Below are positions 1 through 64,000 of a DNA stretch of 64,000 nt, piece by piece. The DNA is taken from the NCBI GenBank assembly GCA_038202665.1, contig JBBRES010000001.1, forward strand, positions 13,255 to 77,254. The letters are read 5' to 3'. A program made the translations under genes and the position numbers. The stretch is from Candidatus Kapaibacterium sp. (GTDB taxonomy: Bacteria > Bacteroidota > Ignavibacteria > Kapaibacteriales > Kapaibacteriaceae). The notes below the pieces were generated by a model that searched no databases, was not told the DNA's origin, and worked only from the letters and a program-made list of their open reading frames with translations. Within the stretch, counting starts at the first letter, position 1. Every line of letters starts with the position of its first letter.

Positions 1-356
1 GGGTGATCCCGAACGTACGCGACGTGGAACCTCGGTACGACGAAGTACACCTAACCGAAGCCGATGGGCACGAAGCATTTCACACGGTGGTAGGGCCGCA
101 GGGTGCGGACTTTCCACTCTTCATTCATCAAGATGCCTACTTGAGTATTGTGCGGCTCGACGCAGGATCAACGGCAACGTATGCGTTGCGCGACGAGAAG
201 AATGGCACGTTTACATTTGTCATCGACGGTGATGTTTCTGCGAATGGCATCGCGCTTGCTCGACGTGATGCTGTTGGTATCACCGATGTTGCAACGGTTG
301 ATGTTGTTGCAAGTACGGCCTCCACCGTCATCACGATCGAGATACCAATGCTCTGA
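1..356 (+). CDS. pirin-family cupin protein, C-terminal part (5' end outside window)
   Basis: ORF runs off the window start. Its C-terminal region resembles a pirin C-terminal cupin domain. It is convergent with and overlaps the 3' end of the ATPase gene. Confidence 0.4.
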   Translation, partial: VIPNVRDVEPRYDEVHLTEADGHEAFHTVVGPQGADFPLFIHQDAYLSIVRLDAGSTATYALRDEKNGTFTFVIDGDVSANGIALARRDAVGITDVATVDVVASTASTVITIEIPML

Positions 357-3021
357 TCTTTTTTTCGATGGTGATCAGCACAATCACAACAATTCCAGAC
401 GCCATCACAAAGGCCCACTCGGTCCAACCGAGTGGAGCCGTGTGGAACCACGCCTGCATGAACGGTGCATACGTATAGAGCAACTGCAGCGCCATCATGA
501 GCACCGCTGCTCCCCATACATACATGTTGCTAAAGTAGCCTACGGTGTGCACTGGCTCTACGAGCGTCCTGCACGAAAACACGTACAACGTACTCATCAC
601 CACAAATGCATTCGAAGAAGCAGTGCGAGCTAACGCAAGCGTTTCTCCTTGAGCGAGTTCGAACAGGAAAATCGAGAACGAGCCGCACAACAGCAACAGC
701 CCTACGAAAATCGTTCTGAATAACAGTGCACTCGAGAGCAAAGGCTCCCCACGTCCACGTGGCTTCTTCCGCATGGCATTGGGTTGCAACGGCTCAAAGG
801 CAAGCGGCAGTCCTAAGATTACGGCGGTGGTCATATTGATCCACAGAATCTGCACGGGAAGAATTGGCAGCGCTACGTCAACGGCAATGGCAGCAACGAT
901 CACGAGGCCTTCGCCAATATTCGTAGGGATGGTCCAGACGATGAACTTCAAAAGATTGTCGAAGACAGTTCTGCCTTCTTCGACAGCGTGAACGATGGTG
1001 ATGAAGTTGTCGTCCGTAAGAACCATTGCGGCCGCGTCTTTCGCAACATCCGTTCCACTCTTCCCCATGGCAATACCAATGTCTGCCTTGCGAAGCGCAG
1101 GCGCATCGTTCACGCCATCGCCTGTCATGGCAACAACATGACCGTCTGCCTGGAGTGATTCTACAAGTCGGAGCTTTTGTTCGGGCGTGACGCGCGCGAA
1201 CACAGCCACTTCGCGAGCAGCAGTTGCGAATTCCTCTGCACTCATGGATCCGAGTTGCGTGCCCGTAAGAGCCACGAGTGTATCTCCGTCTCGCTTGCCG
1301 TGCAGTCCTAGTTGTCGTGCGATTGTCGCTGCCGTTACGGCATGATCTCCCGTAATCATTTTCACGGCTATGCCAGCTTGTAAACATTCTGCAATGGCAG
1401 CCTTTGCCTCTTCGCGAGGCGGATCAACCATAGCAACGAGTCCCAAAAACGTCATACCATCGGCGATCATTGAGATATCCATTGAAGACTGTCGTGAACT
1501 CATGCGCTTCTCTGCAAAGGCCAGCACGCGCAGACCGCCACCACTAAGAGCAAGCACCGTATCCATCACAACATCACGGTTCACATCAGAAGTGCACCGA
1601 GAAAGAACCGCCTCCACGCTGCCCTTCATGGCTACATACGAGCCCCCTTCTTCGTCGTGCAACGTTGCCATACATTGATTCTCCGATGAGAACGGGATTG
1701 CATCGATGTAAGGCCGATCTCGCAGTTCACTCTCGCGCGACATCGAACACTTCATACCGAGCACGATCAACGCCGACTCTGTTGGATCTCCGATTGCCAC
1801 CCACTCACCATCCACATTGCGCACGTCACTGGTGTTGCAAAGAATGGCGCTTCGAATCAATGCGCGTAGATCTTCATGTGGTTCCATCACTTCGCCGCGA
1901 GCATCCACGATACTGCCTTCGGGCAAATACCCTGTTCCGCTAACTGCAAGCACTTCGTCGCCCGAGAACACATTCACCACTGTCATTTGATTTTGCGTGA
2001 GAGTCCCAGTTTTATCACTACAAATCACCGTAGTGCTACCAAGTGTTTCGACGGCGGGGAGTCTTCGGATGATTGCTCTTCGCTTTGCCATACGACCAAC
2101 ACCAATGGCAAGAATAATCGTGACCGCTGCCGGGAGTCCCTCGGGAATGGCTCCTACACTAAGCGCCACGGCGGCCAAGACCATGTCGACGATCTTCTCG
2201 CCACGCATCAGCCCCACAGCCATGGTGACAGCGGCAAGACCAAGGATGCCTATCAACAGTCGCTTGCTGAAATGCTCAATGGTCTGCGTGAGTGGTGTTG
2301 TGAGCGACACAGTATTCGCGAGTAACACAGAGATCGTTCCCACTTCTGTGTGCGAGCCGGTTGCAACAACAACGCCAACAGCCGTTCCAGCAACGCAGAT
2401 CGTAGCAGCGTATGCCATGTTCGTTCTATCTGCTAGCACTGCTTCCGGCGCAATCGATCCTGTTGCTTTTTCCACGGCCACACTTTCGCCTGTAAGTGCA
2501 GCTTCTGCAATCCTACATTCGTGAACACGAAGCAAGCGAAGATCAGCTGGGATTTTGTCTCCAGAATCGATTTCAACAATATCACCCGGCACGAGTTCGG
2601 TGCTGGCAATCATTGTTCGCAGTCCACCTCGAATCACAGTACACTCCGTACCAATGCTCGTCGAAAGTGCAGTGAGAGCCTGCACGGCCTTGCCCTCTTG
2701 CACAAAGCCAATGATGGCATTGAGCAAGACCACGCCAATAATGACTCCAGCATCGGTTACGCCACCAAGTGCGGCAGAAACGCCGCCGCTGATAAGCAGA
2801 ATGATGATCAGTGGATTATTGAATTGCTGGAGAAAGCGAAGGATGGAAGAAGGTGGCGGGGCGTGCGGCAGGACATTGGCGCCATAGGTCGATCGACGAC
2901 GTTCCACTTCGTCTGTCGTGAGTCCACAAGCGGGTTGTACGCCGAGCTCCTTGGCGACCTCGTCTACTGAACGTGCATGCCACACGGTGGGTTGCTTCTT
3001 TGAATGGTCATCGTTGTTCAC
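331..3021 (-). CDS. P-type cation-transporting ATPase (P2-type, Ca2+/Mg2+-like)
   Basis: 896 aa. Carries the N-terminal cation ATPase domain, the phosphorylation motif CSDKTGTLT, the hinge motif TGDGVNDAPAL and 10 predicted TM segments. Confidence 0.9.
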   Translation of the reverse strand: MNNDDHSKKQPTVWHARSVDEVAKELGVQPACGLTTDEVERRRSTYGANVLPHAPPPSSILRFLQQFNNPLIIILLISGGVSAALGGVTDAGVIIGVVLLNAIIGFVQEGKAVQALTALSTSIGTECTVIRGGLRTMIASTELVPGDIVEIDSGDKIPADLRLLRVHECRIAEAALTGESVAVEKATGSIAPEAVLADRTNMAYAATICVAGTAVGVVVATGSHTEVGTISVLLANTVSLTTPLTQTIEHFSKRLLIGILGLAAVTMAVGLMRGEKIVDMVLAAVALSVGAIPEGLPAAVTIILAIGVGRMAKRRAIIRRLPAVETLGSTTVICSDKTGTLTQNQMTVVNVFSGDEVLAVSGTGYLPEGSIVDARGEVMEPHEDLRALIRSAILCNTSDVRNVDGEWVAIGDPTESALIVLGMKCSMSRESELRDRPYIDAIPFSSENQCMATLHDEEGGSYVAMKGSVEAVLSRCTSDVNRDVVMDTVLALSGGGLRVLAFAEKRMSSRQSSMDISMIADGMTFLGLVAMVDPPREEAKAAIAECLQAGIAVKMITGDHAVTAATIARQLGLHGKRDGDTLVALTGTQLGSMSAEEFATAAREVAVFARVTPEQKLRLVESLQADGHVVAMTGDGVNDAPALRKADIGIAMGKSGTDVAKDAAAMVLTDDNFITIVHAVEEGRTVFDNLLKFIVWTIPTNIGEGLVIVAAIAVDVALPILPVQILWINMTTAVILGLPLAFEPLQPNAMRKKPRGRGEPLLSSALLFRTIFVGLLLLCGSFSIFLFELAQGETLALARTASSNAFVVMSTLYVFSCRTLVEPVHTVGYFSNMYVWGAAVLMMALQLLYTYAPFMQAWFHTAPLGWTEWAFVMASGIVVIVLITIEKKIRALVSRS

Positions 3022-4523
3022 AGTGAAACTCCAACGGCCGCATTGATCGCATCTTCAAGCAGGAGTTCGTGTACTGCATTCATGTCTATGTATAGAATTC
3101 GATCTTCCGTCGCGAAGGGCACACGAGTGCGGATGCAAGCGATTACACGTTCAAGTGGTTCACTCGTTGTGAGTGGTCGGAGAAGATCGATCCCCTGCGC
3201 GGCGCAAAGCAACTCGATGGATACCACACGCTCTACATTTTGAACGATACGCCACAACTTCCGAGCTCCAATGCTGCCCATGGAGTTGTGGTCCTCTTGA
3301 TTGGCCGACGTGGGAATACTATCTACAGATGCGGGATGTGCGTACACTTTGTTTTCGCTCACCATAGATGCAGCCGTGTACTGAGCGATCATCATTCCGG
3401 AATGCAACCCACCATTGGGGGTAAGGAAGCGAGGCAGACCTCCAAGAGCGTGATTCACGAGGCGTTCTGTGCGACGCTCTGAGATGCTTGCCAGCTCTGC
3501 GACGGCAATTCCAAGAAAGTCGAGCACAAGTGCCACGGGTTGACCGTGAAAGTTTCCGCCTTCAACATGTGCATCATCCTCTGCAAATATCAAGGGATTG
3601 TCTGTCGCAGAATTCATTTCTCGCTCAATCACAGAGGCACAGTACTCCACGGTGTCACGTGTTGCACCGTGCACTTGTGGCATACATCGCAAGGAGTAGG
3701 CGTCTTGAACTCTCTCATCTCCCTCACGATGCGACGCGCGGATTGCACTGCCATGCATGAGTGAGCGCAGGTTCGTTGCAGATCGGATCTGTCCGGGATG
3801 AGGTCGTGCCTTGTGCAGGCGTGCGTCGAACGCGTTGTCTGTTCCACGAAGAGCGTCTGCCGAGAGTGCACCTGCGATGTCTGCTGCATCGCAAAGCCGC
3901 CTCGCGCGGTCCACAGCGAGTGCACCGTAGGCGCACATCATTTGCGTTCCGTTAATCAAGGCCAAGCCTTCTTTTGCAGCAAGGCGTACGGGTTCGATTC
4001 CATGTTCGCGCAGCACATCAGCTGCAGGTTTGCCGCCGATCTCTCCCTTTCCGATCAGTGCCAATGCTAGATGGGCCAGCGGTGCTAGGTCGCCGCTACT
4101 GCCCACACTTCCTTGCTCAGGAATCGTAGGGGTGATGCCGACGTTGATCATCGCAATAAGGGTGTCGAGCGTCGACAGACGTATGCCCGACAAGCCCTTT
4201 GCCAACGCATTCACGCGGAGGATCATCATGGCGCGCACGACTGCGTCTGGCAATGGGTCGCCCATACCAGCGCTATGACTGATGATCAAGTTTTCTTGTA
4301 AGTGTTCGACGTGCTCAGTTGGAATGAAGACGTTAGCAAACTCTCCAAAGCCCGTCGTCATTCCATAGACGATACGCCCCTCTGCAATCCAACGTTCAAC
4401 AGCATCCCTTGCTGTTTGAACGCGAACGCGCGATTCGGGAGTGAGACCAATCTGTGAAGTTGGATCGAGCGCAGCTGCTGCCAGCGCCTTGATCCCGAGT
4501 GTTGAGCCGTCTAGATAAAGCAT
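3018..4523 (-). CDS. hutH: histidine ammonia-lyase family (MIO-dependent lyase/aminomutase) enzyme
   Basis: 501 aa with HAL/PAL family similarity throughout. The MIO loop reads GSSGDLAPLAHLAL (Ser-Ser-Gly where Ala-Ser-Gly is usual). It overlaps the ATPase start by 4 nt. Confidence 0.8.
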   Translation of the reverse strand: MLYLDGSTLGIKALAAAALDPTSQIGLTPESRVRVQTARDAVERWIAEGRIVYGMTTGFGEFANVFIPTEHVEHLQENLIISHSAGMGDPLPDAVVRAMMILRVNALAKGLSGIRLSTLDTLIAMINVGITPTIPEQGSVGSSGDLAPLAHLALALIGKGEIGGKPAADVLREHGIEPVRLAAKEGLALINGTQMMCAYGALAVDRARRLCDAADIAGALSADALRGTDNAFDARLHKARPHPGQIRSATNLRSLMHGSAIRASHREGDERVQDAYSLRCMPQVHGATRDTVEYCASVIEREMNSATDNPLIFAEDDAHVEGGNFHGQPVALVLDFLGIAVAELASISERRTERLVNHALGGLPRFLTPNGGLHSGMMIAQYTAASMVSENKVYAHPASVDSIPTSANQEDHNSMGSIGARKLWRIVQNVERVVSIELLCAAQGIDLLRPLTTSEPLERVIACIRTRVPFATEDRILYIDMNAVHELLLEDAINAAVGVSL

Positions 4524-4531
4524 CTGCCAAT

Positions 4532-4984
4532 TTACAACGCAGGGTCTCGTGCTTCGAGGAATTCCTGAATGTTGGCCTTGAGCGGTAGTCCAAGCTTTTT
4601 ACGGATGGACATGCGATGCTTTTCGATGGCACGTGTGGTCACGCATTGGACGGCGGCTATTTGAGAGGATTTCAAGCCTGCATAGATGTACATACAGGTG
4701 AGCACTTCCGTCATCGTAAGCTCCGGAAACTGACTCCGGAGCTTACGAGAGAATTCGCTTGTGTATTCTTGGACTTGTTGTTCGATGGCCGTGAGATGGT
4801 CGAAGTCTCTGAGCTTCGACCTGATCTCGCGGGGTAAGACCGATAGTTCGGCCGTGATCTCTTGCGGAGACTGGAAGCGTAGTCCGTCGAGCCTGTCTGC
4901 TATCGACAAGAGAAACTCGCGCTTTCGCTGAATGTGCAGCGCAAGAAGCAGACGGTCATCGCTCGTGGTGTCTAACCTTCTCAC
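4532..4984 (-). CDS. LuxR/FixJ-type HTH transcriptional regulator (no receiver domain)
   Basis: C-terminal LuxR-type HTH (LTMTEVLTCMYIYAGLKSSQIAAVQCVTTRAIEKHRMSIRKKLGL). It sits between the ATP-grasp and HAL genes on the same strand. Confidence 0.6.
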   Translation of the reverse strand: MRRLDTTSDDRLLLALHIQRKREFLLSIADRLDGLRFQSPQEITAELSVLPREIRSKLRDFDHLTAIEQQVQEYTSEFSRKLRSQFPELTMTEVLTCMYIYAGLKSSQIAAVQCVTTRAIEKHRMSIRKKLGLPLKANIQEFLEARDPAL

Positions 4985-5925
4985 TTCTTCTTGTTTGTGG
5001 GACCCTTAAGCATGGAGCTCCACGAGTACTCCTGAGGAACGGCCCTACCCTGCTTGGCGCAGTCGATCAGGAACGTTGCTGTCGTGTCGAGTACCCATTC
5101 GAAGTTGTCTTCCTGGACCGAAGAACGTTCTGCATCGGGAGCACAATTCAAATAGTCGATGGCATACGGAATGCCGTCACGAACAGCGAACTCGATGGTG
5201 TTGAAGTCATAACCAAGCATGTTGCAAATACGCAAACACAGGTCCTTCAGCGTTGCCTCCATGGCTGGCGTGGGCGCAAAGTCTGCCTGATAGCGCAAGT
5301 GATGCGGATTGCGCGGCTCGTACGGCATGATGTGCACGTATTTGCGGCCGATGCAGTAGCAGCGATAGTATTCCGTGAATTCGATGCCTTCTTGCAAGGT
5401 CATCACAATGTTCGATGTTTCGGAGTATGCAGCGAAGAACTCTTCTACGTTGTTCACCTTATACACGTGCTTCCATCCGCCACCATCATATGGTTTCAGA
5501 TACGACGGGAATCCAACATAGTTGAATATCTCTTCCCAATTCAAGGGGAACATCAGATTGCGAAACGAATCGCTTGTGGTATCGGGTGGGTTCTCTTTGC
5601 TTGGCAGTAGCACAGTCTTGGGGACGGGTATTCCGGCCTTCTGTGCAATAGCATAGTTGAAGAACTTGTCGTCTGCGCTCCACCAAAATGGATTATTGAT
5701 GATGCGCACGCCATTCAATGCGGCAACCTTGAGCATTGCCCGGTAGAAGGGCACGTCTTGCGAAATCCGATCCAAGATCACATCGTATTCGAAGAGCTGA
5801 TCTAATGTGATGCCGCCAATCTTGACGAACTCGGCCATGACGCCTTGATCGCGACTATTGATCGCCTCGACCAATGCAGGTGGAAAGGATTGTTCCATTC
5901 CGAAAAGCAAGCCAACCTTTTTCAT
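4981..5925 (-). CDS. ATP-grasp domain protein
   Basis: 314 aa with an ATP-grasp-like fold signature. Its stop overlaps the LuxR gene start by 4 nt. Confidence 0.5.
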   Translation of the reverse strand: MKKVGLLFGMEQSFPPALVEAINSRDQGVMAEFVKIGGITLDQLFEYDVILDRISQDVPFYRAMLKVAALNGVRIINNPFWWSADDKFFNYAIAQKAGIPVPKTVLLPSKENPPDTTSDSFRNLMFPLNWEEIFNYVGFPSYLKPYDGGGWKHVYKVNNVEEFFAAYSETSNIVMTLQEGIEFTEYYRCYCIGRKYVHIMPYEPRNPHHLRYQADFAPTPAMEATLKDLCLRICNMLGYDFNTIEFAVRDGIPYAIDYLNCAPDAERSSVQEDNFEWVLDTTATFLIDCAKQGRAVPQEYSWSSMLKGPTNKKK

Positions 5926-6000
5926 GGTAACCCCAAGGATATGCGTGAATGCGCTGTTGAAAATTTTGTGTAGGAGGTCGTGCGAATATAGGCAGGTTGT

Positions 6001-6741
6001 TCACTCGCCAAGGTAGCCGTGAACCGTAAGCAAGCTCATATCGGCCGTTGCCGTGGTAAAGGCCGCAAATGTGGGCTCCGTTCCAAGCCAATGTCCGAGG
6101 TTGACGTACAGACCACGTCCGATCTGTTCCTCTGCGGCAATGTGACGGTGACCCATCACAACCACATCAAACCCCTCGGCAATGCGTTCTGCTGCGAAAT
6201 CACGGATGCCGTCTGTAGTACCGAAGTCTTTCCTATCCGTGTATTCCCTGCTACCCTCGGAGGTGCCAGAGGCAAGCCCTATTCCTAGGTCGGGATGCAA
6301 AACACGGTACACCCACTGCGCAAAGGGATTGCGAAGCACCGTGCGCAACATGAGATACCCCATGTCGTTGTGGGCTTTTCCGTCTCCATGCGAGATATAG
6401 AACAGCTTCTCACCCAGGCGCACCGATACGTCGCCCGTAATCACTTGCAGACCCAACTCCTCTTCGAAGTAGGTGTAATGCCCGAAGTCGTGGTTGCCCA
6501 TCAGGTACGTCATGGGTACGCCAGCATCTCGAAGGTTATGAAGGGCGGCAAGGGTGCGCACGTGACGTCGGGGGACAACGGTTTTATAGTCAAACCAGTA
6601 GTCAAACAGGTCGCCCACGATAAAAACGTGCGCCGCGTCGCGAGAAAGTCGGTCCAGCAACCTCAGCAGCAACCGCTCCCGCTCTCGGTCTGCCTCCGGC
6701 TTCCCGAAGCCCAAGTGGACGTCGGACAAGAAGTAGACCAT
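6001..6741 (-). CDS. LpxH-like metallophosphoesterase (UDP-2,3-diacylglucosamine hydrolase family)
   Basis: Calcineurin-like motifs DVHLG, GDLFDYW and GNHDF are present. The start was chosen at the Met giving MVYFLSDVHLG. The ORF extends further upstream, to 6852. Confidence 0.6.
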   Translation of the reverse strand: MVYFLSDVHLGFGKPEADRERERLLLRLLDRLSRDAAHVFIVGDLFDYWFDYKTVVPRRHVRTLAALHNLRDAGVPMTYLMGNHDFGHYTYFEEELGLQVITGDVSVRLGEKLFYISHGDGKAHNDMGYLMLRTVLRNPFAQWVYRVLHPDLGIGLASGTSEGSREYTDRKDFGTTDGIRDFAAERIAEGFDVVVMGHRHIAAEEQIGRGLYVNLGHWLGTEPTFAAFTTATADMSLLTVHGYLGE

Positions 6742-6869
6742 GGGGCCACGCGTCAGATCAAGGCTGAGCGATGTAAGGGAAACAACCGGTTCAAGCATAT
6801 ATGGACGAAAATAGACCCCTTTCCCCTTTCCCCTTTCACTTTCCTCCTTCACCTGTATCTTTGTTCACC

Positions 6870-7682
6870 ATGAATCCCTCCATTCGCAAACGCGTGACCA
6901 CTCGCAGAGTGATCGAAATGAAGCGGGCCGGCGAGCCGATCGCCTGCCTTACGGCATACGATGCCATGACGGCAGCGTTGTTCGATACGGCGGGGATTGA
7001 TGTAATACTTGTGGGAGACTCCGTAGGGAACGTTGTGCAGGGTCATGAGACCACGCTCCCGGTCACCCTCGAACACATGATCTACCACACGCAGGCAGTG
7101 ATGCGCGGAAATCTCCACGCACTCATCGTCACAGACATGCCGTTTATGTCGTACCAAGTCACCCCTCAAGAGGCTTTCCGCAACGCAGGAAGGATCATGA
7201 AGGAGGCAGGGAGCGGGGCCGTGAAGCTCGAGGGTGGACAGCGTGTTCTCGACGCGGTGCGTATGATGACCGACAGTGGCATTCCGGTGATGGGTCATCT
7301 TGGCCTTACCCCTCAGAGCATCCATCAGTTTGGTTCCTACAAGCAACGTGGCACTTCCGAAGAAGAGGCAGACACAATCAAGCGGGATGCCGTTGCCTTG
7401 CAAGAGGCTGGGGCGTTTGCCGTTGTGTTGGAGAAGATTCCGGCAACGCTTGCCGCAATTGTCACGTCGATGGTAGATATACCAACGATTGGCATTGGCG
7501 CTGGCACGGCGTGTGACGGACAGATTCTTGTGTGGACCGATATGTTGGGCATGAGTACCGAGTTTCGTCCGCGCTTCGTACGTCGGTACGCAGAGTTGCA
7601 CGACGTGATCACGTCGGCCGTAGCCGCCTATGTAGAAGATGTTCGTGAGCGTCGGTTCCCAGACACCGAGGAAAGCTATTGA
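6870..7682 (+). CDS. panB: 3-methyl-2-oxobutanoate hydroxymethyltransferase
   Basis: PanB family similarity (MKRAGEPIACLTAYDA...ILVGDSVGNVV). The start was taken at MNPSIRKR. Confidence 0.9.
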   Translation: MNPSIRKRVTTRRVIEMKRAGEPIACLTAYDAMTAALFDTAGIDVILVGDSVGNVVQGHETTLPVTLEHMIYHTQAVMRGNLHALIVTDMPFMSYQVTPQEAFRNAGRIMKEAGSGAVKLEGGQRVLDAVRMMTDSGIPVMGHLGLTPQSIHQFGSYKQRGTSEEEADTIKRDAVALQEAGAFAVVLEKIPATLAAIVTSMVDIPTIGIGAGTACDGQILVWTDMLGMSTEFRPRFVRRYAELHDVITSAVAAYVEDVRERRFPDTEESY

Positions 7683-8074
7683 TGCGCTTTCTGATGTGGG
7701 CTGGTACGTTGTGTGGCATCGTCGGACTTTCCGCGTGCTCGTCGCAACCAACGATCTCCGATCCCTCGCAAGTGGTGTTTCCGGACAGTGGGGTAAGCTA
7801 TCGCGCTACGGTTCAGCCCTTTATGACGGTAACCTGTGCGTTCTCTCAATGCCACGGAGAGGTGAGCCCTGCCGGTGGCATACGATTGAATGATTACACA
7901 GGAATCTTATTCAGTCGTGGTAATCTTGCCGTTCCTGGAAAACCTGACGAGAGTTTGATCATTCAAGTCTTAGACAAACGCGTCGCCCACGGCGTAGGCC
8001 TTTTGGATCGCGTGAATGCAAACCATTACGCCGGTATGCGTCGCTGGATTTCTGAAGGCGCATTGAACAATTGA
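7682..8074 (+). CDS. lipoprotein with PSCyt1-like (planctomycete cytochrome c-like) domain and atypical CX4CH heme motif
   Basis: Lipobox LSAC. The motif CAFSQCHG is followed by GGIRLNDY...PGKPDESLIIQVL, typical of PSCyt1 domains. The ATG overlaps the panB stop (TGATG). Confidence 0.5.
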   Translation: MRFLMWAGTLCGIVGLSACSSQPTISDPSQVVFPDSGVSYRATVQPFMTVTCAFSQCHGEVSPAGGIRLNDYTGILFSRGNLAVPGKPDESLIIQVLDKRVAHGVGLLDRVNANHYAGMRRWISEGALNN

Positions 8075-8102
8075 GAACACGGATTTTTTTACGGAGTCAT
8101 TC

Positions 8103-9122
8103 ATGAAGTCTCTACAATCGTTGGCCATCCTTGCCACCCTCGCTTTTTTTGTGGTATCGTGTTCAAAGCATGGCACACCAACGCCGGTGGACGGACTCAC
8201 GGTATACACGGACCAGGTGCGCGACTTTTCGGTGAAAACGCCCGCGGGTTGGTTTACGCAAAAAGTGCCGGGTGAATTGATCGTGGTGCATTCTTCGAAA
8301 GAAGGCGCACGTCGGTTCATGAACTACGGCAAAGGTCCGGCTGGATGTAGAATCGAATACCGTGTGATTCGCTTGGATTCCACGCGTACGATCGACACAC
8401 TTATCCAACGCAGCAAGCTTGAGTTCGAAGACAATCTTCCGCGTGGAACCGTAACCGCCACAACGTTTGCCGGCTCGCCTGCGAAAAAACTCACCTTGGA
8501 GTTTGAGCAAGAAGACGGGACCTTTAAGTCCGAGGCCTATTTCGTACAAAAGGATTCTTTGGTGACCATGCTGTACTTCGGCGCCTTTGGCAGCACGTAC
8601 AAGGACTACGCGTCGACGTTTGACGAGATCTTGAAATCCGCATCGATTGCCAAGGATCGTCCGAAGGTAGAAGTGAAGAAGGACACGGCGGCTCCACGCG
8701 GACCTGAGCCGCCATCAGATACGTTGCGCAATTACAGCGCGCCGGAATTCTCTATGGATATTCCACAAAACTTCCAAGGAACGAAGTCATCCTCTGCCGG
8801 CGTGATCTCGTCGGTAAACATGGTTGGCTCTCGCTTCGACTGTAATATTCAGGTAGACGTCTTCGATGCATCAAAGCAGAGCAACCTCGACAAGATCATC
8901 GATCAGAACAAGGCAAAGTATGGTTCGTCGCCGAGCAACACGAACCTTGGTGGCCAGAAGGCAGCATACTTTACGTATGGCGGCGGACAGGTGTCGAGTC
9001 GTGCGTACTTTGCCGTGAAAGGCAATCGCATGTTCCGTGTTACGGTAAACATCTACAAGCCGGATCAAGGTGTGTATCAACCGATCTTCGACAAGTGTCT
9101 CGGCTCGTTCAAGATGAAATGA
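8103..9122 (+). CDS. hypothetical lipoprotein (two internal repeats of a PsbP/DUF1795-like domain)
   Basis: Signal peptide with lipobox VVSC. The two halves are internally similar. A hairpin lies about 50 bp downstream. Confidence 0.45.
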   Translation: MKSLQSLAILATLAFFVVSCSKHGTPTPVDGLTVYTDQVRDFSVKTPAGWFTQKVPGELIVVHSSKEGARRFMNYGKGPAGCRIEYRVIRLDSTRTIDTLIQRSKLEFEDNLPRGTVTATTFAGSPAKKLTLEFEQEDGTFKSEAYFVQKDSLVTMLYFGAFGSTYKDYASTFDEILKSASIAKDRPKVEVKKDTAAPRGPEPPSDTLRNYSAPEFSMDIPQNFQGTKSSSAGVISSVNMVGSRFDCNIQVDVFDASKQSNLDKIIDQNKAKYGSSPSNTNLGGQKAAYFTYGGGQVSSRAYFAVKGNRMFRVTVNIYKPDQGVYQPIFDKCLGSFKMK

Positions 9123-9210
9123 CGTTCTTCACAGCTATGTAACGAAAAGCGCCTCGTCGGTCTTTACTGACGAGGCGTAGTCACTTGAACACTCACCCCT
9201 TCCCAGATAA

Positions 9211-10404
9211 ATGCATCAACTCGTACGACGGTCACTCCTCGGCATCTGTTTCCTCTTCGCCTGCACGGCTCTCCATGCGATTCCGCAATTCTCGCTGATT
9301 AGTGGGAACCGTTGTTCTGGTTGCCACGTGAATGCGCAGGGATCGGGTTTGCGCACAAACCTCGGTTGGTATTCGTACATGGATGTGAGCATGATTCCAC
9401 GCGAGGGGAGCTTCCTGAGCGGATTGTATAAGGGCGATGAATCGAATCAGTTTCTTGACGACAAGCTCACGCTAGGCATTGACGTGCGCGTACAGAACAC
9501 GAGATCGTTTTACGATTCCGCCGCACCGCGCACCACATTCCCTATGCAGGCCAACCTCTATGCCTCCTATGAATTCGCAAAGGAATTCATGGTGGAGGGG
9601 TCGTTCAACTTCGCAGCCTTGCGCAAGGCACCGAACTCCACAGATGTAGTGCGCTATCCGGGGCAACGCGCCGGCACCTTCAGTGCATACTTCAAGCCGA
9701 GTGATTCTCTCCCAATGCTTCGCGTTGGCTTCTTCCGTCCAGCAATCGGACTCCGATGGGACGACCACACGGCATTCACGAATTCCTACGTAACGGGATC
9801 GTCACGTCAAGCGCTTGTAGCACCAATGTGGGCAGAGGTTGGAGCAGAGATCAGTTATGAATCACTGAAGTGGCTTACGATTCAGGCTGGTGTGTTCGGT
9901 TCCTCTGGTTTGTCTGAGCTCAAGTTCAGCGACGGAAAAAATCTGTATGCGGCCTTCTCTGGGAATGCCCCAACCTACACCGCACGAATCATGGTGTGGC
10001 CGCGGGCCTTCGACGACAAGATCAACATGTTCTTTGGCGCATCGGGCTTAGTGAACTACAACCTTGGGATGGTGAATGCGTGGGCTGGCGTAGGCCTCAC
10101 GGATTGGCTGGCACTGCAGGCCGAGTTCATGCATCTCGATCGCGTAGGTGTGCTTCAGGCCAATAACATCACCGCCGAACTCATGGTACAGGTATGGTCT
10201 CCACTACTTCCCTACGTGCGTTTTGAACATGGTGAAACACGTCGTGCTCAAGTGACAGATCTAGCATCGGTAAACAGTATCATCCTTGGCGCACAACTCT
10301 TTCCTATCCCGTACGTCGAGATTCGCCCTGAGTATCGCATTTGGGACACCGCACTTCCGGGCTATACATCACGTTGGAACGTACAGCTCCACATCTTCTA
10401 TTGA
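9211..10404 (+). CDS. Cyc2-like fused monoheme cytochrome-porin (outer-membrane beta-barrel with N-terminal CXXCH)
   Basis: A signal peptide (..CTALHA) is followed 13 residues later by CSGCH. The remainder is rich in amphipathic beta strands and ends in a terminal aromatic (..HIFY), as is typical of outer-membrane barrels. At 397 aa it fits the short Cyc2 cluster. Confidence 0.5.
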   Translation: MHQLVRRSLLGICFLFACTALHAIPQFSLISGNRCSGCHVNAQGSGLRTNLGWYSYMDVSMIPREGSFLSGLYKGDESNQFLDDKLTLGIDVRVQNTRSFYDSAAPRTTFPMQANLYASYEFAKEFMVEGSFNFAALRKAPNSTDVVRYPGQRAGTFSAYFKPSDSLPMLRVGFFRPAIGLRWDDHTAFTNSYVTGSSRQALVAPMWAEVGAEISYESLKWLTIQAGVFGSSGLSELKFSDGKNLYAAFSGNAPTYTARIMVWPRAFDDKINMFFGASGLVNYNLGMVNAWAGVGLTDWLALQAEFMHLDRVGVLQANNITAELMVQVWSPLLPYVRFEHGETRRAQVTDLASVNSIILGAQLFPIPYVEIRPEYRIWDTALPGYTSRWNVQLHIFY

Positions 10405-10412
10405 GGTAGACC

Positions 10413-10724
10413 ATGCTCTGGAAACTCATCATTGCCATGTCTTGTGTGTCGATCCTTGCCGGTGGCGTTCTCTGGATTAAGGACGGTTTCATCCTGTTCC
10501 CGCACGATCGCGAAGAGATTCGAACGACCGTCACCGATCCGTTGTTTGGCACAACGAAAGAAGAAATCACCTGGAAGTCTGTTGAACCAAAGTACGGACT
10601 GCTTCCGCAAGGAACAGACGTCTCCGACATTCCGCGCTCCTACATCTTTGTGGTGGGAGCCAGCGGTACATTCATCCTGCTTGGCCTTGTTATGCTCAAG
10701 CGTCAACGAAAGCACACAACCTAG
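10413..10724 (+). CDS. small membrane protein (2 TM)
   Basis: 103 aa with two hydrophobic segments. It is tightly packed between the Cyc2-like and Rieske genes. Confidence 0.35.
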   Translation: MLWKLIIAMSCVSILAGGVLWIKDGFILFPHDREEIRTTVTDPLFGTTKEEITWKSVEPKYGLLPQGTDVSDIPRSYIFVVGASGTFILLGLVMLKRQRKHTT

Positions 10725-10727
10725 ATC

Positions 10728-11219
10728 ATGAAGAACGAACACCATCACGATTGCTCGACGTCACGACGGGACTTTCTCTGCAAATCAGCTTCTGTTGGGG
10801 CCGCGATTCCGTTCATCACGATCTCGTCATTGATTGTTGCTTGTGAGAAGCAAGAAGGTCAGGTCGTGAATCCGGGAGTATTTATCACGGTAGACATTTC
10901 TACAATTCCCGAATTGGCCGCTGTTCCTAGCATCATTCTTACAAGCGTTACCGGACTGAACAACGGAGACCCTGTTTTCATCTCTCGTGTGACGACGACT
11001 GCGTTTACGGTCTTCACTGGAATTTGCACACACAGTGGCAATCCCATCAATCCGCCTGAAGCACCGCTTGCTCGACTTGTGTGTCCGTACCACAATGCGG
11101 AGTTCTCGAAGGCCGACGGGACCGTACAGAAGCAACCATCATCTGGCTCTGCGCGCAACCTTCCTACGTTTACGGCAACGTTCGATCCATCGAAGAACAT
11201 TCTGTCGATCACTCCATAA
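10728..11219 (+). CDS. Tat-exported lipoprotein Rieske-type [2Fe-2S] protein
   Basis: Twin-arginine motif SRRDFL, a hydrophobic region ending in LIVAC (lipobox-like), and Rieske motifs CTHSG...(16)...CPYH. The Box I disulfide Cys is absent, so this is the low-potential Rieske type. Confidence 0.7.
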   Translation: MKNEHHHDCSTSRRDFLCKSASVGAAIPFITISSLIVACEKQEGQVVNPGVFITVDISTIPELAAVPSIILTSVTGLNNGDPVFISRVTTTAFTVFTGICTHSGNPINPPEAPLARLVCPYHNAEFSKADGTVQKQPSSGSARNLPTFTATFDPSKNILSITP

Positions 11220-12208
11220 TGCAAATGCTAGACCTTGCGTTCGACGCCGTTGTCGAGCGGGGCAAACATCTTTCCTCGGTTCTTGCGGCACTGTTCGCGC
11301 AGATCAAACCAGATCAAGAAGAAGCCACGGCCATACGACATGAGCTGTACCATCGCATACGTGCGCTTGGCATGCCTTCGTTTTTGCGTGAACGTATTGA
11401 ACAAGCCTACGGTCCATCCGTCGCCGAAGCCATCATCTCATCCAGCATGGTCGATGCGCCCGTCTTCATACGTGCGAATACACTTCGTGCTAAAGTTTCG
11501 GACGTTCAACAAGCTCTCCCCGGCTCCATCCTTCGTACAGATTTTGGTTTTGAAGCTCTCGAGATTCCTGAGCCGTATGGACTCTTTCGCACCCAAGCCT
11601 ATGTAGATGGTTGGTTCGAACAGCAAGACCTTGCATCGCAGCGCGTGTCTGAAACACTCCGCTTACAACCTGGAATGCGTGTTGTAGATGCCTGTGCCGG
11701 CGCCGGCGGCAAGTCGTTGCACATGGCCGCACTCATGAAGAATACCGGTCGCATCATTGCACTCGATGTGGCCGAAGACAAGCTCAATACGCTACGGAAG
11801 CGTGCTGCACATGCAGGCGTGTCGATCATCGATCCCCGACCAATCTATTCCACCAAGATTATCAAACGCCTTGCCGATTCTGCAGACAGAGTCTTGCTGG
11901 ACGTGCCATGCTCTGGAACTGGTGTTTTGCGTCGCAACCCCGACATCATGATTCATACGAGCGAGACATCGCTTCTGGAGTTGCAAGACATTCAAGCCGA
12001 CATTCTCCGGCGTAATGCGCGCAGTGCAAAACCTGGTGGCTTCGTGTGTTATGCAAACTGCAGTGTACTGCCCGAAGAAGGACGCTTGCAGATAGAACGA
12101 TTCTTACAAGAAAGCGGCAGTGCCTTTACACTCTTGGAAGAGTGGCAGACATTGCCGCACGAGCTCGATTGCGATGGATTCTACGTTGCACTCATGCAAC
12201 GGTCATGA
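11219..12208 (+). CDS. RsmB/Sun-family rRNA (cytosine-C5)-methyltransferase
   Basis: SAM-binding motif VDACAGAGGKS and catalytic motifs DVPCSGTGV and CYANCS. The start was taken at MQMLDLAF, which is in frame with a longer ORF. Confidence 0.8.
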   Translation: MQMLDLAFDAVVERGKHLSSVLAALFAQIKPDQEEATAIRHELYHRIRALGMPSFLRERIEQAYGPSVAEAIISSSMVDAPVFIRANTLRAKVSDVQQALPGSILRTDFGFEALEIPEPYGLFRTQAYVDGWFEQQDLASQRVSETLRLQPGMRVVDACAGAGGKSLHMAALMKNTGRIIALDVAEDKLNTLRKRAAHAGVSIIDPRPIYSTKIIKRLADSADRVLLDVPCSGTGVLRRNPDIMIHTSETSLLELQDIQADILRRNARSAKPGGFVCYANCSVLPEEGRLQIERFLQESGSAFTLLEEWQTLPHELDCDGFYVALMQRS

Positions 12209-12916
12209 CACGAGATAGCGCATGAGTTTGCGTTTTGCAATAGGCAGGATCGTGGCTTCGAACGAAAAATCAAGGTCGGTATCACAAATGAACGTAGCAG
12301 GATTCGGCAACTCTTTGTTCACGGCCACGAGCTCCAACTTTACATCCTCTGGCGCACGCAGCACGACGTCTTCCGTCAATGTGTCAATCTCCACTGTTCG
12401 CATCGCGCGGTACTGTTCATCCTCTGCGGTAAACAACGACATTTCGTATCGCAACACATGGAACAACTGCGCACGGTGCTCGGGGATGAGCACGTATCCT
12501 TCGTCACGATACAGCGGCACAATTCCCACTTCCCCAATCTTCATGTGTTCATTCACAAAGTCGTACACGGCTGCCCCTTCCTCTCTCAAAACCCTCAACT
12601 GCGGAAGTGCCCATGTGATGAGTGCGAACATTTTTTCGATCGACTCGGAGTCGGCAGCCACCGTATCAAAGATCAAAGAATTCTTCTCGAGGTCTACTCC
12701 CTTGAGTATTCTTGGCGAATGTGTTCGGAACTGTTCACCGAGTCGGAGAATGGTTTCCAACATCGACGTCAGTTCCACCACGTCTGTAAAACCTGGATAC
12801 AGTTTACTATGCCGAAGGTCCTGAGTGGCGGCATGGAGGGCGGCAAGGACACGATACTGACCCGCTTCTACGTCAGTACCAGCCTTGGTGAAGAGCTCAA
12901 GATCGAGATGTGTCAT
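12203..12916 (-). CDS. hypothetical protein
   Basis: 237-aa ORF with coding-like composition. It is convergent with the rsmB-like gene, and I recognise no family. Confidence 0.4.
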   Translation of the reverse strand: MTHLDLELFTKAGTDVEAGQYRVLAALHAATQDLRHSKLYPGFTDVVELTSMLETILRLGEQFRTHSPRILKGVDLEKNSLIFDTVAADSESIEKMFALITWALPQLRVLREEGAAVYDFVNEHMKIGEVGIVPLYRDEGYVLIPEHRAQLFHVLRYEMSLFTAEDEQYRAMRTVEIDTLTEDVVLRAPEDVKLELVAVNKELPNPATFICDTDLDFSFEATILPIAKRKLMRYLVS

Positions 12917-12986
12917 GGAGGCCTCCGTTGAGTATCACGCTACAATGATATAACAATTCTCCCCGCAACTTTGTTACATTTCGGAC

Positions 12987-15146
12987 ATGCACACACTGTA
13001 CCTCTCTCTCTTCCTCGCCTTCTTCGTCGTCACAACGCACGCACAACAATGGCAACTCGGTTCGCATTCAAATGGCATTACGTCAATCACGGCTGTGCCG
13101 AGCGCATCAACGTTTGTGACCATTGGAAACGATGGCGTCCTGCACGCTTGGAATCAGCAAACTGGCGCTCCTCTATCTACAATCGCACTGTCGCCAGAGT
13201 CAAGCATGATCGGCAGCTACTTTATGCCACTGCTTCATGCACGCACAGACAGTGCCATGATCTACGTCGTTACGGCCCGGCGCATAAGCTGCGTGCAAGC
13301 AGATCTGAGTTCCGTGTTGTGGACGCTCGATCTTGAACAGGGCTCATTGCAAGACCTTGGTCTTACGACGGTGATAACGGATAGTATGATCTATCAAGAC
13401 CAGATCTCATCAACCGTGTTCATCAATCTTCATACCGGCCTGCGTACTACAGCACCTGTTGGTGGACTCCCACAACCCGCCCTTGGAAGTTGTCTGCGCG
13501 TAGTGGCAGATAGCATCTTTCGCATTCGGTACGAAGACGGCGCTGTACTCGATACGCTTGTGATGCCCAAGACGATCAAGGCCTTTGACGCCACACAAAG
13601 TGGCACACTCATGGCTGTGGCCACCGAAGAGAACACCTACATTGTTGCAGGCGATTCCTTGCATGCTATCGACAGCATCGGTGTTCCAAACTACTTTGGT
13701 GAGAGGATCTTGATCTCTCCTTCTGGCGGTCGCGTGGTAAATGCTCGCGGAATTCTTTGGAACCGATCGAAGAAGTCGAAGTATTCTTTCGACAACGACG
13801 ACAATGCTCCGTCTTCAGATCTTCTTACGCATCTCGCGTGGTCCAACAACGAGTCTATCGTGAGTGGCGTGGCGAAGCTTCCATGTTCAAACGGACTGGC
13901 CTGTAAGGGCGGATGGATGACTGTCTTCAACGCCAACAATGGCACCATTCTTTTTCATCCGATAGGAACGGTTGGCACGTCGTTCGACGCTTCGATTACC
14001 GACGATGGCGCGCATGCCGTTCTTGCTTCGACTGGATTGGTGTCTCTGCGACATGTAGTAGACGGCCGAGTAGTGTTGAATCGATGGCCACTCGCCACTA
14101 AAATGTTAGGCGGTACTACCTCTCCGACTGCGCAGTATGGAATGTTCGTGCACTTCGACGAAGACACCGGTGGCATCGATCCGATACCGATGATGACACT
14201 TCTCGCACCTTCACCGTCGCAGGCCACGATTGCATTTACAGTGCCTGTTGCAGTGCCTGTCTCTCCGCTCTTTGTCACAGATCGCATGACCTTTACAACC
14301 AATACCACCTACGTTGTAGATGTCCTCAACGGTACTCTTCGCGTTGTGCATGTTGCAACAAGCGCTCAGTCCGACCTTTCTGTGCAGGCCCGTTCTGTGA
14401 TTCGTTGTACGGGATCGGTTGTGGCCACGATGGTGGGTAGATCAACGGTGAGCATGATCGACTGTGCTTCATTGCAGCAAGTTGGCGGATTTAATGTGTC
14501 AGACTCCGTTGAATCGATTGCAGCCGTTCGTGGTACTTCTTGGCTCGTTGCCTCAACCGCGTCGCAGCGTTTCGTTTACGACATGGGCACGAATACCATG
14601 CTGGATACCGTAGGCATTGGGGTCGACAATATCGGTCGCGCCTTACGCACAAAGCACTTCATTGAAAAGACTGGCGTATTCGTTTCTACCCATGCACTCT
14701 CTGCATCATCGCACGAAATCATTGCAACACGATTGCGAGACGGGTTGATCATACGTCGTGGCGACACGGTGAACACCGACGTTGCAGACCTCTGTGTTTC
14801 GCCCAACGGATTTGCCGTCATCGTAGTTGCGTCGGACGGTCGCGTTACAACTACACGAGGCTTCACTGGTATTGACACTATCGCTGTTGATACGACATCC
14901 ACGTCGATCGCTGGTGAGCGACCCTTCGCCGAGGCGAACATCTCGATTTCACAGAGTGTTCTTCATGTCACATCCGTGGATGACTCGATCGTACGAGTAG
15001 AGGTGGTAGACATACTCGGTCGCCTTCTCTACTCCGGCATGGCAGACGAGCACACGGTAAACCTTGCCGCCTTCCCACACCAAGCTCTCTACGTGCGCGT
15101 CGTTGGACGCACCCAATCATGGACCCACTCGATCATCGCACCATAG
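12987..15146 (+). CDS. secreted beta-propeller protein with C-terminal T9SS sorting domain
   Basis: Signal peptide and WD40/PQQ-like repeats. The C-terminal ~80 aa (VLHVTSVDDSIVRVEVVDILGRLLYSG...ALYVRVVG) matches the Por secretion tail pattern. Confidence 0.65.
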   Translation: MHTLYLSLFLAFFVVTTHAQQWQLGSHSNGITSITAVPSASTFVTIGNDGVLHAWNQQTGAPLSTIALSPESSMIGSYFMPLLHARTDSAMIYVVTARRISCVQADLSSVLWTLDLEQGSLQDLGLTTVITDSMIYQDQISSTVFINLHTGLRTTAPVGGLPQPALGSCLRVVADSIFRIRYEDGAVLDTLVMPKTIKAFDATQSGTLMAVATEENTYIVAGDSLHAIDSIGVPNYFGERILISPSGGRVVNARGILWNRSKKSKYSFDNDDNAPSSDLLTHLAWSNNESIVSGVAKLPCSNGLACKGGWMTVFNANNGTILFHPIGTVGTSFDASITDDGAHAVLASTGLVSLRHVVDGRVVLNRWPLATKMLGGTTSPTAQYGMFVHFDEDTGGIDPIPMMTLLAPSPSQATIAFTVPVAVPVSPLFVTDRMTFTTNTTYVVDVLNGTLRVVHVATSAQSDLSVQARSVIRCTGSVVATMVGRSTVSMIDCASLQQVGGFNVSDSVESIAAVRGTSWLVASTASQRFVYDMGTNTMLDTVGIGVDNIGRALRTKHFIEKTGVFVSTHALSASSHEIIATRLRDGLIIRRGDTVNTDVADLCVSPNGFAVIVVASDGRVTTTRGFTGIDTIAVDTTSTSIAGERPFAEANISISQSVLHVTSVDDSIVRVEVVDILGRLLYSGMADEHTVNLAAFPHQALYVRVVGRTQSWTHSIIAP

Positions 15147-15529
15147 TCATCTTCGACGGCATTTGCAGCTTGTGCAACGCCTCGGTAGACTTTCTCATCC
15201 GTACCGACAAAACCGCGTCGATACTGTTCGCATCGTTGCAAAGCAATACGGCAAAGGCCATCCTTGCCGAGCATGGATATCATGATGTGCCGGATTCCAT
15301 CATTGTGCTCGAAAAAGGTCAGTTACTGACCGAGAGTCAGGCCGTCCTGACCTTGCTGCCCTACCTAACCTTTCCCTGGCCCCTTTTGAGGGTGGCATGG
15401 GTGATTCCGCGCTTTGTGCGGGACCCCGTGTACCGCCTCATAGCCCGTAATCGCTATCGGTGGTTCGGGAAGAAGGCCTCCTGTAGGATCCCAACGCCCG
15501 AAGAGCGGTCGCGATTCCTCGCCGACTGA
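15119..15529 (+). CDS. DCC-family thiol-disulfide oxidoreductase (DUF393)
   Basis: N-terminal IVIFDGICSLCNASVDFL motif. Confidence 0.6.
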   Translation: MDPLDHRTIVIFDGICSLCNASVDFLIRTDKTASILFASLQSNTAKAILAEHGYHDVPDSIIVLEKGQLLTESQAVLTLLPYLTFPWPLLRVAWVIPRFVRDPVYRLIARNRYRWFGKKASCRIPTPEERSRFLAD

Positions 15530-15608
15530 CCACGGTAAACCCTAGCATTTATCCCCATTTCGTCCTATCTTTGTGGCCCTTTTGTCGGTTACCTCCACTT
15601 GGAGTCCT

Positions 15609-15920
15609 ATGAGTACATACATCGTCAATCCTGTTGAAGTTCGAGCAGATGAGTCCGCAAAAGGAAGCATCTACAAGTCTATCGTAGCGATGGGCATGCG
15701 CGCACGGCAGATCAACGACCAGATCAAGACGCAACTCACAGAGCGTATGGCAGATGTTATCGTAGACACGGAAGAGACAGACACTCCGAACTACGATCAG
15801 ATTGCGATCAGCCGCGAGTTCGATTCGATCCCGAAGCCAACCTTCCTTGCGATGCGCGAGAAGATGGATGGTAAGATCCACGTCAAAATGGGCGAAGTGC
15901 CCGTTCCAACGGTGGAATAA
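15609..15920 (+). CDS. rpoZ: DNA-directed RNA polymerase subunit omega
   Basis: The motif SIYKSIVAMGMRARQINDQ resembles the RpoZ core. It sits immediately upstream of coaBC, a conserved arrangement. Confidence 0.6.
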   Translation: MSTYIVNPVEVRADESAKGSIYKSIVAMGMRARQINDQIKTQLTERMADVIVDTEETDTPNYDQIAISREFDSIPKPTFLAMREKMDGKIHVKMGEVPVPTVE

Positions 15921-15962
15921 CTTTTCCAACGCAACTACATCGAGCCATCCGGTCTTTCCGCG

Positions 15963-17219
15963 ATGGCTCGTCTTATTATGAACGTACTTCTAGCCATCAC
16001 CGGTAGTATTTCGGCATACAAGACGCCGTGGCTTGTGCGCGACCTCCGTCGCGCTGGTCACACGGTGCGCATTGTGATGACGGAATCCGCGACGCAGTTC
16101 GTAGCGCCATTGGCGCTTGAAAGTGTGTCGATGCAGCCCGTGATTGTGAATGCGTTCGACCCATCCATCCAAGATCGTGGGTCGTGGCATGTGCACCTCG
16201 CTCGGTGGGCCAACGTCATGTTGATCGCACCGTGCACTGCATCCACACTCGCCCGTCTTGCAAACGGTTTGTGCGACTCTGCTGTGATGACCGTGGCTTG
16301 CTCTCTTCCGGCATCAACACCACTGTTAGTGGCCCCGGCAATGGACACAGACATGTGGCATCACGCGTCTGTACAACGCAACATCAACCGTATTCAACAG
16401 GATGGCATCATCGTCATCGCACCCGAAGTAGGCGAGCTCGCGTCAGGGCTGCAAGGGGCAGGGCGATTGGCAGAGCTTGATACGATTGTGCAGACCGTTG
16501 CACGCTTTGAGACTGCAAGCACATCACGTCAACCACTACCGTCAACAACCCAACCAACCGGCATCGCGGGCAAGCGCCTGGTGATCACGGCGGGCCCTAC
16601 ACACGAGGCCATCGACGACGTGCGCTACATTGCCAATCGCTCCACAGGAACCATGGGATTTGCTCTCGCAGAAGCTGCACGCGATCGTGGCGCCATCGTC
16701 ACTTTGATTGCCGGACCTGTTTCTGTGTCAACTCCACTTGGTGTAGAACGCATCGATGTGACGAGTGCACAAGAGATGTTTGAACGCACCATGGAGCACG
16801 CGGACTACGACGTGGCAATCTGCGCCGCGGCCGTAGCCGACTATACACCAGTGGAGCGCGTTGTTGGAAAGATCAAGAAGGACCCGCTCGCATCAACATC
16901 GGAGTTGGTACTCTCTCTTCGGCAAACGCAAGACATTCTGGCAACGCTTGGCGAACGAAAACAACAACAGCAAATCCTCGTTGGCTTTGCGCTCGAGAGC
17001 ACAGATCTGATCAACTATGCGATCTCAAAACTCGAGCGCAAGCACGCAGACATGATCGTTGCGAATCTCGCTGGCGGCGAGCGCAGTGGATTCGGAACGG
17101 CCGACAACACGATCACCCTCATCACACGAACAGCATCACCGGAGTCGTTTCCACCAATGTCCAAACATGCGTGCGCAAACATCATCCTTGATGCGATTGA
17201 ACGACTACTTCCTTCTTAA
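15963..17219 (+). CDS. coaBC: bifunctional phosphopantothenoylcysteine decarboxylase / phosphopantothenate-cysteine ligase
   Basis: N-terminal flavoprotein domain (LLAITGSISAYKTPWLVRDL) and C-terminal CoaB domain (KRLVITAGPTHEAIDDVRYIANRSTG). Confidence 0.9.
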   Translation: MARLIMNVLLAITGSISAYKTPWLVRDLRRAGHTVRIVMTESATQFVAPLALESVSMQPVIVNAFDPSIQDRGSWHVHLARWANVMLIAPCTASTLARLANGLCDSAVMTVACSLPASTPLLVAPAMDTDMWHHASVQRNINRIQQDGIIVIAPEVGELASGLQGAGRLAELDTIVQTVARFETASTSRQPLPSTTQPTGIAGKRLVITAGPTHEAIDDVRYIANRSTGTMGFALAEAARDRGAIVTLIAGPVSVSTPLGVERIDVTSAQEMFERTMEHADYDVAICAAAVADYTPVERVVGKIKKDPLASTSELVLSLRQTQDILATLGERKQQQQILVGFALESTDLINYAISKLERKHADMIVANLAGGERSGFGTADNTITLITRTASPESFPPMSKHACANIILDAIERLLPS

Positions 17220-17240
17220 GAATCTCATCGGCTTCTCTCT

Positions 17241-19214
17241 GTGATAACTCTCACGAATATCTCCGTCGACCTTGGTAACCGCATGCTCTTTAGTGGCGTG
17301 TCGTTCCTTATGCAACGCGGAGAACGCATTGGTCTTGTTGGTCGCAATGGCGCAGGCAAGAGTACGCTCCTTCACATCATTGCAGGTGAGCGGAAGCCGT
17401 CATCGGGCGAGATCGCAAAGCAAACAGGAGCCACTATAGGCTTCCTGTCGCAAGACCTCACACTTGACGTCACGTTTACACTTCGCGAGACTGCCATGCA
17501 GGCCTTCGACGAAGTACTCGCACTTCAAGACCGGATGGATGCCATGCATCACGAGATCATGACGCGTACGGACTATGAGACCGACGACTACATGACGCTT
17601 TTGCAGAATCAGCACGATGCACACGACCTCTTCGAACGCAAGGGCGGGTCTACGATGCATGCCGATATCGATCGGATTCTTACAGGCCTTGGCTTCATGC
17701 CGACCGAATTCGATAAGCCCCTTGCACAGTTTAGTGGTGGATGGCAGATGCGGGCGGAGTTAGCAAAGCTCTTGCTCCGTCAACCAGACTGCTTGCTACT
17801 TGATGAGCCAACGAATCACTTGGATATCGACTCCGTGCAGTGGCTCGAAGACTTTTTACGCAACTACGACGGCGCCGTTGTTCTTGTATCGCACGATCGA
17901 ACATTCCTCGATACCATCACGAAGCGCACCATCGAGATCACGCGAACGAAGATCTTCGACATCCCAGCTTCGTATTCGCTGTACGAAGAGATTCGCACAG
18001 AGCGCATGGAGCTACAGCGTGCGGCAGCCGCCAATCAACAACGAGAGCGCGATCGCATTCAGAAGTTCGTTGATAGGTTCCGCTATAAGGCATCGCTTGC
18101 AACACGCGTACAATCGCGTATCAAATCGTTGCAGCGACTCGAAGACGTAGAGATAGACGACGAAGACACGTCATCACTTCGATTCTCCTTCCCGAGTGCC
18201 CCACGTAGCGGTCGTGTTGTTGTGGAATGCGTTGGCATCATTAAGAACTATGGCGAGAAGAAGGTCCTGAAGAACGTGAGCTTCGTTCTAGAGCGCGGAG
18301 AGAAGATTGCCTTCCTTGGAAAGAACGGCGAAGGAAAGTCGACGATGAGTAAGATCATCGGCGGACTTGAAACACTTACTGGCGGAGAACTGATTCTCGG
18401 TCATAACGTCTCCATCGGCTACTACGCACAGCATCAAGCAGAACTTCTTGGCGGACATAACACCGTACTGCAAGTCATGGAGAACGCGTCTCCTCCCGAG
18501 ATGCGTCCACGCCTTCGCTCACTTCTCGGCGCCTTCCTCTTTAGCGGCGACGATGTAAACAAGAAAGTAGCCGTTCTCAGTGGTGGTGAGAAATCTCGCC
18601 TTGCACTTGCTCGCCTCCTTCTGCAACCCTACAACCTTCTCATTCTTGACGAGCCAACCAATCACTTGGACATGCTTGCCAAGGAAGTACTCAAGCAATC
18701 GCTCATGGATTACGACGGATCTATGATTGTGGTGAGTCACGACCGAGACTTCCTTGATTCCCTCACTACCAAGGTTGTGGAGTTCCGTCACGGAAAACTC
18801 CAAGAGTTCTTAGGCGATGTAGACGACTATCTCAGAGAGGTACGGGAGGGAAGAAGGGCGGAGATCAACGCAACGAGTGACGTGTCCTCAGAAAAGCAAG
18901 CAACGATCGTTGAAAAGAAGCCAGCACCAAGTGTCAAGCAACACGAGCCCATTGAAAAGAAGCCTCTCGTAGGCGATGCGAAGAACGAGGCAAAGAAACT
19001 TGCCAAGAGACTATCCGAGATCGAAGGCCTTGTGGATACGCACGAGAAGAAGATCGCAGAGCTTGATCTCGTTCTCGCCGATGGCGATCTTTACAAGGAT
19101 GTACCGAAACAAAACGCTATTCTGGCAGAGCACGCAGAAACGAAGAACAATCTTGACTCGTTGTTGACCGAGTGGACAACCATTACTGAACAACTTGAAG
19201 GCCTCCATCAATGA
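17241..19214 (+). CDS. ABC-F family ATPase (two ABC domains, C-terminal coiled coil; Uup/YheS-like)
   Basis: Two Walker A sites (GRNGAGKST and GKNGEGKST), two ABC signatures (LSGG) and a charged C-terminal helix. Starts on GTG. Confidence 0.85.
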   Translation: MITLTNISVDLGNRMLFSGVSFLMQRGERIGLVGRNGAGKSTLLHIIAGERKPSSGEIAKQTGATIGFLSQDLTLDVTFTLRETAMQAFDEVLALQDRMDAMHHEIMTRTDYETDDYMTLLQNQHDAHDLFERKGGSTMHADIDRILTGLGFMPTEFDKPLAQFSGGWQMRAELAKLLLRQPDCLLLDEPTNHLDIDSVQWLEDFLRNYDGAVVLVSHDRTFLDTITKRTIEITRTKIFDIPASYSLYEEIRTERMELQRAAAANQQRERDRIQKFVDRFRYKASLATRVQSRIKSLQRLEDVEIDDEDTSSLRFSFPSAPRSGRVVVECVGIIKNYGEKKVLKNVSFVLERGEKIAFLGKNGEGKSTMSKIIGGLETLTGGELILGHNVSIGYYAQHQAELLGGHNTVLQVMENASPPEMRPRLRSLLGAFLFSGDDVNKKVAVLSGGEKSRLALARLLLQPYNLLILDEPTNHLDMLAKEVLKQSLMDYDGSMIVVSHDRDFLDSLTTKVVEFRHGKLQEFLGDVDDYLREVREGRRAEINATSDVSSEKQATIVEKKPAPSVKQHEPIEKKPLVGDAKNEAKKLAKRLSEIEGLVDTHEKKIAELDLVLADGDLYKDVPKQNAILAEHAETKNNLDSLLTEWTTITEQLEGLHQ

Positions 19215-19918
19215 ACATCATCGCAGTCGTAGCAATGCTTGTGCTCTTCGCATCACACACGCAGGCACAGAACTTTGACAACCGCCGCACAGTAAACGTC
19301 ACCGGCGAAGCAGAGACGCGCGTGGTTCCAGACCGTGCATCTGTAACCCTTGGAGTTGAAACTGAAGGGAAGATTGTGGCCGACGTCAAACGCGAGAACG
19401 ACTCTAAAGTGCGAGCCATGCTTAAGTCTATCCAAGCGATTGGCATCCAAGAGAAGGACATTCAAACAAGTCAGCTCTCCATTGAGCCACGCTACAACTA
19501 CAAACAAGACGGCACCCGTGAGTTCCTCGGCTACGTAATGCGTAACACCATCTACGTCTGGATCAAAGACCTCACAAAAGTAGACGCTGTGATAGGAGCA
19601 AGTGTAAACCAGGGTTCCAATGTGCTGCAGAACATCGAGTTCAGTTTCAGCGAGACGAAACGCGTCGCCGATTCCCTACGAGTTGCGGCAGCGAAAGACG
19701 CAAAGGTCAAGGCAGAGGCTCTTGCCGGTGCTGTCAGCGCGCGCATTGCCAGAGTGATCTCGATGAACGAGTCCGACTATCAACAGCCGCCTGCTCCCAT
19801 GTGGGCTAAGGCGCGGGGCATGTCAGTCCGCGAAGATGAGGACGAGGGTGGACCAACAGTTTCTTCGGGTCAGCTCATTATTCGCTCTACTGTGAACGCC
19901 GTGTTCGAGTTGGAGTAA
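19211..19918 (+). CDS. SIMPL-domain periplasmic protein (DUF541)
   Basis: Signal peptide and SIMPL family pattern (RTVNVTGEAETRVVPDRASVTLGVE). Confidence 0.7.
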   Translation: MNIIAVVAMLVLFASHTQAQNFDNRRTVNVTGEAETRVVPDRASVTLGVETEGKIVADVKRENDSKVRAMLKSIQAIGIQEKDIQTSQLSIEPRYNYKQDGTREFLGYVMRNTIYVWIKDLTKVDAVIGASVNQGSNVLQNIEFSFSETKRVADSLRVAAAKDAKVKAEALAGAVSARIARVISMNESDYQQPPAPMWAKARGMSVREDEDEGGPTVSSGQLIIRSTVNAVFELE

Positions 19919-20682
19919 TGCTCAACAACAAGAAGATCATCGTTGTCCTCCCTGCCTACAACGCCTCGAAGACGTTGGAGAAAACGTATCGCGAGATACC
20001 GTTCGATATCGTGGACGATGTGGTACTTGTTGATGATTATTCACGCGACAACACTGCGCATGTAGCACGCGAGCTTGGCATCACGCATGTTATCCGTCAC
20101 GAACAGAACAAGGGCTATGGCGGCAATCAGAAGTCGTGCTATGCCATGGCGCTAGCGCTTGGTGCAGACATTGTGATCATGCTCCATCCCGACTATCAAT
20201 ACACTCCGCTGTTGATTCCCTCGATTGCCTCGATCATTGCCAACGATCTCTATCCGGTAGTCCTTGCATCTCGTATCCTTGGCAAGGGAGCACTACAAGG
20301 CGGCATGCCACTCTACAAGTACATTGCCAACAGAGCGCTCACCTTCATTCAGAACCTTCTCGTCGGATACAAACTCAGTGAGTATCACACGGGCTACCGA
20401 GCGTTTTCACGTGAGGTGCTTGAGGGCATCTGCTTTGAGCGTAATTCTGACGACTTCGTTTTTGACAATCAGATGCTCTCGCAGATTATCTATGCGGGCT
20501 TTGATATCGGCGAAGTAACGTGTCCCACAAAGTATTTCGAAGAAGCATCTTCTATCAACTTCCGTCGGAGCTCCATCTACGGCCTCGGCGTTCTTGTGAC
20601 GAGCCTCAAACACTTCTTGCAGCGCATCGGCATTGGCCGGTTCGCATTGTATGAACAACCAACTTCAAAGAGCAGACTATGA
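19918..20682 (+). CDS. family 2 glycosyltransferase (DPM1-like)
   Basis: GT2 N-terminal motifs IIVVLPAYNASKTL and VLVDDYSRDNT. Confidence 0.8.
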   Translation: MLNNKKIIVVLPAYNASKTLEKTYREIPFDIVDDVVLVDDYSRDNTAHVARELGITHVIRHEQNKGYGGNQKSCYAMALALGADIVIMLHPDYQYTPLLIPSIASIIANDLYPVVLASRILGKGALQGGMPLYKYIANRALTFIQNLLVGYKLSEYHTGYRAFSREVLEGICFERNSDDFVFDNQMLSQIIYAGFDIGEVTCPTKYFEEASSINFRRSSIYGLGVLVTSLKHFLQRIGIGRFALYEQPTSKSRL

Positions 20683-21914
20683 TGATCCGCGCCTTCCTCC
20701 TTTCCGCCTTCCTGTGTGCAACCTCTATTACAGCCATGGCGCAGCAGCCAACGGAGTTTCTTACACAGGGCAACGACGCCTATCAAAAGAACGAGTATAA
20801 GAAAGCCATCGAGCTGTACACGAGCGCTATCAGTGGCTCTCCGTCGCTTACACAAGCGTATTACAATCGTGGCCTTGCCTACATGCAGTCGAAGCAAAGC
20901 GCCAATGCCTTGCGCGACTTTAGCAAAGTGATTGAGCTTGATCCTCGGTTTAAAGACGCGTATCTGAATCGAAGCTTCATCAACATCGTAGAGCATCGCG
21001 TCACCGACGCCGTGCCAGATCTGACGGCGTACCTAAAGATCGATGGACTCAATGCAACGGCATGGTTTAATCGAGGTCAGGCCTATCAGGAAATGGGAAA
21101 GAACGATTCTGCGATGGCAGACTTTACGAAAGCGATTTCGATAGACACAACACTGATGAGTGCCTACTTGGCGCGCGGTGTGAACTATGCGCGTGAAGGC
21201 AAAACAGATCTCGCAATCAAAGACCTTGAGCGCGCCACAAGGCTCAATCCGGAAGAACCACTTGGTTGGCTTAATCTCGGACAGGCCTACTTCTCTGCAG
21301 GACATGGCGACTCTGCCGGTACTGCTTGGAGAAAGTTCATTACGATGGAAAAGGGAACAGCACGTTCGAAGCAAGTAGATACGATGCTCATCGAAATGTG
21401 CCAGGACACACGCGGCGTTGTAGACAAAGCGTTTCAAGACACGTCCAAGCTCGTATCTATCAAACTGCCACAACACTGGTTCACCAATACGCAAGACGAT
21501 GGCAAGGTCTTCAATTTCTTCGTGTCGAAGGAACGCATAGATAAGCCACAAGACATGTACACAAGCGGCGTAGCTATTCATATGCTTCGAGATGTGGCCA
21601 AGAACTACAACCTGAAGGACCCTACTCCAACGTCAATCGTAACGTTCTGGACGGCCTTCCTTGACGACGCGAGCAAAGAGTACGATGTGTACACCGTGAG
21701 CAAGACCGAGCCCATCAAGGTGGGCGCGTGGACGGGAAGCATTCGCGACATTACTCTGCGCATTAAAAAGGAGTATTACACGGTGCACAAGTGGGAGGCC
21801 GTTGTGGCCAACCGCGACAACGTACTCTGGGTAACAGCGGAATGTCCGGCAGATCTATGGCCCGCATTCCGTGATCGTTTTCGCAAAGCCATCGAAACCA
21901 TGCGTCTTCCGTAG
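20679..21914 (+). CDS. secreted TPR-repeat protein
   Basis: Signal peptide, TPR repeats in the N-terminal half and an uncharacterised C-terminal half. Confidence 0.6.
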   Translation: MMIRAFLLSAFLCATSITAMAQQPTEFLTQGNDAYQKNEYKKAIELYTSAISGSPSLTQAYYNRGLAYMQSKQSANALRDFSKVIELDPRFKDAYLNRSFINIVEHRVTDAVPDLTAYLKIDGLNATAWFNRGQAYQEMGKNDSAMADFTKAISIDTTLMSAYLARGVNYAREGKTDLAIKDLERATRLNPEEPLGWLNLGQAYFSAGHGDSAGTAWRKFITMEKGTARSKQVDTMLIEMCQDTRGVVDKAFQDTSKLVSIKLPQHWFTNTQDDGKVFNFFVSKERIDKPQDMYTSGVAIHMLRDVAKNYNLKDPTPTSIVTFWTAFLDDASKEYDVYTVSKTEPIKVGAWTGSIRDITLRIKKEYYTVHKWEAVVANRDNVLWVTAECPADLWPAFRDRFRKAIETMRLP

Positions 21915-21923
21915 ATTTGACCT

Positions 21924-22478
21924 ATGATCCTCACAGACAAAGAAATCCTCGCAGGTATTGACAATGGCAAGATCGTAATCGAGCCATTTGATCGTGCCTG
22001 CCTTGGCTCCAACTCGTACGACGTCCACCTTGGACGCACGCTCGCGCTCTACAACAACGAAGTACTAGATGCAAAGGCGCACAACCGCATCACCACGTTT
22101 GAAATCCCTGAAGAAGGCTATGTATTGGACCCGGGGAAACTCTACCTGGGCGTGACCGAGGAATACACAGAGTCGCACGCACACGTGCCGTTCCTCGAGG
22201 GCAAAAGCAGTGTTGGCCGCTTGGGCATCGACATTCATGCAACGGCCGGCAAGGGCGACATAGGGTTCTGCAACTACTGGACGCTCGAGATCTCCGTCAA
22301 ACAGCCTGTGCGCGTCTATGCTAGCATGCCGATAGGTCAGCTCATCTACTTCCTCGTGCATGGAGACGTGATCAACCCATACAACCGCAAGCCAGGCGCC
22401 AAGTACAATGAGCGCGCGGCCATTCCGGTTGAGTCGATGATGTGGAAGAACTTCCCTGAAAACGAACGCATCGTATGA
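21924..22478 (+). CDS. dcd: dCTP deaminase
   Basis: Strong Dcd family similarity (MILTDKEILAGIDNGKIVIEPFD...). Confidence 0.9.
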   Translation: MILTDKEILAGIDNGKIVIEPFDRACLGSNSYDVHLGRTLALYNNEVLDAKAHNRITTFEIPEEGYVLDPGKLYLGVTEEYTESHAHVPFLEGKSSVGRLGIDIHATAGKGDIGFCNYWTLEISVKQPVRVYASMPIGQLIYFLVHGDVINPYNRKPGAKYNERAAIPVESMMWKNFPENERIV

Positions 22479-23089
22479 TCCTTCGCCTCCTGTCTTTCAG
22501 CCTTGCCGCCCTCCTCCTGCTTTCGTGTGCAGAAGAGGAAGAAGGGCGTTTGGATGAATCTGTTTTTGATGGGCAGAGCATTCTTGATGAGCGCGCCGAG
22601 AAAGACAAAATGTTCGCGTCGTCTGATGATTCGCCCATCCCTGCACCACAGCGCGCATCGTTCTCGGGTCTGTCGTACTATGCGCCAGACTCGAACTATT
22701 GCATCGATGCCAACCTCGAGATCTTTGCCACACCAGACACTGTAGCGATGCAAACGTCCATTGCGAGCGACATTCGGAAGGCGTTGCGCATTGGAAAGTT
22801 TTCGGGGATGGTGAAGGGCGGCAAGGTGGCACTCTATGCGTACACGTTTATGGATGGAGAAGCAGATCAGCTTTTCGTGCCGTTCACAGATAAGACGAGT
22901 GGATTTGAAACGTATGAGGCCGGAAGGTACCTTGATGTAGAACGTCACGACGACGAAGACTATATTCTCGACTTCAATCGCGCGTACAGCCCATACTGTG
23001 CCTACAACAGTCAGTATGCATGTCCGCTAGTACCCGCAGAAAACCGTCTTCCCTTGTCCATACGTGCCGGAGAAAAACGATGGCACTAA
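22475..23089 (+). CDS. DUF1684 domain protein
   Basis: Family pattern ..YYAPDSNYCI...YEAGRYLDVE...YCAYNSQYACP. ATGA overlap with dcd. Confidence 0.6.
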   Translation: MILRLLSFSLAALLLLSCAEEEEGRLDESVFDGQSILDERAEKDKMFASSDDSPIPAPQRASFSGLSYYAPDSNYCIDANLEIFATPDTVAMQTSIASDIRKALRIGKFSGMVKGGKVALYAYTFMDGEADQLFVPFTDKTSGFETYEAGRYLDVERHDDEDYILDFNRAYSPYCAYNSQYACPLVPAENRLPLSIRAGEKRWH

Positions 23090-23703
23090 CACTTCGTGTT
23101 GTTGTAGCCATTGCGTCACTGAGCATGCTTGCCACATCGTGCCTATTCGTCAAGGCACCGGACCAAAAAGTAACGGTCGAGAACGTTGCCCTGAGTCCCA
23201 AGCCAGAGATTGAAATGAGCGACGAGCTTGTTCGAACAAGAACAGGCGACATGATTGCGCTATTGCCGAAGGGCTGGTTTTTTCTTGACACGAAGGGACA
23301 AGAGTCCTCCGACATTTTTGCTGTTGCGGTCAATCCAGACTATACCGTTAGCGCCGTCTTCGCCTCGATCCCTAATAGCGAGTCGTCCAAGGAGATGCTC
23401 GAGAAGGAAGGCGTACTTGGCCTAGCACGAGCTTCATTCAACAAGCACGCACGCAAAACAGCGAACTCCACAAAGCTAATCGGCACATACTCAACGGCAG
23501 AGCTTGGACCACGTCGGTTCGGGTGCTATGAATTCTCTACAAGTGGAGGCAGCCTGCGCACTCGCTGCGCCGTCTTCACGTCGAGTCTTGGCAACCATTA
23601 CGAATTCGCCTTGGTACCGATGACGGTAAGTGGGAAGGACCTTCTTCCGGATGCAGAGCAAGTGAAAATCTTCCGATCCATTCTGGCAACCGTACAGTAC
23701 TAA
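23080..23703 (+). CDS. hypothetical lipoprotein
   Basis: Start taken at MALTLRVVVAIASLSMLATSC (lipobox). Confidence 0.4.
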   Translation: MALTLRVVVAIASLSMLATSCLFVKAPDQKVTVENVALSPKPEIEMSDELVRTRTGDMIALLPKGWFFLDTKGQESSDIFAVAVNPDYTVSAVFASIPNSESSKEMLEKEGVLGLARASFNKHARKTANSTKLIGTYSTAELGPRRFGCYEFSTSGGSLRTRCAVFTSSLGNHYEFALVPMTVSGKDLLPDAEQVKIFRSILATVQY

Positions 23704-24128
23704 TGCAGCTTTCAGAAGACACCGAAGCGGTATTGGAGTTCCTCGATACGACGATCGAGGGTGGACTTCGCAAGCGTAACGACGTGGGCACTATCCTTGA
23801 ACTAGGCGCTTCGCACGGTGAGTCTGAACTCTTCAACACCATCTCTCGCACCGGTACCGGAATGTTCAAGGTGTATAGCACTCTACGCAGACTGCAACAA
23901 GGCGCCGATGGATTTGCGCAGTTGGAGCGAGAGTTTGCCATGCAAATGAATCTTCTTCGCGAACAACTTGCATCGATTGTACAGCATGCGGACGACGCGA
24001 CGGCGCTTCGTTTCGACGACATCTACTTTGGTATGACGCAAGGCGTTATTCGCAACCTCGTAGACCTTGCACACGATCTGGCTAAGATCAAGGGACTTCA
24101 GAACGACGGTGCGACACCTCAATCTTGA
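23703..24128 (+). CDS. hypothetical protein
   Basis: 141-aa ORF with coding-like composition and no recognisable family. Confidence 0.3.
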   Translation: MQLSEDTEAVLEFLDTTIEGGLRKRNDVGTILELGASHGESELFNTISRTGTGMFKVYSTLRRLQQGADGFAQLEREFAMQMNLLREQLASIVQHADDATALRFDDIYFGMTQGVIRNLVDLAHDLAKIKGLQNDGATPQS

Positions 24129-24921
24129 TATAGTTCTCGGCATCATCTGCACTGAGTTGTTTGCTCAGATCGTATTGAATGTTCATGTGCTCCCCGCATG
24201 GTGGTTTGTTGTCCCCGCGGCGGCATGGCTTATGTACACGATAGACCGATTGCTGGATGTGCGAAAGCAAGGCAATCAGTACAACACACCACGTCATCGA
24301 TTTCATCTGAAGCATCAGCGAGCGTTATGGACGCTCGTTGCTCTCATCATTCCTTGCACGCTCGTTGCTGCACTTCTCTTTCTTCTGCCTGATGTTTGGA
24401 TCGTAGGCGCGGTCCTTGGTACGCTCACACTGTTGCACGTTGTTACGCAGGGTCCCGGACTCCGAAAGTATCGTGGTGTGATCAAAGATGCGACCGTCGT
24501 GATCATCTACACGTCTGCCGTGTGGTCTGTACCGCTACTGCGTTGTGCGCAAAGGCCTTTCGCAGTGTGGCTCTTCCCTGCCGCCTTCCTCGTTCTTGCA
24601 ACACAAAATGTTGTGTTGTTCGGTTTGATGGAGATGCGTTCAGACGAAACGCTCGATCGTTCATCGGTCGTTCGAACTCTTGGCATCCCACGGTCTGCAG
24701 CGTTGTTGCATGCATGTACGGCGCTCATCATTGGCCTCTCCATTGTTCTTGCAACGTCCAACGCGCCGCACGCATTGGCAGCGGCTGTGATCATCGTGGT
24801 GATGACGATCACGCTCGAGGTCCTCTATGCGGCGCGTCGAACAGTTGCAAAACATGAAGTCTATCGGCTGATTGGTGATGGAATCTTCTACCTTCCCGCC
24901 CTCATCGTATTGGTACCATAG
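24067..24921 (+). CDS. polytopic membrane protein (possibly UbiA-like)
   Basis: Seven or more hydrophobic segments. The start is uncertain. The ORF overlaps the upstream ORF by 62 nt, and an in-frame GTG at 24187 is an alternative start. Confidence 0.4.
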   Translation: MHTIWLRSRDFRTTVRHLNLDIVLGIICTELFAQIVLNVHVLPAWWFVVPAAAWLMYTIDRLLDVRKQGNQYNTPRHRFHLKHQRALWTLVALIIPCTLVAALLFLLPDVWIVGAVLGTLTLLHVVTQGPGLRKYRGVIKDATVVIIYTSAVWSVPLLRCAQRPFAVWLFPAAFLVLATQNVVLFGLMEMRSDETLDRSSVVRTLGIPRSAALLHACTALIIGLSIVLATSNAPHALAAAVIIVVMTITLEVLYAARRTVAKHEVYRLIGDGIFYLPALIVLVP

Positions 24922-25468
24922 CGCGTTCAATGCCAAGCACTCTGCGAGCGAGTTTGAGCGCGCGCTCGTGTCGCTTTCGCATACACATCCCGGAAACACC
25001 GATCCGACGGGCAGCTTCTTCGAGCGTGAGACCTTCTAGGTAATGAAGGTTCAACACTTGGGCATAGTGCGATGGTAAGCGCCGCAGTACGCCTTCTGTT
25101 TCGAGATGATCATCCAAGGTGCTCTCGGAGGTGATCGCATGTTGTGCGGCCAAAGACTCCTCTACGATGGCCCATCCAGACTCGTCTTCGGTTGCGTCGG
25201 GATAGACGTGCTTACGCTTGCGTTTTGAGATTCGCATCAAGTAGCGCGACATCACGCGGTATTCAAAGGCAGGCGCGTCGTGCACGGGCTCTCGCGCTGC
25301 GCGTGTAGCATACAAGGTGGCAATGGTGGCGGCGCTCTGCGCATCGTCCACATCGTCAGGTGAACACAAGGGGAATTGACGCTCGTATCTACGATACACG
25401 TCGGCTGGTTCCCGTTCCATGCTAATCTCCATGAACGGTGGGTGAAAGTGTTGCGAACATCCTTCCAC
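24902..25468 (-). CDS. ECF-type RNA polymerase sigma-70 factor
   Basis: Sigma-70 region 2 and region 4 (LEGLTLEEAARRIGVSGMCMRKRHERAL). Confidence 0.8.
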   Translation of the reverse strand: MEGCSQHFHPPFMEISMEREPADVYRRYERQFPLCSPDDVDDAQSAATIATLYATRAAREPVHDAPAFEYRVMSRYLMRISKRKRKHVYPDATEDESGWAIVEESLAAQHAITSESTLDDHLETEGVLRRLPSHYAQVLNLHYLEGLTLEEAARRIGVSGMCMRKRHERALKLARRVLGIERAMVPIR

Positions 25469-25557
25469 CGTGCGCCATCAACCAACCTCCAATGTATAAA
25501 CGCGTCACTTCAGCCCTCTGGCACTCCATATCCGTGTGCGTTCGTAGTTTGGCCCAC

Positions 25558-26175
25558 ATGAATCCAATCGCTTTTTTGGGAAGCATCCCAACAACGGAAG
25601 TACGAATGCCGGCCGGCACGTGGGTGTTCCGAGAGAACGAAAGCTGCGGTCGCGTTGGCTTTGTGCTCTCTGGTACAATTCGCGTGTTCAAAGAACACGA
25701 GTCCGGAAAGAGCATCACACTGTACCGACTTGGTTTTGGCGACTCGTGCATTCTCTCCATGTCGTGCGCACTCTCAAACCCTATTCATCAAGCATCTGCA
25801 ATTGTCGAAGAAGATGCTGTGGTCCTGACGGTATCAACGGCGGAGTTTCGCGCGCTCATGGACACGTCGCATGAAGCACGCGACTACGTCTTTAGCGCAT
25901 TCGCTACGCGCCTTACCGATGTGCTCATGCTACTCGAAGAAGTCGTCTTCCGTCGGATGGATGCGCGCATTGCCGGACTCCTCCTCGAACACGCTGCCCG
26001 TCATGGTTCGGATACGATCGAAATCACACACGAACAACTAGCAGACGAGGCGGGCACCGCGCGTGAAGTGGTTACACGTCTGCTTCGCGAATTCGTGACC
26101 AATCAGTGGGTGAGCACCGCACGAGGAGTCATCACGCTCACGAACAAGGGAGCACTGGCCAAAGCGGTTGCGTGA
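25558..26175 (+). CDS. Crp/Fnr family transcriptional regulator
   Basis: cNMP-binding domain and C-terminal HTH (QLADEAGTAREVVTRLLREF). The start was taken at MNPIAFLG. Confidence 0.75.
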   Translation: MNPIAFLGSIPTTEVRMPAGTWVFRENESCGRVGFVLSGTIRVFKEHESGKSITLYRLGFGDSCILSMSCALSNPIHQASAIVEEDAVVLTVSTAEFRALMDTSHEARDYVFSAFATRLTDVLMLLEEVVFRRMDARIAGLLLEHAARHGSDTIEITHEQLADEAGTAREVVTRLLREFVTNQWVSTARGVITLTNKGALAKAVA

Positions 26176-26248
26176 CCTTGGTCACACAGTCCAGCGCCTT
26201 GCTTTTCCCTAGTTTTGAGAACGATCATTCACAACGCAACACACAACA

Positions 26249-27625
26249 ATGTTCTTCAAACAGATCTACGAACCAGGCCTCGCCCACGCATCGTACATGG
26301 TGGGATGTCAGAAAACCGGAACCGTCATGGTGATCGACGCCAAGCGTGACGTCGACACGTACATCGAGATCGCACAGCAGGAACGACTGCAGATCACGCA
26401 CCTTACCGAAACGCACATTCATGCAGACTTCTTAAGCGGAACGCGCGAACTCGCCGCGCTCACGGGCGCAGAAATGCTGCTGAGTGATGAGGGCGGCGAG
26501 GAGTGGCGCTACGAGTTTCCGCATACTGGACTCAGGAATGGCGACATCTTTATGGTGGGTAACATTAAGGTGGAGGTTGTTCACACACCAGGCCATACAC
26601 CTGAGCACATCTCCTTCTTGGTAACCGACACTCCGGCCATTGCGGACGTACCGATTATGATGTTCACAGGCGACTTCGTCTTTGTTGGCGATGTTGGACG
26701 TCCGGATCTTCTTGAAAAGGCGGCAGGGTACAAGGGCACGATGGAGATTGGGGCACGACAACTTTGGACTTCCCTTGCCGCCTTCCGCGCCTTACCAGAC
26801 CATATTCAGGTTCATCCTGCACATGGTGCCGGATCTGCTTGTGGCAAGGCTCTAGGTGCGATTCCTTCGTCGACGGTGGGGTATGAAAAACTAGTAAACT
26901 GGGCATTGCGCCACACCAACGAAGAAGAGTTCGTGCAAGAGCTTCTGTCGGGTCAGCCAGAGCCTCCCTACTACTTTGCCCACATGAAACGCTTAAACAA
27001 AGTTGATCGTCCGCTCCTTCCAAACGTACCCGAGCTCAAACGACTTTCGCTTGCCGATATCGACGATGCTCTAGCGAACAACCAAAACATCGTAGACACG
27101 CGGTCGAAGGTGTCGTTCGCAGGTGGACACATTCCGAACACAATCAACATCCAAGACAACAAGGCCTTCTCTACATGGGCCGGCTGGATGCTCGACTACA
27201 ATGAGCCCTTCACCGTAATCGCTCCTCCTGAACGCACAAACGAGATCATGCGGAAGCTTATGCGCATCGGACTTGATTCTGTTCGCGGCGTTATCGAAGA
27301 CGTCACCATGTGGACGGATGCCGGCAGAGACCTGGCTACTGTTCCACAAATCGACCTTGACGAACTCAAGCAACGCTACGATCATGAGAACGTATTCGTA
27401 GTCGATGTACGCGGTGCAACGGAACATGCGGAAGGTCATATCCCAGGCGCAACAAACATTCATGCCGGCTACCTTCCGCAGCACTACGCAGAAATTCCGA
27501 GAGACAAAGTCGTCGTAATCTCCTGTCAATCCGGCGACCGCTCCAGCATCGCAACATCCATGATGCTTCGCGCCGGATTCACCAACGTGGTAAACTTCCC
27601 GTTGGGGTTTGGGGGATGGAAGTGA
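26249..27625 (+). CDS. persulfide dioxygenase-rhodanese fusion (MBL-fold + two rhodanese domains, CstB-like)
   Basis: MBL-fold motifs (THIHADF, HTPGHTPEH), a non-catalytic rhodanese domain and a catalytic rhodanese with a CQSGDRS loop. The stop TGA is the first triplet of repeat array A. Confidence 0.8.
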   Translation: MFFKQIYEPGLAHASYMVGCQKTGTVMVIDAKRDVDTYIEIAQQERLQITHLTETHIHADFLSGTRELAALTGAEMLLSDEGGEEWRYEFPHTGLRNGDIFMVGNIKVEVVHTPGHTPEHISFLVTDTPAIADVPIMMFTGDFVFVGDVGRPDLLEKAAGYKGTMEIGARQLWTSLAAFRALPDHIQVHPAHGAGSACGKALGAIPSSTVGYEKLVNWALRHTNEEEFVQELLSGQPEPPYYFAHMKRLNKVDRPLLPNVPELKRLSLADIDDALANNQNIVDTRSKVSFAGGHIPNTINIQDNKAFSTWAGWMLDYNEPFTVIAPPERTNEIMRKLMRIGLDSVRGVIEDVTMWTDAGRDLATVPQIDLDELKQRYDHENVFVVDVRGATEHAEGHIPGATNIHAGYLPQHYAEIPRDKVVVISCQSGDRSSIATSMMLRAGFTNVVNFPLGFGGWK

Positions 27626-27940
27626 GTAAAGTGAGAAGTGACGAGTGAGAAGTGAGAAGTCAAGTGAGAAGTGACGAGTGAGAAGTTCGTAAAGTGACAA
27701 GTGACGAGTGAGAAGTGAGAAGTCAAGTGAGAAGTGAGAAGTGAGAAGTGAGAAGTTCGTAAAGTGACAAGTGACGAGTGAGAAGTTCGTAAAGTGACAA
27801 GTGACGAGTGAGAAGTGAGAAGTCAAGTGAGAAGTGACAAGTGAGAAGTGGAATGTGACAGTCTGCCGGGAGGCTGCCGGGAGGCTGCCGGGAGGCTGCC
27901 GGGAGGCTGCCGGGAAGGGTGAGGAGTAAGAAGTGAGAAG
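27621..27940 (+). repeat. composite satellite array A: about 30 GTGAGAA-type heptamers, then 5x CTGCCGGGAGG, then 2-3 heptamers
   Basis: Tandem periodicity read directly. Unit variants are GTGAGAA, GTGACGA, GTGACAA, GTCAA and TTCGTAAA. The array fills the entire spacer between the PDO stop and the S51 peptidase GTG start. Confidence 0.95.
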
Positions 27941-28649
27941 CAAAAACATCATAGCGCTGGGTGGGGGCGGGTTTTCCATGGAACCGGAGAATACCGCTCT
28001 AGACCTTTACGTTTTGCGAGCTGCTGAAGCTGCAAGGCCGAAGGTGTGTTTTCTTCCGCACGCGGCGAGTGACGAGGCTCGATACTGTCTCAACTTCTTT
28101 ACGGCCTTCGCTCGGTACGACTGTACCCCGTCTTCGTTGTCGTTGTTCACAACGCCACCGAAAGAGAATATGGAATCGTTCTTGCATGAGCAAGACGTGA
28201 TCTATGTTGGAGGAGGCAATACGAAGTCGATGCTTGCAGTGTGGCGAGAGTGGGAGCTTGATCGGATCCTTCGTTCATGCTACGAGCATGGCGTGGTGCT
28301 GGCTGGCGTAAGCGCTGGTGCGAATTGTTGGTTCGATGCCTACATCACGGATTCAGCATCACAAGAGCTCGGCGCGCTCACGAACGGACTCGGACTTATC
28401 GGCGGAACATTTTGTCCGCATTACAATGGCGAAGAACAACGTAGACCAACGTTTCACCAACTCGTTGCAAACGGCACCGTGCCCGATGGCATCGCCTGCG
28501 ACGACAGCGTTGCGGCACATTTCAAGGATGGACAGCTACACGTAGCTGTTGCATCGAATCCGTACGCACAAGCATTTCACGTCCGCCGGACAGCCACGGG
28601 CGTTACAGAAGAATCCATATCCACTCATCATCTCGACACCACTTCATGA
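27933..28649 (+). CDS. peptidase S51 family (dipeptidase E / cyanophycinase-like)
   Basis: Conserved N-terminus IIALGGGGF and central GVSAGANCW nucleophile elbow. The GTG start lies within the last heptamers of array A. Confidence 0.7.
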   Translation: MRSKNIIALGGGGFSMEPENTALDLYVLRAAEAARPKVCFLPHAASDEARYCLNFFTAFARYDCTPSSLSLFTTPPKENMESFLHEQDVIYVGGGNTKSMLAVWREWELDRILRSCYEHGVVLAGVSAGANCWFDAYITDSASQELGALTNGLGLIGGTFCPHYNGEEQRRPTFHQLVANGTVPDGIACDDSVAAHFKDGQLHVAVASNPYAQAFHVRRTATGVTEESISTHHLDTTS

Positions 28650-28939
28650 GCACAGAGATCACACCAGAAGCCCTCAAAGCACGCATCGCAGCAGGCGAAA
28701 ACCTCGTCTTGCTCGACGTCCGCAGACCCGATGAACATGCAGAAAAAAATATTCCAGGATCGATCCTAATCACGTTGGATGAACTCGAAGACCGACTCGA
28801 CGAACTCGAGCCCTACCGCAACACAGAACTCATCGTCTACTGCAGAAGTGGCAACCGCAGCGGTCAAGCTTGTATGTTTCTCGACATGATTGGATTCACG
28901 GCAACCGTGAATTTGAAGGGTGGCATGTTGGCATGGTAG
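28646..28939 (+). CDS. single-domain rhodanese (sulfurtransferase)
   Basis: Active-site loop YCRSGNRSGQA. Confidence 0.8.
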   Translation: MSTEITPEALKARIAAGENLVLLDVRRPDEHAEKNIPGSILITLDELEDRLDELEPYRNTELIVYCRSGNRSGQACMFLDMIGFTATVNLKGGMLAW

Positions 28940-29724
28940 GCGTAGAGTTCATCGCCTATATCGTTGCCGTTCTTATCGGCATTTCACTTGGACTTATCGG
29001 CGCGGGCGGAGCGATTGTTGCTGTACCGCTCTTTGTCTATCTCCTTCAAATCCCTCCGACAAGAGCAAGCGGATACGCGTTGTTCGTTGTTGCCGTCTCA
29101 TCCATCTACGCCGTCATTCAACACCATCTTGCACGTCGCATCGACTGGCGAGCCGTGATCGCCTTTGGTATGTCTACAACGATCTCTGTGTTCTTGGTAC
29201 GTGCCTTCGTGATGCCTTTCCTCCCTGCCACCTTCACACTTGGACCTATCTCTGTGGAGCGAGATCATGCGCTGATGATCGCCTTTGCTGGGGTATTGTT
29301 TGCAGCGGCGATTGGCATGCTCAGAAGTACAGAGGAGCGCAGCACGGACACGCCGCCGCACGTCATGCGTCTCACGTTATTCGGTGTTGTGATTGGTGTG
29401 ATCAGTGGATTTCTTGGCGTTGGCGGCGGCTTTCTGATGACGCCCGCGCTCGTGCTGTGGGGTAGACTTGACATGAAGCGCGCTGTCGCAACATCGCTGT
29501 TTCTTATTTGCGTGAACTCTGCGGTTGGTGTTGCTGCGGATATGCGCGCCGGACTCGACTACGATTGGCCGTTCGTCCTCACATTCACGGGTCTCACAAC
29601 CGTCGGCATCATCATCGGCACCGTGCTTGGCAAACGCGTTCATGCAACACATTTGCGAAAAGGATTCGGTTGGTTCGTACTGCTAATAGGCACTGGCGTA
29701 TTACTCCGCGAGCTCTTCTTCTAA
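28933..29724 (+). CDS. TauE/SafE family sulfite/anion exporter
   Basis: Two internal repeats with GxGGG motifs (LIGAGGAIVAVP and FLGVGGGFLMTP). The ATG overlaps the rhodanese stop. Confidence 0.75.
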   Translation: MVGVEFIAYIVAVLIGISLGLIGAGGAIVAVPLFVYLLQIPPTRASGYALFVVAVSSIYAVIQHHLARRIDWRAVIAFGMSTTISVFLVRAFVMPFLPATFTLGPISVERDHALMIAFAGVLFAAAIGMLRSTEERSTDTPPHVMRLTLFGVVIGVISGFLGVGGGFLMTPALVLWGRLDMKRAVATSLFLICVNSAVGVAADMRAGLDYDWPFVLTFTGLTTVGIIIGTVLGKRVHATHLRKGFGWFVLLIGTGVLLRELFF

Positions 29725-29734
29725 TTCTACGATT

Positions 29735-30125
29735 TCGTTATTGTACACTTTCGCAGTCGTACCCGTTCGTCGCACCTCGCTATCGTTGTCCTATACTTTC
29801 GTCGCACTTCGCTTTCGTCGTACTTCGCTTTCGTAATACTCCCCTTTCGTAGAACTTCGTTTTCGTAGCACTTCGCTTTCGTCGTACTTCGCTTTCGTCG
29901 TACTTCGCTTTCGCAGAACTTCGCTTTCGTAGCACTTCGCTTTCGTAAAACTTCGTTTCGTCGTACTTCGCTTTCGTCGTACTTCGCTTTCGTCGTACTT
30001 CGCTTTCGCAGAACTTCGTTTTCGTAGCACTTCGTTTTCGTAATACTTCGTTATCGTAATACCTCGCTTTCGAAGCACTTCGTTTTCGAAACACTTCGTC
30101 TACGAAGTCCTTCGTTCTTGCAGTC
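29735..30125. repeat. satellite array B: about 24 tandem copies of a 16-mer, CTTCGCTTTCGTNGNA
   Basis: Perfect 16-bp periodicity over about 390 bp between convergent tauE-like and der 3' ends. Distal copies degrade into short palindromes (ACTTCGTCTACGAAGT). Confidence 0.95.
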
Positions 30126-30169
30126 CCTTGCTTTTTAGCCGAATGCTTTCGCTGCCGTACGTTTTCGCA

Positions 30170-31492
30170 TCATTCGTCTGCGAAGCGGTCCTTGTTTTTC
30201 GCACGGAACAAGAAGCTCACGGGCACACCTTCAAGTTCGAAGTGCTTACGAAGCTGACGCTCAATGAAGCGCTTATAGGCTTCCGGGATGAGTTCCGGGT
30301 GATTCGCAAAGAACGCGAACAGCGGTGGTGCAGATTTCACTTGCGTGATATAGTTAATGCGTAGGTCGCGGCCCTTCACGCTTGGCGGTGGTACACGCTC
30401 TAGATCTGGCAGAACAAGGTCGTTCAGCTTACTTGTGCTTACGCGCATCGTGCGCCGCGCTTGGATTTCCTTTGCCATTTCAAGAAGTCTCGTGACGCGC
30501 TGCTTTGTGAGTGCGCTCACGTACACCACTGGTGCGTAGTCCACTGTTGGCAGCTCTTCCTTGATCTTGCGAGTGAACTCTTCAGATGTATGAGTGTCTT
30601 TTTCTACAAGATCCCACTTGTTCACGGCGATGATAATACCGCGACGTGATTCCACTACTTGTGCGATGATACGCTTGTCTTGTGCTTCTAGACCTTGCGC
30701 TGCATCAACCACTACAATGGCAACATCGCACCGGTCAATCGCGCGCGCCGTACGCATCGTGCTATACAGTTCGACTTGTTCTTTGATCTGGCTACGTCTG
30801 CGAAGTCCAGCCGTATCAATCAGCACCATTTCTTCGCCATAGAACTTCACCGTGCTATCGATTGCATCGCGTGTTGTGCCAGCAATTGGCGTCACGATCA
30901 TGCGCTCTTTACCAAGCAACACATTGGTGATCGAGCTCTTTCCAACATTCGGTCTGCCAACGATGGCGATCTTCAATCGGTCATCTTCAACCTCGTGCTC
31001 TGCCGGCAGCGCGCTCACGATGGCATCAAGGAAGTCGCCGGTACTTCTTCCATTCAATGCGGAGATCGGGAACGGATCGCCAAGTCCAAGCGCATAGAAT
31101 TCGGATGCATTCAGGTCGGTTTTTGCATTGTCGCACTTATTCACGACTAAGGTCACTGGCTTACTCGATGTGCGAAGCATGGTGGCGATCGCCTCGTCGA
31201 TAGGTGTCATTCCGTCCACCCCATCCACGACCATGATAATGGCATCCGCTTCCTCAACGGCCATCATTGCCTGCTCACGAATGGCCTTATCGAACATTTC
31301 CATGCTCTTGGGTACGATACCTCCGGTATCGACCAATTGGAACGTATGTCCATTCCACTCGCCAACGGCATAGAGCCGATCGCGCGTCACACCGGGCTCC
31401 GACTCCACGATCGCGTGTCGTTCTTCGATGATGCGGTTGAACAATGTTGATTTGCCGACGTTAGGTCGGCCTACGATAGCTACGAGACTCAT
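30170..31492 (-). CDS. der: ribosome-biogenesis GTPase Der (EngA), two GTPase domains + KH-like
   Basis: Two G domains (GRPNVGKSTLFN and GRPNVGKSSITN). The start was taken at MSLVAIVGRPNVGKS. The upstream ORF extension translates repeat C. Confidence 0.9.
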   Translation of the reverse strand: MSLVAIVGRPNVGKSTLFNRIIEERHAIVESEPGVTRDRLYAVGEWNGHTFQLVDTGGIVPKSMEMFDKAIREQAMMAVEEADAIIMVVDGVDGMTPIDEAIATMLRTSSKPVTLVVNKCDNAKTDLNASEFYALGLGDPFPISALNGRSTGDFLDAIVSALPAEHEVEDDRLKIAIVGRPNVGKSSITNVLLGKERMIVTPIAGTTRDAIDSTVKFYGEEMVLIDTAGLRRRSQIKEQVELYSTMRTARAIDRCDVAIVVVDAAQGLEAQDKRIIAQVVESRRGIIIAVNKWDLVEKDTHTSEEFTRKIKEELPTVDYAPVVYVSALTKQRVTRLLEMAKEIQARRTMRVSTSKLNDLVLPDLERVPPPSVKGRDLRINYITQVKSAPPLFAFFANHPELIPEAYKRFIERQLRKHFELEGVPVSFLFRAKNKDRFADE

Positions 31493-31540
31493 ATGCGAAG
31501 TTACGGCTAAAGAGGAGAGGAAGGTGAAAAGGGGGTAGTC

Positions 31541-31727
31541 AAGTGAGAAGTGAGAAGTAAGCAAAGTGAGAAGTGACAAGTGAGAAGTAAGAAGTAAGTA
31601 AAGTGAGAAGTGACAAGTGAGGAGTGAGAAGTCAAGTGAGAGGTGAGAAGTGAGAAGTGAGTAAAGTGACAAGTGAGAAGTGAGAAGTGAGGAGTGAGTA
31701 AAGCGAGAAGAGACAAGTGAGGAGTGG
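31541..31727 (+). repeat. satellite array C: about 27 GTGAGAA-type heptamers
   Basis: Same unit family as array A. It lies in the divergent spacer between der (-) and the four-helix-bundle gene (+). Confidence 0.95.
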
Positions 31728-31814
31728 CGCCCTTTTAAGAGCTATGTCACGTTTGGGGGTCATCTAGGCCCCAGGTGGTGGAGGCACCAATCACTATGAA
31801 ACAAGCATAATCAT

Positions 31815-32192
31815 ATGAAAAGCGAGCAGGAATCGCCCCTTTTCGTCAAATCTGGGCAGTTAGCGGACCGAATACGGAATATTGCCCATGCAAAGTGGTG
31901 GGTTGACACCGACCGCGACATTCTGCGGCAAGTTCTCCGTTCTGGGACTTCAGTTGGCGCTAACTACCGAGAGGCCTGGTTTGCTGAAAGCAAAAACGAC
32001 TTCGCACACAAACTCAAGATTGTCCGAAAAGAGGCGAACGAGACGCTCTATTGGCTTGAACTTCTATCACAAACTCCGAGGTCACACATGTGTACCGACC
32101 TTGAATGCGCCCAACAACTCGCGCGCGAGATCATCTACTTGACCACCGCGTCAATCACTTCGTTAGGCCGTAAGCCTCCAAAGCCAACCTAG
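31815..32192 (+). CDS. four-helix-bundle protein (23S rRNA intervening-sequence protein family)
   Basis: Family pattern ..GANYREAWFAESKNDFAHKLKIVRKEANETLYWLELL. It is bracketed by inverted arrays C and D. Confidence 0.75.
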   Translation: MKSEQESPLFVKSGQLADRIRNIAHAKWWVDTDRDILRQVLRSGTSVGANYREAWFAESKNDFAHKLKIVRKEANETLYWLELLSQTPRSHMCTDLECAQQLAREIIYLTTASITSLGRKPPKPT

Positions 32193-32295
32193 CCCATACA
32201 CTGCAGCCAAACACGAAAAACATCGGCTATGCTCGACGCCTACGTGCGTCCGATAACTCCCGAAGTACTATACACCAAACCAACTATCGCACTTT

Positions 32296-32632
32296 CCCGG
32301 CAGCTTCCCGGCAGCCTCCCGGCAGACTGTCACATTCCACTCGTCACTTCTCACTTCTCACTTGACTTCTCACTTCTCACTCGTCACTTGTCACTTTACC
32401 CACTTCTCACTCGTCACTTGTCACTTTACCCACTTCTCACTCGTCACTTGTCACTTTACCCACTTCTCACTTGTCACTTGACTTCTCACTTCTCACTCGT
32501 CACTTGTCACTTTACCCACTTCTCACTTGTCACTTTACCCACTTCTCACTCGTCACTTCTCACTTGACTTCTCACTTCTCACTCGTCACTTGTCACTTTA
32601 CCCACTTCTCACTTTACTCACTTCTCATTCTT
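32296..32632 (-). repeat. satellite array D: 3x (C)CCCGGCAG followed by about 42 TTCTCAC-type heptamers with a 28-bp higher-order unit
   Basis: It is the reverse complement of array A. The higher-order unit CACTTCTCACTCGTCACTTGTCACTTTAC(C) repeats about 7 times. The array runs into the stop codon of the 32618..33526 gene. Confidence 0.95.
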
Positions 32633-33526
32633 CTGCTTCGCATGCTGCAGTCTCTCCATCAGCACAAAGTCATAGCTCACGAGCATCGTAGAGGCTGAGC
32701 CATACATGCCGATGGTGACGGCTTCTTTGTCGCCAACATTCCAGTAGACATATTCGGATTCGACAACGGCGTGTGGACCGTAGTGCGAGATGAGGTCGTC
32801 GACAAAAACTTTTGCCGCCTGTTCGCGTTGCGTTTTGTCGCGAAACGAGTAGTAGAGCTCCGACTTATATGCACGGTTTTGCGCGTCGATGTGAATGAGG
32901 AGAGAGTCGGCCGTGAAGCCATTGCGACTGTAGTTCTTGAAGGCGAGCACCGATTCTTCGATGCGCTTCTTTACGCAGCCAGAGTCCTTAGCGTAGTCTT
33001 CCACATCCTCGCGTGCAGTCTTCAGCGGCAAGGCGAGAGGCCACCTGCGCACCGTTGTGGAATCATTGAACACAAAATTGTCGGGTGCGAATCGGACGGT
33101 CATCAAATCGTCTTCCGTCACAACGCCAATACTTACGAGATCACCATCATATCCTTCCCACCCTGCAAAGTCCTCGCCAAACCGTGATGGCGCTCCGAGC
33201 TTCGTTGTTAGGATGTCGGTGACACGATCTAAGGTCTTTGCGCCTTCGTAGGGAATGTAGAGTGTGATGGCCGACATTGCATTGTTGCTGTAGTGCACGT
33301 ACACAGAGTCGGTCTTCATACCTTCCCACGTATACCCCGTTGCTTGCAACACTTGCTCCGCGCCCCAATCCATCATGCCGTCTCGCACCGTGAGTCCTTG
33401 CTTCGCGAGCACCACGCGCGCATTATCTGCGGGTGCCATGTAAGGCACTTGCGTTGGCCACGGATATTGGGCCATCAAGGAACACGTAGAAAGTAGGAAG
33501 GCGGCAAGGAGGAGCGGACGGGACAT
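32618..33526 (-). CDS. hypothetical secreted protein
   Basis: Signal peptide (LLAAFLLSTCSLMAQ). The last about 6 codons (..KQKNEK*) are encoded by repeat-like sequence. Confidence 0.45.
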   Translation of the reverse strand: MSRPLLLAAFLLSTCSLMAQYPWPTQVPYMAPADNARVVLAKQGLTVRDGMMDWGAEQVLQATGYTWEGMKTDSVYVHYSNNAMSAITLYIPYEGAKTLDRVTDILTTKLGAPSRFGEDFAGWEGYDGDLVSIGVVTEDDLMTVRFAPDNFVFNDSTTVRRWPLALPLKTAREDVEDYAKDSGCVKKRIEESVLAFKNYSRNGFTADSLLIHIDAQNRAYKSELYYSFRDKTQREQAAKVFVDDLISHYGPHAVVESEYVYWNVGDKEAVTIGMYGSASTMLVSYDFVLMERLQHAKQKNEK

Positions 33527-33568
33527 GGTAGATCCAACAATGAGTTGATAGCACCGATCATTTGCCGG

Positions 33569-34543
33569 TCACAACGCCTTGATGAGTTCGGCGACGATTG
33601 CCGATGGCGTCATGCCTTCTGCTTCTGCATTAAAGTTTGTGACGATGCGATGCCTGAGCACGCTTGCTGCCACTGCATTTACATCGTCGATCGATGGCGT
33701 GAATCTTCCTGAAAGTGCAGCGCGTGACTTTGCTCCCAAGACCAAGTACTGGGATGCACGCGGACCTGCTCCGTAGCTCAAGAAGTCGCGCACGATCTTT
33801 GCCGATGCGGCGCTTGGGCGGGTATTGCGCACCAACGTTACGGCATGTTGGATCACATTGTCGGCAACCGGTACTCTGCGCACGAGATTTTGATAAGCAA
33901 TGATGTCTTGAGCGCCGATAACGCGCGCGAGAGTAGGCGTACGCTCGACGGTTGTGCTTCGCACCACTTCCATCTCTTCTTCCATACTCGGATAGTCCAA
34001 CCACAGATTGAACATGAAACGATCCAACTGCGCTTCCGGAAGTGGATACGTCCCCTCTTGCTCGATAGGATTCTGTGTTGCAAGAACAAAGAATGGCTCT
34101 TCGAGTTGATACGTAGTGCCGGCCGCAGTAACGCTATGCTCTTGCATCGCTTCGAGTAAGGCCGCCTGTGTTTTCGGAGGGGTACGATTGATCTCGTCTG
34201 CCAAAACGATGTTGGCGAACACTGGACCCTTAACAAAACGGAAAGATTTATGTCCGGTCGTGATGTTGTCTTCGATTACTTCCGTTCCCGTGATATCACC
34301 CGGCATAAGATCTGGCGTGAACTGAATGCGGGAAAACGAAAGGTCCATGGTTTGTGCAAGCGTGCGAATGAGCAAGGTCTTTGCCAAGCCAGGCACACCA
34401 ACAAGGAGACAGTGCCCGCGTGCAAAGAGCGCGATCAACAATTGATCGATGACATCCTCTTGACCGACGATGACCTTTTGTATCTCCGTCTTGACATTCT
34501 TAATTGCCGACGATGCTTGTTGTACGAGTTCTACGTCATTCAT
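33569..34543 (-). CDS. MoxR-family AAA+ ATPase
   Basis: Walker A LLVGVPGLAKT, Walker B ILADEINR, and MoxR family length and pattern. Confidence 0.85.
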   Translation of the reverse strand: MNDVELVQQASSAIKNVKTEIQKVIVGQEDVIDQLLIALFARGHCLLVGVPGLAKTLLIRTLAQTMDLSFSRIQFTPDLMPGDITGTEVIEDNITTGHKSFRFVKGPVFANIVLADEINRTPPKTQAALLEAMQEHSVTAAGTTYQLEEPFFVLATQNPIEQEGTYPLPEAQLDRFMFNLWLDYPSMEEEMEVVRSTTVERTPTLARVIGAQDIIAYQNLVRRVPVADNVIQHAVTLVRNTRPSAASAKIVRDFLSYGAGPRASQYLVLGAKSRAALSGRFTPSIDDVNAVAASVLRHRIVTNFNAEAEGMTPSAIVAELIKAL

Positions 34544-35694
34544 GCTGAAACTTTCTCTGCGTTACGGTAGGCCGATTGTACATCGGCAAGTAGCTGATCG
34601 ATCTCAGCATCGGTGGTGAAACGTCCGAATGAAAAGCGTAGTGTGCATGCTGCTTGCTCTGGCGTGCGCGCCATGGCCGTGAGGACGTGCGATGGCTTGG
34701 GCTTTGCACTTGAACAGGCGCTTCCTTTGCTGGCACACACATCGGGCATGGCGTTCAAGAGAATGTCTGCATCGATGGTATCAAATGTGACGTTCGATGT
34801 TGTTGCGCTCCGCTTTGCACGATGTCCGTTCACGTGCACACCTTGCAACCCTGCCAACCCATCTTCGAACTTGTTGCGTAAGGCGCAAATGCGCGCTGCG
34901 TCGGATTCCATACAGGCATGTGCGATCTCGCCGGCTGTTGCAAGACCTACAATGCCCGGAACATTTAGTGTACCTGAACGAATGCCGCGCTCTTGTCCGC
35001 CTCCAAACAGCAATGGTTCTATGTCGCACGTTATCTCTTTGCGAGAGCGTATGAACAACGCTCCGGCCCCCTTTGGACCGTAGATTTTATGTCCGGAAAA
35101 CGTCATCAAATCAATGCCAAGCTCGTCTACCTGCAACGGCATCTTTCCATACGCCTGCGTAGCATCGGTCATAAAGAGTGCACCGTTGGCATGGGCTATG
35201 GCGGCAAGGGGCTGAAGGTCTTGGTAGACGCCGGTTTCGTTATTCACGGTCATCACGCTGAGCATGAGGGTGTTGGCGTTGACGTGCCGACCTACTTCGT
35301 CAAGGTCGAGTCGACCCATTCGATCCACCCCAAGAAAGACCACTTCCCATCCACGTTCTTGAAGGTACTTCGCAGCATCGATCACGGCCGCGTGTTCAGA
35401 GGCAACAGTAACGATGCGACGTCGCGCAGAACCACTGCGTTCGGCCTGTCGTGCAGCACCAAGCATGGCAAGATTGATGGCTTCTGTTGCGCCACTCGTA
35501 AAGACGATTTCGTTCATGCGAGCGCCAAGGTGCGATGCCACTTGCATACGCGCCTTCATAACAGCCTGCTGAGCCATCATGCCACCGGCATGATTACTTG
35601 AAGCGTTAAAGTAGACGTCGCGCAAGTACGGAAGCATTGCATCGAGTACTGCGGGGTCTACCGGAGTGGTGGCTGCATAGTCTGCGTAGATCAT
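34540..35694 (-). CDS. cysteine desulfurase (IscS/NifS-like, class V aminotransferase)
   Basis: PLP lysine motif SGHKIYGPKGAGALFIR and catalytic Cys loop ..ASKGSACSS. The start was taken at MIYADYAATTP. The ORF extension upstream is non-coding. Confidence 0.85.
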   Translation of the reverse strand: MIYADYAATTPVDPAVLDAMLPYLRDVYFNASSNHAGGMMAQQAVMKARMQVASHLGARMNEIVFTSGATEAINLAMLGAARQAERSGSARRRIVTVASEHAAVIDAAKYLQERGWEVVFLGVDRMGRLDLDEVGRHVNANTLMLSVMTVNNETGVYQDLQPLAAIAHANGALFMTDATQAYGKMPLQVDELGIDLMTFSGHKIYGPKGAGALFIRSRKEITCDIEPLLFGGGQERGIRSGTLNVPGIVGLATAGEIAHACMESDAARICALRNKFEDGLAGLQGVHVNGHRAKRSATTSNVTFDTIDADILLNAMPDVCASKGSACSSAKPKPSHVLTAMARTPEQAACTLRFSFGRFTTDAEIDQLLADVQSAYRNAEKVSA

Positions 35695-35699
35695 GGCGG

Positions 35700-37022
35700 C
35701 TAAAATAACATGCCATACAGTATCACGCTCACAAGGGAGGCGATCATTGGTATGGTAACAAGCTTGATAAGGGCAGAGCTCTCTACCTCTGCCAGCGTCC
35801 CTGTAAAGAGGACGATGGCGGAAACGGGCGACATCGTTCGGCCGATGCTCGCGCCAATCGCACCAAACGAGCCAAGGATAACGGCCTGGGCCTTGTCGGT
35901 GATGGCCAGTCCTGGAAGCATGGCTTGCGAGAACGCAACGCTTGGAGCCGTGCCGCTTCCTGAGACAACGGCCAAGCCGAACGTGAGAATTGGACTCAAA
36001 ATTCCTGCAATCGCAAGGTTCTCTCGGAACACACTTGTAAGGGTAGCGATTGCGCCAACAGCCTCGAGACCCGCAATGAAGCACGATGCTGCAATGATTA
36101 GCGAGATTACCTTCGTGAATCCAAAGCCCATTCCATCGAAGAATGACGCCGTGAGATCGCTAAAGTGCGTTCGATCGACTCGCGATCCACGCATCGATGT
36201 AACTGCCATCACCAAGAAGGAACAGGCAAGCATGACGGTGCTGACGTGAAGTCCGTTGGGATACTTCTGAAACAACGCCGGAGCAAGGTTCAAACTTGGT
36301 TGCAAGAGTAGGAGGATGAGCACTGGCATGGGCACGAGCAAGGCTCGGCCAATAGATACTGGACGGTCCATTTCCGTACTGACGGCAGCAGATTCTTTGC
36401 TACTGAGATGGTCGTGCTTTTTGTACAGGATAATCGAGAGCACAATAACGCCAACGGCAAAGGAGAGAAGGTTCGGAATGGCGAGCGCGCCGAGCACATG
36501 TCCAATGTCAGCCCCAGCATTGACGTGCACCGCTACCACATCCGGCTCGCCAGGATTGAAGAGGTTCCCTCCTACGCTGCAACCAACGAGCAATGTGGCC
36601 GCTGCTGCAAGTCGAGAATGTCCGGCCGCGATTAGCAATGGCACGAGGATCGGTCCAACCGCCGCTGCCGCAGCCGTCTGACTTGTGATAGCCATGTTGG
36701 TCACAAAGCCAATGGCTGCACCTCCTGGGATCAACGCCCATTGAAGTTTGCGCAGTGGGCGCATCAGCAGCCGCACCATGTCTTGATCACAGCCTGTCTT
36801 CTTGACCACAAAGGCAAAGCCCATGGCTGAGCAGATCGGACCAATAATATCTCCTCGCCCTACCGCCTTTTGAAATGCATCAAATACAGCCCATGGTTGC
36901 CCGGCCAACGACGAGATCACAAGTCCGGCAAGGATCAAGATCAGCCTGACGTCTGCGCCACGTTTGATAAGGAGAATGGCGGCAAGGGTGATGATCCCCG
37001 CTCCGATCACGGGGTAGTTCAT
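35700..37022 (-). CDS. polytopic anion/C4-dicarboxylate-type permease (DcuC/YfcC-like, uncertain)
   Basis: 440 aa with about 12 TM segments. Confidence 0.45.
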   Translation of the reverse strand: MNYPVIGAGIITLAAILLIKRGADVRLILILAGLVISSLAGQPWAVFDAFQKAVGRGDIIGPICSAMGFAFVVKKTGCDQDMVRLLMRPLRKLQWALIPGGAAIGFVTNMAITSQTAAAAAVGPILVPLLIAAGHSRLAAAATLLVGCSVGGNLFNPGEPDVVAVHVNAGADIGHVLGALAIPNLLSFAVGVIVLSIILYKKHDHLSSKESAAVSTEMDRPVSIGRALLVPMPVLILLLLQPSLNLAPALFQKYPNGLHVSTVMLACSFLVMAVTSMRGSRVDRTHFSDLTASFFDGMGFGFTKVISLIIAASCFIAGLEAVGAIATLTSVFRENLAIAGILSPILTFGLAVVSGSGTAPSVAFSQAMLPGLAITDKAQAVILGSFGAIGASIGRTMSPVSAIVLFTGTLAEVESSALIKLVTIPMIASLVSVILYGMLF

Positions 37023-38362
37023 TCGGGCATGACAAAGTCGATGATGGAATCCACAGAATCACGAACTGCCGCTACGAGTACATCTCTATCTCCACTTGCT
37101 CCGATCACCCAATTCTTTGAATCGAAGTAGCGTTGTTGGACGTCGAACAACGATTCAACCGTGAAGCCTTGTAGTGCTGTAATGTACCGTTCATAATAGG
37201 CTTCGTCAAGTCCGTGCAGAATGCGCATCCACACCATTCCGGCCGTTTGTTGCGGCGTTTCGTTTGAACGCGCGAACTGACCGAGCATGTGCTGACGTGC
37301 ATCATTCAACTCTTCGACTCCAACGGGTTCCGTGTGCAATCTGAGTAGTTCGCTCTTGATGGTTGCAATGGTATCGGCCGTGAAGTTGTTGCCAACGCTT
37401 GTCACGATCTCGATTTGCTGACTCTGCAAACGCACGTTCGGATAGGCATACGCGCCATACGTGTATCCCTTCTGTTCTCGCAGTACAGAGAACAACCTAG
37501 CCATCGTGTACCCACCTAGGATTGACGAAAGCAATTGCAATGCGAACGCATCGGGATGCAGAAGGCCAACCATGGGCAAACCAATGCGCAACGCGCTCTG
37601 TACAGCATCATCCTTTGCGGCAATGCAAGCAGTGCGCTGCAACATGATCGGTGCAGGTCGTACAATGGCTTGACGAGAGGGTGTAGACGCCGGCAACTCC
37701 TTCGTTCGCGCGATTAATGCGGCGAGAACCGCATCGCGGTCGAAGGCGCCCGTAAGGAGTACGGTCCTGCGTGCCTGCACAAAGCGCTCATGTACATGGA
37801 GCATGCGATCGCGCGATATCGATCGGAGAGTAGAAGGACTACCTTCTCGGCCTACTGCATAGGGATGACCTGAATAGGCGATCTGTGCTTCTGCACTCAT
37901 CGCAAGCCAATCGGGATCCGACTGATTCATGGTGGCATCGGCAATGCGCACTGTGCGCTGCCGTTCGATTTCTTGCTCATCGAAGCGTGGTGTGAACGCG
38001 CTGTCGTAGACTAACTCTACAAGGTCGAGCGCATATTCTTTTAGTCCCACACCAACCACCGACGTGCTATCGCGGTCTGCGCTACTCGAGACGTTGCATC
38101 CTCGATACTCCACTTCTTCTGCGAAGGCATCGGAGGAAAGACGCGCCGTGCCTCTACTCATCATCGATGCAGCAAAGGCCGTTTCGCCAGAGATCACGTC
38201 GTCAACGCAACCCGTGTGAGCAATCACCGTGATGCTCATGAGGTCTTCGTCAGGTCGGTGGATCACATAGGCAACACTCCCATCCGGAAGTGCGACGTGC
38301 TCGGTTGGCGGGAATTGAAAATGCAGTGGTTCGGTCGAGAGCGGAGGGGTAACAAGTGACAT
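37019..38362 (-). CDS. M16-family (pitrilysin-like) peptidase, probably non-catalytic subunit
   Basis: M16 fold pattern without an obvious HxxEH motif. Confidence 0.6.
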   Translation of the reverse strand: MSLVTPPLSTEPLHFQFPPTEHVALPDGSVAYVIHRPDEDLMSITVIAHTGCVDDVISGETAFAASMMSRGTARLSSDAFAEEVEYRGCNVSSSADRDSTSVVGVGLKEYALDLVELVYDSAFTPRFDEQEIERQRTVRIADATMNQSDPDWLAMSAEAQIAYSGHPYAVGREGSPSTLRSISRDRMLHVHERFVQARRTVLLTGAFDRDAVLAALIARTKELPASTPSRQAIVRPAPIMLQRTACIAAKDDAVQSALRIGLPMVGLLHPDAFALQLLSSILGGYTMARLFSVLREQKGYTYGAYAYPNVRLQSQQIEIVTSVGNNFTADTIATIKSELLRLHTEPVGVEELNDARQHMLGQFARSNETPQQTAGMVWMRILHGLDEAYYERYITALQGFTVESLFDVQQRYFDSKNWVIGASGDRDVLVAAVRDSVDSIIDFVMPE

Positions 38363-38379
38363 GTCCGTAAATTACACCT

Positions 38380-39141
38380 ATGAAGAACACCATCGTCTTG
38401 ATTACGGGTGCATCAGCAGGGATCGGAGAAGCATGTGCTGAGATCTTCGCCGCGGCGGGAGCTCGATTGATCTTGTGGGCGCGCAGAGAGGACCGTCTGG
38501 AGGCCCTTGCCACCTCGCTCCGTGAGCGTTTTGCCGTAGAATGCCTTGCCACTGTTGTAGACGTGCGCGACGTGGCCGCGGTGAACCAAGCTATTGCCTC
38601 CCTTCCGCCTTCCTGGAACTCGATTGACGTGTTGATCAACAATGCAGGACTTTCGCGTGGTCTGGAACCTATCCACGAAGGCGTGATCGAGAATTGGGAA
38701 GAGATGATCGACACAAACATCAAGGGCCTGCTGTATGTGACGCGAGCCGTCACACCATCCATGGTCAACCGTGGAGTCGGCCATGTAATCAACGTGGCCT
38801 CGATCGCAGGCATGCAGGCCTATCGCGGAGGCAATGTGTACGGCGCAACGAAGGCGGCTGTTCGTATGCTTGGAGAGAACATGCAGGTAGACTTGAATGG
38901 GACGGGAGTGCGCGTGTGCACGGTAGACCCAGGTCTCGTGGAGACCGAGTTTTCGATGGTGCGGTTTCGCGGCGACGCAGACAGAGCCTCTACCGTCTAC
39001 AAAGGGTATCAGCCTCTTACGGCGCACGATGTGGCTGAAACCATTTTCTTCGTTGCCACACGTCCTCCACATGTAAACATTCAAAACATTCTTCTCACGC
39101 CAACGGCACAAGCCTCGGCAACGGTTGTCCATAAAACATGA
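38380..39141 (+). CDS. SDR-family NADP-dependent oxidoreductase (YdfG-like)
   Basis: TGASAGIG Rossmann motif and catalytic YxxxK. Confidence 0.8.
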   Translation: MKNTIVLITGASAGIGEACAEIFAAAGARLILWARREDRLEALATSLRERFAVECLATVVDVRDVAAVNQAIASLPPSWNSIDVLINNAGLSRGLEPIHEGVIENWEEMIDTNIKGLLYVTRAVTPSMVNRGVGHVINVASIAGMQAYRGGNVYGATKAAVRMLGENMQVDLNGTGVRVCTVDPGLVETEFSMVRFRGDADRASTVYKGYQPLTAHDVAETIFFVATRPPHVNIQNILLTPTAQASATVVHKT

Positions 39142-39410
39142 GTACTACGGTTCATTTTATAGTCGGCGGCAAGGTCCAAGGTGTTGGCTTCCGTCGGTTC
39201 GTCCTTCACGCCGCCAACAGTCTCAATCTCAAAGGCTTTGTGACGAATCTCGAAGACGGCACAATCGAATGCGTTGCGCAAGGTGATGTGTCGGGACTTA
39301 CGGAGTTTGAAACCCTTCTCCGTCAAGGTCCTCGATTCGCGCTCGTGAACTCCGTAACATGTACGGATGTTGACGGCGCCAAGCAGCACACATCCTTTCG
39401 CATAATGTAG
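39138..39410 (+). CDS. acylphosphatase
   Basis: VHFIVGGKVQGVGFR and GFVTNLEDGTIE motifs. Confidence 0.8.
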   Translation: MSTTVHFIVGGKVQGVGFRRFVLHAANSLNLKGFVTNLEDGTIECVAQGDVSGLTEFETLLRQGPRFALVNSVTCTDVDGAKQHTSFRIM

Positions 39411-39419
39411 GACACGTTC

Positions 39420-40304
39420 ATGATCATCGACAAGAATTCTGTCGTTCTCATTACCGGTGCCAGTAGTGGCATTGGAGCATCACTTGCCGTGCTTTGTGCT
39501 TTACGCGGTGCAACGGTGGCACTTGTTGCACGAAGAGCAGATAGACTTTCCGCTGTTGCAGATGCAGTGCGTGCGGCTGGTGGGGCGCCCGTTGTGATCG
39601 TTGCAGACGTAAGCAACGAAGAGGACTGCGACCGCATTGTGCGAACAACGATCGAACAGGCGGGCACCATAGACGTGCTTGTGAACAATGCTGGGCGCGG
39701 CAATTGTGCTAGTGTCGAAAACACCACCACGGAACAATTGCAAAACATAATGTCGCTAAATGTGTATGCACTTTTCTGGCTCACAGGTCGCGTCTTGCCA
39801 ATCATGAAGGCGCAGAATTCTGGCAGCATCATTACGGTGTCGAGCGTTGCGGGCAAGATGGGATTTCCGTTCAACGCGGCATACGTTGCCGCTAAGCACG
39901 CAGCAGTTGGATTCACTGCTGGACTGCGCGCAGAACTCATGGCTTCCAACATTCATGCAACGGTGGTATGTCCGGACGGAGTAACAACAGAGTGGGGCAT
40001 GGCCACTGAAGGCTCCCCTATCGGCGAGCTCTTTGTAAAAGGCATTCGGAAGTCCAAGAGATTCGCGCAGGATCTCGGACGACCCTTGCCGCCTCTCAAG
40101 CGCATGATCAGTGCGGACGATGCAGCACAGGTGATCTTCGATACCATCGAAGCAGGCAGATCGAACGACGTCTACACGCACGATGGTTCGCGCGAGCAGA
40201 CGATTGCAGTTGCGACGGATCGTATGATGCAAGAGGATGCAATGTCGCCTCTTTTCCTAGGCATGCATGAAGCTTATCAGGAGCTCACAACGCAACAAAC
40301 ATGA
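39420..40304 (+). CDS. SDR-family oxidoreductase
   Basis: ITGASSGIG motif and YVAAK catalytic dyad region. Confidence 0.8.
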
Positions 40305-42697
40305 AGCGAGCCCTGTGCACCATCTACGTCCTCATGTTCGCCATTGCCGTTACGTCGATGCATGCCACTGCACCATCTACACATCCTCGGTTGGCATTAG
40401 TGTTGAGCGGCGGTGGAGCGCGTGGCATCGCACAGATTGGCGTGCTCAAGGAACTCGAACGCGCAGGAATTAAGCCGGATGTGATCATTGGTACGAGTAT
40501 TGGTGCAATTGTTGGTGGCTTGTATGCGGCAGGCTATACGCCCGAACAGCTCGACTCCATATTCACGCACACGGACTGGGATCAAATTCTCTCCCTTGGC
40601 GGTGATACAAAGCGCGAACAACTTTCTCTTTCGCAAAAACAAGAAGACGATCGCAGTCTCTTCACGTTGAGGTTTCGCAACTTCAATTTCGTGGTCCCAC
40701 AGGCCATTGGTGGCAGTGCGAAGTTCTCGGCGCTCTTGCAGAACATTCTATGGAAAGCGCCTCTCAATACGGTTAACAACTTCGATTCGCTTCGCATTCC
40801 CTTTCGTGCTATCACCACCGATCTCTCGAACGGTCAATGGCTTGCGCTCGCACGTGGCAACCTAGCAACGGCTCTTCGCGCCAGTGCAACGTTCCCGTTG
40901 CGATACGCACCGGTACGGTTTCACGATACAATTCTGGTAGATGGTGGACTTGTAGCAAACATCCCCGTTGATGCAGCACAAACGTTTCAGCCTGATGTGC
41001 TTCTCGTGATCAATACCGTGAGCGATTATCTCACGCCCGATCAGCTCACGACGCCTTGGAACGTGGCCGATCAGGCGTTGACGGCTGCTATGAAGCAACG
41101 TGATCAGGAGCACCTCGATTCAGCAGACATTGTGATCACGCCTGATGTGGGATTTCATTCCACGTTCGACTTCTCGAACATCCCTTCGCTGATTCGCGCT
41201 GGAGAGCGGGCTGCGCGAGCAATGATTCCCGCTCTGCGAGAAAAGCTCACGATGGTTCAGACGTCGACGGAGTCGGCACAGCCACCATCCGTAGAGTTCA
41301 TCTCCGTGACGGGCGTTCCAGACGTTGTCGTGAGTGTTCCAACGTCATGTACACCTGCTCAGGCACGCATTGCAATACAGGAACAATTGCATCGAAGAGG
41401 ATACCACTTCGGCTATGTGCGCAGCGAAGTATTCGACCCCGTCTTACATACGTTCACTGTTGATGTAGATGACGGTAGGATGGTGTCATTCGGTATCGAT
41501 CCGCGCCGACCCATCGATTCGGCAACAGCACGTCGCGAACTCACCTTCGACATCGGAGACCAAGTAACAACACCATTGCTTGAGCGCAGCGCATTGAATC
41601 TTCGTGCCTCGGAGATGTTTGACGACGTCGACATTACCATACGACCGAGCTCTACTGGCAGGGGAATTCATGTAGAGGTTGGTGGTGCCGACCGTGGCAA
41701 TCAGATGTTGCGCGTGGGAGCACGCGTAGACAACGAACGCTTCCTCCAAGGTGGCGCAGACCTTGTTGCAACAAACGTTGCCTTCACGGGCGTGCGCGCC
41801 GCGCTTCGCATTGCTGGCGGTGAGCGCAATGGCGAGCTTGCCCTCACTCTCGAAGTGCCCCGCTTTATGGGCTCGATGTGGACGGCAAGTATGCGCGGAT
41901 ACACGTCGTTCCGGCACGTATGGATCTATGCAGATGAAACCTCACGTCCCATCAATGAAACTGTGCGCTCAAAGGTGGACCAATTCTCCGAAGACCGGTT
42001 TGGAATTCGTGCAACGGCTGGGAAGCAGCTTGAAAAAAATGGTGTGATTCAGGCGGAGTTTCGTTATGAGCAGCAGCGCTACCGCGGCCTGAACGACAGC
42101 ATTGCGCCTGCCTTCCAGCGCCTTGCCACCATTCGCGGCCTTGTTCGTTGGGACGATCTGGACCGCCTTGTCTTTACGACAAGAGGTCGCGTGATCGATC
42201 TCTCACTTGAATCAAGTTTACTCTCGTTGTCGAACGGACTCTCGTTCACGAAGATCAACGTTCTCTATCGCGGATTTTTGAACTTCGATCCGGTGGTGAT
42301 TTCGCCAACAGTTCACTTTGGTGCGGCAGACCTCACGCTACCTCCGTCAGAGCTCTTCTCCATGGGTGGACAAGACATTTTCTTCGGAATGCGTGAAGAC
42401 GAGCAGCGAGGTCGGCAAATCGTTCGCGGCTCCATGGACGTTCGTGTGAAGTCGCCCGTCCCATTGTTTTTCGACACTTACTTCAGCGTCCGCTACGACG
42501 TGGGCGCCATCTGGACAAAACCCGAAAACATCAAATTGTCCGACATGCAGCATGGTCTTGGAATCACGCTCGGCGTCGACACGCCGGTTGGGCCCGCTGT
42601 CCTCTCGATTGGTCGTAGATTCTACTTTCTGGAGTCACCCGCGGCAATTGCGTGGGGCCCCGTACTCGGCTACTTTGCCTTTGGCATTCGCATCTAA
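40301..42697 (+). CDS. patatin-like phospholipase autotransporter (PlpD-like, type Vd secretion)
   Basis: Patatin motifs GGGARG, GTSIG and DGG. The C-terminal half is an Omp85/BamA-like POTRA plus beta-barrel ending ..FGIRI. Confidence 0.8.
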
Positions 42698-42708
42698 GGA
42701 TCCATCGC

Positions 42709-43701
42709 ATGGAAAAGAACATCTTTCAAAAGATCATAGACAAAGAGATTCCTTCCACCATCGAGTACGAAGACGATCTCGTTATCGCTGTTCGTGACAT
42801 CGCACCGTCGGCACCCGTTCACGTGCTGATTATTCCCAAGAAACACATCACCAGTGCGAATGAGATCACCGCTGATGATGCAGCCCTTGTAGGCCACGTC
42901 TTCCTTGTTGCCCAACAATTGGCCACCAGGTTGGGCATCGATCGCAGTGGCTACCGCATCGTTACCAATGTGAATGCAGACGGCGGACAAACCGTTTTTC
43001 ATCTGCACTTTCACATCCTCGGTGGCGAACCACTTGGCCGCATGAATTCTGCAAGGGCTTCGCAAGGGAAGCAAGGCGGCAGGGGCATTTTGCGCGAGGC
43101 GGGTGTGATCGTTCTCTTCGCCATCGGTCTTGCCGTGTTCTACAATGCAATGTCGCCCAAGCAACTCGAATGGATCAAGCCAGTCTATACTGCAGTCCCC
43201 ACGAACGACGATGCGATCGACCAGCTCATCGCCGTTGCTCCTGCAAGCAATCCTCCTTCAACATCAACAAGTATTACTCCGACTACGTCGGCCACCACGA
43301 CGCCCGCCGTGCCTGATCCGAAGCCGCATGCGTCTGATACGCCAAAGCCCGCTGCCGCTCCGTCGCTTACGCCTACTGAGCATGCAGACGCAACGAAGTC
43401 GCTCACACTCGCGCAATTCAAAAAACTCATGGGCAAGCCCAACGTTGTTCTCATTGATGCGCGCCTGCAAGAGAAGTACGATCAAGGTCATATTGGCAAC
43501 GCCATGAATATTTATGGCAGCGAGGTAGAGCAACACATACCAGAACTCATCGCAATTCCGCAAGACAAAATCGTTATCATCTACTGTGATGGCGGACATT
43601 GCGAACTGTCGCATCGTGTTGCCGACGTGTTCACGCGGTTCGGATATCCTAACGTTTTTGTCTTTCTTGGAGGCTGGGCAGAGTGGAACGCACAGAAGTG
43701 A
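42709..43701 (+). CDS. HIT-family hydrolase fused to a TM segment, Pro/Thr-rich linker and C-terminal rhodanese domain
   Basis: HIT motif HLHFHIL, a hydrophobic segment (VIVLFAIGLAVFY), a low-complexity PSTSTSITPTTSATTTPAVP linker and a rhodanese active site YCDGGHC. Confidence 0.7.
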   Translation: MEKNIFQKIIDKEIPSTIEYEDDLVIAVRDIAPSAPVHVLIIPKKHITSANEITADDAALVGHVFLVAQQLATRLGIDRSGYRIVTNVNADGGQTVFHLHFHILGGEPLGRMNSARASQGKQGGRGILREAGVIVLFAIGLAVFYNAMSPKQLEWIKPVYTAVPTNDDAIDQLIAVAPASNPPSTSTSITPTTSATTTPAVPDPKPHASDTPKPAAAPSLTPTEHADATKSLTLAQFKKLMGKPNVVLIDARLQEKYDQGHIGNAMNIYGSEVEQHIPELIAIPQDKIVIIYCDGGHCELSHRVADVFTRFGYPNVFVFLGGWAEWNAQK

Positions 43702-44879
43702 CATCATCTCTCGCAACGAAGCAGGTGCTTACGCAACTCGCATCACGATTTGGCCTCGTGGGCGAATCGCCCCTGATGATGCAGGCGATTTTACGGTTGC
43801 TTCAAGTGGCACCGACAGATCTGACGGTGTTGATCACAGGTGAGACCGGAACAGGCAAGGAAGTATTCGCGCACGCTGTGCACGAACTCAGTCAGCGCAA
43901 GAAGGCACCCTTCGTAGGTGTGAACTGCGCAGCCATTCCTGAGACTCTGCTGGAGAGCGAACTCTTTGGCGCAGAGAAAGGAGCTTATACTGGCTCCGTA
44001 GAACAGCGAAAGGGCTTCTTCGAAACCGCTCATAAGGGGACAATTTTTTTAGACGAGATTGGTGAGATGCCGATTGGCACACAAGTAAAACTCTTGCGCA
44101 TTCTTGAAAGCGGCGAGTTCTCTCGATTGGGCTCGTCGGGCAATCTCAAGGTAGACGTACGCGTGGTGGCAGCTACGAACAAGGATCTAGCGTATGAAGT
44201 ACGTCAAGGTCGGTTCCGACAAGACTTGTATTTCCGCCTGAACTCGGTGAACATCGTCTTGCCGCCGTTACGTCAGCATCCGGACGACATTCCACTGCTC
44301 GTTGAACACTTTGCGCATAAAGTGGCGGAGAAAAATCACATCACCTATCAAGGCATCGACGCAGATGCTGCAGCTGTGCTCGAAGCAATGCCCTGGCAAG
44401 GAAACGTACGAGAGCTGAGGAATATCGTCGAGACGATGGTGACGCTTGAGCAGGGATCTCGCATCTCTTCAGGTATGATCCAACGATACCTTCCCCAACA
44501 GCAGACGTTTGAAGAGCCACGCTCTACGCAGGCCATCGTTCGGGTGGTGGATCAAGCCTCGACGGTGCACGATCCGGATGCACAAATGATCTATCGGCTG
44601 CTGCTACAGCTCACGAACGACGTGAACGACATGAAGACGGTGCTGCGACATCTCGTGGCGATGGGCATGGAAAGTGTGACTCCATCGAGTACGGCAATTA
44701 TGAGGGCGCCACAAGATCAGCCTGTCGCCCCAGTCGAGCTTAACCTTGCCGCCATGGAACGTGGTGCCATAGAAGAAGCACTCCGTCGGTCGAAAGGTAA
44801 CCGCAGAGAGGCTGCAGACATGCTTGGGATAAGCGAACGAACGCTCTACCGAAAGATCACCGAGTATCAGCTCGACTAA
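43683..44879 (+). CDS. sigma-54-dependent transcriptional activator (AAA+ and Fis-type HTH only, no sensory domain)
   Basis: Walker A GETGTGKE, a GAYTGS variant of GAFTGA, and a C-terminal HTH (EAADMLGISERTLYRKI). The GTG start overlaps the upstream gene by 19 nt. Confidence 0.8.
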   Translation: MERTEVTSSLATKQVLTQLASRFGLVGESPLMMQAILRLLQVAPTDLTVLITGETGTGKEVFAHAVHELSQRKKAPFVGVNCAAIPETLLESELFGAEKGAYTGSVEQRKGFFETAHKGTIFLDEIGEMPIGTQVKLLRILESGEFSRLGSSGNLKVDVRVVAATNKDLAYEVRQGRFRQDLYFRLNSVNIVLPPLRQHPDDIPLLVEHFAHKVAEKNHITYQGIDADAAAVLEAMPWQGNVRELRNIVETMVTLEQGSRISSGMIQRYLPQQQTFEEPRSTQAIVRVVDQASTVHDPDAQMIYRLLLQLTNDVNDMKTVLRHLVAMGMESVTPSSTAIMRAPQDQPVAPVELNLAAMERGAIEEALRRSKGNRREAADMLGISERTLYRKITEYQLD

Positions 44880-45637
44880 GTAAGCGGGAAAATGCAAGGA
44901 CGCGATGGTGCCGCATCTCCGTCGAACGCTGGTGCGTTGAACATGAGCAAATACTCTCCGTCGGGAATCTCGTCAGCTACAAAGATCATCTCCGTGATCG
45001 TTCGTTCCGGACGTGGTGCGTGAGGCCATTGCCAAAACATTTTATGCGCCGCGAGTGCACCGGCGTCTTCTTCACGATCAACAGATGGCAGGTCGATAAG
45101 GAGATGTTGAATACCAAGCTCATGTATGTACTGCATCGCCTCTACCTCTACATATGCCGGATTATTCCCAGACCACAGACGATGCCGCTTCGACACATCA
45201 TTCGGACGTGTACGAATGATAAGAGCGGGTGTATGCTCTGTAAGCGTTGCCGTGAGATCTGCCCGCGTCACGAGAAGATCTCCCGACGTTTGTTCTCGCA
45301 GTGGAACCGAGATCACGCGCGCCTGTATGAACAGATCGCGTAGGCAATCCTTCAGAACGTAGTTCTTCCCGGCAACATGTCCGATGCACTCCGTATGCGT
45401 CCCATTGCCATGCGGCGCTATCGTCACTACGTCGCATCGAACAGGTCCGCCCTCTTCAATACTCCCTACAAATGTCCCCGCACGAAATGGTTCGAAGCGT
45501 GCATTCGGCAAATGAAACGCATTGGGAAACTCGATATCCGAGATAGCGATCGAAAGATCGTAGAACACGGTGTTGTTCCACGTTGCCGCTTTTCCGTTGA
45601 TGGTCACTGTATGGTTCATGCTCACAAAAATGCGCAA
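44876..45637 (-). CDS. cyclase-family protein (kynurenine formamidase-like)
   Basis: 253 aa with weak recall of the PF04199-type pattern. Confidence 0.4.
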   Translation of the reverse strand: MRIFVSMNHTVTINGKAATWNNTVFYDLSIAISDIEFPNAFHLPNARFEPFRAGTFVGSIEEGGPVRCDVVTIAPHGNGTHTECIGHVAGKNYVLKDCLRDLFIQARVISVPLREQTSGDLLVTRADLTATLTEHTPALIIRTRPNDVSKRHRLWSGNNPAYVEVEAMQYIHELGIQHLLIDLPSVDREEDAGALAAHKMFWQWPHAPRPERTITEMIFVADEIPDGEYLLMFNAPAFDGDAAPSRPCIFPLT

Positions 45638-45793
45638 ATCGAATCATGAGAACGTTCCTCCATTTTTGCTTTCCGGTGCGCTTTGGCAGCTCCCTTAACC
45701 GGAACGTGTCACGATACACCTTCGTAGCGGAACAAGTAGTGTGTTGCGCATGAGTTCGCAATTCCTATTTTCGTTCACCATAATCAGGTAGGT

Positions 45794-46213
45794 GTGGGTA
45801 TGTCTCGAACCTTGAACAAGGTCATGCTGATCGGTAACGTCGGCAAGGATCCAGAAGTGAACTTCACGCCAAGCGGTGTGAAGGTGGCGCAGTTCCGTCT
45901 AGCCACGTCGGAAACGTGGAAGGACAAAGAAGGGTCGCTGCAAGAACATACCGATTGGCATACGGTGATTGCGTGGCGCGGATTGGCTGACGTGGTCGAA
46001 AAACTTGTACGACGCGGAACGCGCGTCTATGTAGAAGGCAAGATTCAATCACGCACGTTTGAAGACCGAGAAGGCAATAAACGATACGTCACAGAGATTG
46101 TGGCCGACAACTTGCTCCTCTTGGATGCGAAGCGTACAGACCAGCCGGGCGGACACGCCGACACGGAACATGTCGAAACCATATCGAACAACTCCGACGA
46201 AATCCCCTTCTAA
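45794..46213 (+). CDS. ssb: single-stranded DNA-binding protein
   Basis: OB-fold pattern (MLIGNVGKDPE...TDWHTVIAWR...VYVEGKIQSRTFEDREG) and an acidic tail ending DEIPF. Confidence 0.85.
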   Translation: MGMSRTLNKVMLIGNVGKDPEVNFTPSGVKVAQFRLATSETWKDKEGSLQEHTDWHTVIAWRGLADVVEKLVRRGTRVYVEGKIQSRTFEDREGNKRYVTEIVADNLLLLDAKRTDQPGGHADTEHVETISNNSDEIPF

Positions 46214-46242
46214 GGGGTCATTCTGCCATGAACTCCATTGAA

Positions 46243-46274
46243 AGGGCGCCCGTCAAGGCGCCCTTTCTTATTTT
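46243..46274 (+). terminator. Rho-independent terminator after ssb
   Basis: AGGGCGCC-cgtcaa-GGCGCCCT hairpin followed by TTTCTTATTTT. Confidence 0.7.
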
Positions 46275-46280
46275 GCGGAC

Positions 46281-47225
46281 ATGGAAGCTTCCCGTAACAC
46301 AGAAATCAAGGTAGGAATCGTCACCCTTGCCGCCCTCCTACTTGCCCTTGGTGGGTTTATTATAGGAAGGGGCATTAGTTTCTCGCCAAATGAGAAGCTG
46401 GTGATGTTCCGATTGCCCACGTCGGGCGGACTGGACAACAGTTCACCTGTTGTCGTGAACGGCGTTTCACGCGGCAAAGTGAAAGAGATTCGAAATGAGA
46501 ACGGCAGCGTTCTCGTTCTCGCTTCCGTGGACGACGTGAGCGACCTGCATGCAGATGCAAAAGCACGCGTGTCGATTCTAGAGATCACGGGCGGTAAAAA
46601 GGTCGAGATCTTCCCTGGTACGAGTGCAACGATGTTCGATATCTCAAAAGAGATTCCCGGAGATGTAGCCGCAGATATTGGCAGTCTCGTTGGAATGCTT
46701 GGCGACGCGGGCGAGGACGCCAAGAGTGTTCTCCGTCGCGTAGACACGATCACTGCCGCCCTTACGGCACTATTGGCGGACGGCACCGTGATGGCCAACG
46801 TGCGAACAATGGCAGACGACGGCTCAGTGGCCTTGCGCAACGCGCGGCTCCTCTTAGAAGACAATCGTGCAAATCTGAATGTTGCCGTGAAGAACCTGCG
46901 CGTGATCAGTGAAGATGTACGACGCATCATTGATAAGAACGATCCAAAGCTCACATCACTTCTCGACAAACTCGATCGCACAATCTCCAGTACTGATGGG
47001 ACGATTGCCCGAGCAGACGACGCGATTGTGAAGGCCGACACGCTGTTGAAAAACGTGAACGACGTCATCGTTTCCGTTAAGACCAACGACGGTCTTGTGC
47101 ACCGCATTTTGTACGATACGGTGTTTGCGAACCGACTCGACACAACCTTGTATTCACTGCGCAAGTTCATCAACGGTGCGCGTGCCAACGGTGTGAACGT
47201 GAACGTTGGAATCGGACACAAGTAA
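46281..47225 (+). CDS. MlaD/MCE-family protein
   Basis: N-terminal TM and MCE domain (EIKVGIVTLAALLL...VVVNGVSRGKV). Confidence 0.7.
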   Translation: MEASRNTEIKVGIVTLAALLLALGGFIIGRGISFSPNEKLVMFRLPTSGGLDNSSPVVVNGVSRGKVKEIRNENGSVLVLASVDDVSDLHADAKARVSILEITGGKKVEIFPGTSATMFDISKEIPGDVAADIGSLVGMLGDAGEDAKSVLRRVDTITAALTALLADGTVMANVRTMADDGSVALRNARLLLEDNRANLNVAVKNLRVISEDVRRIIDKNDPKLTSLLDKLDRTISSTDGTIARADDAIVKADTLLKNVNDVIVSVKTNDGLVHRILYDTVFANRLDTTLYSLRKFINGARANGVNVNVGIGHK

Positions 47226-47897
47226 GTGGCAACGAATAGCACGTTCCTTACGCCGGAATCCAATACCTACATCACCGAGATGTTCTCGAGCGAGGATCAA
47301 TTCCTTCGCGATTTGAACACTCAGGCAATTGCACATGGCATTCCAGCCATCTCTATTTCGCCAGAGCAGACAAATTTTTTGCAGGTGCTTCTTCGCTCCA
47401 TGCAGGCACGTCGCGTCCTCGAGATCGGCTCGCTTGCAGGGTATAGCGCCATCACCATGGCACGGGCCCTTCCTGCAGACGGAAGTGTTGTGTGCTGTGA
47501 GCTTGTTGCGGAGTGGGGAGACTTTATCGAAGGCAAGGCCCAAGAGGCCGGGCTTGGCCGAGTGATCTCTGTTCGACGCGGTCCCGCCCTTGCCACCATC
47601 GAGCAGCTTTGCGCAGAGAACATCGAGCCATTCGACGTCATCTTTATCGACGCCGACAAACCGAACTACGTGAACTATGTGCAGGCAGCGTGGCCGCTGT
47701 TGCGTCTTGGTGGAGTTGTCATCGGCGACAATGCCTTGGCTTGGGGCTATGTCACAGATGAAAACACTGAATTCGAACCGCACAACGTCAAAGGCATTCG
47801 GGCCTTTAACCACTTCATGGCCCACCACGCCAAGCTTCAGAGTACTCTCGTACCGCTCGGCGATGGAATGACGATTGGGTTCAAACTGGAGCACTAG
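47226..47897 (+). CDS. class I SAM-dependent O-methyltransferase (caffeoyl-CoA OMT-like)
   Basis: Motif VLEIGSLAGYSAI and the DFIFIDADK-like motif VIFIDADKPNY. Starts on GTG. Confidence 0.8.
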   Translation: MATNSTFLTPESNTYITEMFSSEDQFLRDLNTQAIAHGIPAISISPEQTNFLQVLLRSMQARRVLEIGSLAGYSAITMARALPADGSVVCCELVAEWGDFIEGKAQEAGLGRVISVRRGPALATIEQLCAENIEPFDVIFIDADKPNYVNYVQAAWPLLRLGGVVIGDNALAWGYVTDENTEFEPHNVKGIRAFNHFMAHHAKLQSTLVPLGDGMTIGFKLEH

Positions 47898-47901
47898 ACT
47901 A

Positions 47902-49302
47902 ATGCGCCTATTCGCCGGCGTTCTTCTCGCATGCATGATCCTTGTTGGATGCAAGAGCACGCATTCGCTCGATACTTCGTTCGACCTTCGAGAAGGAAGC
48001 GAGCGGATGAAGCAGTTGGTCTTTACGACAACGCGCAACATCGACTCGGTTGACGTGAAGAAGCTCATGGTGGATGTGTGGAAGGTGGAGCACTATGCCT
48101 ATCCCGATACCATCAAGTTGTTTGTTCGCGTTCTCGACAGTACGGGCAACGTGATCACACACATGGCGCAACCCTATGCAAGACCTGGTGCGCCAAACTA
48201 CTTCTCGCATTTGCGCGAATCGCTCGGATCCAAACGCAACGAAAAGATCATCGACGTATCGCCTTTCACCGTCCGCGAGTTTGGCGAACAAGACTCTATT
48301 CCTACCTCCATAGCTCTTGCCATAGACTATAGTGGCTCTATGAAGGGTGTGCTTCCGTGGATTGAGCAAGGAACAGAAGTTTTCATCTCGCTTATGCGTC
48401 CATGCGACCGAATCTCGCTCACCACCTTCGCCAAAGAAGTCACAGCCGTCTTCCCCCTCACGTCCGACACATCGAAAATGATTCGCGCATATCGAGAGCA
48501 TCGCAAGAAAGCGCCCGGTATGTACACCTCGTCCGTGGATGGACTGATGAAGGCACTCAAGTCGCTCGACACCGTGCCCATCGAGGAGCCAAAGGTCTGC
48601 GTGTTCTTTACCGATGGCGACGAGAACACGTCGTTCGCAAAAATGTCCGACATCTTCGACTACGCTGTTAAAAAGAACATCAGTATTTATTGCGTTGGCT
48701 TCGGTTATGCGCAAGACGAACCACTCGAGGCATTGTCGCTCTACACTGGCGGCAAGTACTATCGCGCGTATTCGAAGGCAGAGCTCAATCAAATCTTTCT
48801 AGACATCTATCGCTCCCTTCGGAACTACTATCTCATCGCCTATCATCCGCCGAAGTACGATGGCCTGCACGTTGCAGAGCTCACCATTGATGTGCCAGGG
48901 AGGGATAGTATGGTGGCAAGGGCCACGTATGATAAATCTGGTTTGGCGAATCCACCTATCGGGAATGAATTCACACGTCAGATTTTGTTTGCGTATAACA
49001 AAGCGGAGATAGATTCGGCGTCGAACTCGATCATAGAGACCATCGCTGATAATCTCGAGCGCTTTGACCGCGTTGAGCTTGAGATCCAAGGTCACACGGA
49101 CAACATCGGAGGCGAAGAGTTCAATGCCAAGCTTTCACAGGCCCGTGCAGAGTCTGTAAAGTCTGCACTAATCGCCCGTGGTGTCGAGGAACGCAGACTT
49201 CGTACGAAAGGCTACGGCTTTATGCTGCCCGTTGCCTCGAACGAAACGGAAGATGGACGTGCACAAAACCGTCGCACAGTATTTAAGATCCTGCGCAAGT
49301 AA
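47902..49302 (+). CDS. lipoprotein with vWA domain and C-terminal OmpA-family peptidoglycan-binding domain
   Basis: Lipobox LVGC, a vWA MIDAS-like region (DYSGSM), and an OmpA C-terminus (HTDNIGGEEFNAKLSQARAESV). Confidence 0.75.
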   Translation: MRLFAGVLLACMILVGCKSTHSLDTSFDLREGSERMKQLVFTTTRNIDSVDVKKLMVDVWKVEHYAYPDTIKLFVRVLDSTGNVITHMAQPYARPGAPNYFSHLRESLGSKRNEKIIDVSPFTVREFGEQDSIPTSIALAIDYSGSMKGVLPWIEQGTEVFISLMRPCDRISLTTFAKEVTAVFPLTSDTSKMIRAYREHRKKAPGMYTSSVDGLMKALKSLDTVPIEEPKVCVFFTDGDENTSFAKMSDIFDYAVKKNISIYCVGFGYAQDEPLEALSLYTGGKYYRAYSKAELNQIFLDIYRSLRNYYLIAYHPPKYDGLHVAELTIDVPGRDSMVARATYDKSGLANPPIGNEFTRQILFAYNKAEIDSASNSIIETIADNLERFDRVELEIQGHTDNIGGEEFNAKLSQARAESVKSALIARGVEERRLRTKGYGFMLPVASNETEDGRAQNRRTVFKILRK

Positions 49303-49318
49303 CAACGTATCTTTGCGC

Positions 49319-50848
49319 ATGGCCATGTCCCCTATCATGTCGCTCTTCAAACGTGCAGTCGCCCGTCACAATGGCGATGCGCCGTTCACTGAAGCACAGC
49401 ACTCACGACGTGCATTCATTGGCGCAGCCGCCACGTCGCTCGTCATTGCATCCTGCTCCAAGCCATCTGAACTCCTCGCACCCGGCATACGCATCGCAAT
49501 TGTTGGCGGAGGCATTGCAGGTCTGCACTGCGCATGGCAGTTGCAACGCAAGGGATTGCGCGCCGATGTGTACGAGGCGTCTATGCGAACGGGTGGACGG
49601 ATTTTGACGGGTCGCGACATTATTGCGCCGGGCTCGATCACGGAACTCGGCGGAGAGTTTATCGACACGGCGCACACAGACATGTTGGCTCTTGCGAAGA
49701 CGTTCAATCTTGAATTGCTTGATCTACGCGACGTTTCGTCCAAAGCGTATCACGACGTGTTCTTCTTCGAAGGTCGCGTGTACACCGAGGCCGACATTAC
49801 ACGCGAGATGTCGCCGTTCATACCTCGCTTCGCTGCCGATATTGCCACGCTGCCTCGCAACCTTACCAGCTTGTCGGGAACACCAGGTGAGAAGCTTGAC
49901 GCAATGAGTCTTGATGCGTACTTCCATGCATGCGGCATTACGGGATGGGTACGCGCGTTTCTTGAGTCGGCGTTCGTGACCGAGAATGGACTCGATCTCT
50001 CAGAACAAAGCACATTGAATTTCTTATCAGTGATTGCCTATCAGATCCACGGCAATCCATTCCGTTGGTTTGGAGAGAGCGACGAGCGGTATCGATTGAA
50101 GAGTGGGAACGAGCAAATCGTAGGACATCTTGCTGCCGATGTGCAGAAGAGCATTCACACCGGACATCGGTTGGAAAGTATTCGAGCCTATGGCTCTGCG
50201 TATCGACTTTCGTTCCGCGCAGACAATGCGTCAAAGACCATCGATGCAGATCACGTTGTACTTGCACTGCCGTTTTCATTGTTGCGCGATGTGGAGATTG
50301 GCGTTGAACTGCCGGAGCGCAAACTCCAAGCCATTCGAGAAGCCCGTTATAGTGCCACGTCGAAAATCATCGTTGGTTTTGACAGACCCTTCTGGCACGA
50401 TCAAGGACATAGTGGTACAGTCTACGCGGATGCACCGGTGCAAGTAGCATGGGACAACACGGCAAAGCAAGGTCTGCAAGCCGGTGGCCTTACCTTCTTT
50501 AGTGGAGGTGCGAATACGCGCGTGCTGTGGTCTGCAGGTATCACACGTTCGGTCCGCACCATGATGAAAGACCTTCGTCCGATATGGCACGATGCTCCCC
50601 TAGAACCAACCAAGATCACAGGCTTTAACTGGCCAGACAATCCACTGTCGAAGGGTGCATACTCGACGTACACACCGGGTCAGTGGACGAAGTTTTATGG
50701 CACAGAACAAACGGCAGTGGGCAACATCCACTTTGCTGGCGAGCACTGCTCGCGCGAGGGCAAAGGCTACATGAACGGTGCCGCAGAAACAGGTCGCATG
50801 GCGGCAGAAGAAATCATCAAAGCATACAGCAATGCCAGAGTCCGCTGA
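49319..50848 (+). CDS. Tat-secreted flavin-containing amine oxidase
   Basis: Tat motif SRRAFIG, the dinucleotide fold IAIVGGGIAGL and an amine oxidase C-terminal pattern. Confidence 0.8.
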   Translation: MAMSPIMSLFKRAVARHNGDAPFTEAQHSRRAFIGAAATSLVIASCSKPSELLAPGIRIAIVGGGIAGLHCAWQLQRKGLRADVYEASMRTGGRILTGRDIIAPGSITELGGEFIDTAHTDMLALAKTFNLELLDLRDVSSKAYHDVFFFEGRVYTEADITREMSPFIPRFAADIATLPRNLTSLSGTPGEKLDAMSLDAYFHACGITGWVRAFLESAFVTENGLDLSEQSTLNFLSVIAYQIHGNPFRWFGESDERYRLKSGNEQIVGHLAADVQKSIHTGHRLESIRAYGSAYRLSFRADNASKTIDADHVVLALPFSLLRDVEIGVELPERKLQAIREARYSATSKIIVGFDRPFWHDQGHSGTVYADAPVQVAWDNTAKQGLQAGGLTFFSGGANTRVLWSAGITRSVRTMMKDLRPIWHDAPLEPTKITGFNWPDNPLSKGAYSTYTPGQWTKFYGTEQTAVGNIHFAGEHCSREGKGYMNGAAETGRMAAEEIIKAYSNARVR

Positions 50849-51158
50849 TTTTTATCTGCGCGTGCACGAGCTCGTGAAGCAGATTCCCTTCGGACGCGTC
50901 ACAACCTACGGACACATCGCCGCTGCCCTTGGTGCTCGTTCATCATCGCGCATGGTAGGGTGGGCATTGAACGCCGTTGCACATGCAGAGCGGTTCGACA
51001 TACCATGTCATCGCGTTGTGAACCGCCTTGGCGAACTCTCCGGCAAGATGCATTTCGAAACTCCCTTCGTGATGCGTGAGCGCCTCGAAGCAGAGGGCAT
51101 CACCTTCATAGACGAAGCAGTCAACCTCACGCAACACCTCTGGATTCCCGAAGCATGA
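50832..51158 (+). CDS. MGMT-family DNA-binding domain protein (O6-alkylguanine transferase-like, active Cys present)
   Basis: IPCHRVV active-site motif. The gene is short, encoding the C-terminal domain only. Confidence 0.7.
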   Translation: MPESADFYLRVHELVKQIPFGRVTTYGHIAAALGARSSSRMVGWALNAVAHAERFDIPCHRVVNRLGELSGKMHFETPFVMRERLEAEGITFIDEAVNLTQHLWIPEA

Positions 51159-52711
51159 AGGTTGTTGTTGAACTTGTTCTTACTCCCGCACAAGCAGCAG
51201 ACGCTGTCTATGTGCGCTCACAAGCCATTGCAGAGGCAGGTGTTTCGCAGGAGAGTGTGAGCGCCGTTGTGCAGAACAGGCGTAGCATCGACGCACGTGC
51301 ACGCGCTCCACGCATTCGCTTGCAATGCGAAGTGTACGTGAACGAAGAGCCGCCTGTTGATGTATCTATCACATCGACGTTCAAAGATGCCGATCCCACG
51401 AAGCGCGTGATCATTGTTGGTGCAGGACCAGCCGGCTACTTTGCAGCACTTGAACTACTCGAACATGGCATCACGCCCATTGTAATCGATCGTGGCAAAG
51501 ACGTGCGCACACGTCGCCGAGATCTTCGCGCCATTCAGCAAGACGGCGTAGTGAACGAGCACTCCAACTATTGTTTTGGTGAAGGTGGTGCCGGCACCTA
51601 TTCGGATGGGAAACTCTATACGCGTTCTCATAAGCGTGGCAGCATTGAAAAGGTGCTGCGGCTCCTTGTAGAGCATGGGGCAACGCGCGACATTCTCGTA
51701 GACGCTCATCCACACATCGGCTCGAATAAGCTGTGGCTCGTTGTGCAAGAGATTAGAGAGACGATACGGCGGCATGGAGGCGAGGTACATTTTGATTCGT
51801 ATGTCACAGACTTCATTCTCTCGGACGATCGCATACACGGCGTTGTTCTCGAGAACGGAATTGAGCATCGTGCACAGGCCGTGATCTTGGCCACCGGACA
51901 TAGTGCTCGCGACATTTTTCATCTCTGCGTTCGCAAAGGCATCGACGTAGAAGCCAAGCCATTTGCGCTCGGGGTCCGCATCGAACATCCGCAGCCGCTT
52001 ATAGATGAGATCCAATATCATCAGCGACCGCGCGACCCGCTTCTTCCTGCCTCTTCGTATTCATTGGTCTGCCAGGTAGGGCAGCGAGGTGTCTTCTCGT
52101 TCTGTATGTGTCCGGGTGGACTCATCGTCCCCTCAGCCACGGCGCCGGGAGAGATCGTGGTAAATGGCATGAGCATGTCGCGCCGAGATTCGCCCTTTGC
52201 CAACTCAGGGACGGTTGTTGCGGTGGAGGAAGAGGATTGGTCAGAGTTTTCTAACCACGGTGTTCTTGCGGCGTTGGAGTACCAAGCACACGTGGAGCGG
52301 GCGACGTTTGCGGCCAACGGCGACGGGTCGCAACGTGCTCCAGCGCAACGACTTACGGACTTTCTCGACCGCCGCCTTAGCCCCTCCCTCCCTACCACAT
52401 CATACATCCCGGGTCACGTTTCGGCAGACCTCCATGGCATACTTCCTGGTCCGCTCCTCAAACGACTCGAGGCCGGCATACGTCAGTTCAGTTCTTCGAT
52501 GCGCGGATACTTGACAAGCGAGGCCGTTATGGTAGCCGTAGAGTCCCGCACATCGTCTCCCGTTCGCATCCCGCGCGACCGAACCACCTACGAACATATT
52601 CGCATCCGAGGCCTCTATCCATGTGGCGAAGGGGCAGGATACGCCGGTGGAATCGTTAGCGCAGCACTCGACGGACAGAATGTAGCTAATCGGCTCTCGC
52701 ACGCGTTATGA
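51155..52711 (+). CDS. FAD-dependent oxidoreductase (COG2509-type uncharacterized dehydrogenase)
   Basis: VIIVGAGPAGYFAA dinucleotide motif and the family pattern ..GEGGAGTYSDGKL. Confidence 0.7.
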   Translation: MKVVVELVLTPAQAADAVYVRSQAIAEAGVSQESVSAVVQNRRSIDARARAPRIRLQCEVYVNEEPPVDVSITSTFKDADPTKRVIIVGAGPAGYFAALELLEHGITPIVIDRGKDVRTRRRDLRAIQQDGVVNEHSNYCFGEGGAGTYSDGKLYTRSHKRGSIEKVLRLLVEHGATRDILVDAHPHIGSNKLWLVVQEIRETIRRHGGEVHFDSYVTDFILSDDRIHGVVLENGIEHRAQAVILATGHSARDIFHLCVRKGIDVEAKPFALGVRIEHPQPLIDEIQYHQRPRDPLLPASSYSLVCQVGQRGVFSFCMCPGGLIVPSATAPGEIVVNGMSMSRRDSPFANSGTVVAVEEEDWSEFSNHGVLAALEYQAHVERATFAANGDGSQRAPAQRLTDFLDRRLSPSLPTTSYIPGHVSADLHGILPGPLLKRLEAGIRQFSSSMRGYLTSEAVMVAVESRTSSPVRIPRDRTTYEHIRIRGLYPCGEGAGYAGGIVSAALDGQNVANRLSHAL

Positions 52712-52769
52712 GATGCCCTTTTCCGTAACTTTGTGACTGTATTTCTTTCAACAAACAGGATGAACCCAC

Positions 52770-53459
52770 ATGAAGATGATCGTTGCAGCGGTTGCTGCTC
52801 TGCTCTTGATCTCTTGCAATGCCGAATCACAGGTGAACAACGTGAAGCTCGAAACGAAGAAAGATTCCGCCAGCTACGCGCTGGGATTGAACATCGCAAA
52901 GAGCTTGAAGGCACAAGAGCTCGATCTTGATATCGACCGCATTGCTGCTGGTTTGCGCGACGGTCTTGGCGGAACGGCGATGATGAAGGACGAAGAAGTT
53001 GCAGCCTGCCTTACAGCACTGCAAGCTGAAGCACAAAAGAAAGCACAGGAGAAAGCATCAATGGCCGGAGGAGAAAATTTGAAAAAGGGTGAAGCCTTTT
53101 TGGCTGAGAACAAGAAGAAGCCAGGCGTGATGACCACGGCGAGCGGTCTTCAATACAAGGTTGTTACTGAAGGCAAGGGCAAGAAGCCAATTGCTACGAA
53201 CACCGTAAAGGTGCACTACAAGGGCACAAACATCGATGGCAAAGTCTTCGACAGTTCGTACGACAGAGGTCAGCCTGCCGAGTTCGCACTCAATCAAGTG
53301 ATTCCAGGATGGACAGAAGGCTTGCAGCTCATGAACGCAGGCTCCAAGTACATTCTCTATATCCCGTCCCAAATCGCGTACGGCGAAAACGGCGCAGGTG
53401 GAGCAATTGGACCGAACGAGGCCTTGGTCTTCGAAGTTGAACTTCTCGAGATCAAGTAA
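52770..53459 (+). CDS. FKBP-type peptidyl-prolyl cis-trans isomerase (FkpA-like lipoprotein)
   Basis: Lipobox LISC, an N-terminal dimerisation helix and an FKBP domain (..FDSSYDRGQPAEFALNQVIPGW..). Confidence 0.85.
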   Translation: MKMIVAAVAALLLISCNAESQVNNVKLETKKDSASYALGLNIAKSLKAQELDLDIDRIAAGLRDGLGGTAMMKDEEVAACLTALQAEAQKKAQEKASMAGGENLKKGEAFLAENKKKPGVMTTASGLQYKVVTEGKGKKPIATNTVKVHYKGTNIDGKVFDSSYDRGQPAEFALNQVIPGWTEGLQLMNAGSKYILYIPSQIAYGENGAGGAIGPNEALVFEVELLEIK

Positions 53460-53499
53460 CGTTTTTCGAAGTATCACGCACTCATCAGAACGACAAAAC

Positions 53500-54396
53500 A
53501 TGTCAGCATCGACAGCTGTTCCAAACGCCAGAATCTCGAATTTTTACGTACCGTTTCTTCTCGTCTTACCTACCCTTGCCGTGTTCTATGGCATCTACAT
53601 GGCAATCATGGGTCAAGTAAGCACGTTCGACGTTGTGCTCTGCTTGGTCTTGGGAGCTATGACGGAGTTCGGGGTAACGTTTGGCTATCACCGCATGACG
53701 GTGCACAAGTCTTTTGTGGCTCAACCATGGCTCAAGGCCATTGTACTCGCACTCGGCTCGATGGCGTTTCAAGGTCCGGTGATCAATTGGTCGAGCGTGC
53801 ACACAAAGCACCACGCCATGAGCGATCAGCCGGAAGATCCGCACACGCCAACGATCCGCGGATTCTTCTTCGCTCACTTTGAGTGGTTACTCGAGATGAG
53901 TAGCGATTCCATGAATGTGATTCGCGAAAAGTATGCGGGTAGGTACTTGAAGGATCCAATGTATCTGTTCTTCGATCGGACGTTCTTGTTTTGGAGCACG
54001 TTTAGTCTTGTTTTCCCAGCAGCCCTTGGCTTCTTGGTAGCAGGGTGGCCGGGAGCATGGTCTGCCTTCATCTTTGGTGGCCTGATCCGCGTCTTCATGA
54101 CATCGCACGTAACGTGGTGCGTTAACAGCGTCTGCCACATTGCTGGCGGCCGGATGTTCAACACCACTGATAAAAGTCGCAACAACTTCCTCGTCGGAAT
54201 CTTCGCCCTTGGCGAAGGTTGGCACAACAATCACCACGCCTTCCCAAGCAGTGCCTTCCATGGTCTGCGCTGGTGGCAGATTGATTTTACTGCCTACGCT
54301 GTTCGCGTCTTTGAAAAGCTCGGCATCGTTCGCAGCGTCGTTCGCATCCCAGACGCCTTCTTGGAAAAGAAGCTTGGGCAGAACGTAGAGGTCTAA
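53500..54396 (+). CDS. acyl-CoA (stearoyl-CoA type) delta-9 fatty acid desaturase
   Basis: Three His boxes (HRMTVHK, HTKHHAM, HNNHHAFP) and four TM segments. Confidence 0.85.
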   Translation: MSASTAVPNARISNFYVPFLLVLPTLAVFYGIYMAIMGQVSTFDVVLCLVLGAMTEFGVTFGYHRMTVHKSFVAQPWLKAIVLALGSMAFQGPVINWSSVHTKHHAMSDQPEDPHTPTIRGFFFAHFEWLLEMSSDSMNVIREKYAGRYLKDPMYLFFDRTFLFWSTFSLVFPAALGFLVAGWPGAWSAFIFGGLIRVFMTSHVTWCVNSVCHIAGGRMFNTTDKSRNNFLVGIFALGEGWHNNHHAFPSSAFHGLRWWQIDFTAYAVRVFEKLGIVRSVVRIPDAFLEKKLGQNVEV

Positions 54397-54460
54397 AAGT
54401 ATCCCTTCGACGCTCGACCCATCGAGCGCCAACTGGCGCTAGGAAGTAATGGAATATCAT

Positions 54461-54494
54461 GGCGGCTTGCTTCGGCAAGCCGCCATTTCTTTTT
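54461..54494 (+). terminator. Rho-independent terminator after desaturase
   Basis: GGCGGCTTGC-ttcg-GCAAGCCGCC perfect 10-bp stem followed by ATTTCTTTTT. Confidence 0.8.
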
Positions 54495-55042
54495 CACACA
54501 TACTTGGTTGCGCCAACAGCATTTGTCAAGGGCGGAACCACCCTATGATCAATGAAGCTCATTTCATTAACTACAGCTTTTTATGGAAAGGAATTGTTTT
54601 CAATTTTGCGCGCGTAGATTACGAACGGAGGAACGCTACGTAGGATACAGAGAAGTGCATCCTGTGGGGGCGTTGACGCCATGAATTGGTGATTCGATCG
54701 CCGATTGCAGTACAGGCATACTTTCCAATCGCTGCTGAAGTTCTTTGGGAACCATACGGTCTGCGATATTCTTGAACACCACGTTCAATCTAGATTTCTC
54801 TACAAGGATGGCCTCATCCAAATCAGCATTCCTGTTGGTTATCGGGCAGATAGTCTCATGCGCTGGTGTGAATTTGAAGAACATGACGATTGCTTGCTTT
54901 CTCGCAGCATACTCAATAGTTTGTGTTCGTCATATAGCAGAGTCGCCAATATCATCGCCACGGCACCGTGTATGTGCTGCACACCTTGAGTACTTGATTC
55001 CGTTATACGACATGATTACCGCAACCGGCAACAGGGGGTTCT

Positions 55043-57277
55043 ATGACACGTGTCGTGCAATTCGTCATTCTTGTACTCCTGTACTCGCAGTGTATGCTCC
55101 TCCATGCGCAACCAGCGCTACTCTGGCTTCGTGATGGGCAGCCACTAAATGTTCAGATTGTTGCCTATAATCAGGCGACACATCTCCTGATCACCCATTC
55201 TAGAACATTCCTCTATGTGTGGGATACTGATGCCGACACCGTCATTTGGCGGACATATTTACCCTCCCCGGTTGAATGGGTGTCGTACGTGGACGATTCG
55301 ACAGTTATGGTGCTACGATATCGCGACCTCTACCAGATGCGGATCCGGGACGGTTCTATCGTACAACAAACGTCTTGCTCTTGCGTAACGTGGGCAAGCC
55401 CGACATACCGCTTTGGTGGTTCCATGTTCCAGTACAAAGACCTTGACAGCATCATAGTCACGGATATCAAATCTGGATTTACGGTGATGAAAACACAGTG
55501 GCGAGAAGGACATACACCATTTTTCAAGTTCTGGGATTATGACACCACTACCAAGCGACTCTACTGTTCGGCATTAAACACCCTTTTCTACATCGACTCG
55601 AGCGGGGTTACGCATTCTCTCGATACTCTTGAAAGGATGGGCGACTTACCTGTGGGTTGGACGATGATCGACAATGGGACGATCGTTGTCACAGTTGTTC
55701 AGCAACGCGACTCCCTGCGTGCGGTCTTGTATGCGTATGACAGAAAGGATCTCCAGCTCCAGGACAGCCTCTACATAGCATCTGCGCCGCTCTGGCCAGG
55801 TAGACCCTTTCTACCAATCGGGAAGATTGGTGAGTCTATCGTCTTTGACGCCTTTTTGCAAAAGATCGTTGTCGTTCGAACATCACCACTGCGGATTGAA
55901 CAAACGACGGTTGTCGATGTTCACGGCCCGGCAGCGGTGTTCGTCCAGCCTGATAGTGTTTGTTTTAGAGACCTGTCAGGGGCGAATATCATTCACGATG
56001 TCTTTTCTTCCGGGAATCGCATGCTCTTGCCCAAGCGAACCGCTATTCGCAATGCGCACTGTGGACCGAATTCTGAACTACTTGTCGAGCAAGAGCGTGA
56101 AGCACCAATTGTACTAAACATTCGCACCGGGGAGGATGAACTAACACCATGGAATCCATTGCCTAGACGAATTCAGAATGGAGATGATCTTCACGTCGGA
56201 GGTCGTTCCGGGTGTGCCATTGTTAGCATCAGCAACATTCAATCGAGCTTCGTTCTACCATACGGAGATACCACTGTCCTGTGTAAAATCGAAGGCGAAG
56301 ACGATCACTTCGGACTCGGTGTAAGTAGGGCGTACAATCCGTATGTCTGTTGGGCCGACTCCACAGGCACAGAGCTCGACATTGTATTCCGCCACTCGCT
56401 TTGGGTTCAGGGATTTTCAGAGTACGGAATAGGAATTTACCGGACCAGTAGGCCATGCACAGATACCATGTATACTAACCAAGATTATTCCACGACCTTC
56501 GTCGAGACGGAGTATGAAGGAAACCAGATGCCATTGCCAGTTGCGTCTGAAGATGGCGGCTCAGTCTTTGTTCCTGGTTACAAAATCGTCGAGGGCCCGT
56601 TCCGACAACCGTTGCCCGGCATTACTCTTATAACAGGAATTCAGCACAGCTCCCCCTATTTGAGCACGAATCGAGCCTTTAGTTCTTATCGTGGGTTGTT
56701 CCTGCACCAGCCACACCTTGCCGTCAGAGACACGGATAGCGGGTACTTGATCTTTAGCACAACAGACTCGCTGTACCAAGATCGCCATGTGTACGGATCT
56801 CGATATCTGCCGATGGCCATTTTAAACTCGTCTGATGACGTAATCATGCATGGTGATTCTGGCCTTCAATGCCTCGACCCAAATACGGGCACTATCAAGT
56901 GGAAGATCATTGTTCCCGCTGTACCAACTCGAGTCTTGATAGAGCCACGCGATAGGTGGATGTGCGTGATCTACGCGTTTGGGCGCATTGAGTTGTATGC
57001 GCTCGATCCGTCCGTGAATGTGCCACATCAGGAATCTGAATCCGCTCCATTTCGCGTCTACCCTAATCCCGTTCACGATCAATTGACGGTAACATGTTCG
57101 ACAACCGTTTACGATTATCAAGTGCGTGACATTGTTGGGAGACTCGTTTACGGAGGTGTGACATCAACGCCGTCCAGTCAGTTCACAATCGATACCGGAT
57201 TACTCGTATCAGGAACCTACATGTTAGTACTTCACACAGACAGAGCGTATTCCATGCAGGCATTTATCAAGCACTAG
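55043..57277 (+). CDS. secreted beta-propeller protein with C-terminal T9SS sorting domain (paralog-like to 12987..15146)
   Basis: Signal peptide. The C-terminal pattern FRVYPNPVHDQLTV...YQVRDIVGRLVYGG..SGTYMLVL is the T9SS tail pattern. Confidence 0.7.
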   Translation: MTRVVQFVILVLLYSQCMLLHAQPALLWLRDGQPLNVQIVAYNQATHLLITHSRTFLYVWDTDADTVIWRTYLPSPVEWVSYVDDSTVMVLRYRDLYQMRIRDGSIVQQTSCSCVTWASPTYRFGGSMFQYKDLDSIIVTDIKSGFTVMKTQWREGHTPFFKFWDYDTTTKRLYCSALNTLFYIDSSGVTHSLDTLERMGDLPVGWTMIDNGTIVVTVVQQRDSLRAVLYAYDRKDLQLQDSLYIASAPLWPGRPFLPIGKIGESIVFDAFLQKIVVVRTSPLRIEQTTVVDVHGPAAVFVQPDSVCFRDLSGANIIHDVFSSGNRMLLPKRTAIRNAHCGPNSELLVEQEREAPIVLNIRTGEDELTPWNPLPRRIQNGDDLHVGGRSGCAIVSISNIQSSFVLPYGDTTVLCKIEGEDDHFGLGVSRAYNPYVCWADSTGTELDIVFRHSLWVQGFSEYGIGIYRTSRPCTDTMYTNQDYSTTFVETEYEGNQMPLPVASEDGGSVFVPGYKIVEGPFRQPLPGITLITGIQHSSPYLSTNRAFSSYRGLFLHQPHLAVRDTDSGYLIFSTTDSLYQDRHVYGSRYLPMAILNSSDDVIMHGDSGLQCLDPNTGTIKWKIIVPAVPTRVLIEPRDRWMCVIYAFGRIELYALDPSVNVPHQESESAPFRVYPNPVHDQLTVTCSTTVYDYQVRDIVGRLVYGGVTSTPSSQFTIDTGLLVSGTYMLVLHTDRAYSMQAFIKH

Positions 57278-58003
57278 CATGTCACGTGCTGTCGAAGTTG
57301 GCCTTGAGTGATTTCTGGTCTTGATAACCTTGATCATCGTTGCATAATCGTTTTTATTCTGATTGGCGTTCTCACTGGAGAACGATGCATTTGCTTCATC
57401 AATCATGTCGCTCCTTCCCAGATAGCTACCAATTGCTGATTGTTGTCCGCACGGAGCGTGAGAAAACGTAGGTGCCTAACCACAACATTTGGCATGGTCG
57501 TCCTTTTCCGTCGAGCCGTGCATCACGACCATCAATCCTACCTCGGCACTGTAAGCATACCATCAAATCCATCACCTATGAGTTGATGTGTTGAGTTAGT
57601 TTCGCACCATTACCACTAGGAGGTGGAATGATGTGACAGAGAGATACGATGGTTACGTGTTCGAGCAGTGGAAGCGTAGTGGAATTGGCAAGGAGCCTTA
57701 TGCGAGGTAGCACGGCGGTGCTGTAAGATTTGCAATGTGCCGCCTTTCAATGCTACATGCCACCACACAAACATCAAAGCGCATAACTGGCTTCGATACG
57801 CCATGTTGAATGTCAACTCCACTGCGCCCGCGGACTATCACGCACTCTTGCCAAACGCTATCGACCCTGCACTTCTGGCGCAACGTCCTAGGTGTACGTG
57901 CACTACTGTTTACTCAACTGGCCGCGTGTTTCGGGGTTGACTTGGTACTCGTGCGTTCTCCCACCTGCCGATAACTGCAGGGGTACTGCATTGGAATAGG
58001 TGA

Positions 58004-58190
58004 GGCTCACTTCTCACTTCTCACTTCTCACTTCTCACTTCTCACTTAACTTGCCACTACTTTCCTTCCCGGCAGCTGCCGGGAAGCTTCCCGGCAGAAA
58101 TTCATTTTTCTTCTCACTTCTCACTTCTCACTTAACTTGTCACTTGTCACTCGTCACTTCTCACTTTAACTCGTCACTTCTCACTTTAAC
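58004..58190 (-). repeat. satellite array E: TTCTCAC x5, palindromic CCCGGCAG/CTGCCGGG core x3, then TTCTCAC-type heptamers
   Basis: CCCGGCAGCTGCCGGGAAGCTTCCCGGCAG contains two overlapping perfect palindromes (16 bp and 22 bp). It is flanked by the same heptamers as arrays A, C and D. Confidence 0.95.
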
Positions 58191-58335
58191 TTTCCTCTTG
58201 CCTTCCCTCCCTACCATCCTTCACGATCTTCGCACGCGGCTCTTTCGGGATCCTTTTCGCGTTGTGAGTCCAGGATATGTAGAGGCCAATGAAGTAGCGG
58301 CGAAGTCGGGTGATGTAGTGGTGTTATGTAGGGCA

Positions 58336-60414
58336 ATGTGCGACTATGCCTTTGCCATCATTCACATGAGTGACGCGAGACGCGCGATCGATCTGTTGAG
58401 CGACGCACATACGTTGGCTGCGAAGTTGAAGGACGAGGGCCTGACGGCCGAGTGTGAATTGTGGCAGGCGGCAGTGGCGCACTGGACGAATGATGCGGGC
58501 GACGTGGTGGCGCGGATCGACATGGTGGTGGAGCGTTGCGTGCACGCGGGCCGACGTGATCTCTTGCCCATAGCGGCGTGCTTGAAGGCATTGCAGATCG
58601 AGCGTCGCACATCGTCGCTCGACGCCATGCGCGCCTTCGACCATGCGTTGCAATTGCTTTCGTCTACCGACGATCCGTGGGCTATCTCTTTTGTACATCG
58701 CTATGCCGGACTAGCATGGAAGAATGCAGGCAACAACACGCACGCTCTCGAGCACCTAGAGTTCGCTCGCGATGTAGCGGAACGTCACGGACTTCTTGCC
58801 GTCCTCGCGCGGACGTTGGGAAGTCTGGGAACGATTCACGTAAGCACCCGACATTCAAAGCTCGCACTAGACGAACTTCTTCCGGCCATTACGCTCTACG
58901 AAGACCTCGAGATCAGCGATTGGTATGTGGCCGAATGTCTGCTTGGCATGGGAACCGTCCTCACACATGCCGCAGATTACCTGCCTGCACTTTCATATCT
59001 CCAGCGCGCCTTCGATGTTTGGCAGCTCACTGGCGATCTCGCAGGACAAGGTCGTGCCATGAACGTGATGGGCGCTGTACACGACTATCTCCACGAGGAC
59101 GATTCCGCTCTTTCTTGCTATGAGCGTTCATACGAGCTGTTTCGGTCTTCACCATGGCGCGATCCAAACGAGACGTTTCCGCTCTCGAACAAGGCTCAAA
59201 TCCATATCCGTCGCGGTGAGTATCCAGAAGCTCGAACGCTGCTCGAAACAGCGCTCGAACATGCCACGTCCACGAAGAGTCCACGCGGCACATCGCTTGC
59301 GCTGACGGCTTTAGGCGGTCTGTTTGCCAATCGCAGTACACCGTTCTTCAACGACAAACATGCCGAAGAACTGTTGTTGCGTACGCTTGACGTTGACAAA
59401 TCCGGCGGCTTCGAAAACGAAGAGGCACTCAAACATCTCTCGGAACTCTACGAGGAGCGTGGAGATCCGGTGCAGGCGCTTGCGTATCATAAGCGCTACA
59501 CAGAGCTGGTTCTTCGCATGAAGGACGACAGTGCGCAACGTCGCGTATCAGAGATCGAAACACAGCGCGCCATCGAAGCAGCAAAACGGCAGACAGAGAT
59601 TGAGCACCTTCGCAACGTCGATCTCAAGAATGCACTCGACGAATTACGATCCGCTCAAACGCAGCTCATTCACGCAGAGAAAATGGCATCGCTTGGTCAG
59701 CTCACTGCGGGCATCGCCCACGAAATCAATAACCCCATAAACTTCATCGCCAGTAGTATCGGTCCACTTCGGCGCGACCTTCGCGATTATGATGGATTGA
59801 AGGGGCAGGGCAGCGAGGCGAACGAGCTTCGCGACGAGATCATCATACTCTTGAATGGCATTGAAACCGGTGCGCAGCGCACAGCAGAGATTGTGAAAAG
59901 TCTTCGGTCGTTTACACGACTGGACGAGGGAGACGTTAAGAACGTAGACCTCCATGAAGGTCTTGAATCGACACTCATGCTCTTGGGTACGAGAATACGT
60001 GAGGGAGTAGCCATCGTTCGCAACTTTGGCACACTTCCCCGTGTGGAGTGCAATGCAGGACAGGTCAATCAAGTGTTCATGAACGTGATCGCCAATGCAC
60101 TCGATGCACTCGAGGGGCGACCCGATAGACGCATCGAGATCACCACCACCCAGCCCGACCTCAAGCATGTTGTAGTCCGTATTGCCGACAATGGACCTGG
60201 GATCCCTGAAGATGTTCTCGACCACCTGTTTGAGCCCTTCTTTACCACGAAGGACGTGGGAAAGGGAACCGGACTGGGCCTTTCTATCAGTTATGGCATT
60301 ATTGAGCAGCATCAAGGGACCATTTCCGTTGTAATCGACAACGGAACGGCGTTCATCATAACCCTTCCGCTCGTACATTCGCAGAGGGAATCAACGCAAT
60401 CGGAAGCCGCATGA
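58336..60414 (+). CDS. TPR-repeat sensor histidine kinase (cytoplasmic)
   Basis: TPR-like N-terminus, a HisKA H-box ([12 protein letters not shown]) and HATPase_c (N box, [19 protein letters not shown]). The start is uncertain because the upstream part of the ORF is repeat E translation. Confidence 0.7.
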
Positions 60415-61637
60415 ACACAGACAAGCCGCACATCTTGTACGTCGACGACGAAGAATTCAACCTTGCCGCCTTTAAGGCAACCTTCCGTCCGTACTACACC
60501 ATTCACACTGCATTGAGTGCAGAAGAAGGTCGCGTCGCATTGAAGACGCATCCTATCAGCGTAATCATTACCGACCAACGCATGCCCGGAACAACGGGCG
60601 TGGAGTTTCTCGAGAGCATCATTGCTGAGCACCCAGATCCCATTCGTATGGTGCTGACGGGCTATGCAGATATCGAGGCCATCATTGCCTCGATCAACAA
60701 GGGTCAGGTGTATCGGTACATCACGAAGCCATGGGTTGAGAATGATCTAAAGATGACAATCGATAGTGCACTTGATGTGTCGCGCCTGAAGGCCGAAAAC
60801 GTTGAACTGCTCGCACATCTTGCACGGTATAACAAAGAGTTGGAAGAGCGCGTTGAAGAGCGCACCGAACAACTGCGCTTTAAGTCCGAAGAGCTCGAAA
60901 CATCGAATCGCAACATCACGCAGCAGAATCTTCTCATCAGACAGCTCGATAAAGAGAAGTCGCAGTTCATCGAACTTGCAGGTCGCGACCTCAAGCGACC
61001 CGTCGAAGCAATCCACGCAACGGCGCAGAAATGCAAAGACAAACTCGGCAAACTTTCTGCAGACGACCTCCGAGAGCATCTCGAAGGCATCGATACGAAT
61101 GCACAGAAGTTGCGCGATATCGTCGAGAATCTATTGCTGATCAATGAGCTCGAGATGCGCGGTGTGCAGTTGTATCCAACCACACTGGATCCTGCGATGA
61201 TTGCGCAAACCGTTGTGATGACGCATGCTCCACATGCTCGCACGAAGAGCATCGAGATTCGCTATGAGCGCGGACCCGGTGGCATGACGCATAACGACCC
61301 AACAGCACTCACGCAGATTGCCGATCATCTGATTTCCAATGCGGTCAAGTTTTCTCCGGCAAATTCCACGATCGAGGTGCGCACGGCGTGCATCGAGAAG
61401 GCCATTCACCTTACGGTAACTGATCAAGGTCCTGGCTTCACCGAGGATGATCGCACGCAACTCTTTCGGACGTTTTCGACGCTGAGCGCAAAGCCAACTG
61501 CATCGGAGCTCACAACCGGCTTGGGCTTGAGCATCGTCAAGAAATACGTCGACGCGCTTCATGGCACGATCACGCTCGACAGTCCAGTTGGCAAAGGTGC
61601 GTCGTGGACCGTAGTTCTGCCGGATCTCAAACGATGA
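60411..61637 (+). CDS. response-regulator receiver fused to a histidine-kinase-like domain (hybrid)
   Basis: REC domain (ILYVDDEEF...ITDQRMPGTTG), coiled coil and HATPase_c (GLGLSIVKKYV). The H-box-like region reads ELAGRDLKRPV, with Arg at the usual His position. Confidence 0.75.
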   Translation: MNTDKPHILYVDDEEFNLAAFKATFRPYYTIHTALSAEEGRVALKTHPISVIITDQRMPGTTGVEFLESIIAEHPDPIRMVLTGYADIEAIIASINKGQVYRYITKPWVENDLKMTIDSALDVSRLKAENVELLAHLARYNKELEERVEERTEQLRFKSEELETSNRNITQQNLLIRQLDKEKSQFIELAGRDLKRPVEAIHATAQKCKDKLGKLSADDLREHLEGIDTNAQKLRDIVENLLLINELEMRGVQLYPTTLDPAMIAQTVVMTHAPHARTKSIEIRYERGPGGMTHNDPTALTQIADHLISNAVKFSPANSTIEVRTACIEKAIHLTVTDQGPGFTEDDRTQLFRTFSTLSAKPTASELTTGLGLSIVKKYVDALHGTITLDSPVGKGASWTVVLPDLKR

Positions 61638-62359
61638 ATAGTTCTCTGGACATTGTCTTCCAGCGCGCCACGTTTACGCCGGCCGTACTGGCACGACTGC
61701 AACGTCACTACCCCACGCTTACGTGGATCGCACGGAACGAAAAGGCCACAACCTTTGATACAACTGCGCTCGACTTCGACCAATTCCAGCGCTTGAGTTC
61801 CGATCTCGCCTTCTTCGATCGGAATCCTTCGCTGCCACTCGAGAGTTTGTGTTCGCATCTGTCTACCTATCAGCCACGCAACACGTCTCAAGAGGAGATG
61901 GTGCAGTATGCGCAGCGCCTTGTGGATTTGGACGATGATGCGCGAGGAGCAGGTCTGTACATGTGGGGCGAGGCCGGCATTGGAAAGAGTCACATCTCCA
62001 TTGGCATCAGCAAGCTCTTTATGAAGAAAGGCCTCGAGCCCATCTTCATGGTTGCAGACACGTATACATTCGACACACGCATCGATCTTTCTCACGGTCA
62101 AGTGTGGATCCTCGACGACATGAACAGTGGCTATGGCATCGCATCACGTTTATTCAAACAAGTGGTCTTGAATATCCACGATCGCGGTGGCCGACTTTTC
62201 GTCACCTCCAACAAACCCTACGATCAGCTCATGCGCGAGCTCTTTGTAGGCGATAGCGAAGCAAATCGCATACGCTACGAAGACCGCACGAAGGGGATGT
62301 TTAAGATCCTCGAAGTGACGGGCGAAAGCTTCCGACAAGACACAGCCTGGTACCGATAA
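61634..62359 (+). CDS. DnaA/DnaC/Hda-clade AAA+ ATPase (small, standalone)
   Basis: Walker A GEAGIGKSH, Walker B VWILDDMN and sensor-1 LFVTSNKP. ATGA overlap with the upstream kinase gene. Confidence 0.5.
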   Translation: MNSSLDIVFQRATFTPAVLARLQRHYPTLTWIARNEKATTFDTTALDFDQFQRLSSDLAFFDRNPSLPLESLCSHLSTYQPRNTSQEEMVQYAQRLVDLDDDARGAGLYMWGEAGIGKSHISIGISKLFMKKGLEPIFMVADTYTFDTRIDLSHGQVWILDDMNSGYGIASRLFKQVVLNIHDRGGRLFVTSNKPYDQLMRELFVGDSEANRIRYEDRTKGMFKILEVTGESFRQDTAWYR

Positions 62360-62366
62360 GAACACT

Positions 62367-64000
62367 ATGACCCTTTTCTCTGCATCCAACATCTCGAAGT
62401 CGTACTTCGAGAAGGTTCTCTTCACCTCCATATCCTTCGGTCTGCAAGACGGCGAACGCGTTGGTATCATCGGCAAGAACGGAGTGGGCAAGAGCACACT
62501 GCTTCGCATTGTGGCCGGCCTCGAAGAGCCCGACGACGGCATCGTTTCGTTTAACAACGAAGCACGCTTCGAGTACCTCGAGCAGCTCCCGATCTTCACG
62601 TCCACCGATGGCAGCGACCCTCGCGTCCTCGACACCGTCGTAGCCGCCTATCCGTCCGATCATGCCCACATGGAAATCTGGGAGATCGAAACACTTGCAA
62701 AGCAGTTTCTTGGCAAGCTTGGTGTGAACAGACTTGATGATCATGTAGAGTCGCTCTCAGGCGGCCTCCGCAAACGCGTTGCACTTGCACGTTCTATTGT
62801 GAGCGATCCAGACCTTCTTATTCTTGACGAGCCCACAAACCACTTGGACGCAGACTCCGTGCAGTGGCTACAAGACTACCTGATGAATTCATCGAAGGGT
62901 CTGCTCCTCGTCACGCACGATCGGTACTTCCTTGATGCCGTGTGCAATCGCATCATCGAGATCGATCAGGAGAAGCTCATCTCCTACGACGGCTCCTACG
63001 AATACTACCTCGAGAAAAAAGAAGCTCTCGTCGCAACGCAAGAGGCAACAGCCGATCACATGCGCAACAAGCTGCGCACGGAGTTGGCATGGTTACAGAA
63101 GGGCGCGAAAGCACGTCGTACCAAGCAACGCAGCCGCATCGATTGGATTGCCAAGATGCAGGCCGAACCAGAACGTCCAGACGAGAAGAATATCAAGATC
63201 GAACTTGGCGCGCGGTTCTTAGGCGGCAAAATCATCGATGCCGTAGACATCTCAAAGAGCATTGGCGGCACGCTCCTCTTCAAAGACTTCACCTACCGCG
63301 CTACTCCCAAAGACCGTATCGGCATAATTGGTCCGAACGGCGCCGGCAAGAGTACACTCTTGAATGTGTTGGCTGGAAGGGGCAAGGTGGATGGGGGCTA
63401 TGTAGACATTGGTGACACCGTAAGCATTGGCTTCTTCGATCAAGAGATTCGCGATATGCGAGACGATGCAACAGTCATTGCTACGCTACGCGAAGTAGCG
63501 GAGTACATCGATGTTGGTGTAGGTCGTGATCGTTTTATCACTGCAAAGGAACTGTGCGAGCGATTCCTCTTTTCTTCCAAGCAACAGCATGCCTATGTGC
63601 ATACGCTCAGCGGTGGAGAGAAACGCAGACTTGCGTTGCTTCGCATCCTCATGAAAAATCCGAACGTCATTATGTTGGACGAACCAACGAATGACTTCGA
63701 CATCATGACCCTTTCCGCCCTTGAAGACTTCCTTCAACACTTCTATGGCGTGCTCCTCATTGTCTCCCACGATCGTTCGTTCCTTGATAAAACCGTCAAC
63801 ACTATCTACGCTTTCGAAGAAGGTGGCGTGATCAAGGAATATCCAGGCAACTACTCCGTGTACCTGGAGAAGAAGGAAGCGCGCGGCGCGCAAGCCAATG
63901 CGCAGCAGCGTGCAAATGTCGCCGGTGCAGGCTCGGCGACTTCATCTCCCGCACCATCAAAGCAAAAGCTCTCGTACAAAGAGCAAAAGGAATTGGACTC
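62367..64000 (+). CDS. ABC-F family ATPase (3' end outside window)
   Basis: Open frame from the ATG at 62367 to the window end. It has two ABC domains (GKNGVGKST, LSGGLRKR; GPNGAGKST, LSGGEKRR). It is absent from the ORF track because no stop lies within the window. Confidence 0.8.
   Translation, partial: MTLFSASNISKSYFEKVLFTSISFGLQDGERVGIIGKNGVGKSTLLRIVAGLEEPDDGIVSFNNEARFEYLEQLPIFTSTDGSDPRVLDTVVAAYPSDHAHMEIWEIETLAKQFLGKLGVNRLDDHVESLSGGLRKRVALARSIVSDPDLLILDEPTNHLDADSVQWLQDYLMNSSKGLLLVTHDRYFLDAVCNRIIEIDQEKLISYDGSYEYYLEKKEALVATQEATADHMRNKLRTELAWLQKGAKARRTKQRSRIDWIAKMQAEPERPDEKNIKIELGARFLGGKIIDAVDISKSIGGTLLFKDFTYRATPKDRIGIIGPNGAGKSTLLNVLAGRGKVDGGYVDIGDTVSIGFFDQEIRDMRDDATVIATLREVAEYIDVGVGRDRFITAKELCERFLFSSKQQHAYVHTLSGGEKRRLALLRILMKNPNVIMLDEPTNDFDIMTLSALEDFLQHFYGVLLIVSHDRSFLDKTVNTIYAFEEGGVIKEYPGNYSVYLEKKEARGAQANAQQRANVAGAGSATSSPAPSKQKLSYKEQKELD

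Follow-up and report, generated by a model that had tools for sequence, protein, structure and literature searches.

A Cyc2-like cytochrome-porin gene linked to a Rieske lipoprotein gene in Candidatus Kapaibacterium sp.: a candidate trans-envelope electron conduit

The window analysed here, a stretch of 64,000 nucleotides (64 kb) from Candidatus Kapaibacterium sp. (GCA_038202665.1 JBBRES010000001.1:13255-77254), was found to contain five tightly spaced open reading frames (g1 to g5) on the + strand, flanked by panB (PF02548, 388 bits) and by a gene for an RsmB/F methyltransferase (PF01189), with intergenic gaps of -4, 28, 88, 8 and 3 bp, in order. An earlier note on this DNA had described five close-set genes on one strand from panB to the rsmB-like gene, and all five were recovered in place. 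The g1 gene (7679-8074, + strand) encodes a 131-aa PSCyt1 lipoprotein with the lipobox LSAC and the sequence CAFSQCH (CX4CH), followed by g2 (8103-9122, + strand), which encodes a 339-aa PsbP/DcrB-type lipoprotein with the lipobox VVSC. Housekeeping genes (panB, rsmB-like, coaBC, ABC-F) were found around the cluster, and neither a terminal oxidase nor a bc complex nor any further c-type cytochrome was found within the 64-kb window.

The g3 gene (9211-10404, + strand) encodes a 397-aa fused monoheme cytochrome-porin in which a signal peptide (residues 1-23) is followed by a helical heme segment (residues ~24-80) and a 16-strand barrel (residues ~86-396). The hydrophobic N-terminus ends in LHA, followed by IPQFSLISGNR and by the single CXXCH of the protein, the heme c attachment motif CSGCH (residues 35-39; 9313-9327, + strand). 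The signal peptide was read from the sequence, with cleavage between LHA and IPQ, and from alignment of the N-terminus with homologs; the order of a signal peptide and a lone CSGCH was as previously described, whereas the distance to the likely cleavage site was found to be 11 residues and not 13. The CXXCH was present exactly once in 102/102 full-length homologs (four homologs lacking it are N-terminally truncated and stand outside the 102), and C35, C38 and H39 were invariant in 96 representatives of 22-46% identity. Since the CXXCH is invariant across homologs, the heme site is more than a chance match, and the conservation that the earlier note had called for is present. The motif is embedded in a signature of the family, A-x-P-[QR]-F-[SA]-x-x-x-G-x-x-CxxCH-[VI]-N-x-x-G-G-G-x-R. 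The barrel-like sequence with an aromatic end was also borne out, as the structure model confidently gave a 16-strand, OprP-like barrel and the C-terminus reads ...QLHIFY. The polar residues R93, M112, Q113, D184-D185-H186, R337, R372-P373-E374-Y375-R376, Q392 and H394 of the barrel interior were invariant or nearly so. No Pfam or NCBIfam model was found for the family, which is annotated only as hypothetical.

The g4 gene (10413-10724, + strand) encodes a 103-aa protein with two predicted transmembrane (TM) helices, a conserved loop of ~50 aa (TKD...DE[LI]FG...LGLLP) and a basic C-terminal tail. In an alignment of 19 orthologs, W21, F45, G46 and G62 were invariant and no Cys or His was conserved; no Pfam or NCBIfam match was found. 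The gene follows the cytochrome-porin gene in at least 36 loci and is also present in a rearranged locus (L165), and its product is probably an inner-membrane component.

The g5 gene (10728-11219, + strand) encodes a 163-aa Rieske [2Fe-2S] lipoprotein of the PetC3 type (Rieske PF00355, 34 bits), with the Tat motif RRDFL (RR at residues 13-14) followed by the lipobox IVAC with a predicted lipidated C39 and by the cluster ligands C100, H102, C119 and H122 (nt 11025-11093). The RR pair, C39 and all four ligands were invariant in 31 orthologs, and weak support for the export signal was given by TIGR01409 and UCR_Fe-S_N, so the earlier description as a Tat-exported, lipid-anchored Rieske protein is upheld. 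The flanking disulfide cysteines of CTHxGC...CPCH were found to be missing from the window protein (CTH...CPYH) and from its L001 and L002 counterparts, which together contain CTHSGN...CP[YF]H, whereas most orthologs contain CTHQGC...CPCH. The label "low-potential" given earlier therefore describes a trait of the window's sub-clade and not of the family, and the potential and stability of the window protein are uncertain because these cysteines are lost.

The best PDB match of g5 was PetC3 of Synechocystis sp. PCC 6803 (5CXM; Veit et al. 2016, cited in PMC10172866 and PMC12341915), which ranked first both with the single sequence (E 7.8e-5) and with the profile (E 3e-12). Both proteins contain a small Rieske domain of ~110 aa, preceded by a signal peptide and a lipidated Cys, and both contain A-x-F after CPxH, where high-potential Rieske proteins contain S-x-Y. 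Ser-to-Ala and Tyr-to-Phe changes of this kind are linked in PMC10172866 to a reduced number of hydrogen bonds at the cluster and to a lowered potential. PetC3 is described in PMC10172866 and PMC12341915 as a lipid-anchored periplasmic Rieske protein with an Em of +135 mV and without assignment to a bc complex; g5 is likewise predicted to be periplasmic, and no cytochrome b gene was found in any locus examined. The sequence identity of the two is low, the disulfide cysteines of PetC3 are absent from the window g5 and present in most of its orthologs, and g5 is genetically coupled to an outer-membrane cytochrome-porin, a coupling unreported for PetC3.

The earlier note had treated the five genes as a single module. 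They do not form a single uniform unit: g3-g4-g5 were found to be a widely conserved core, g2 and the order g1-g2-g3 were found only in a clade of 45-55% identity, and a strong hairpin lies between g2 and g3. The g2 gene was present only in L001-L036 and L064 and is an accessory gene of the close clade. Its product showed a weak PsbP match and no cofactor motif; among 18 orthologs, DcrB was matched in 14, PsbP in 6 and PsbP_2 in 4 (best E 4.7e-7), and a search for a PDB sequence match gave none. The hairpin (9149-9178, + strand) is a GC-rich stem of 13 bp in the g2-g3 spacer (9123-9210), whose folding energy is -25.6 kcal/mol (z = -3.4 relative to shuffled sequences, 0/200 of them as stable). 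No U-run follows it and it was absent from the terminator scan; it may mark a transcript boundary or a processing site that sets g1-g2 apart from g3-g5.

Of 80 family loci, 72 were found to contain, with the cytochrome-porin gene, a Rieske gene on the same strand, detected by HMM; the linkage extends to homologs of 29% identity and persists where the gene order has changed. In at least four of the eight loci without a Rieske gene (L025, L043, L060, L062), the sequence runs out within 1.5 kb on the downstream side of g3, and a clear absence was found only in L069 and L073. As a control, 80 loci around canonical-motif Cyc2-like genes (440 kb) were scanned, and no Rieske match was found. The small 2-TM protein, a YceI protein and cytochromes of the PSCyt1 or class I type were further frequent companions. 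The order was Rieske, porin, YceI and 2-TM in L165 (29% identity), Rieske, porin and PSCyt1 in L061, L074 and L079, and PSCyt1, porin, YceI, diheme and Rieske in L057. PSCyt1-domain proteins (17.8-38.1 bits) directly adjoin the porin in the distant loci L057, L061, L074, L079 and L080, diheme and tetraheme neighbours were found in L057 and L070, and L073 contained a class I cytochrome c gene immediately upstream of the porin gene. The remoter family members L161, L163 and L166 (23-28% identity) were solitary, with no redox neighbours. The heme motifs are kept across the orthologous clusters, and the combination of cytochrome-porin, Rieske and PSCyt1 proteins, which the earlier note could not match to a described pathway, was found to be conserved, with no description of it found in the literature. 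Most Kapabacteria-type genomes contain the module, which holds a fixed housekeeping position in one clade; this near-universal presence and fixed position suit a core envelope function as well as energy metabolism.

The preferred reading, with a probability of roughly 0.55, is that the locus encodes a distinct Cyc2-like cytochrome-porin family with a dedicated periplasmic Rieske lipoprotein partner, which together would form a trans-envelope electron conduit, probably inward. The g3-g4-g5 genes would be the core of a trans-envelope redox module typical of Kapabacteria and relatives, with g1 as a lineage-variable cytochrome partner and g2 as an accessory lipoprotein. The g3 protein would be a 16-strand porin of the outer membrane whose N-terminal segment covalently holds one c-type heme. 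The g5 protein would be folded and loaded with [2Fe-2S] in the cytoplasm, exported by Tat and lipid-tethered, and would exchange electrons with the porin heme in the periplasm as its dedicated partner; we infer the physical interaction of g3 with g5, the localisation of the Rieske anchor, the substrate and the flow direction. The g3 heme would be reduced by a donor, most plausibly Fe(II), that is extracellular or enters the pore, and electrons would then pass to the Rieske centre, to a monoheme cytochrome and to the aerobic chain. The electrons would be handed on by g1-type PSCyt1 or class I cytochromes c, the 2-TM protein g4 would provide the inner-membrane contact, and other lineages would add the YceI protein, of an isoprenoid/quinone-binding type. 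Carrier type is the ground on which inward flow is taken as the most likely direction, since all carriers (Rieske, monoheme c, PSCyt1) are single-centre and of a respiratory, moderately high-potential type. A role of g1 to g5 in extracellular electron transfer is a suggestion drawn from the sequences.

The Cyc2 criteria were taken as defined in PMC8406198 and FeGenie, and a set of 67 metagenome proteins satisfying the published motif criteria ("canonical-motif Cyc2-like") was used as a stand-in for Cyc2. Like Cyc2 of Acidithiobacillus ferrooxidans and Cyc2PV-1 of Mariprofundus ferrooxydans (PMC8406198), g3 was found to contain a signal peptide, one N-terminal CXXCH, a C-terminal aromatic residue, at least 365 aa, a 16-strand barrel with OprP as the best structural match and the core A-x-P-x-F-[AS]...G-x-x-CxxCH, with the same F-to-Cys spacing of 8 residues as in real canonical proteins (AVPSFARQTGMxC). 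Upstream of the heme, AXPXFAR[Q/K][T/Y] was replaced in g3 by AIPQFSLIS, which matches at A, P and F and lacks A-R-[Q/K]-[T/Y] (family consensus A-x-P-[QR]-F-[SA]-L). The PXL motif, 4 residues downstream of the CXXCH, was absent from both the window (CH-VNAQGSGLR) and the family (CH-[VI]-N-P-x-G-G-G-x-R); the family contains N-P/x-x-G-G-G-x-R with a 3-residue deletion instead, and aligning the two families with hhalign opens a gap of 3 residues precisely where FPE(L) stands. The heme segments were significantly similar at the profile level (probability 94.7%, E 5.9e-8, 32 columns; reversed control 1.8%), whereas the barrel-only profile comparison showed no detectable similarity (probability <1%) and the cross HMM scores were just 14-27 bits, from the heme segment. 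The barrel of g3 also differs from Cyc2 in many invariant charged residues (DDHT, RPEYR), its length is ~390 aa against 412-494 aa, and its gene partner is a Rieske lipoprotein in place of Cyc1, cytochrome c4 or rusticyanin. The Cyc2 resemblance noted earlier thus holds for the architecture and does not extend to the full upstream motif, the PXL motif or the barrel sequence. That g3 is merely a divergent Cyc2 (FeGenie cluster 1-3) acting as an FeOB-style Fe(II) oxidase, with a local and mechanistically irrelevant Rieske linkage, would agree with the complete Cyc2 architecture, with the common core and with the mutual identity of only 17-23% among Cyc2 clusters given in the supplement of PMC8406198. 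This is very improbable in view of the motif and barrel differences, of the presence of Cyc2 in photoferrotrophic Chlorobi and not in their non-phototrophic close relatives (Ward and Shih, PMC9342728) and of the Rieske linkage, which is not local because it holds in 72/80 loci and survives gene-order shuffling. On sequence comparison, g3 is best read as a member of a distinct Cyc2-like cytochrome-porin family, separate from Cyc2.

An outward flow, from the menaquinol pool through the Rieske lipoprotein and the porin heme to an extracellular acceptor (Fe(III), humics or a surface protein), would suit the natural oxidation of quinol by Rieske centres, and its first step might be helped by the 2-TM protein and by YceI, whose genes (PF04264, 92 bits) separate the 2-TM gene from the Rieske gene in ~17 loci but are absent from the window clade. 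A possible surface acceptor is encoded after the Rieske gene in 8 distant loci, namely an Ig-repeat protein secreted by the T9SS whose N-terminus carries a GC-x(1-4)-CH motif, and Cyc2 homologs are reported in Fe(III)-reducer relatives including Ignavibacteriaceae (PMC6344600). However, known outward conduits contain low-potential multiheme cytochromes and the carriers here are single-centre and of a higher-potential type, and Rieske quinol oxidation without a cytochrome b partner has no known precedent, which leaves this direction unlikely. Redox-assisted uptake or envelope homeostasis, in which the heme-porin would take in iron or some other redox-active solute and change its oxidation state, or would sense envelope redox, with the Rieske protein recharging it, is judged decidedly unlikely: the fixed housekeeping position and wide presence of the module, the barrel of OprP anion-channel type, the TonB-dependent receptor gene after the porin gene in L073 and the link of PetC3, the closest Rieske protein, to "cell envelope homeostasis" with no defined respiratory role (PMC12341915 and PMC10172866) are consistent with it, whereas the recurrent extra c-type cytochromes (diheme and tetraheme, L057 and L070) are more typical of an electron-transport chain and no iron-transport or regulator genes were found in the window cluster.

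Cyc2-type cytochrome-porins are the main genetic marker for iron oxidation in genomes and metagenomes, and the g3 family has the Cyc2 architecture yet fails the published Cyc2 motif criteria. In porin-cytochrome conduits, electrons cross the outer membrane through a multiheme cytochrome inside a large barrel, and the periplasmic partner of the outer-membrane conduit in known systems is a cytochrome or a cupredoxin. The role proposed for the distinct family and its Rieske partner is like that of MtrCAB, MtoAB/PioAB and Geobacter Pcc (PMC6344600), in that electrons would cross the outer membrane via a heme-holding beta-barrel; in MtrCAB-type conduits the multiheme cytochrome is a separate protein running through a 26-strand-type barrel, whereas here the heme is single and part of the 16-strand porin itself, and an iron-sulfur protein would serve as periplasmic partner. 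Tentatively, at somewhat less than even odds, a so far unrecognised conduit is put forward: a fused heme-porin of the outer membrane would depend in the periplasm on a lipid-anchored [2Fe-2S] Rieske protein as its obligate partner, and the 2-TM and YceI proteins would tie the conduit to the inner membrane or quinone pool. If true, it would give the first concrete function for orphan PetC3-type Rieske lipoproteins, for which the heme-porin linkage already offers a testable hypothesis, and would define a Cyc2-independent, or very deeply diverged, cytochrome-porin lineage in Bacteroidota-related heterotrophs. A tight and ancient coupling of heme-porin and Rieske lipoprotein would be a new periplasmic leg for extracellular electron transfer. 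If the g3 family is functional, iron or extracellular-electron capacity is being overlooked in Kapabacteria and Ignavibacteria-type heterotrophs, organisms often met with in lakes, sludge, groundwater and hot springs. As only three to five small genes are involved, the module is tractable for heterologous expression, as Cyc2PV-1 was.

The PSCyt1 assignment of g1 was confirmed with the HMM of the Planctomycete cytochrome C domain (PF07635; 28.1 bits, gathering cut-off 22), together with the signature Cx(n)CH...GG(I/L)RL. The product differs from PSCyt1 in being a stand-alone 131-aa lipoprotein instead of an N-terminal module within a large PSCyt2/PSD1 protein, and in the spacing of its putative heme motif, which is CX4CH in the window in place of the canonical CXXCH and, at the same position in orthologs, CX2CH (8 loci), CX3CH (1 locus) or CX4CH (the majority). 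An ATG at 7682 is also a possible start of g1.

Between panB (6801-7682, PF02548) and a gene for an RsmB/F-type methyltransferase (about 11222-12208, PF01189), the window was found to contain five ORFs on the + strand, namely g1 (7679-8074, a PSCyt1 lipoprotein), g2 (8103-9122, a PsbP/DcrB-type lipoprotein), g3 (9211-10404, a fused monoheme cytochrome-porin), g4 (10413-10724, a protein with two TM helices), and g5 (10728-11219, a Tat-exported Rieske lipoprotein). The spacers, in order from panB, were -4, 28, 88, 8, and 3 bp, and the GC content across the region was not unusual. These ORFs and the flanking Pfam matches confirmed the five-gene arrangement described in the earlier note. Its reading of the genes as a Cyc2-like extracellular electron-transfer module held for the architecture and for the partners, which were found to be wider than its author could see, whereas the label Cyc2 was not established.

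By the published definition (PMC8406198), a Cyc2 protein is at least 365 aa long and joins a signal peptide and a single CXXCH to a 16-strand porin, with the AXPXFAR[Q/K][T/Y] motif upstream and the PXL motif downstream of the CXXCH. All of the architectural features were found in g3, whereas only A-x-P-x-F of the upstream motif was retained, at the same distance from the Cys as in the canonical proteins (AVPSFARQTGMxC), and the PXL motif was absent. A profile search of a 5.8-billion-protein database with 96 diverse members of the g3 family found only members of that family and metagenome proteins without a name, and no named Cyc2. A synthetic probe made from the published Cyc2 consensus matched N-terminal fragments of 47-70 aa only; the alignment of real Cyc2-like fragments led to 80 metagenome loci and from there to 67 full-length reference proteins. 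This proxy set, which stands in for the FeGenie Cyc2, agrees with the published Cyc2 definition (412-494 aa, one CXXCH, aromatic C-terminus), and its plasmid-borne relatives in Acidithiobacillus ferrooxidans, Acidiphilium, Ralstonia, and others carry the annotation 'cytochrome C'.

The cross HMM scores between the g3 family and the proxy set were 14-27 bits. The full-length local profile-profile comparison gave a probability of 94%, with only the signal peptide and the heme segment aligned. The heme segment alone gave a probability of 94.7% (E 5.9e-8, 32 columns), with a 3-residue gap at the expected position of PXL, whereas its reversed control gave 1.8% and the barrel alone gave less than 1%. 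Because the heme segment matches the proxy set and the barrel does not, g3 is a protein of Cyc2 design with a related heme-binding segment, yet it belongs to a separate sequence family, set apart here through the 67-protein proxy in place of FeGenie clusters 1-3 (Cyc2 proper). A separate family agrees with the distribution reported by Ward and Shih, in which Cyc2 was found in photoferrotrophic Chlorobi and in none of their non-phototrophic close relatives (PMC9342728). Cyc2-like genes were also reported from Ignavibacteriaceae and Bacteroidetes MAGs (PMC6344600). No literature was found that connects Kapabacteria to Cyc2 function or to a Rieske partner.

The g3 protein did not match any model in Pfam or NCBIfam. 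Its family was found to contain 105 close clusters and, in an exhaustive search, 316 representatives at 50% clustering. Exactly one CXXCH was found in all full-length members, the four exceptions being N-terminally truncated, and C35, C38, and H39 of g3 were invariant among 96 representatives with 22-46% identity. Conservation of the heme motif, on which the earlier note had made its reading depend, was thus found throughout the family, and this invariance ruled out a chance CXXCH in an ordinary porin. The N-terminus contained the conserved signature A-x-P-[QR]-F-[SA]-x-x-x-G-x-x-CxxCH-[VI]-N-x-x-G-G-G-x-R and the C-terminus the signature Q-x-H-x-[FY]-[YF]. Unusually conserved polar residues were found within the barrel at R93, P111-M112-Q113, D184-D185-H186-T187, R337, R372-P373-E374-Y375-R376, and H394, of which M112 or H186 is the candidate distal heme ligand. 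The barrel expected from the note was present in a confident AlphaFold2 model (106 sequences, pLDDT 90.7, pTM 0.85), in which 16 long strands follow a short helical segment at the N-terminus. The design of a fused cytochrome-porin is already known; the separate and well-conserved cytochrome-porin family, which is without a Pfam or NCBIfam model and is annotated as hypothetical only, is new.

The full array of lpxH-like, panB, g1, g2, g3, g4, g5, and rsmB genes was found to be kept in about 38 species-level genomes, in which g3 was 45-55% identical; outside this clade the gene set was kept in part only and in differing orders. Many loci at 33-43% identity contained the order porin, 2-TM, (YceI), Rieske, with YceI matching PF04264 at 92 bits. 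The order was Rieske, porin, PSCyt1 protein in L061, L074, and L079, PSCyt1, porin, YceI, diheme, Rieske in L057, and Rieske, porin, YceI, 2-TM in L165 (29% identity). At L070, the genes beside the porin were two for Rieske proteins, one for a monoheme and one for a tetraheme cytochrome, and at L073 a class I cytochrome c was encoded immediately upstream of the porin. A Rieske HMM match was present at 72 of the 80 family loci, always on the strand of the porin gene; relative to the porin, 47 of the 74 matches were placed at most 700 bp downstream and eight at most 100 bp upstream. Among the eight loci without a match, at least four (L025, L043, L060, L062) end within 1.5 kb downstream, and only L069 and L073 clearly did not contain a Rieske gene. 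The same HMM gave no match on the 80 canonical-motif Cyc2-like loci (440 kb in total). The very distant family members, at 23-28% identity, were solitary.

Mere inherited synteny was ruled out as the explanation of the Rieske adjacency, because the adjacency survives shuffled gene orders among loci of 29-35% identity, and none of the control loci has it. That a heme-porin, an iron-sulfur lipoprotein, and c-type cytochromes stay together whatever the gene order is strong evidence for a shared redox function. The dedicated association of the cytochrome-porin with a PetC3-type Rieske lipoprotein, a 2-TM protein, YceI, and PSCyt1 or class I cytochromes is new.

Two paralogous modules of unlike composition were found in MAG JANYIG01, one with porin and Rieske (L038) and the other being L057. 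In eight distant loci, the Rieske gene is followed by one for an Ig-repeat protein, about 920 aa long where complete (L037 9994-12783, L042 6881-9643, L045 9915-12677, L049 9800-12553, L078 9614-12124; also L040, L068, and L071). These proteins contained a conserved G-[IV]-[ST]-G-x-[ST]-x-x-G-C-x(1-4)-C-H directly behind the signal peptide (e.g., GCSGAQCH, GCSCH), a region for which Pfam holds no model. The L049 protein, the one of these that was scanned in full, gave a weak match to the T9SS sorting tail (PF18962, Por_Secre_tail, 25.4 bits, cut-off 27). The Ig-repeat protein may be a surface partner that binds metal or heme. In L163 (3947-4998, 28% identity), the porin was preceded by genes for a ParA/CbiA-type ATPase and a 106-aa acidic protein, which are not redox partners, and a MopE-like copper-binding protein (PF11617) was encoded nearby on the opposite strand.

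The Rieske lipoprotein g5 matched PF00355 at 34 bits. Its 31 orthologs contained invariant twin arginines, the lipobox C39, and the cluster ligands C100, H102, C119, and H122. The top solved relative was Synechocystis PetC3 (5cxm; E 7.8e-5 with the single sequence, 3e-12 with the family profile), followed by the Chlorobaculum Rieske domain and bc1 Rieske proteins. PetC3 is reported to be a lipid-anchored Rieske protein of the periplasm with an Em of +135 mV and without an established function (PMC10172866; PMC12341915). Both PetC3 and g5 contained A-x-F after CPxH in place of S-x-Y, and substitutions of this type are tied to a lower Rieske potential (PMC10172866). The disulfide cysteines were missing in g5 itself and in the two proteins nearest to it, those of L001 and L002 (CTHSGN...CP[YF]H, window nt 11025-11093), whereas the majority of orthologs retained them as CTHQGC...CPCH (compared in L046, 9120-9605). 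The 'low-potential' label of the note is therefore plausible for the window protein, but as a trait of its sub-clade only. The cysteines were also lost independently in a few other orthologs (L042, L045, L071). A role of g5 as a subunit of arsenite oxidase or of a bc complex was ruled out, since no AioA or cytochrome b neighbour was found at any locus examined. In most Rieske orthologs, acidic residues follow the lipidated Cys in the pattern C-E-x-[DN]-E-[TS] (CEKQEGQ in the window, 10842-10862). Because this pattern is similar to K-(D/E)2, the export signal of Bacteroidetes lipoproteins (PMC5080379), the protein could possibly be anchored in the outer membrane, even surface-exposed, instead of in the inner membrane.

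The PSCyt1 domain of the lipoprotein g1 scored above the Pfam threshold, which bears out the PSCyt1-type partner named in the note. Its heme site is conserved with variable spacing, since the orthologs contained CX2CH at eight loci, CX3CH at one locus, and CX4CH in the majority; g1 did not match the PDB. No cofactor motif was found in g2, which by profile did not match the PDB either. In the small protein g4, two TM helices were found together with a conserved loop, about 50 residues long, and a basic tail at the C-terminus; no Cys or His was conserved.

The module brings together, in conserved co-location, a barrel of the outer membrane that has a conserved heme site, a [2Fe-2S] protein with Tat export and a lipid anchor, a membrane protein, and a putative heme lipoprotein. 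We infer that these proteins together provide a route for electrons through the envelope and that the module functions in extracellular electron transfer. The carriers, a PetC3-like Rieske protein together with cytochromes of the monoheme c or PSCyt1 kind, are all single-centre proteins of a type that serves on the high-potential side of respiratory chains, and for this reason inward electron flow is favoured. By analogy with Cyc2, electrons would be taken up from an extracellular or pore-entering reductant, Fe(II) being the obvious candidate, and g5 would stand where Cyc1, cytochrome c4, or rusticyanin stand in known iron oxidisers. A rival reading is the outward transfer of electrons from quinol, for which the YceI genes and the putative T9SS surface proteins with the GC-x(1-4)-CH motif downstream at eight loci speak. 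A non-respiratory role in uptake or homeostasis is also suggested, by the housekeeping gene context and by the existing knowledge of PetC3. Electron uptake remains the favoured reading of the three.

With GTG 11081 as its start, the mechanically called ORF of the rsmB-like gene shares 139 bp with the 3' end of g5. The start at ATG 11222 is more likely, because it lies 3 bp past the stop codon of g5 and the resulting product of 328 aa retains the full RsmB/F domain; panB, g1-g5, and rsmB may therefore share one transcript. The g2-g3 spacer (88 bp, 9123-9210) was found to fold at -25.6 kcal/mol (z = -3.4) and contained a perfect 13-bp GC-rich hairpin (9149-9178) without a U-run behind it. The hairpin lies where the clade-specific pair g1 and g2 gives way to g3-g5, the core that is conserved widely. 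Scans for sigma-70 promoters and intrinsic terminators found none beyond the shuffle expectation. The 64-kb window did not contain an oxidase, a bc complex, an additional c-type cytochrome, or a YceI homolog. The 719-aa protein at 12987-15146, which the earlier note had treated as T9SS cargo, did not match Pfam at E<=1e-5, and neither did the product of the conserved divergent 237-aa gene at 12203-12916.

The closest genome loci (92-93% protein identity) were found in MAGs labelled Candidatus Kapaibacterium or Bacteroidetes, and the broader set in those labelled Kapabacteria, Ignavibacteria, or Chlorobiota, together with several evidently mislabelled bins. The full-synteny locus was also present in MAGs named Hyphomicrobiales, Patescibacteria, Didemnitutus, or Bradyrhizobiaceae (L004, L011, L019, L020, L021, L024, L035), which are probably mislabelled or contaminated bins.

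Follow-up and report, generated by a model that had tools for sequence, protein, structure and literature searches.

Heptanucleotide satellite arrays at four intergenic loci of a Kapabacteria-like genome, two of them flanking a PF05635 gene in a putative IVS-type cassette

The window, meaning the whole 64-kb stretch of DNA that was analysed, carries arrays of GTGAGAA-type heptamers at four loci (A, C, D and E), all of which are intergenic and flanked by Pfam-supported genes. Array A (27619..27862, + strand) consists of 34 GTGA-type units, including 12 GTGAGAA, 5 GTGACGA and 4 GTGACAA, together with GTAAA and GTCAA pieces; the variants named in an earlier, sequence-only reading of this DNA (GTGACGA, GTGACAA, GTCAA) are thus all present, with GTAAA in addition. 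The array is followed by a core (27863..27915, + strand) of 4.8 copies of the 11-mer (CTGCCGGGAGG), a 100% perfect tandem with a fold of -37.7 kcal/mol (z = -3.6), and by a tail of heptamer-like units GGGTGAGGAGTAAGAAGTGAGAAG (27916..27940, + strand). An S51 peptidase gene, whose Pfam match begins at residue 6, takes from this tail both its GTG start (27933) and a GAGGAG motif resembling a Shine-Dalgarno sequence. On the other side, the TGA stop (27623-27625) of an MBL-fold/rhodanese gene (persulfide-dioxygenase-like) falls in the first heptamer, and array A fills the spacer between the two genes, as had been described. GAGGTGA variants of the unit match the Shine-Dalgarno core, and most units of the window read GAAGTGA. 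Bacteroidota make little use of Shine-Dalgarno sequences.

Arrays C and D lie on either side of a small gene. Array C (31541..31727, + strand) comprises 26 units without the CCCGGCAG core and is located between the divergent der and PF05635 genes; the best named homologues of Der are from Kapabacteria and Ignavibacteria MAGs. The PF05635 / TIGR02436 gene (31815..32192, + strand) encodes a 125-aa, Avd-like four-helix-bundle protein of the "23S rRNA intervening-sequence protein" family, which matches Pfam PF05635 (E = 2.7e-14), NCBIfam TIGR02436 (E = 2.1e-19) and PDB 2rld (E = 4.8e-16). Beyond it are the D core (32294..32326, - strand), in which the 11-mer (TTCCCGGCAGC on the + strand) is repeated three times on the side of arm D that faces the gene, and array D itself (32327..32640, - strand), with 41 units that are pyrimidine-rich on the + strand. 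The TGA stop (32618-32620) of a convergent gene for a hypothetical 302-aa protein falls inside array D, and the whole cassette is located between der and this gene. C and D form inverted arms around the PF05635 gene, with C as the purine-rich 5' arm and D as the pyrimidine-rich 3' arm, and their inverted repeats (I2 and I7) extend over 122-159 nt at 75-82% complementarity. In the minimum-free-energy fold of positions 31520-32650 (-448.9 kcal/mol), C and D are predicted to pair as RNA into a stem of ~190 nt; either arm alone is unstructured (z about -0.3).

Locus E is split into two blocks, array E1 (58004..58052, - strand) with six perfect GTGAGAA units (CTCACTT on the + strand), and array E2 (58106..58193, - strand) with ~12 units in the same orientation, located upstream of a TPR histidine-kinase gene. 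Two arrays of the same orientation cannot form the stem of such a cassette. Between them are three 11-mers of alternating orientation (TTCCCGGCAG-CTGCCGGGAAG-CTTCCCGGCAG; 58066..58098, no strand assigned) that constitute a perfect GC-rich hairpin (-22.7 kcal/mol, z = -4.1). This core alone registered as terminator-like in a consensus scan whose total was not above that of shuffles, and neither the promoter nor the terminator counts in the window exceeded shuffled expectation.

The family character of these arrays is supported. Tandem Repeats Finder reported period-7 copies at 27619-27850 (32.9), 31541-31726 (25.7), 32344-32631 (40.1), 58006-58047 (6.0) and 58110-58186 (11.4). The 15-mer GTGAGAAGTGAGAAG occurs 32 times with at most one mismatch, always within the four loci (0.01 expected from shuffles), and the 11-mer CCCGGCAG occurs 13 times against 1.55 expected, with 11 of the 13 inside loci A, D and E. 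The dispersed family of related arrays proposed in the sequence-only reading is therefore borne out, and A and D are true paralogous copies, although several of its details need amendment. Heptamers are found at all four loci, and the CCCGGCAG core that was said to accompany them everywhere is confined to A, D and E. The range of 25-45 heptamers per locus holds for A, C and D (34, 26 and 41), with E having ~18 units in two blocks. D is a near rather than an exact mirror of A, as the inverted match covers 162 nt at 93% across heptamers, junction and core, and there are three core copies in D against five in A. On the D side, this complementarity to A falls in the 3' UTR of the PF05635 gene. Period 7 is present throughout, yet only ~60-65% of the units are exactly 7 nt long (21 of 34 in A, 17 of 26 in C and 22 of 41 in D); the remainder are 5-, 9- and 11-nt variants, and pieces of 5, 7, 9 and 11 nt are assembled into higher-order units of 19, 30, 63 and 86 bp. 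Although satellites of this size and copy number had been called unusual, they are not so in kind, since heptamer SSRs are known to be over-represented in intergenic DNA (PMC4692102, PMC4679880), and the suggested iteron arrays, nucleoid or domain boundaries and non-B DNA found no support among the present results. A possible separate conserved junction motif, TGTCACRTT, proved to be merely a degenerate or inverted heptamer (GTGACAG, GTGACAT).

On the GTGAGAA strand of these arrays, a TGA or TAA recurs at intervals of about 21 nt in each of the three frames, and stop-free runs are at most 13 codons in every forward frame versus up to 91 codons on the reverse strand. Because of these all-frame stops, neighbouring genes may simply end, or start, inside the arrays, and the frequent finding of a stop codon inside the first unit is due in part to this TGA content. 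Rfam searches of the window and of nested hairpins from other phyla gave no family at threshold, except for a c-di-GMP-I riboswitch in locus L031 that is away from the arrays. Searching the literature for the unit or the inner hairpin motif as strings returned nothing relevant.

Comparison with a near-identical strain (NCBI MAG, L125) reveals how the arrays change. Array C is base-for-base identical there, D is shorter by exactly 30 bp, and a 16-mer satellite is shorter by exactly 16 bp, with the genes between it and D 100% identical; whole-unit indels against this background demonstrate slippage. Array A is rearranged in the same strain, with one inverted and three direct copies in its core, and its far flank differs; the A-to-GAPDH junction, in assembly GCA_965610785.1, implies a further locus upstream of GAPDH and could reflect a chimeric assembly instead of recombination. 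The length polymorphism that the sequence-only reading had proposed to look for is thus seen as whole-unit differences between near-identical strains, and the arrays, which it had treated as potential artefacts, are present and polymorphic in independent assemblies. Short-read contigs end inside A (L385), D (L001, Logan) and E (L384, NCBI MAG).

In the diverged relatives L122 (JGI) and L123 (ENA), arrays are found at the same site, so that the conservation in relatives sought by the earlier reading holds for C and D; the CCCGGCAG module is absent from both. The CCCGGCAG core was also considered as a general partner of heptamers and rejected, being at background level only in 120 genomic loci, and the module is specific to the strain lineage of the window. 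At site A, L122 has only GTGACAAGTGACAAGTGACACGTGAC, four heptamers, and its orthologue of the S51 gene starts directly after this mini-array; at the site of the 16-mer satellite it has a 7-bp spacer. A further relative, L126, has no array at either site and lacks the cassette as well, with 80 bp between a 303-aa gene and der. The cassette is present in L122 and L125 and is in the opposite orientation in L123, and at the same site L387 carries a 46%-identical PF05635 paralogue with 11-mer arms. The cassette is therefore an insertion. No recombinase, transposase or target-site duplication was found for it: neither a transposase nor an RT is among the 25 families listed, of 77 matched, for the 52 other ORFs of the window, and comparison by eye of the L126 empty site with the filled site revealed no target-site duplication, the spacers being too diverged to define ends. 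The PF05635 gene is under purifying selection (dN/dS of 0.044-0.055 at dS 0.8-2.6 against the L123 and L122 orthologues), and therefore the unit of gene plus arms is old and maintained. One JGI genome contains two PF05635 paralogues, P0004 with GTGACA-type heptamers and P0005 with AAGAGAGAAGT 11-mers, and L387 has a solo array (GACAAGT)8. Tandem arrays make up 0-0.28% of the 13-21 kb at the locus of cassette-free relatives and 2-7.6% of long loci (>=6 kb) in cassette-bearing ones, few relatives having been sampled.

The inverted-array architecture around PF05635 genes is general. Among 70 eligible metagenomic PF05635 loci, a period-7 array was identified within 250 nt of the gene upstream in 54, downstream in 51 and on both sides in 44, and in 39 of the 44 two-sided loci the two units match, allowing for rotation and no more than one mismatch, once the downstream one is reverse-complemented. 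Array density is 2.7 per kb adjoining the PF05635 ORF versus 0.18 per kb elsewhere in the same loci (~15-fold), and the median flank-to-flank inverted-repeat score is 19.75, the corresponding values being 10.5 when the flanks are compared in direct orientation and 9 when they are shuffled. G exceeds C in the 5' arm of 26 loci and falls short of it in 5; in the 3' arm, G falls short of C in 27 loci and exceeds it in 8. An rRNA context was found in none of the 20 loci checked. Most non-rRNA PF05635 genes thus sit between matched inverted heptamer arrays, and within the searchable literature heptamers beside a PF05635 ORF were found reported only for a single Coxiella 23S IVS.

The converse does not hold. 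A scan of genomes for GTGAGAA arrays covered at least 120 loci from many phyla, in which pairs occur as purine-then-pyrimidine in 26 cases and in the opposite order in 4, and gene-less (GTGAGAA)n...(TTCTCAC)n hairpins exist in Hymenobacter, Gemmatimonadales and others; array orientation with respect to flanking genes is unbiased (87 vs 66; 78 vs 73). The arrays are mostly solo (~110 of 172 unpaired), and a PF05635 gene is nearby in only 3 of the 120 loci: the link goes from gene to arrays and not from array to gene. Such arrays thus occur without the cassette as well, and A and E may be unrelated to it in function. Neither is GTGAGAA a special unit, as in viral contigs it forms 13 stretches versus 49 for its mirror GTGAAGA, 9 for GAGAGTA, 9 for GTGGGAA and 13 for GCGAGAA, the last two being controls chosen as stop-free one-base variants; TAACTGA forms 82 stretches in the same contigs. 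Since the control heptamers are as common, there is no sign of special selection on GTGAGAA or its stop codons.

The explanation to which we lean, with somewhat more confidence than an even chance would warrant, is that the arrays are slippage-prone heptanucleotide satellites whose primary role is to form both arms of a stem-loop cassette of the IVS type. The sequence-only reading had overlooked the PF05635 gene that separates C from D, and it is most likely this gene that gives the arrays their meaning as IVS-like stem-loop arms. The cassette is ordered as array C, (GTGAGAA)n, then the PF05635 gene, then array D, (TTCTCAC)n, inserted between der and the 302-aa gene. On transcription from either strand, the purine-rich 5' arm may pair with the pyrimidine-rich 3' arm into a duplex of ~190 nt that would present the PF05635 gene as cargo in its loop. 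By analogy with the 23S rRNA IVS, RNase III may cut this duplex, and the cut would release the cassette RNA and leave the transcripts on either side disconnected, so that RNase III processing or insulation is probably the function of the arrays. Since a stem of 7-nt repeats would still pair after any 7-nt register shift, it would tolerate and accumulate replication slippage. Recombination may further take place between the arms themselves and with short heptamer seeds at other sites; array A would then be a recent, 93%-identical copy of the inner part of arm D, strain-specific CTGCCGGGAGG module included, expanded from a seed of four heptamers that separated two genes of an operon, and E could be another gene-less derivative of the arms. 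Points against this explanation are that arms of 186 and ~300 bp exceed the needs of RNase III, the stem of a real IVS being 28 bp, that the two arrays of E cannot pair into the stem, that most GTGAGAA arrays of other genomes are solo, and that no target-site duplication, recombinase or transposase was found.

Two old puzzles meet here, namely the role of bacterial intergenic heptamer arrays, known since 1990, and that of the very common genes annotated as "four helix bundle / 23S IVS protein", and the window offers an extreme and easily recognised example of an array-flanked PF05635 gene. A functional link may also account for many of the places where repeats break the assemblies of soil and aquatic metagenomes; otherwise the arrays are ordinary, fast-evolving satellites. 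A more far-reaching and rather unlikely proposal is that PF05635 proteins and heptamer satellites are two halves of one widespread system, in which every paralogue would have a short tandem unit of its own on both sides and would bind, protect, process or mobilise it, while STRR-like, TAACTGA and solo A/E arrays would be gene-less derivatives or trans-acting sites of cassettes.

Neutral or selfish microsatellite expansion, with chance heptamer runs growing by slippage up to the coding sequence, without function, and the PF05635 gene merely sitting in a repeat-prone spacer, is unlikely as a full account. It agrees with the lineage specificity of A and of the 16-mer satellite (four units and a 7-bp spacer in L122, none in L126), with the whole-unit indels between near-identical strains, with arrays that fill spacers exactly to stop and start codons, with the viral contigs, where control heptamers (49, 9, 9 and 13 stretches) are as abundant as GTGAGAA (13), and with the general over-representation of heptamer SSRs in bacteria (PMC4692102). 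It does not explain why arms are ~15-fold denser beside PF05635 genes with reverse-complement units matched in 39 of 44 loci, why they have been kept around an orthologous PF05635 gene across dS 0.8-2.6, or why the purine-5'/pyrimidine-3' polarity is so strict (26 vs 4 and 26 vs 5). It is plausible that neutral expansion fits the solo arrays A and E and not C and D. That these arrays are artefacts of assembly, i.e. collapsed or expanded low-complexity sequence, is hardly credible. Short-read contigs do break in A, D and E, and the far flank of A is different in L125; however, the higher-order structure of the arrays is complex and non-periodic, C is identical in an independent NCBI MAG in which D differs by one clean 30-bp unit, and related arrays occupy this position in diverged relatives as well (JGI and ENA assemblies), by which this reading is essentially refuted.

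Avd binds nucleic acid, and the arrays could be candidate cognate binding sites of the pentameric, Avd-like PF05635 protein, gene and heptamers forming a selfish or regulatory unit and the solo arrays A and E being bound in trans. The homology to Avd (PMC10053308) and the strong purifying selection on the protein are consistent with this idea, as are the possession by every PF05635 paralogue of its own arm unit (GTGACA-type for P0004, AAGAGAGAAGT for P0005), the use of the unit of the resident cassette by solo arrays (A and E in the window, (GACAAGT)8 in L387) and, in a tiny sample, the scarcity of tandem arrays in cassette-free relatives (0-0.28% vs 2-7.6%). Shared units are nonetheless equally expected from common descent and recombination, the gene is nearby in only 3 of 120 GTGAGAA loci (loci, not whole genomes), and the five-fold symmetry of the protein has no obvious relation to a 7-nt repeat, so that this idea appears improbable. 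Lower still is the likelihood that the arrays are phase-variable spacers (contingency loci) whose unit number alters the spacing or structure of a promoter or 5' UTR and switches the S51 peptidase operon at A and the histidine kinase at E. For A such a reading is conceivable, as this array occupies the stretch from one gene's stop to the start of the next, contributes that GTG as well as the SD-like motif, and is rearranged in L125; whole-unit length polymorphism exists between near-identical strains, and intergenic heptamer SSRs drive phase variation in Haemophilus (PMC12721329). Arrays of 10-40 units, however, go far beyond the tuning of promoter spacing, spacing has no bearing on the two arrays seen to be polymorphic, D and the 16-mer satellite, which are situated between convergent 3' ends, predicted sigma-70-like promoters in or beside the arrays do not exceed shuffled expectation, and the host is soil Kapabacteria-like rather than a host-adapted pathogen.

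Among known repeat systems, several can be set aside. The window units abut head to tail with no spacers, unlike a CRISPR array, and at 7 nt, in a chromosomal housekeeping context with no rep gene, they differ from replicon iterons, which are 17-22-bp repeats by rep or an origin. A transposon with transposase is disfavoured, as no transposase is among the 25 families listed. Units of STRR sequences are CCCCAGT, TTGGTCA and CAACAGT, and their hosts are cyanobacteria; with GTGAGAA as the unit and a non-cyanobacterial host, the present arrays are not STRR sensu stricto. The cargo protein belongs to the same Pfam family (PF05635) of pentameric four-helix bundles as Avd of diversity-generating retroelements (PMC10053308; PDB 2rld match), but there is no adjacent RT, no RVT among the listed families and no template/variable repeat pair, the satellites being the only long repeats. 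MITEs and REP/BIME elements resemble the arrays in being short, intergenic units with inverted repeats and no gene, which occur in many copies and often where 3' ends converge, and the gene-less hairpins of Hymenobacter, Gemmatimonadales and others may relate to the gene-bearing cassette as MITEs do to autonomous elements; no transposase, RAYT or target-site duplication was seen, however, and the arms are tandem satellites of variable length instead of fixed terminal repeats.

The window arrays belong with the heptanucleotide SSRs, being head-to-tail 7-nt units that are intergenic, dispersed and variable in copy number. Published intergenic arrays include STRR of Calothrix, GGGAATC of Xanthomonas and GGGGAYT of Nostoc (PMC4692102), as well as the TAACTGA arrays of Beggiatoaceae, Cyanobacteria and Bacteroidetes (PMC4679880). 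As in the window, these are intergenic 7-nt tandem units of up to tens of copies at many dispersed loci, which are missing from the same spacer in close relatives, vary in length by unit steps, sometimes form inverted pairs and cause contigs to break. The window differs in its unit (GTGAGAA) and host (soil Kapabacteria/Ignavibacteria-like Bacteroidota), in its higher-order units of 19-86 bp and strain-specific 11-mer module, and in the direct link to a PF05635 cassette, which is not reported in PMC4692102 or PMC4679880.

The closest counterpart is the 23S IVS of Coxiella burnetii and Leptospira (PMC4990558). In Coxiella this element has inverted repeats at its termini, an S23p (PF05635) ORF and a tandem run of 3-4 heptamers, the count depending on the strain, and RNase III cuts it at the first repeat; such excision has been shown for Coxiella and other true IVSs only (PMC4990558). 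The present cassette is not a true 23S IVS, an insert in helix 25 or 45, as no Rfam family reaches threshold in the window and its flanks are der and the 302-aa ORF, i.e. it lies outside rRNA. Its satellite arms of 186 and ~300 bp contrast with an IVS stem of ~28 bp, its ORF is under strong purifying selection whereas that of Coxiella is decaying, and gene-less copies of its arms exist at other loci of the window. Like the 23S IVS, the cassette nevertheless carries the same gene family in its loop, has terminal inverted repeats with a long predicted stem and ORF-adjoining tandem heptamers of strain-variable number, and behaves as an insertion, its presence and orientation differing from one relative to the next.

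Two of the four intergenic GTGAGAA-type heptamer arrays, C (31541-31727) and D (32294-32640), face each other across a protein-coding gene, and together they form a cassette inserted between der and a gene for a 302-aa protein. The heptamer reads on the + strand in C and on the - strand in D, and the enclosed 125-aa ORF (31815-32192) matches PF05635 ('23S rRNA intervening-sequence protein', E = 2.7e-14) and TIGR02436 ('four helix bundle protein', E = 2.1e-19), the nearest solved structure of its product being the pentameric 2rld. The sequence-only reading had recognized both arrays but overlooked the ORF and the inverted arrangement. C and D are 75-82% complementary across 122-159 nt, and in the predicted minimum-free-energy fold of 31520-32650 they pair in a near-continuous stem of ~190 nt enclosing the ORF; folded singly, neither arm has structure of its own (z about -0.3). 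Among the PF05635 orthologues, dN/dS is 0.044-0.055 at dS 0.8-2.6; the cargo gene is thus under purifying selection and encodes a functional protein, and gene and arms together make an old unit. The beginning of the ORF (ATCATATGAAAAACGAGCA...) is itself repeated, in two copies at ~31793-31835 of the window and in ~10 tandem copies of 21-nt period (3 x 7) at 149-363 of a related ENA contig (L123), and therefore slippage in multiples of 7 reaches the 5' end of the gene.

The arrays are genuine and far above chance expectation. Tandem Repeats Finder (TRF) reported period-7 arrays at 27619-27850 (32.9 copies) in locus A (27619-27940), at 31541-31726 (25.7 copies) in C, at 32344-32631 (40.1 copies) in D and, in locus E (58004-58193), as two blocks at 58006-58047 (6 perfect copies) and 58110-58186 (11.4 copies). 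With at most one mismatch, the 15-mer GTGAGAAGTGAGAAG occurs 32 times, always inside array loci, compared with 0.01 from shuffles, and the heptamer arrays originally proposed at four loci are thereby confirmed. By unit parsing, A has 34 units, C 26 and D 41, whereas E, also credited with 25-45 heptamers, is far smaller (6 + ~12). Units of exactly 7 nt make up only ~60-65% of the total, and there are higher-order units of 19, 30, 63 and 86 bp composed with GTAAA, GTCAA and 9- or 11-nt pieces. The core motif CCCGGCAG occurs 13 times in the window versus 1.55 expected, being present as five copies of the perfect 11-mer CTGCCGGGAGG at A (27863-27915), three copies of CCCGGCAG at D (32294-32326) and three copies of alternating orientation, forming a perfect palindrome, at E (58066-58098). 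The motif count across the window gave zero copies at C, and so the supposed heptamer-core composite holds at A, D and E but not at C.

Array A fills its spacer, as had been noted, from the TGA stop of the MBL-fold/rhodanese gene (27623-27625) to the GTG start of the S51 peptidase gene (27933), and array D contains the TGA stop (32618-32620) of the convergent 302-aa gene. Read along the GTGAGAA strand, no frame runs for more than 13 codons without a stop; its complement has open stretches of up to 91 codons, which explains spurious ORFs crossing the arrays. The window is ordinary chromosomal DNA, with a G+C content of 53%, a T9SS-tail protein and a Der whose best named homologues are from Candidatus Kapabacteria and Ignavibacteria MAGs. 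The other 52 window ORFs matched 77 families; the 25 of these that were listed include neither a transposase nor a reverse transcriptase. A further small period-7 run with a different unit, (CCCCTTT)x3-5 merging into TCACTTT-like units, lies at 6816-6852, just 5' of an ATG at ~6871.

The architecture of the cassette is general. A scan of metagenome contigs with a PF05635 protein alignment yielded 80 loci, for which TRF gave 402 rows (174 of period 7, 54 of period 14 and 17 of period 21) that concentrate directly 5' and 3' of the PF05635 ORF. Among the 70 loci with sufficient flank on both sides, period-7 arrays within 250 nt were counted upstream of the ORF in 54, downstream in 51 and on both sides in 44, and in 39 of these 44 the downstream unit is the rotated reverse complement of the upstream one with at most one mismatch (21 exact). 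Array density is 2.7 per kb beside the ORF versus 0.18 per kb over the remainder of these loci. The arm units vary between loci (e.g. TTAGTGA, AATTGAC, AATGACG, GGATTTC, AAAGTCG), with periods of 8, 9 or 11 at a few; the 5' arm is G-rich and purine-rich (G>C in 26 loci vs G<C in 5; purine bias p = 8e-4) and the 3' arm C-rich (G<C in 27 vs G>C in 8). PF05635 genes are known as insertions within cas loci (PMC3936711). All 20 loci examined lie outside rRNA genes, and no description of inverted heptamer arms around PF05635 genes outside rRNA was found in the literature.

The GTGAGAA unit is widespread as well. In a one-genome-per-species scan, stretches containing three exact units numbered at least 120 and came from Gemmatimonadales, Acidobacteriota, Bacteroidota, Planctomycetota, Verrucomicrobiota, Gammaproteobacteria, Bacillota and others. 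Viral contigs contained 13 such stretches, along with 49 of the mirror unit GTGAAGA, 9 of GAGAGTA, 9 and 13 of the stop-free GTGGGAA and GCGAGAA, respectively, and 82 of TAACTGA; many heptamers therefore form arrays, and with control units similarly common in these contigs no special favouring of GTGAGAA or its stop codons could be demonstrated. A PF05635 gene is present in three of the 120 listed genomic loci, in two of them tightly between, or directly beside, GTGAGAA arrays. Inverted pairs in these loci are ordered (GTGAGAA)n...(TTCTCAC)n in 26 cases versus 4 in the opposite order, and within many of them lie short inner hairpins that fold strongly and carry a recurrent GTCATYCYGAG...CGAGGRATC motif, for which there is neither an Rfam family nor a literature match. 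In the pairs at L014 5930-6196, L105 2250-2520, L110 2043-2273 and 2992-3186, L037 4571-4760 and L053 2133-2324, from Hymenobacter and several Gemmatimonadales MAGs, the inner hairpins measure 117-181 nt, at -59 to -117 kcal/mol. These pairs look like gene-less derivatives of the cassette architecture, and like an undescribed nested-hairpin element shared across phyla.

Five informative related assemblies, obtained via exact-protein look-ups, show insertion and inversion polymorphism of the cassette and whole-unit slippage of the arrays. The closest (L125, NCBI MAG GCA_965610785.1) is 100% identical to the window over 2,882 nt of sampled coding sequence, with one mismatch in a further 841 nt, and its array C is identical; its array D is shorter by exactly 30 bp, one higher-order unit, and its array A is rearranged, with one inverted and three direct core copies versus five direct. 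Past A (5700-6100 of CBFDKD010000088.1) it continues into GAPDH/PGK/rhomboid/GcpE, where the window, L122 and L126 have the dioxygenase gene; this join reflects either recombination between arrays at two loci or a chimeric assembly, and both imply a further array 5' of GAPDH. A JGI contig (L122; cassette protein 83% identical) retains the gene order with large arrays flanking the PF05635 gene, L123 (93% identical) has the array-gene-array unit reversed relative to der, and L126 (Der 89% identical) has neither cassette nor array, its 303-aa gene being 80 bp from der. In L387 (JGI 3300060284, 2754-3584) a PF05635 gene 46% identical to that of the window lies between a 299-aa gene and der in opposite orientation, its arms consisting of the 11-mer AAGAGAGAAGT (x10) and its pyrimidine complement, which suggests that one cassette replaced another or that insertion took place repeatedly at this site. 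The arrays thus recur, with polymorphism, in independent assemblies, and C and D are conserved in relatives, the outcome that the sequence-only reading's own checks had asked for. These findings, together with short-read contigs that terminate within A (L385), D (L001) and E (L384), exclude an assembly artefact. A 16-mer satellite unrelated to the heptamers, ~21 copies of CTTTCGTAGTACTTCG at 29796-30134, fills the convergent TauE/der spacer and is exactly one unit (16 bp) shorter in L125. At this site L123 has an array of the variant unit CGAAAGGCTACGGCTA, in which its contig terminates, L387 has a solo (GACAAGT)8 array, and L122 and L126 have array-free spacers of 7 and 16 bp. Tandem arrays cover 2-7.6% of long loci (>=6 kb) in relatives with the cassette versus 0-0.28% of loci in three without it at the der site, a suggestive difference in a small sample.

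Loci A and E may be derived from such cassettes. A and D are paralogous, sharing 162 nt at 93% identity in inverted orientation, a segment running from the higher-order heptamer units across the junction GTGGAATGTGACAGT into the 11-mer core. At site A, L122 has only a four-heptamer seed, GTGACAAGTGACAAGTGACACGTGAC, with the ATG of the peptidase gene immediately after it, and it lacks the core everywhere; A is therefore best read as a probable copy, of recent date, of the inner portion of arm D. Ectopic recombination or a template switch would have placed this copy at a short seed, where slippage would then have reshaped it. The S51 peptidase gene (window 27933-28649) is absent from the relatives L126 (12139-13853), L127 (8292-10040) and L128 (6485-8233), which have the rhodanese gene immediately behind the dioxygenase gene, and is thus itself inserted in the window lineage, beside the heptamer seed. 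At E, two arrays of like orientation flank a palindromic core that folds into a hairpin (-22.7 kcal/mol, z = -4.1); the locus lies 5' of a gene for a TPR histidine kinase and is unable to form the cassette stem. In the ~720 nt 5' of it (57278-58000), neither strand has an ORF >68 aa and Rfam gives no match; this stretch may be the remnant of a gene or encode an uncharacterised RNA. That the solo arrays A and E are neutral satellites is a serious rival to their being non-autonomous by-products of the cassette; about 110 of the 172 GTGAGAA arrays in the genomic loci are solo. On the + strand, arm D is the 3' UTR of the PF05635 mRNA, and 162 nt of it match the intercistronic RNA at A with 93% complementarity; given the A/D paralogy this 3' UTR could act in trans on the operon at A.

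The window arrays join the bacterial intergenic heptamer arrays STRR, GGGAATC/GGGGAYT and TAACTGA (PMC4692102, PMC4679880), but what makes the four loci interesting, more than the loci as such, is the connection that they reveal between heptamer arrays and the PF05635 family, a testable connection that is undescribed as far as the literature was searched and whose function we infer by analogy. In Coxiella burnetii the 23S rRNA intervening sequence (IVS) carries an S23p ORF of this family, terminal inverted repeats that form a 28-bp stem and, 5' of the ORF, three or four tandem GACAGAT heptamers whose number varies between strains, RNase III cutting at the first repeat (PMC4990558). The defining feature of an IVS is insertion in 23S rRNA, which C-PF05635-D lacks, and the cassette arms are about ten times longer than the IVS stem. 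Nevertheless, as a system C-PF05635-D may work likewise: the C:D duplex would form in vivo and be processed by RNase III as in true IVSs, so that the cassette RNA would be excised or insulated, and repeat arms would be tolerated because pairing persists through 7-nt register shifts.

Follow-up and report, generated by a model that had tools for sequence, protein, structure and literature searches.

A clade-specific, probably near-neutral minisatellite in the convergent spacer between tauE-like and der genes of a Kapaibacteria-like genome

The 3'-3' spacer onto which a tauE-like gene and der converge (29725-30169, unstranded) is 445 bp long and consists almost entirely of a tandem array of 16-bp units together with its degenerate ends. 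The best explanation, to which a probability of roughly 0.7 can be attached, is that this array is a clade-specific, non-coding minisatellite (VNTR) that fills the spacer, is near-neutral or selfish and fast-evolving, and has no needed sequence-specific function. Such a function is probably dispensable because the two genes lie 7-15 bp apart in some relatives and because the unit is not conserved between sister species. As a single locus the array is ordinary, since hypervariable intergenic tandem repeats are already known in bacteria.

In the window, which is the whole 64-kb stretch of DNA analysed, the left neighbor of the array is a gene of the tauE-like sulfite-exporter family on the plus strand (28933-29724; Pfam TauE PF01925, E = 8.7e-42), whose start is inferred from the gene call of 263 aa in L042, a near-identical contig. 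Its stop codon TAA occupies positions 29722-29724 and is abutted by the first degenerate unit. The right neighbor is der (EngA) on the minus strand (30170-31492), encoding a ribosome-biogenesis GTPase of 440 aa with two MMR_HSR1 domains and a KH_dom-like domain in Pfam. The deduced Der protein is a 100% match to CAN5560520.1, its homologs have 439-440 aa, and these homologs place the window among Kapaibacteria/Ignavibacteria-like MAGs from soil and freshwater. The last relic unit of the array includes the der stop codon (TCA on the forward strand, 30170-30172). The first-pass annotation had located the array between the stop codons of the two genes and had concluded that it is not a promoter element, with which this arrangement agrees. 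The annotated start of der is extended by 60 codons through arrays. Exact look-ups of the 500-aa Der ORF and of the MoxR protein of the window gave no record. In the roughly 5 kb to either side of the array, the region encodes an MBL-rhodanese protein, a peptidase of family S51, a rhodanese, the TauE-like protein, Der, an IVP-family protein, an unannotated 302-aa ORF and MoxR; no Rep-family hit was found among the ORFs annotated there by Pfam or gene calls.

The units are contiguous and arranged head-to-tail with a start-to-start spacing of 16 throughout. Tandem Repeats Finder (TRF) reports 29796-30088 with a period of 16, 18.4 copies, 84% matches, 0% indels and a score of 355. When TRF, a motif scan and a register table are combined, the core comprises 19 well-formed units on the plus strand (29796-30098), and about six degenerate units bring the total to about 25 units in register, so that the earlier count of about 24 was a fair one. 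The core consensus is CTTTCGTAGTACTTCG, a rotation of the originally proposed unit CTTCGCTTTCGTNGNA, and each of the 19 units is identical to it at 12-15 of 16 positions. Allowing up to two mismatches, the motif CTTTCGTNNNACTTCG has 20 matches in the 64-kb window, 19 of them contiguous in the array, compared with an expectation of 2.09 from shuffles, none of 100 of which reached 20. Self-comparison gives an identity of 0.82 at a lag of 16 and of 0.30 at a lag of 7, which bears out the claim that unit and period are distinct from those of the heptamer arrays. The earlier remark that 16 bp correspond to about 1.5 helical turns is a matter of arithmetic. Four degenerate plus-strand units on the tauE side (29732-29795; 9-12 of 16 positions identical to the consensus) and two on the der side (30099-30130) appear in the register table, and the latter are followed by relic units of the sister-species type (30131-30172, plus strand), which were recognized in a right-anchored register comparison with the sister contig L152. 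Thus, the center of the array is homogeneous and both edges are degenerate, which is the usual signature of homogenization by unequal exchange.

Variation within the core is unevenly distributed. Positions 2, 4, 5, 6, 11, 12 and 15 do not vary across the 19 units and positions 3, 13, 14 and 16 vary once each, while changes cluster at position 1 and at the tetramer of positions 7-10 (TCGT, TAGC, CAGA, TAAT and others); about 34% of the cells at positions 7-10 are off consensus, while the 11 best-conserved positions show about 2%. On the plus strand the core is 69% pyrimidine and contains 44 CpG dinucleotides, where its base composition would predict about 15. A block of five units (80 bp) is present twice on the plus strand, first as TCGT-TCGT-CAGA-TAGC-TAAA (29876-29955) and again as TCGT-TCGT-CAGA-TAGC-TAAT (29971-30050), with one extra TCGT unit between the copies; in the unit matrix at a lag of six, the block units match at 16, 16, 16 and 15 of 16 positions. 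The single 1-bp deletion of the array, at 29955, lies at the right edge of the first copy. A higher-order period of the whole array was considered and rejected: the peak at a lag of 159 mostly reflects the register shift caused by this deletion, and unit by unit only the one duplicated five-unit block is found. The low variation in ACTTCGYTTTCG could reflect constraint. This hint is weakened by the fact that the array records few independent events, which are inflated by the block duplication, and that the other half of the unit varies across lineages.

A near-identical assembly, GCA_965610785.1 (L042), whose der is 100% identical to that of the window, independently carries the array, which is therefore real. 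Its spacer measures 429 bp and its array differs from that of the window by one substitution and by one 16-bp unit fewer, the missing unit (29956-29971, plus strand, from pairwise alignments) belonging to a run of three identical TCGT units; this difference in copy number rests on assemblies and not on single reads, and short-read contigs may collapse copies. Between 27920 and 33726, the two sequences show four substitutions outside arrays, and all indels fall within arrays: the 16-mer array differs by 16 bp and the heptamer array at 32371-32400 by 30 bp. Just upstream, at 27.6-27.9 kb, the arrays are set apart by additional indels of 7, 9, 11 and 33 bp. The contig L042 departs from the synteny of the window inside a heptamer array, at about 27644, and this break may reflect a chimeric assembly.

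The orthologous junction was compared in contigs carrying Der of graded similarity, which were ranked by nucleotide identity of der; the distant contigs L044/L045, L156 and L158/L159 were placed by Der protein identity. The comparison of array length between strains, which had been proposed as a check, yields a graded picture, beginning with the 429 bp of L042. Contigs from four samples with 91.1% der identity (L152-L155) have 16-bp arrays made of other units at the same junction. In L152, the array takes up the entire 271 bp between the two stop codons and reads (CCTTCCGSTCTCGCAG)x8 followed by (CCGTRGGCTTTCGTAG)x9. At 84-85% der identity, L147, L148 and L151 carry 40-53 bp consisting of 5.6-8 heptamers (TCACTTG / TCACTCG) with the same strand polarity. 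The gap between der and tauE is 7 bp in L149/L150 (84%) and 15 bp in L043 (78%), and tandem arrays are absent from the whole 21-kb locus of the latter. In more distant relatives, other genes lie between der and tauE: one hypothetical gene and a GH44 glycosyl hydrolase gene in L044/L045 (81% Der protein identity), a 597-aa gene with DUF4258 and DUF2283 genes in L156 (77%), and a 1110-aa FG-GAP gene in L158/L159 (77%).

The two 16-bp arrays have homologous units whose sequence has largely been replaced. The second (type-B) unit of L152 agrees with that of the window at 12 of 16 positions, as does 1 of 2000 composition-matched shuffles, and the window relic units GAATGCTTTCGCTGCC and GTACGTTTTCGCATCA match the L152 units GTAGGCTTTCGTAGCC and GTAGGCTTTCGCATCA in register at 11 and 13 of 16 positions, respectively, as counted by eye on the rows of the register comparison. 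Turnover continues among samples with identical der. The L152 units have GG or GGG with a single GC unit, whereas GC occurs in all visible units of the CCGTAGCCTTTCGTAG arrays of L153-L155, whose der is 100% identical to that of L152; the contigs of these three samples end inside the array, so that only visible units were counted. T-TCG and AG are common to all three 16-mer types, and the half of the unit that changes across lineages is the opposite half from that holding the variable positions within the window array.

According to the preferred reading, the minisatellite would date back to the ancestor shared by the window lineage and its sister species. Slipped-strand mispairing at replication and unequal recombination of misaligned units, both of which are established mechanisms for such array behavior, would change its length by single units and by blocks of several units. 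The same processes would spread new unit variants through the array, resulting in concerted evolution, while units at the edges would escape and decay. Unit variants would thereby sweep the array far faster than substitutions accrue in the adjacent gene. The array would persist as near-neutral or selfish DNA and, as a side effect, the gap between the converging transcription units would have been widened from at most 15 bp to 445 bp.

The array belongs to a clade that is rich in such sequences. Satellite families with periods of 7, 11, 16, 21 and 26/33 bp occur, and arrays detected by TRF make up 1.35-3.2% of the 21-kb syntenic loci of the clade and 1.96% of the window. The load is 0% in L043, L044, L045, L158 and L159 and 0.5% in L156, and these array-free or nearly array-free loci (five of six without any array) belong to relatives at 77-89% Der protein identity. 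Six lineages have arrays at four shared junctions, where the strand polarity of the arrays is the same and their units differ. A rule tying polarity to the transcription direction of neighboring genes was not found; polarity is conserved per site. The arrays flank variable gene slots, which hold an IVP gene in either orientation, a DUF4440 gene or a gene for a peptidase of family S51. Common descent explains the conserved array positions, and selection for having an array there would explain them as well. It is conceivable, if unlikely, that the 16-mer is part of a clade-wide intergenic satellite system that is kept for a sequence-independent role, for instance as recombination substrates by which cassettes such as the IVP, DUF4440 and peptidase S51 genes, or the genes between der and tauE in other relatives, are gained and lost, or that is made by a lineage-specific repeat-generating activity. 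If this were true, slippage debris of the ordinary kind would explain the arrays only in part.

A resemblance between the 16-mer and the heptamers had been noted in the ACTTC/TTTCGT substrings. This resemblance did not hold up, as 18-32% of composition-matched shuffles score as high as the 16-mer does in alignments with the heptamers TCACTTC and TCACTTGTCACTCG. Site and polarity would agree with a descent of the 16-mer from heptamers, but the likeness in sequence does not exceed chance. Replacement of one satellite by another in situ is nevertheless conceivable at this junction, because heptamers hold it with the same polarity in the relatives at 84-85% der identity. Either satellite may have come first, given that the similarity of the units is at chance level and the outgroups are array-free. 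Seeding of the array by tandem duplication of an ancestral 15-bp spacer like that of L043 gained no significant support: one of six comparisons gave p of about 0.03, which is not significant after correction for multiple testing.

A functional role throughout the clade can also be envisaged. The array could be one instance of a genome-wide functional DNA element, either a platform for a DNA-binding or nucleoid protein with a T(T/C)TCG / ACTTCG core or a recombination hotspot for cassettes. This possibility is improbable. It would account for the alternation of the conserved 12-nt core with a variable 4-nt spacer, for the nucleotides kept in all three 16-mer types, and for the fact that arrays have stayed in place and in the same orientation at four junctions across six lineages. 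A role in cassette exchange would furthermore be compatible with the location of arrays beside the variable slots, with the inserted genes that the der-tauE slot holds in more distant relatives, and with the end of L042 synteny inside a heptamer array. However, this synteny break may stem from chimeric assembly, and none of the array-bearing lineages has a cassette inserted at the tauE-der junction, which works without an array in relatives. The turnover of the unit between sister species and even among samples with identical der is the opposite of what characterizes a conserved binding site.

The occurrence of the unit also argues against a genome-wide element. The first-pass annotation had suggested a genome-wide search and had named a lack of other copies among the findings that would speak against a functional role; no second array was found in the sequence covered. 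A further array of the 16-mer unit is present neither in the 64-kb window nor in an additional 7.5 kb of this genome. The 1.4-unit pattern ACTTCGYTTTCGNNNNACTTCG, which has 17.5 specified bases, gave 41 isolated matches and no locus with at least two in 596 Gb of species-representative genomes. This number is close to chance level, because about 35 matches are expected in this collection for 17.5 specified bases. There were 99 single matches and no locus with two in the metagenome collection, and two single matches and no array in viral contigs. Isolated single matches in all three collections indicate that, among the genomes, metagenomes and viral contigs scanned, the array is apparently private to the window lineage.

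The possibility of a bidirectional terminator was raised in the first-pass annotation on the basis of short palindromes in the terminal degenerate copies. Both palindromes are real (CGAAGCACTTCG at 30071-30082 and ACTTCGTCTACGAAGT at 30093-30108) and are contained in a 44-nt imperfect palindrome, which forms a hairpin (30071-30114, unstranded). Its predicted folding energy is -20.6 kcal/mol on the plus strand (z = -4.5, 0 of 200 shuffles) and -22.7 kcal/mol on the minus strand (z = -3.35); outside the hairpin the spacer is unstructured. The hairpin originates from a T to A change at position 7 in three der-side units, by which CGAA(G) can pair with CTTCG of the neighboring units. The der-side end, or the array as a whole, might accordingly be thought to serve as a terminator or insulator, with the hairpin halting RNA polymerase from both directions and the repeat separating converging polymerases. 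The hairpin is significantly stable on both strands and sits 57-100 nt downstream of the der stop codon; on the plus strand, UUCUUGC comes after it and CUUUUU lies 17 nt farther on, and the spacer contains no terminator-like site apart from its inner 6-bp stem, which is the only match of the terminator scan there.

Several observations make this role quite unlikely. The tail on the plus (tauE) strand is a weak U-tract, the minus (der) strand has none, and a tauE transcript would reach the hairpin only after about 350 nt of array. Seven terminator-like sites were found in the region, compared with 5.4 expected from shuffles, so that their count corresponds to the shuffle expectation. No discrete hairpin was found in the 16-mer junction of L152, where the 271-bp spacer is all array, or in the heptamer junction of L147, and the junctions of 7 and 15 bp are too short for any hairpin. 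Moreover, the hairpin accounts for 44 nt and not for about 400. The palindromes thus stand, whereas the proposed terminator lacks a proper U-tract on either strand and a counterpart in the sister contigs. The hairpin may stop or stabilize transcripts locally, in the window lineage only, and any terminator role would be at most an incidental local effect.

Expression of the array as a repetitive small protein or as a repeat-containing small RNA is very unlikely. ORFs of 104 aa (29780-30094, minus strand) and 95 aa traverse the array on the der strand, and a gene caller predicts a 92-aa ORF through the sister array. The 104-aa ORF encodes a repeat of the form RKRSxxKxK...ESEV and has no Pfam match. 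The frame stays open since stop codons are rare in the unit on the minus strand, where each frame contains only two or three stops over the 445-bp spacer. A period of 16 bp cannot hold a reading frame, as it is not a multiple of three, and the one-unit difference in L042 shifts the frame; the other units of the sister array would encode an unrelated peptide. A coding array was rejected on the grounds of the period and the missing Pfam match. A structured RNA was rejected as well, since the fold of the whole spacer is unconvincing on either strand (z = +2.35 and thus worse than shuffles on the plus strand, z = -2.5 on the minus strand) and the Rfam and tRNA scans gave no result: in Rfam 15, no family reached its gathering score in the window, the best match in 29500-30400 scoring 19.4 bits compared with the required 32, and the tRNA scan of the window was empty. 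The Bacteroidetes-type promoter motif TAnnTTTG is absent from 29700-30200. Finally, an assembly artefact is extremely improbable: tandem repeats are prone to mis-assembly and the contigs of three sister samples break off within the array, but two separate assemblies agree across it except for one unit and one SNP, and 16-bp arrays are also seen at the tauE-der junction in contigs of four additional samples.

With the minisatellite reading as the preferred one, the locus is of use in several respects. One junction provides a natural series from no repeat (7-15 bp) via a short heptamer run to a 16-mer array of 270-450 bp, and it would be a clean bacterial example of satellite-style concerted evolution. 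The array also offers a ready-made strain marker for an uncultured Kapaibacteria-like soil lineage. For the analysis of MAGs, it is relevant that such arrays interrupt short-read contigs, give rise to spurious ORFs and may lead to chimeric joins.

Among known systems, intrinsic terminators are similar to the array in being located between two stop codons and in having one stable hairpin. In contrast to them, the array lacks a proper U-tract, its hairpin is a by-product of three mutated units that is absent in sister contigs, and the other approximately 350 bp are without terminator features. Iterons and CRISPR arrays share with it the possession of direct repeats in the range of 16-40 bp. While iterons are few in number and lie next to a rep gene or an origin, about 25 contiguous copies are present here, and the contiguity of the units also distinguishes the array from CRISPR, in which repeats are split by unique spacers. 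Eukaryotic satellite DNA evolves by concerted evolution and is comparable in its homogeneous center, degenerate edges, higher-order blocks and species-specific variants with conserved position and period. It differs in scale and context, as the array spans 0.4 kb instead of kilobases to megabases and lies on a bacterial chromosome without a centromere or heterochromatin.

Heptamer-type arrays in bacteria include the STRR of cyanobacteria, and long simple sequence repeats (LSSR) of bacteria were reportedly treated by Mrazek in 2007. Like LSSR and STRR, the array is intergenic, sporadically distributed and contig-breaking, and heptamer arrays of this kind are present in the window and its relatives, occupying the tauE-der junction itself in L147, L148 and L151. 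Unlike them, it has a unit of 16 bp and not of 5-11 bp, and its similarity to heptamers is at chance level. Long heptamer arrays in intergenic regions of Bacteroidetes are absent from orthologous regions of close relatives, and slippage has been proposed as their origin (PMC4679880); the genomic setting of the 16-mer array agrees with such accounts of sporadic heptamer-rich genomes. TAACTGA arrays have been found in Beggiatoaceae, Cyanobacteria and Bacteroidetes (PMC4679880), and GGGNATC repeats have been described as well (PMC4692102). In contrast to the TAACTGA repeats, the array is not located beside a start codon, so that the translational role proposed for those repeats cannot apply.

Bacterial VNTR loci, among them the MIRU-VNTR of Mycobacterium, are used for MLVA typing. 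A further one is SSTR16 of Francisella tularensis, whose unit length is 16, going by the name of the locus. This locus, also designated Ft-M10, has 4-21 repeats (PMC2723117). The array in the tauE-der junction shares the features of bacterial VNTRs: its units are arranged head-to-tail, fall in the range of 10-100 bp and number in the tens, the copy number differs by a whole unit in L042, an origin by slippage or unequal recombination is presumed, and the repeat is confined to one locus in the window and the collections scanned. It differs from the VNTRs used for MLVA in that the orthologous locus can be traced across species, which have the period and the site in common but not the sequence of the unit, and in that it fills a convergent junction from one stop codon to the other within a genome harboring many satellite families.

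Arrays built on an 11-mer recur in the window together with heptamer arrays. A structure at 58006-58193, a short way upstream of an 804-aa ORF, consists of a palindrome with the halves TTCCCGGCAG and CTGCCGGGAA and of heptamer arrays on either side of it (CTCACTT in six copies, followed by about 11 more heptamers). The unit of this palindrome is the same 11-mer that is found at 27.9 and 32.3 kb, so modules that combine the 11-mer with heptamers are dispersed.

Arrays of 11-bp units (AGAGAAGTAAA / CTCTTTTCCTT) are also present in L147 (9054-9193, 9719-9972, and 13157-13245) and L148 (9143-9254 and 9828-9973), two relatives with 84-85% nucleotide identity in der, at junctions where the window carries heptamer arrays, and their purine/pyrimidine polarity is the same as that of the heptamer arrays at the matching junctions. 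Turnover of unit length occurs at other junctions besides the one between der and tauE. In the sister species, a 21-bp array (TGCTCGTTTTTCATATGATTT, ten copies) adjoins the PF05635 gene (L152 662-876 and L153 149-363); no member of this 21-bp satellite family was seen in the window.

The slot upstream of der, which corresponds to 31493-32617 in the window and to the interval between a 299-aa gene and der in L147, L148, L149, L151, and L152, differs in content from one close relative to another. Its occupant is a gene of the PF05635 family (23S rRNA IVS proteins), which occurs in either orientation, or, in L151, a DUF4440 gene; in the array-free locus L043 the slot is empty and an 80-bp gap is left. 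Arrays flank the slot in every occupied case among the window and the relatives compared. Among the loci compared, the peptidase S51 gene is likewise limited to the clade that carries arrays, and an array lies upstream of it.

Upstream of the real der start, the reading frame stays open for 60 more codons through the heptamer array (31493-31672, minus strand), and the translation of this extension begins with SLLTSHLSLDFSLLT. A Der version in NCBI (P0129) comprises 500 aa compared to 439-440 aa in homologs, and its start has probably been mis-annotated owing to the heptamer array. Array-born ORFs have been called at 27071-27979 and 32229-32567 of the window and at 9649-9948 of L147. At the other end of the gene, the junction heptamer array extends into the final der codons in L147 (11303-11364) and L148 (11315-11371), where GACAAGT is both the array unit and the Asp-Lys codons near the C-terminus of Der. 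The C-terminal residues vary by lineage (KDKYED, KDRFED, KDRYADE, and KDRFADE). The array may have reshaped the end of der or may have been seeded by it.

Going down from window position 33726, the near-identical contig L042 remains collinear as far as about 27644 and then departs inside a heptamer array. Past this break (L042 6023 onward) it encodes GAPDH, PGK, a rhomboid protein, and GcpE; the window has an MBL-rhodanese gene there. Either heptamer arrays of different loci have recombined here, or the MAG contains a chimeric join at a repeat.

An inverted pair of 162 nt, with arms 93% complementary, is located at 27732-27893 and 32295-32456. Both arms are composites of a GAAGTGA heptamer array and an 11-mer array (CTGCCGGGAGG), and the 4.4 kb between them contain peptidase S51, rhodanese, tauE, the 16-mer array, der, and the PF05635 gene. 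Inversion between the arms could occur. Because the enclosed native genes retain the ancestral order, as in L043, the pair with its enclosed segment does not look like a transposon.
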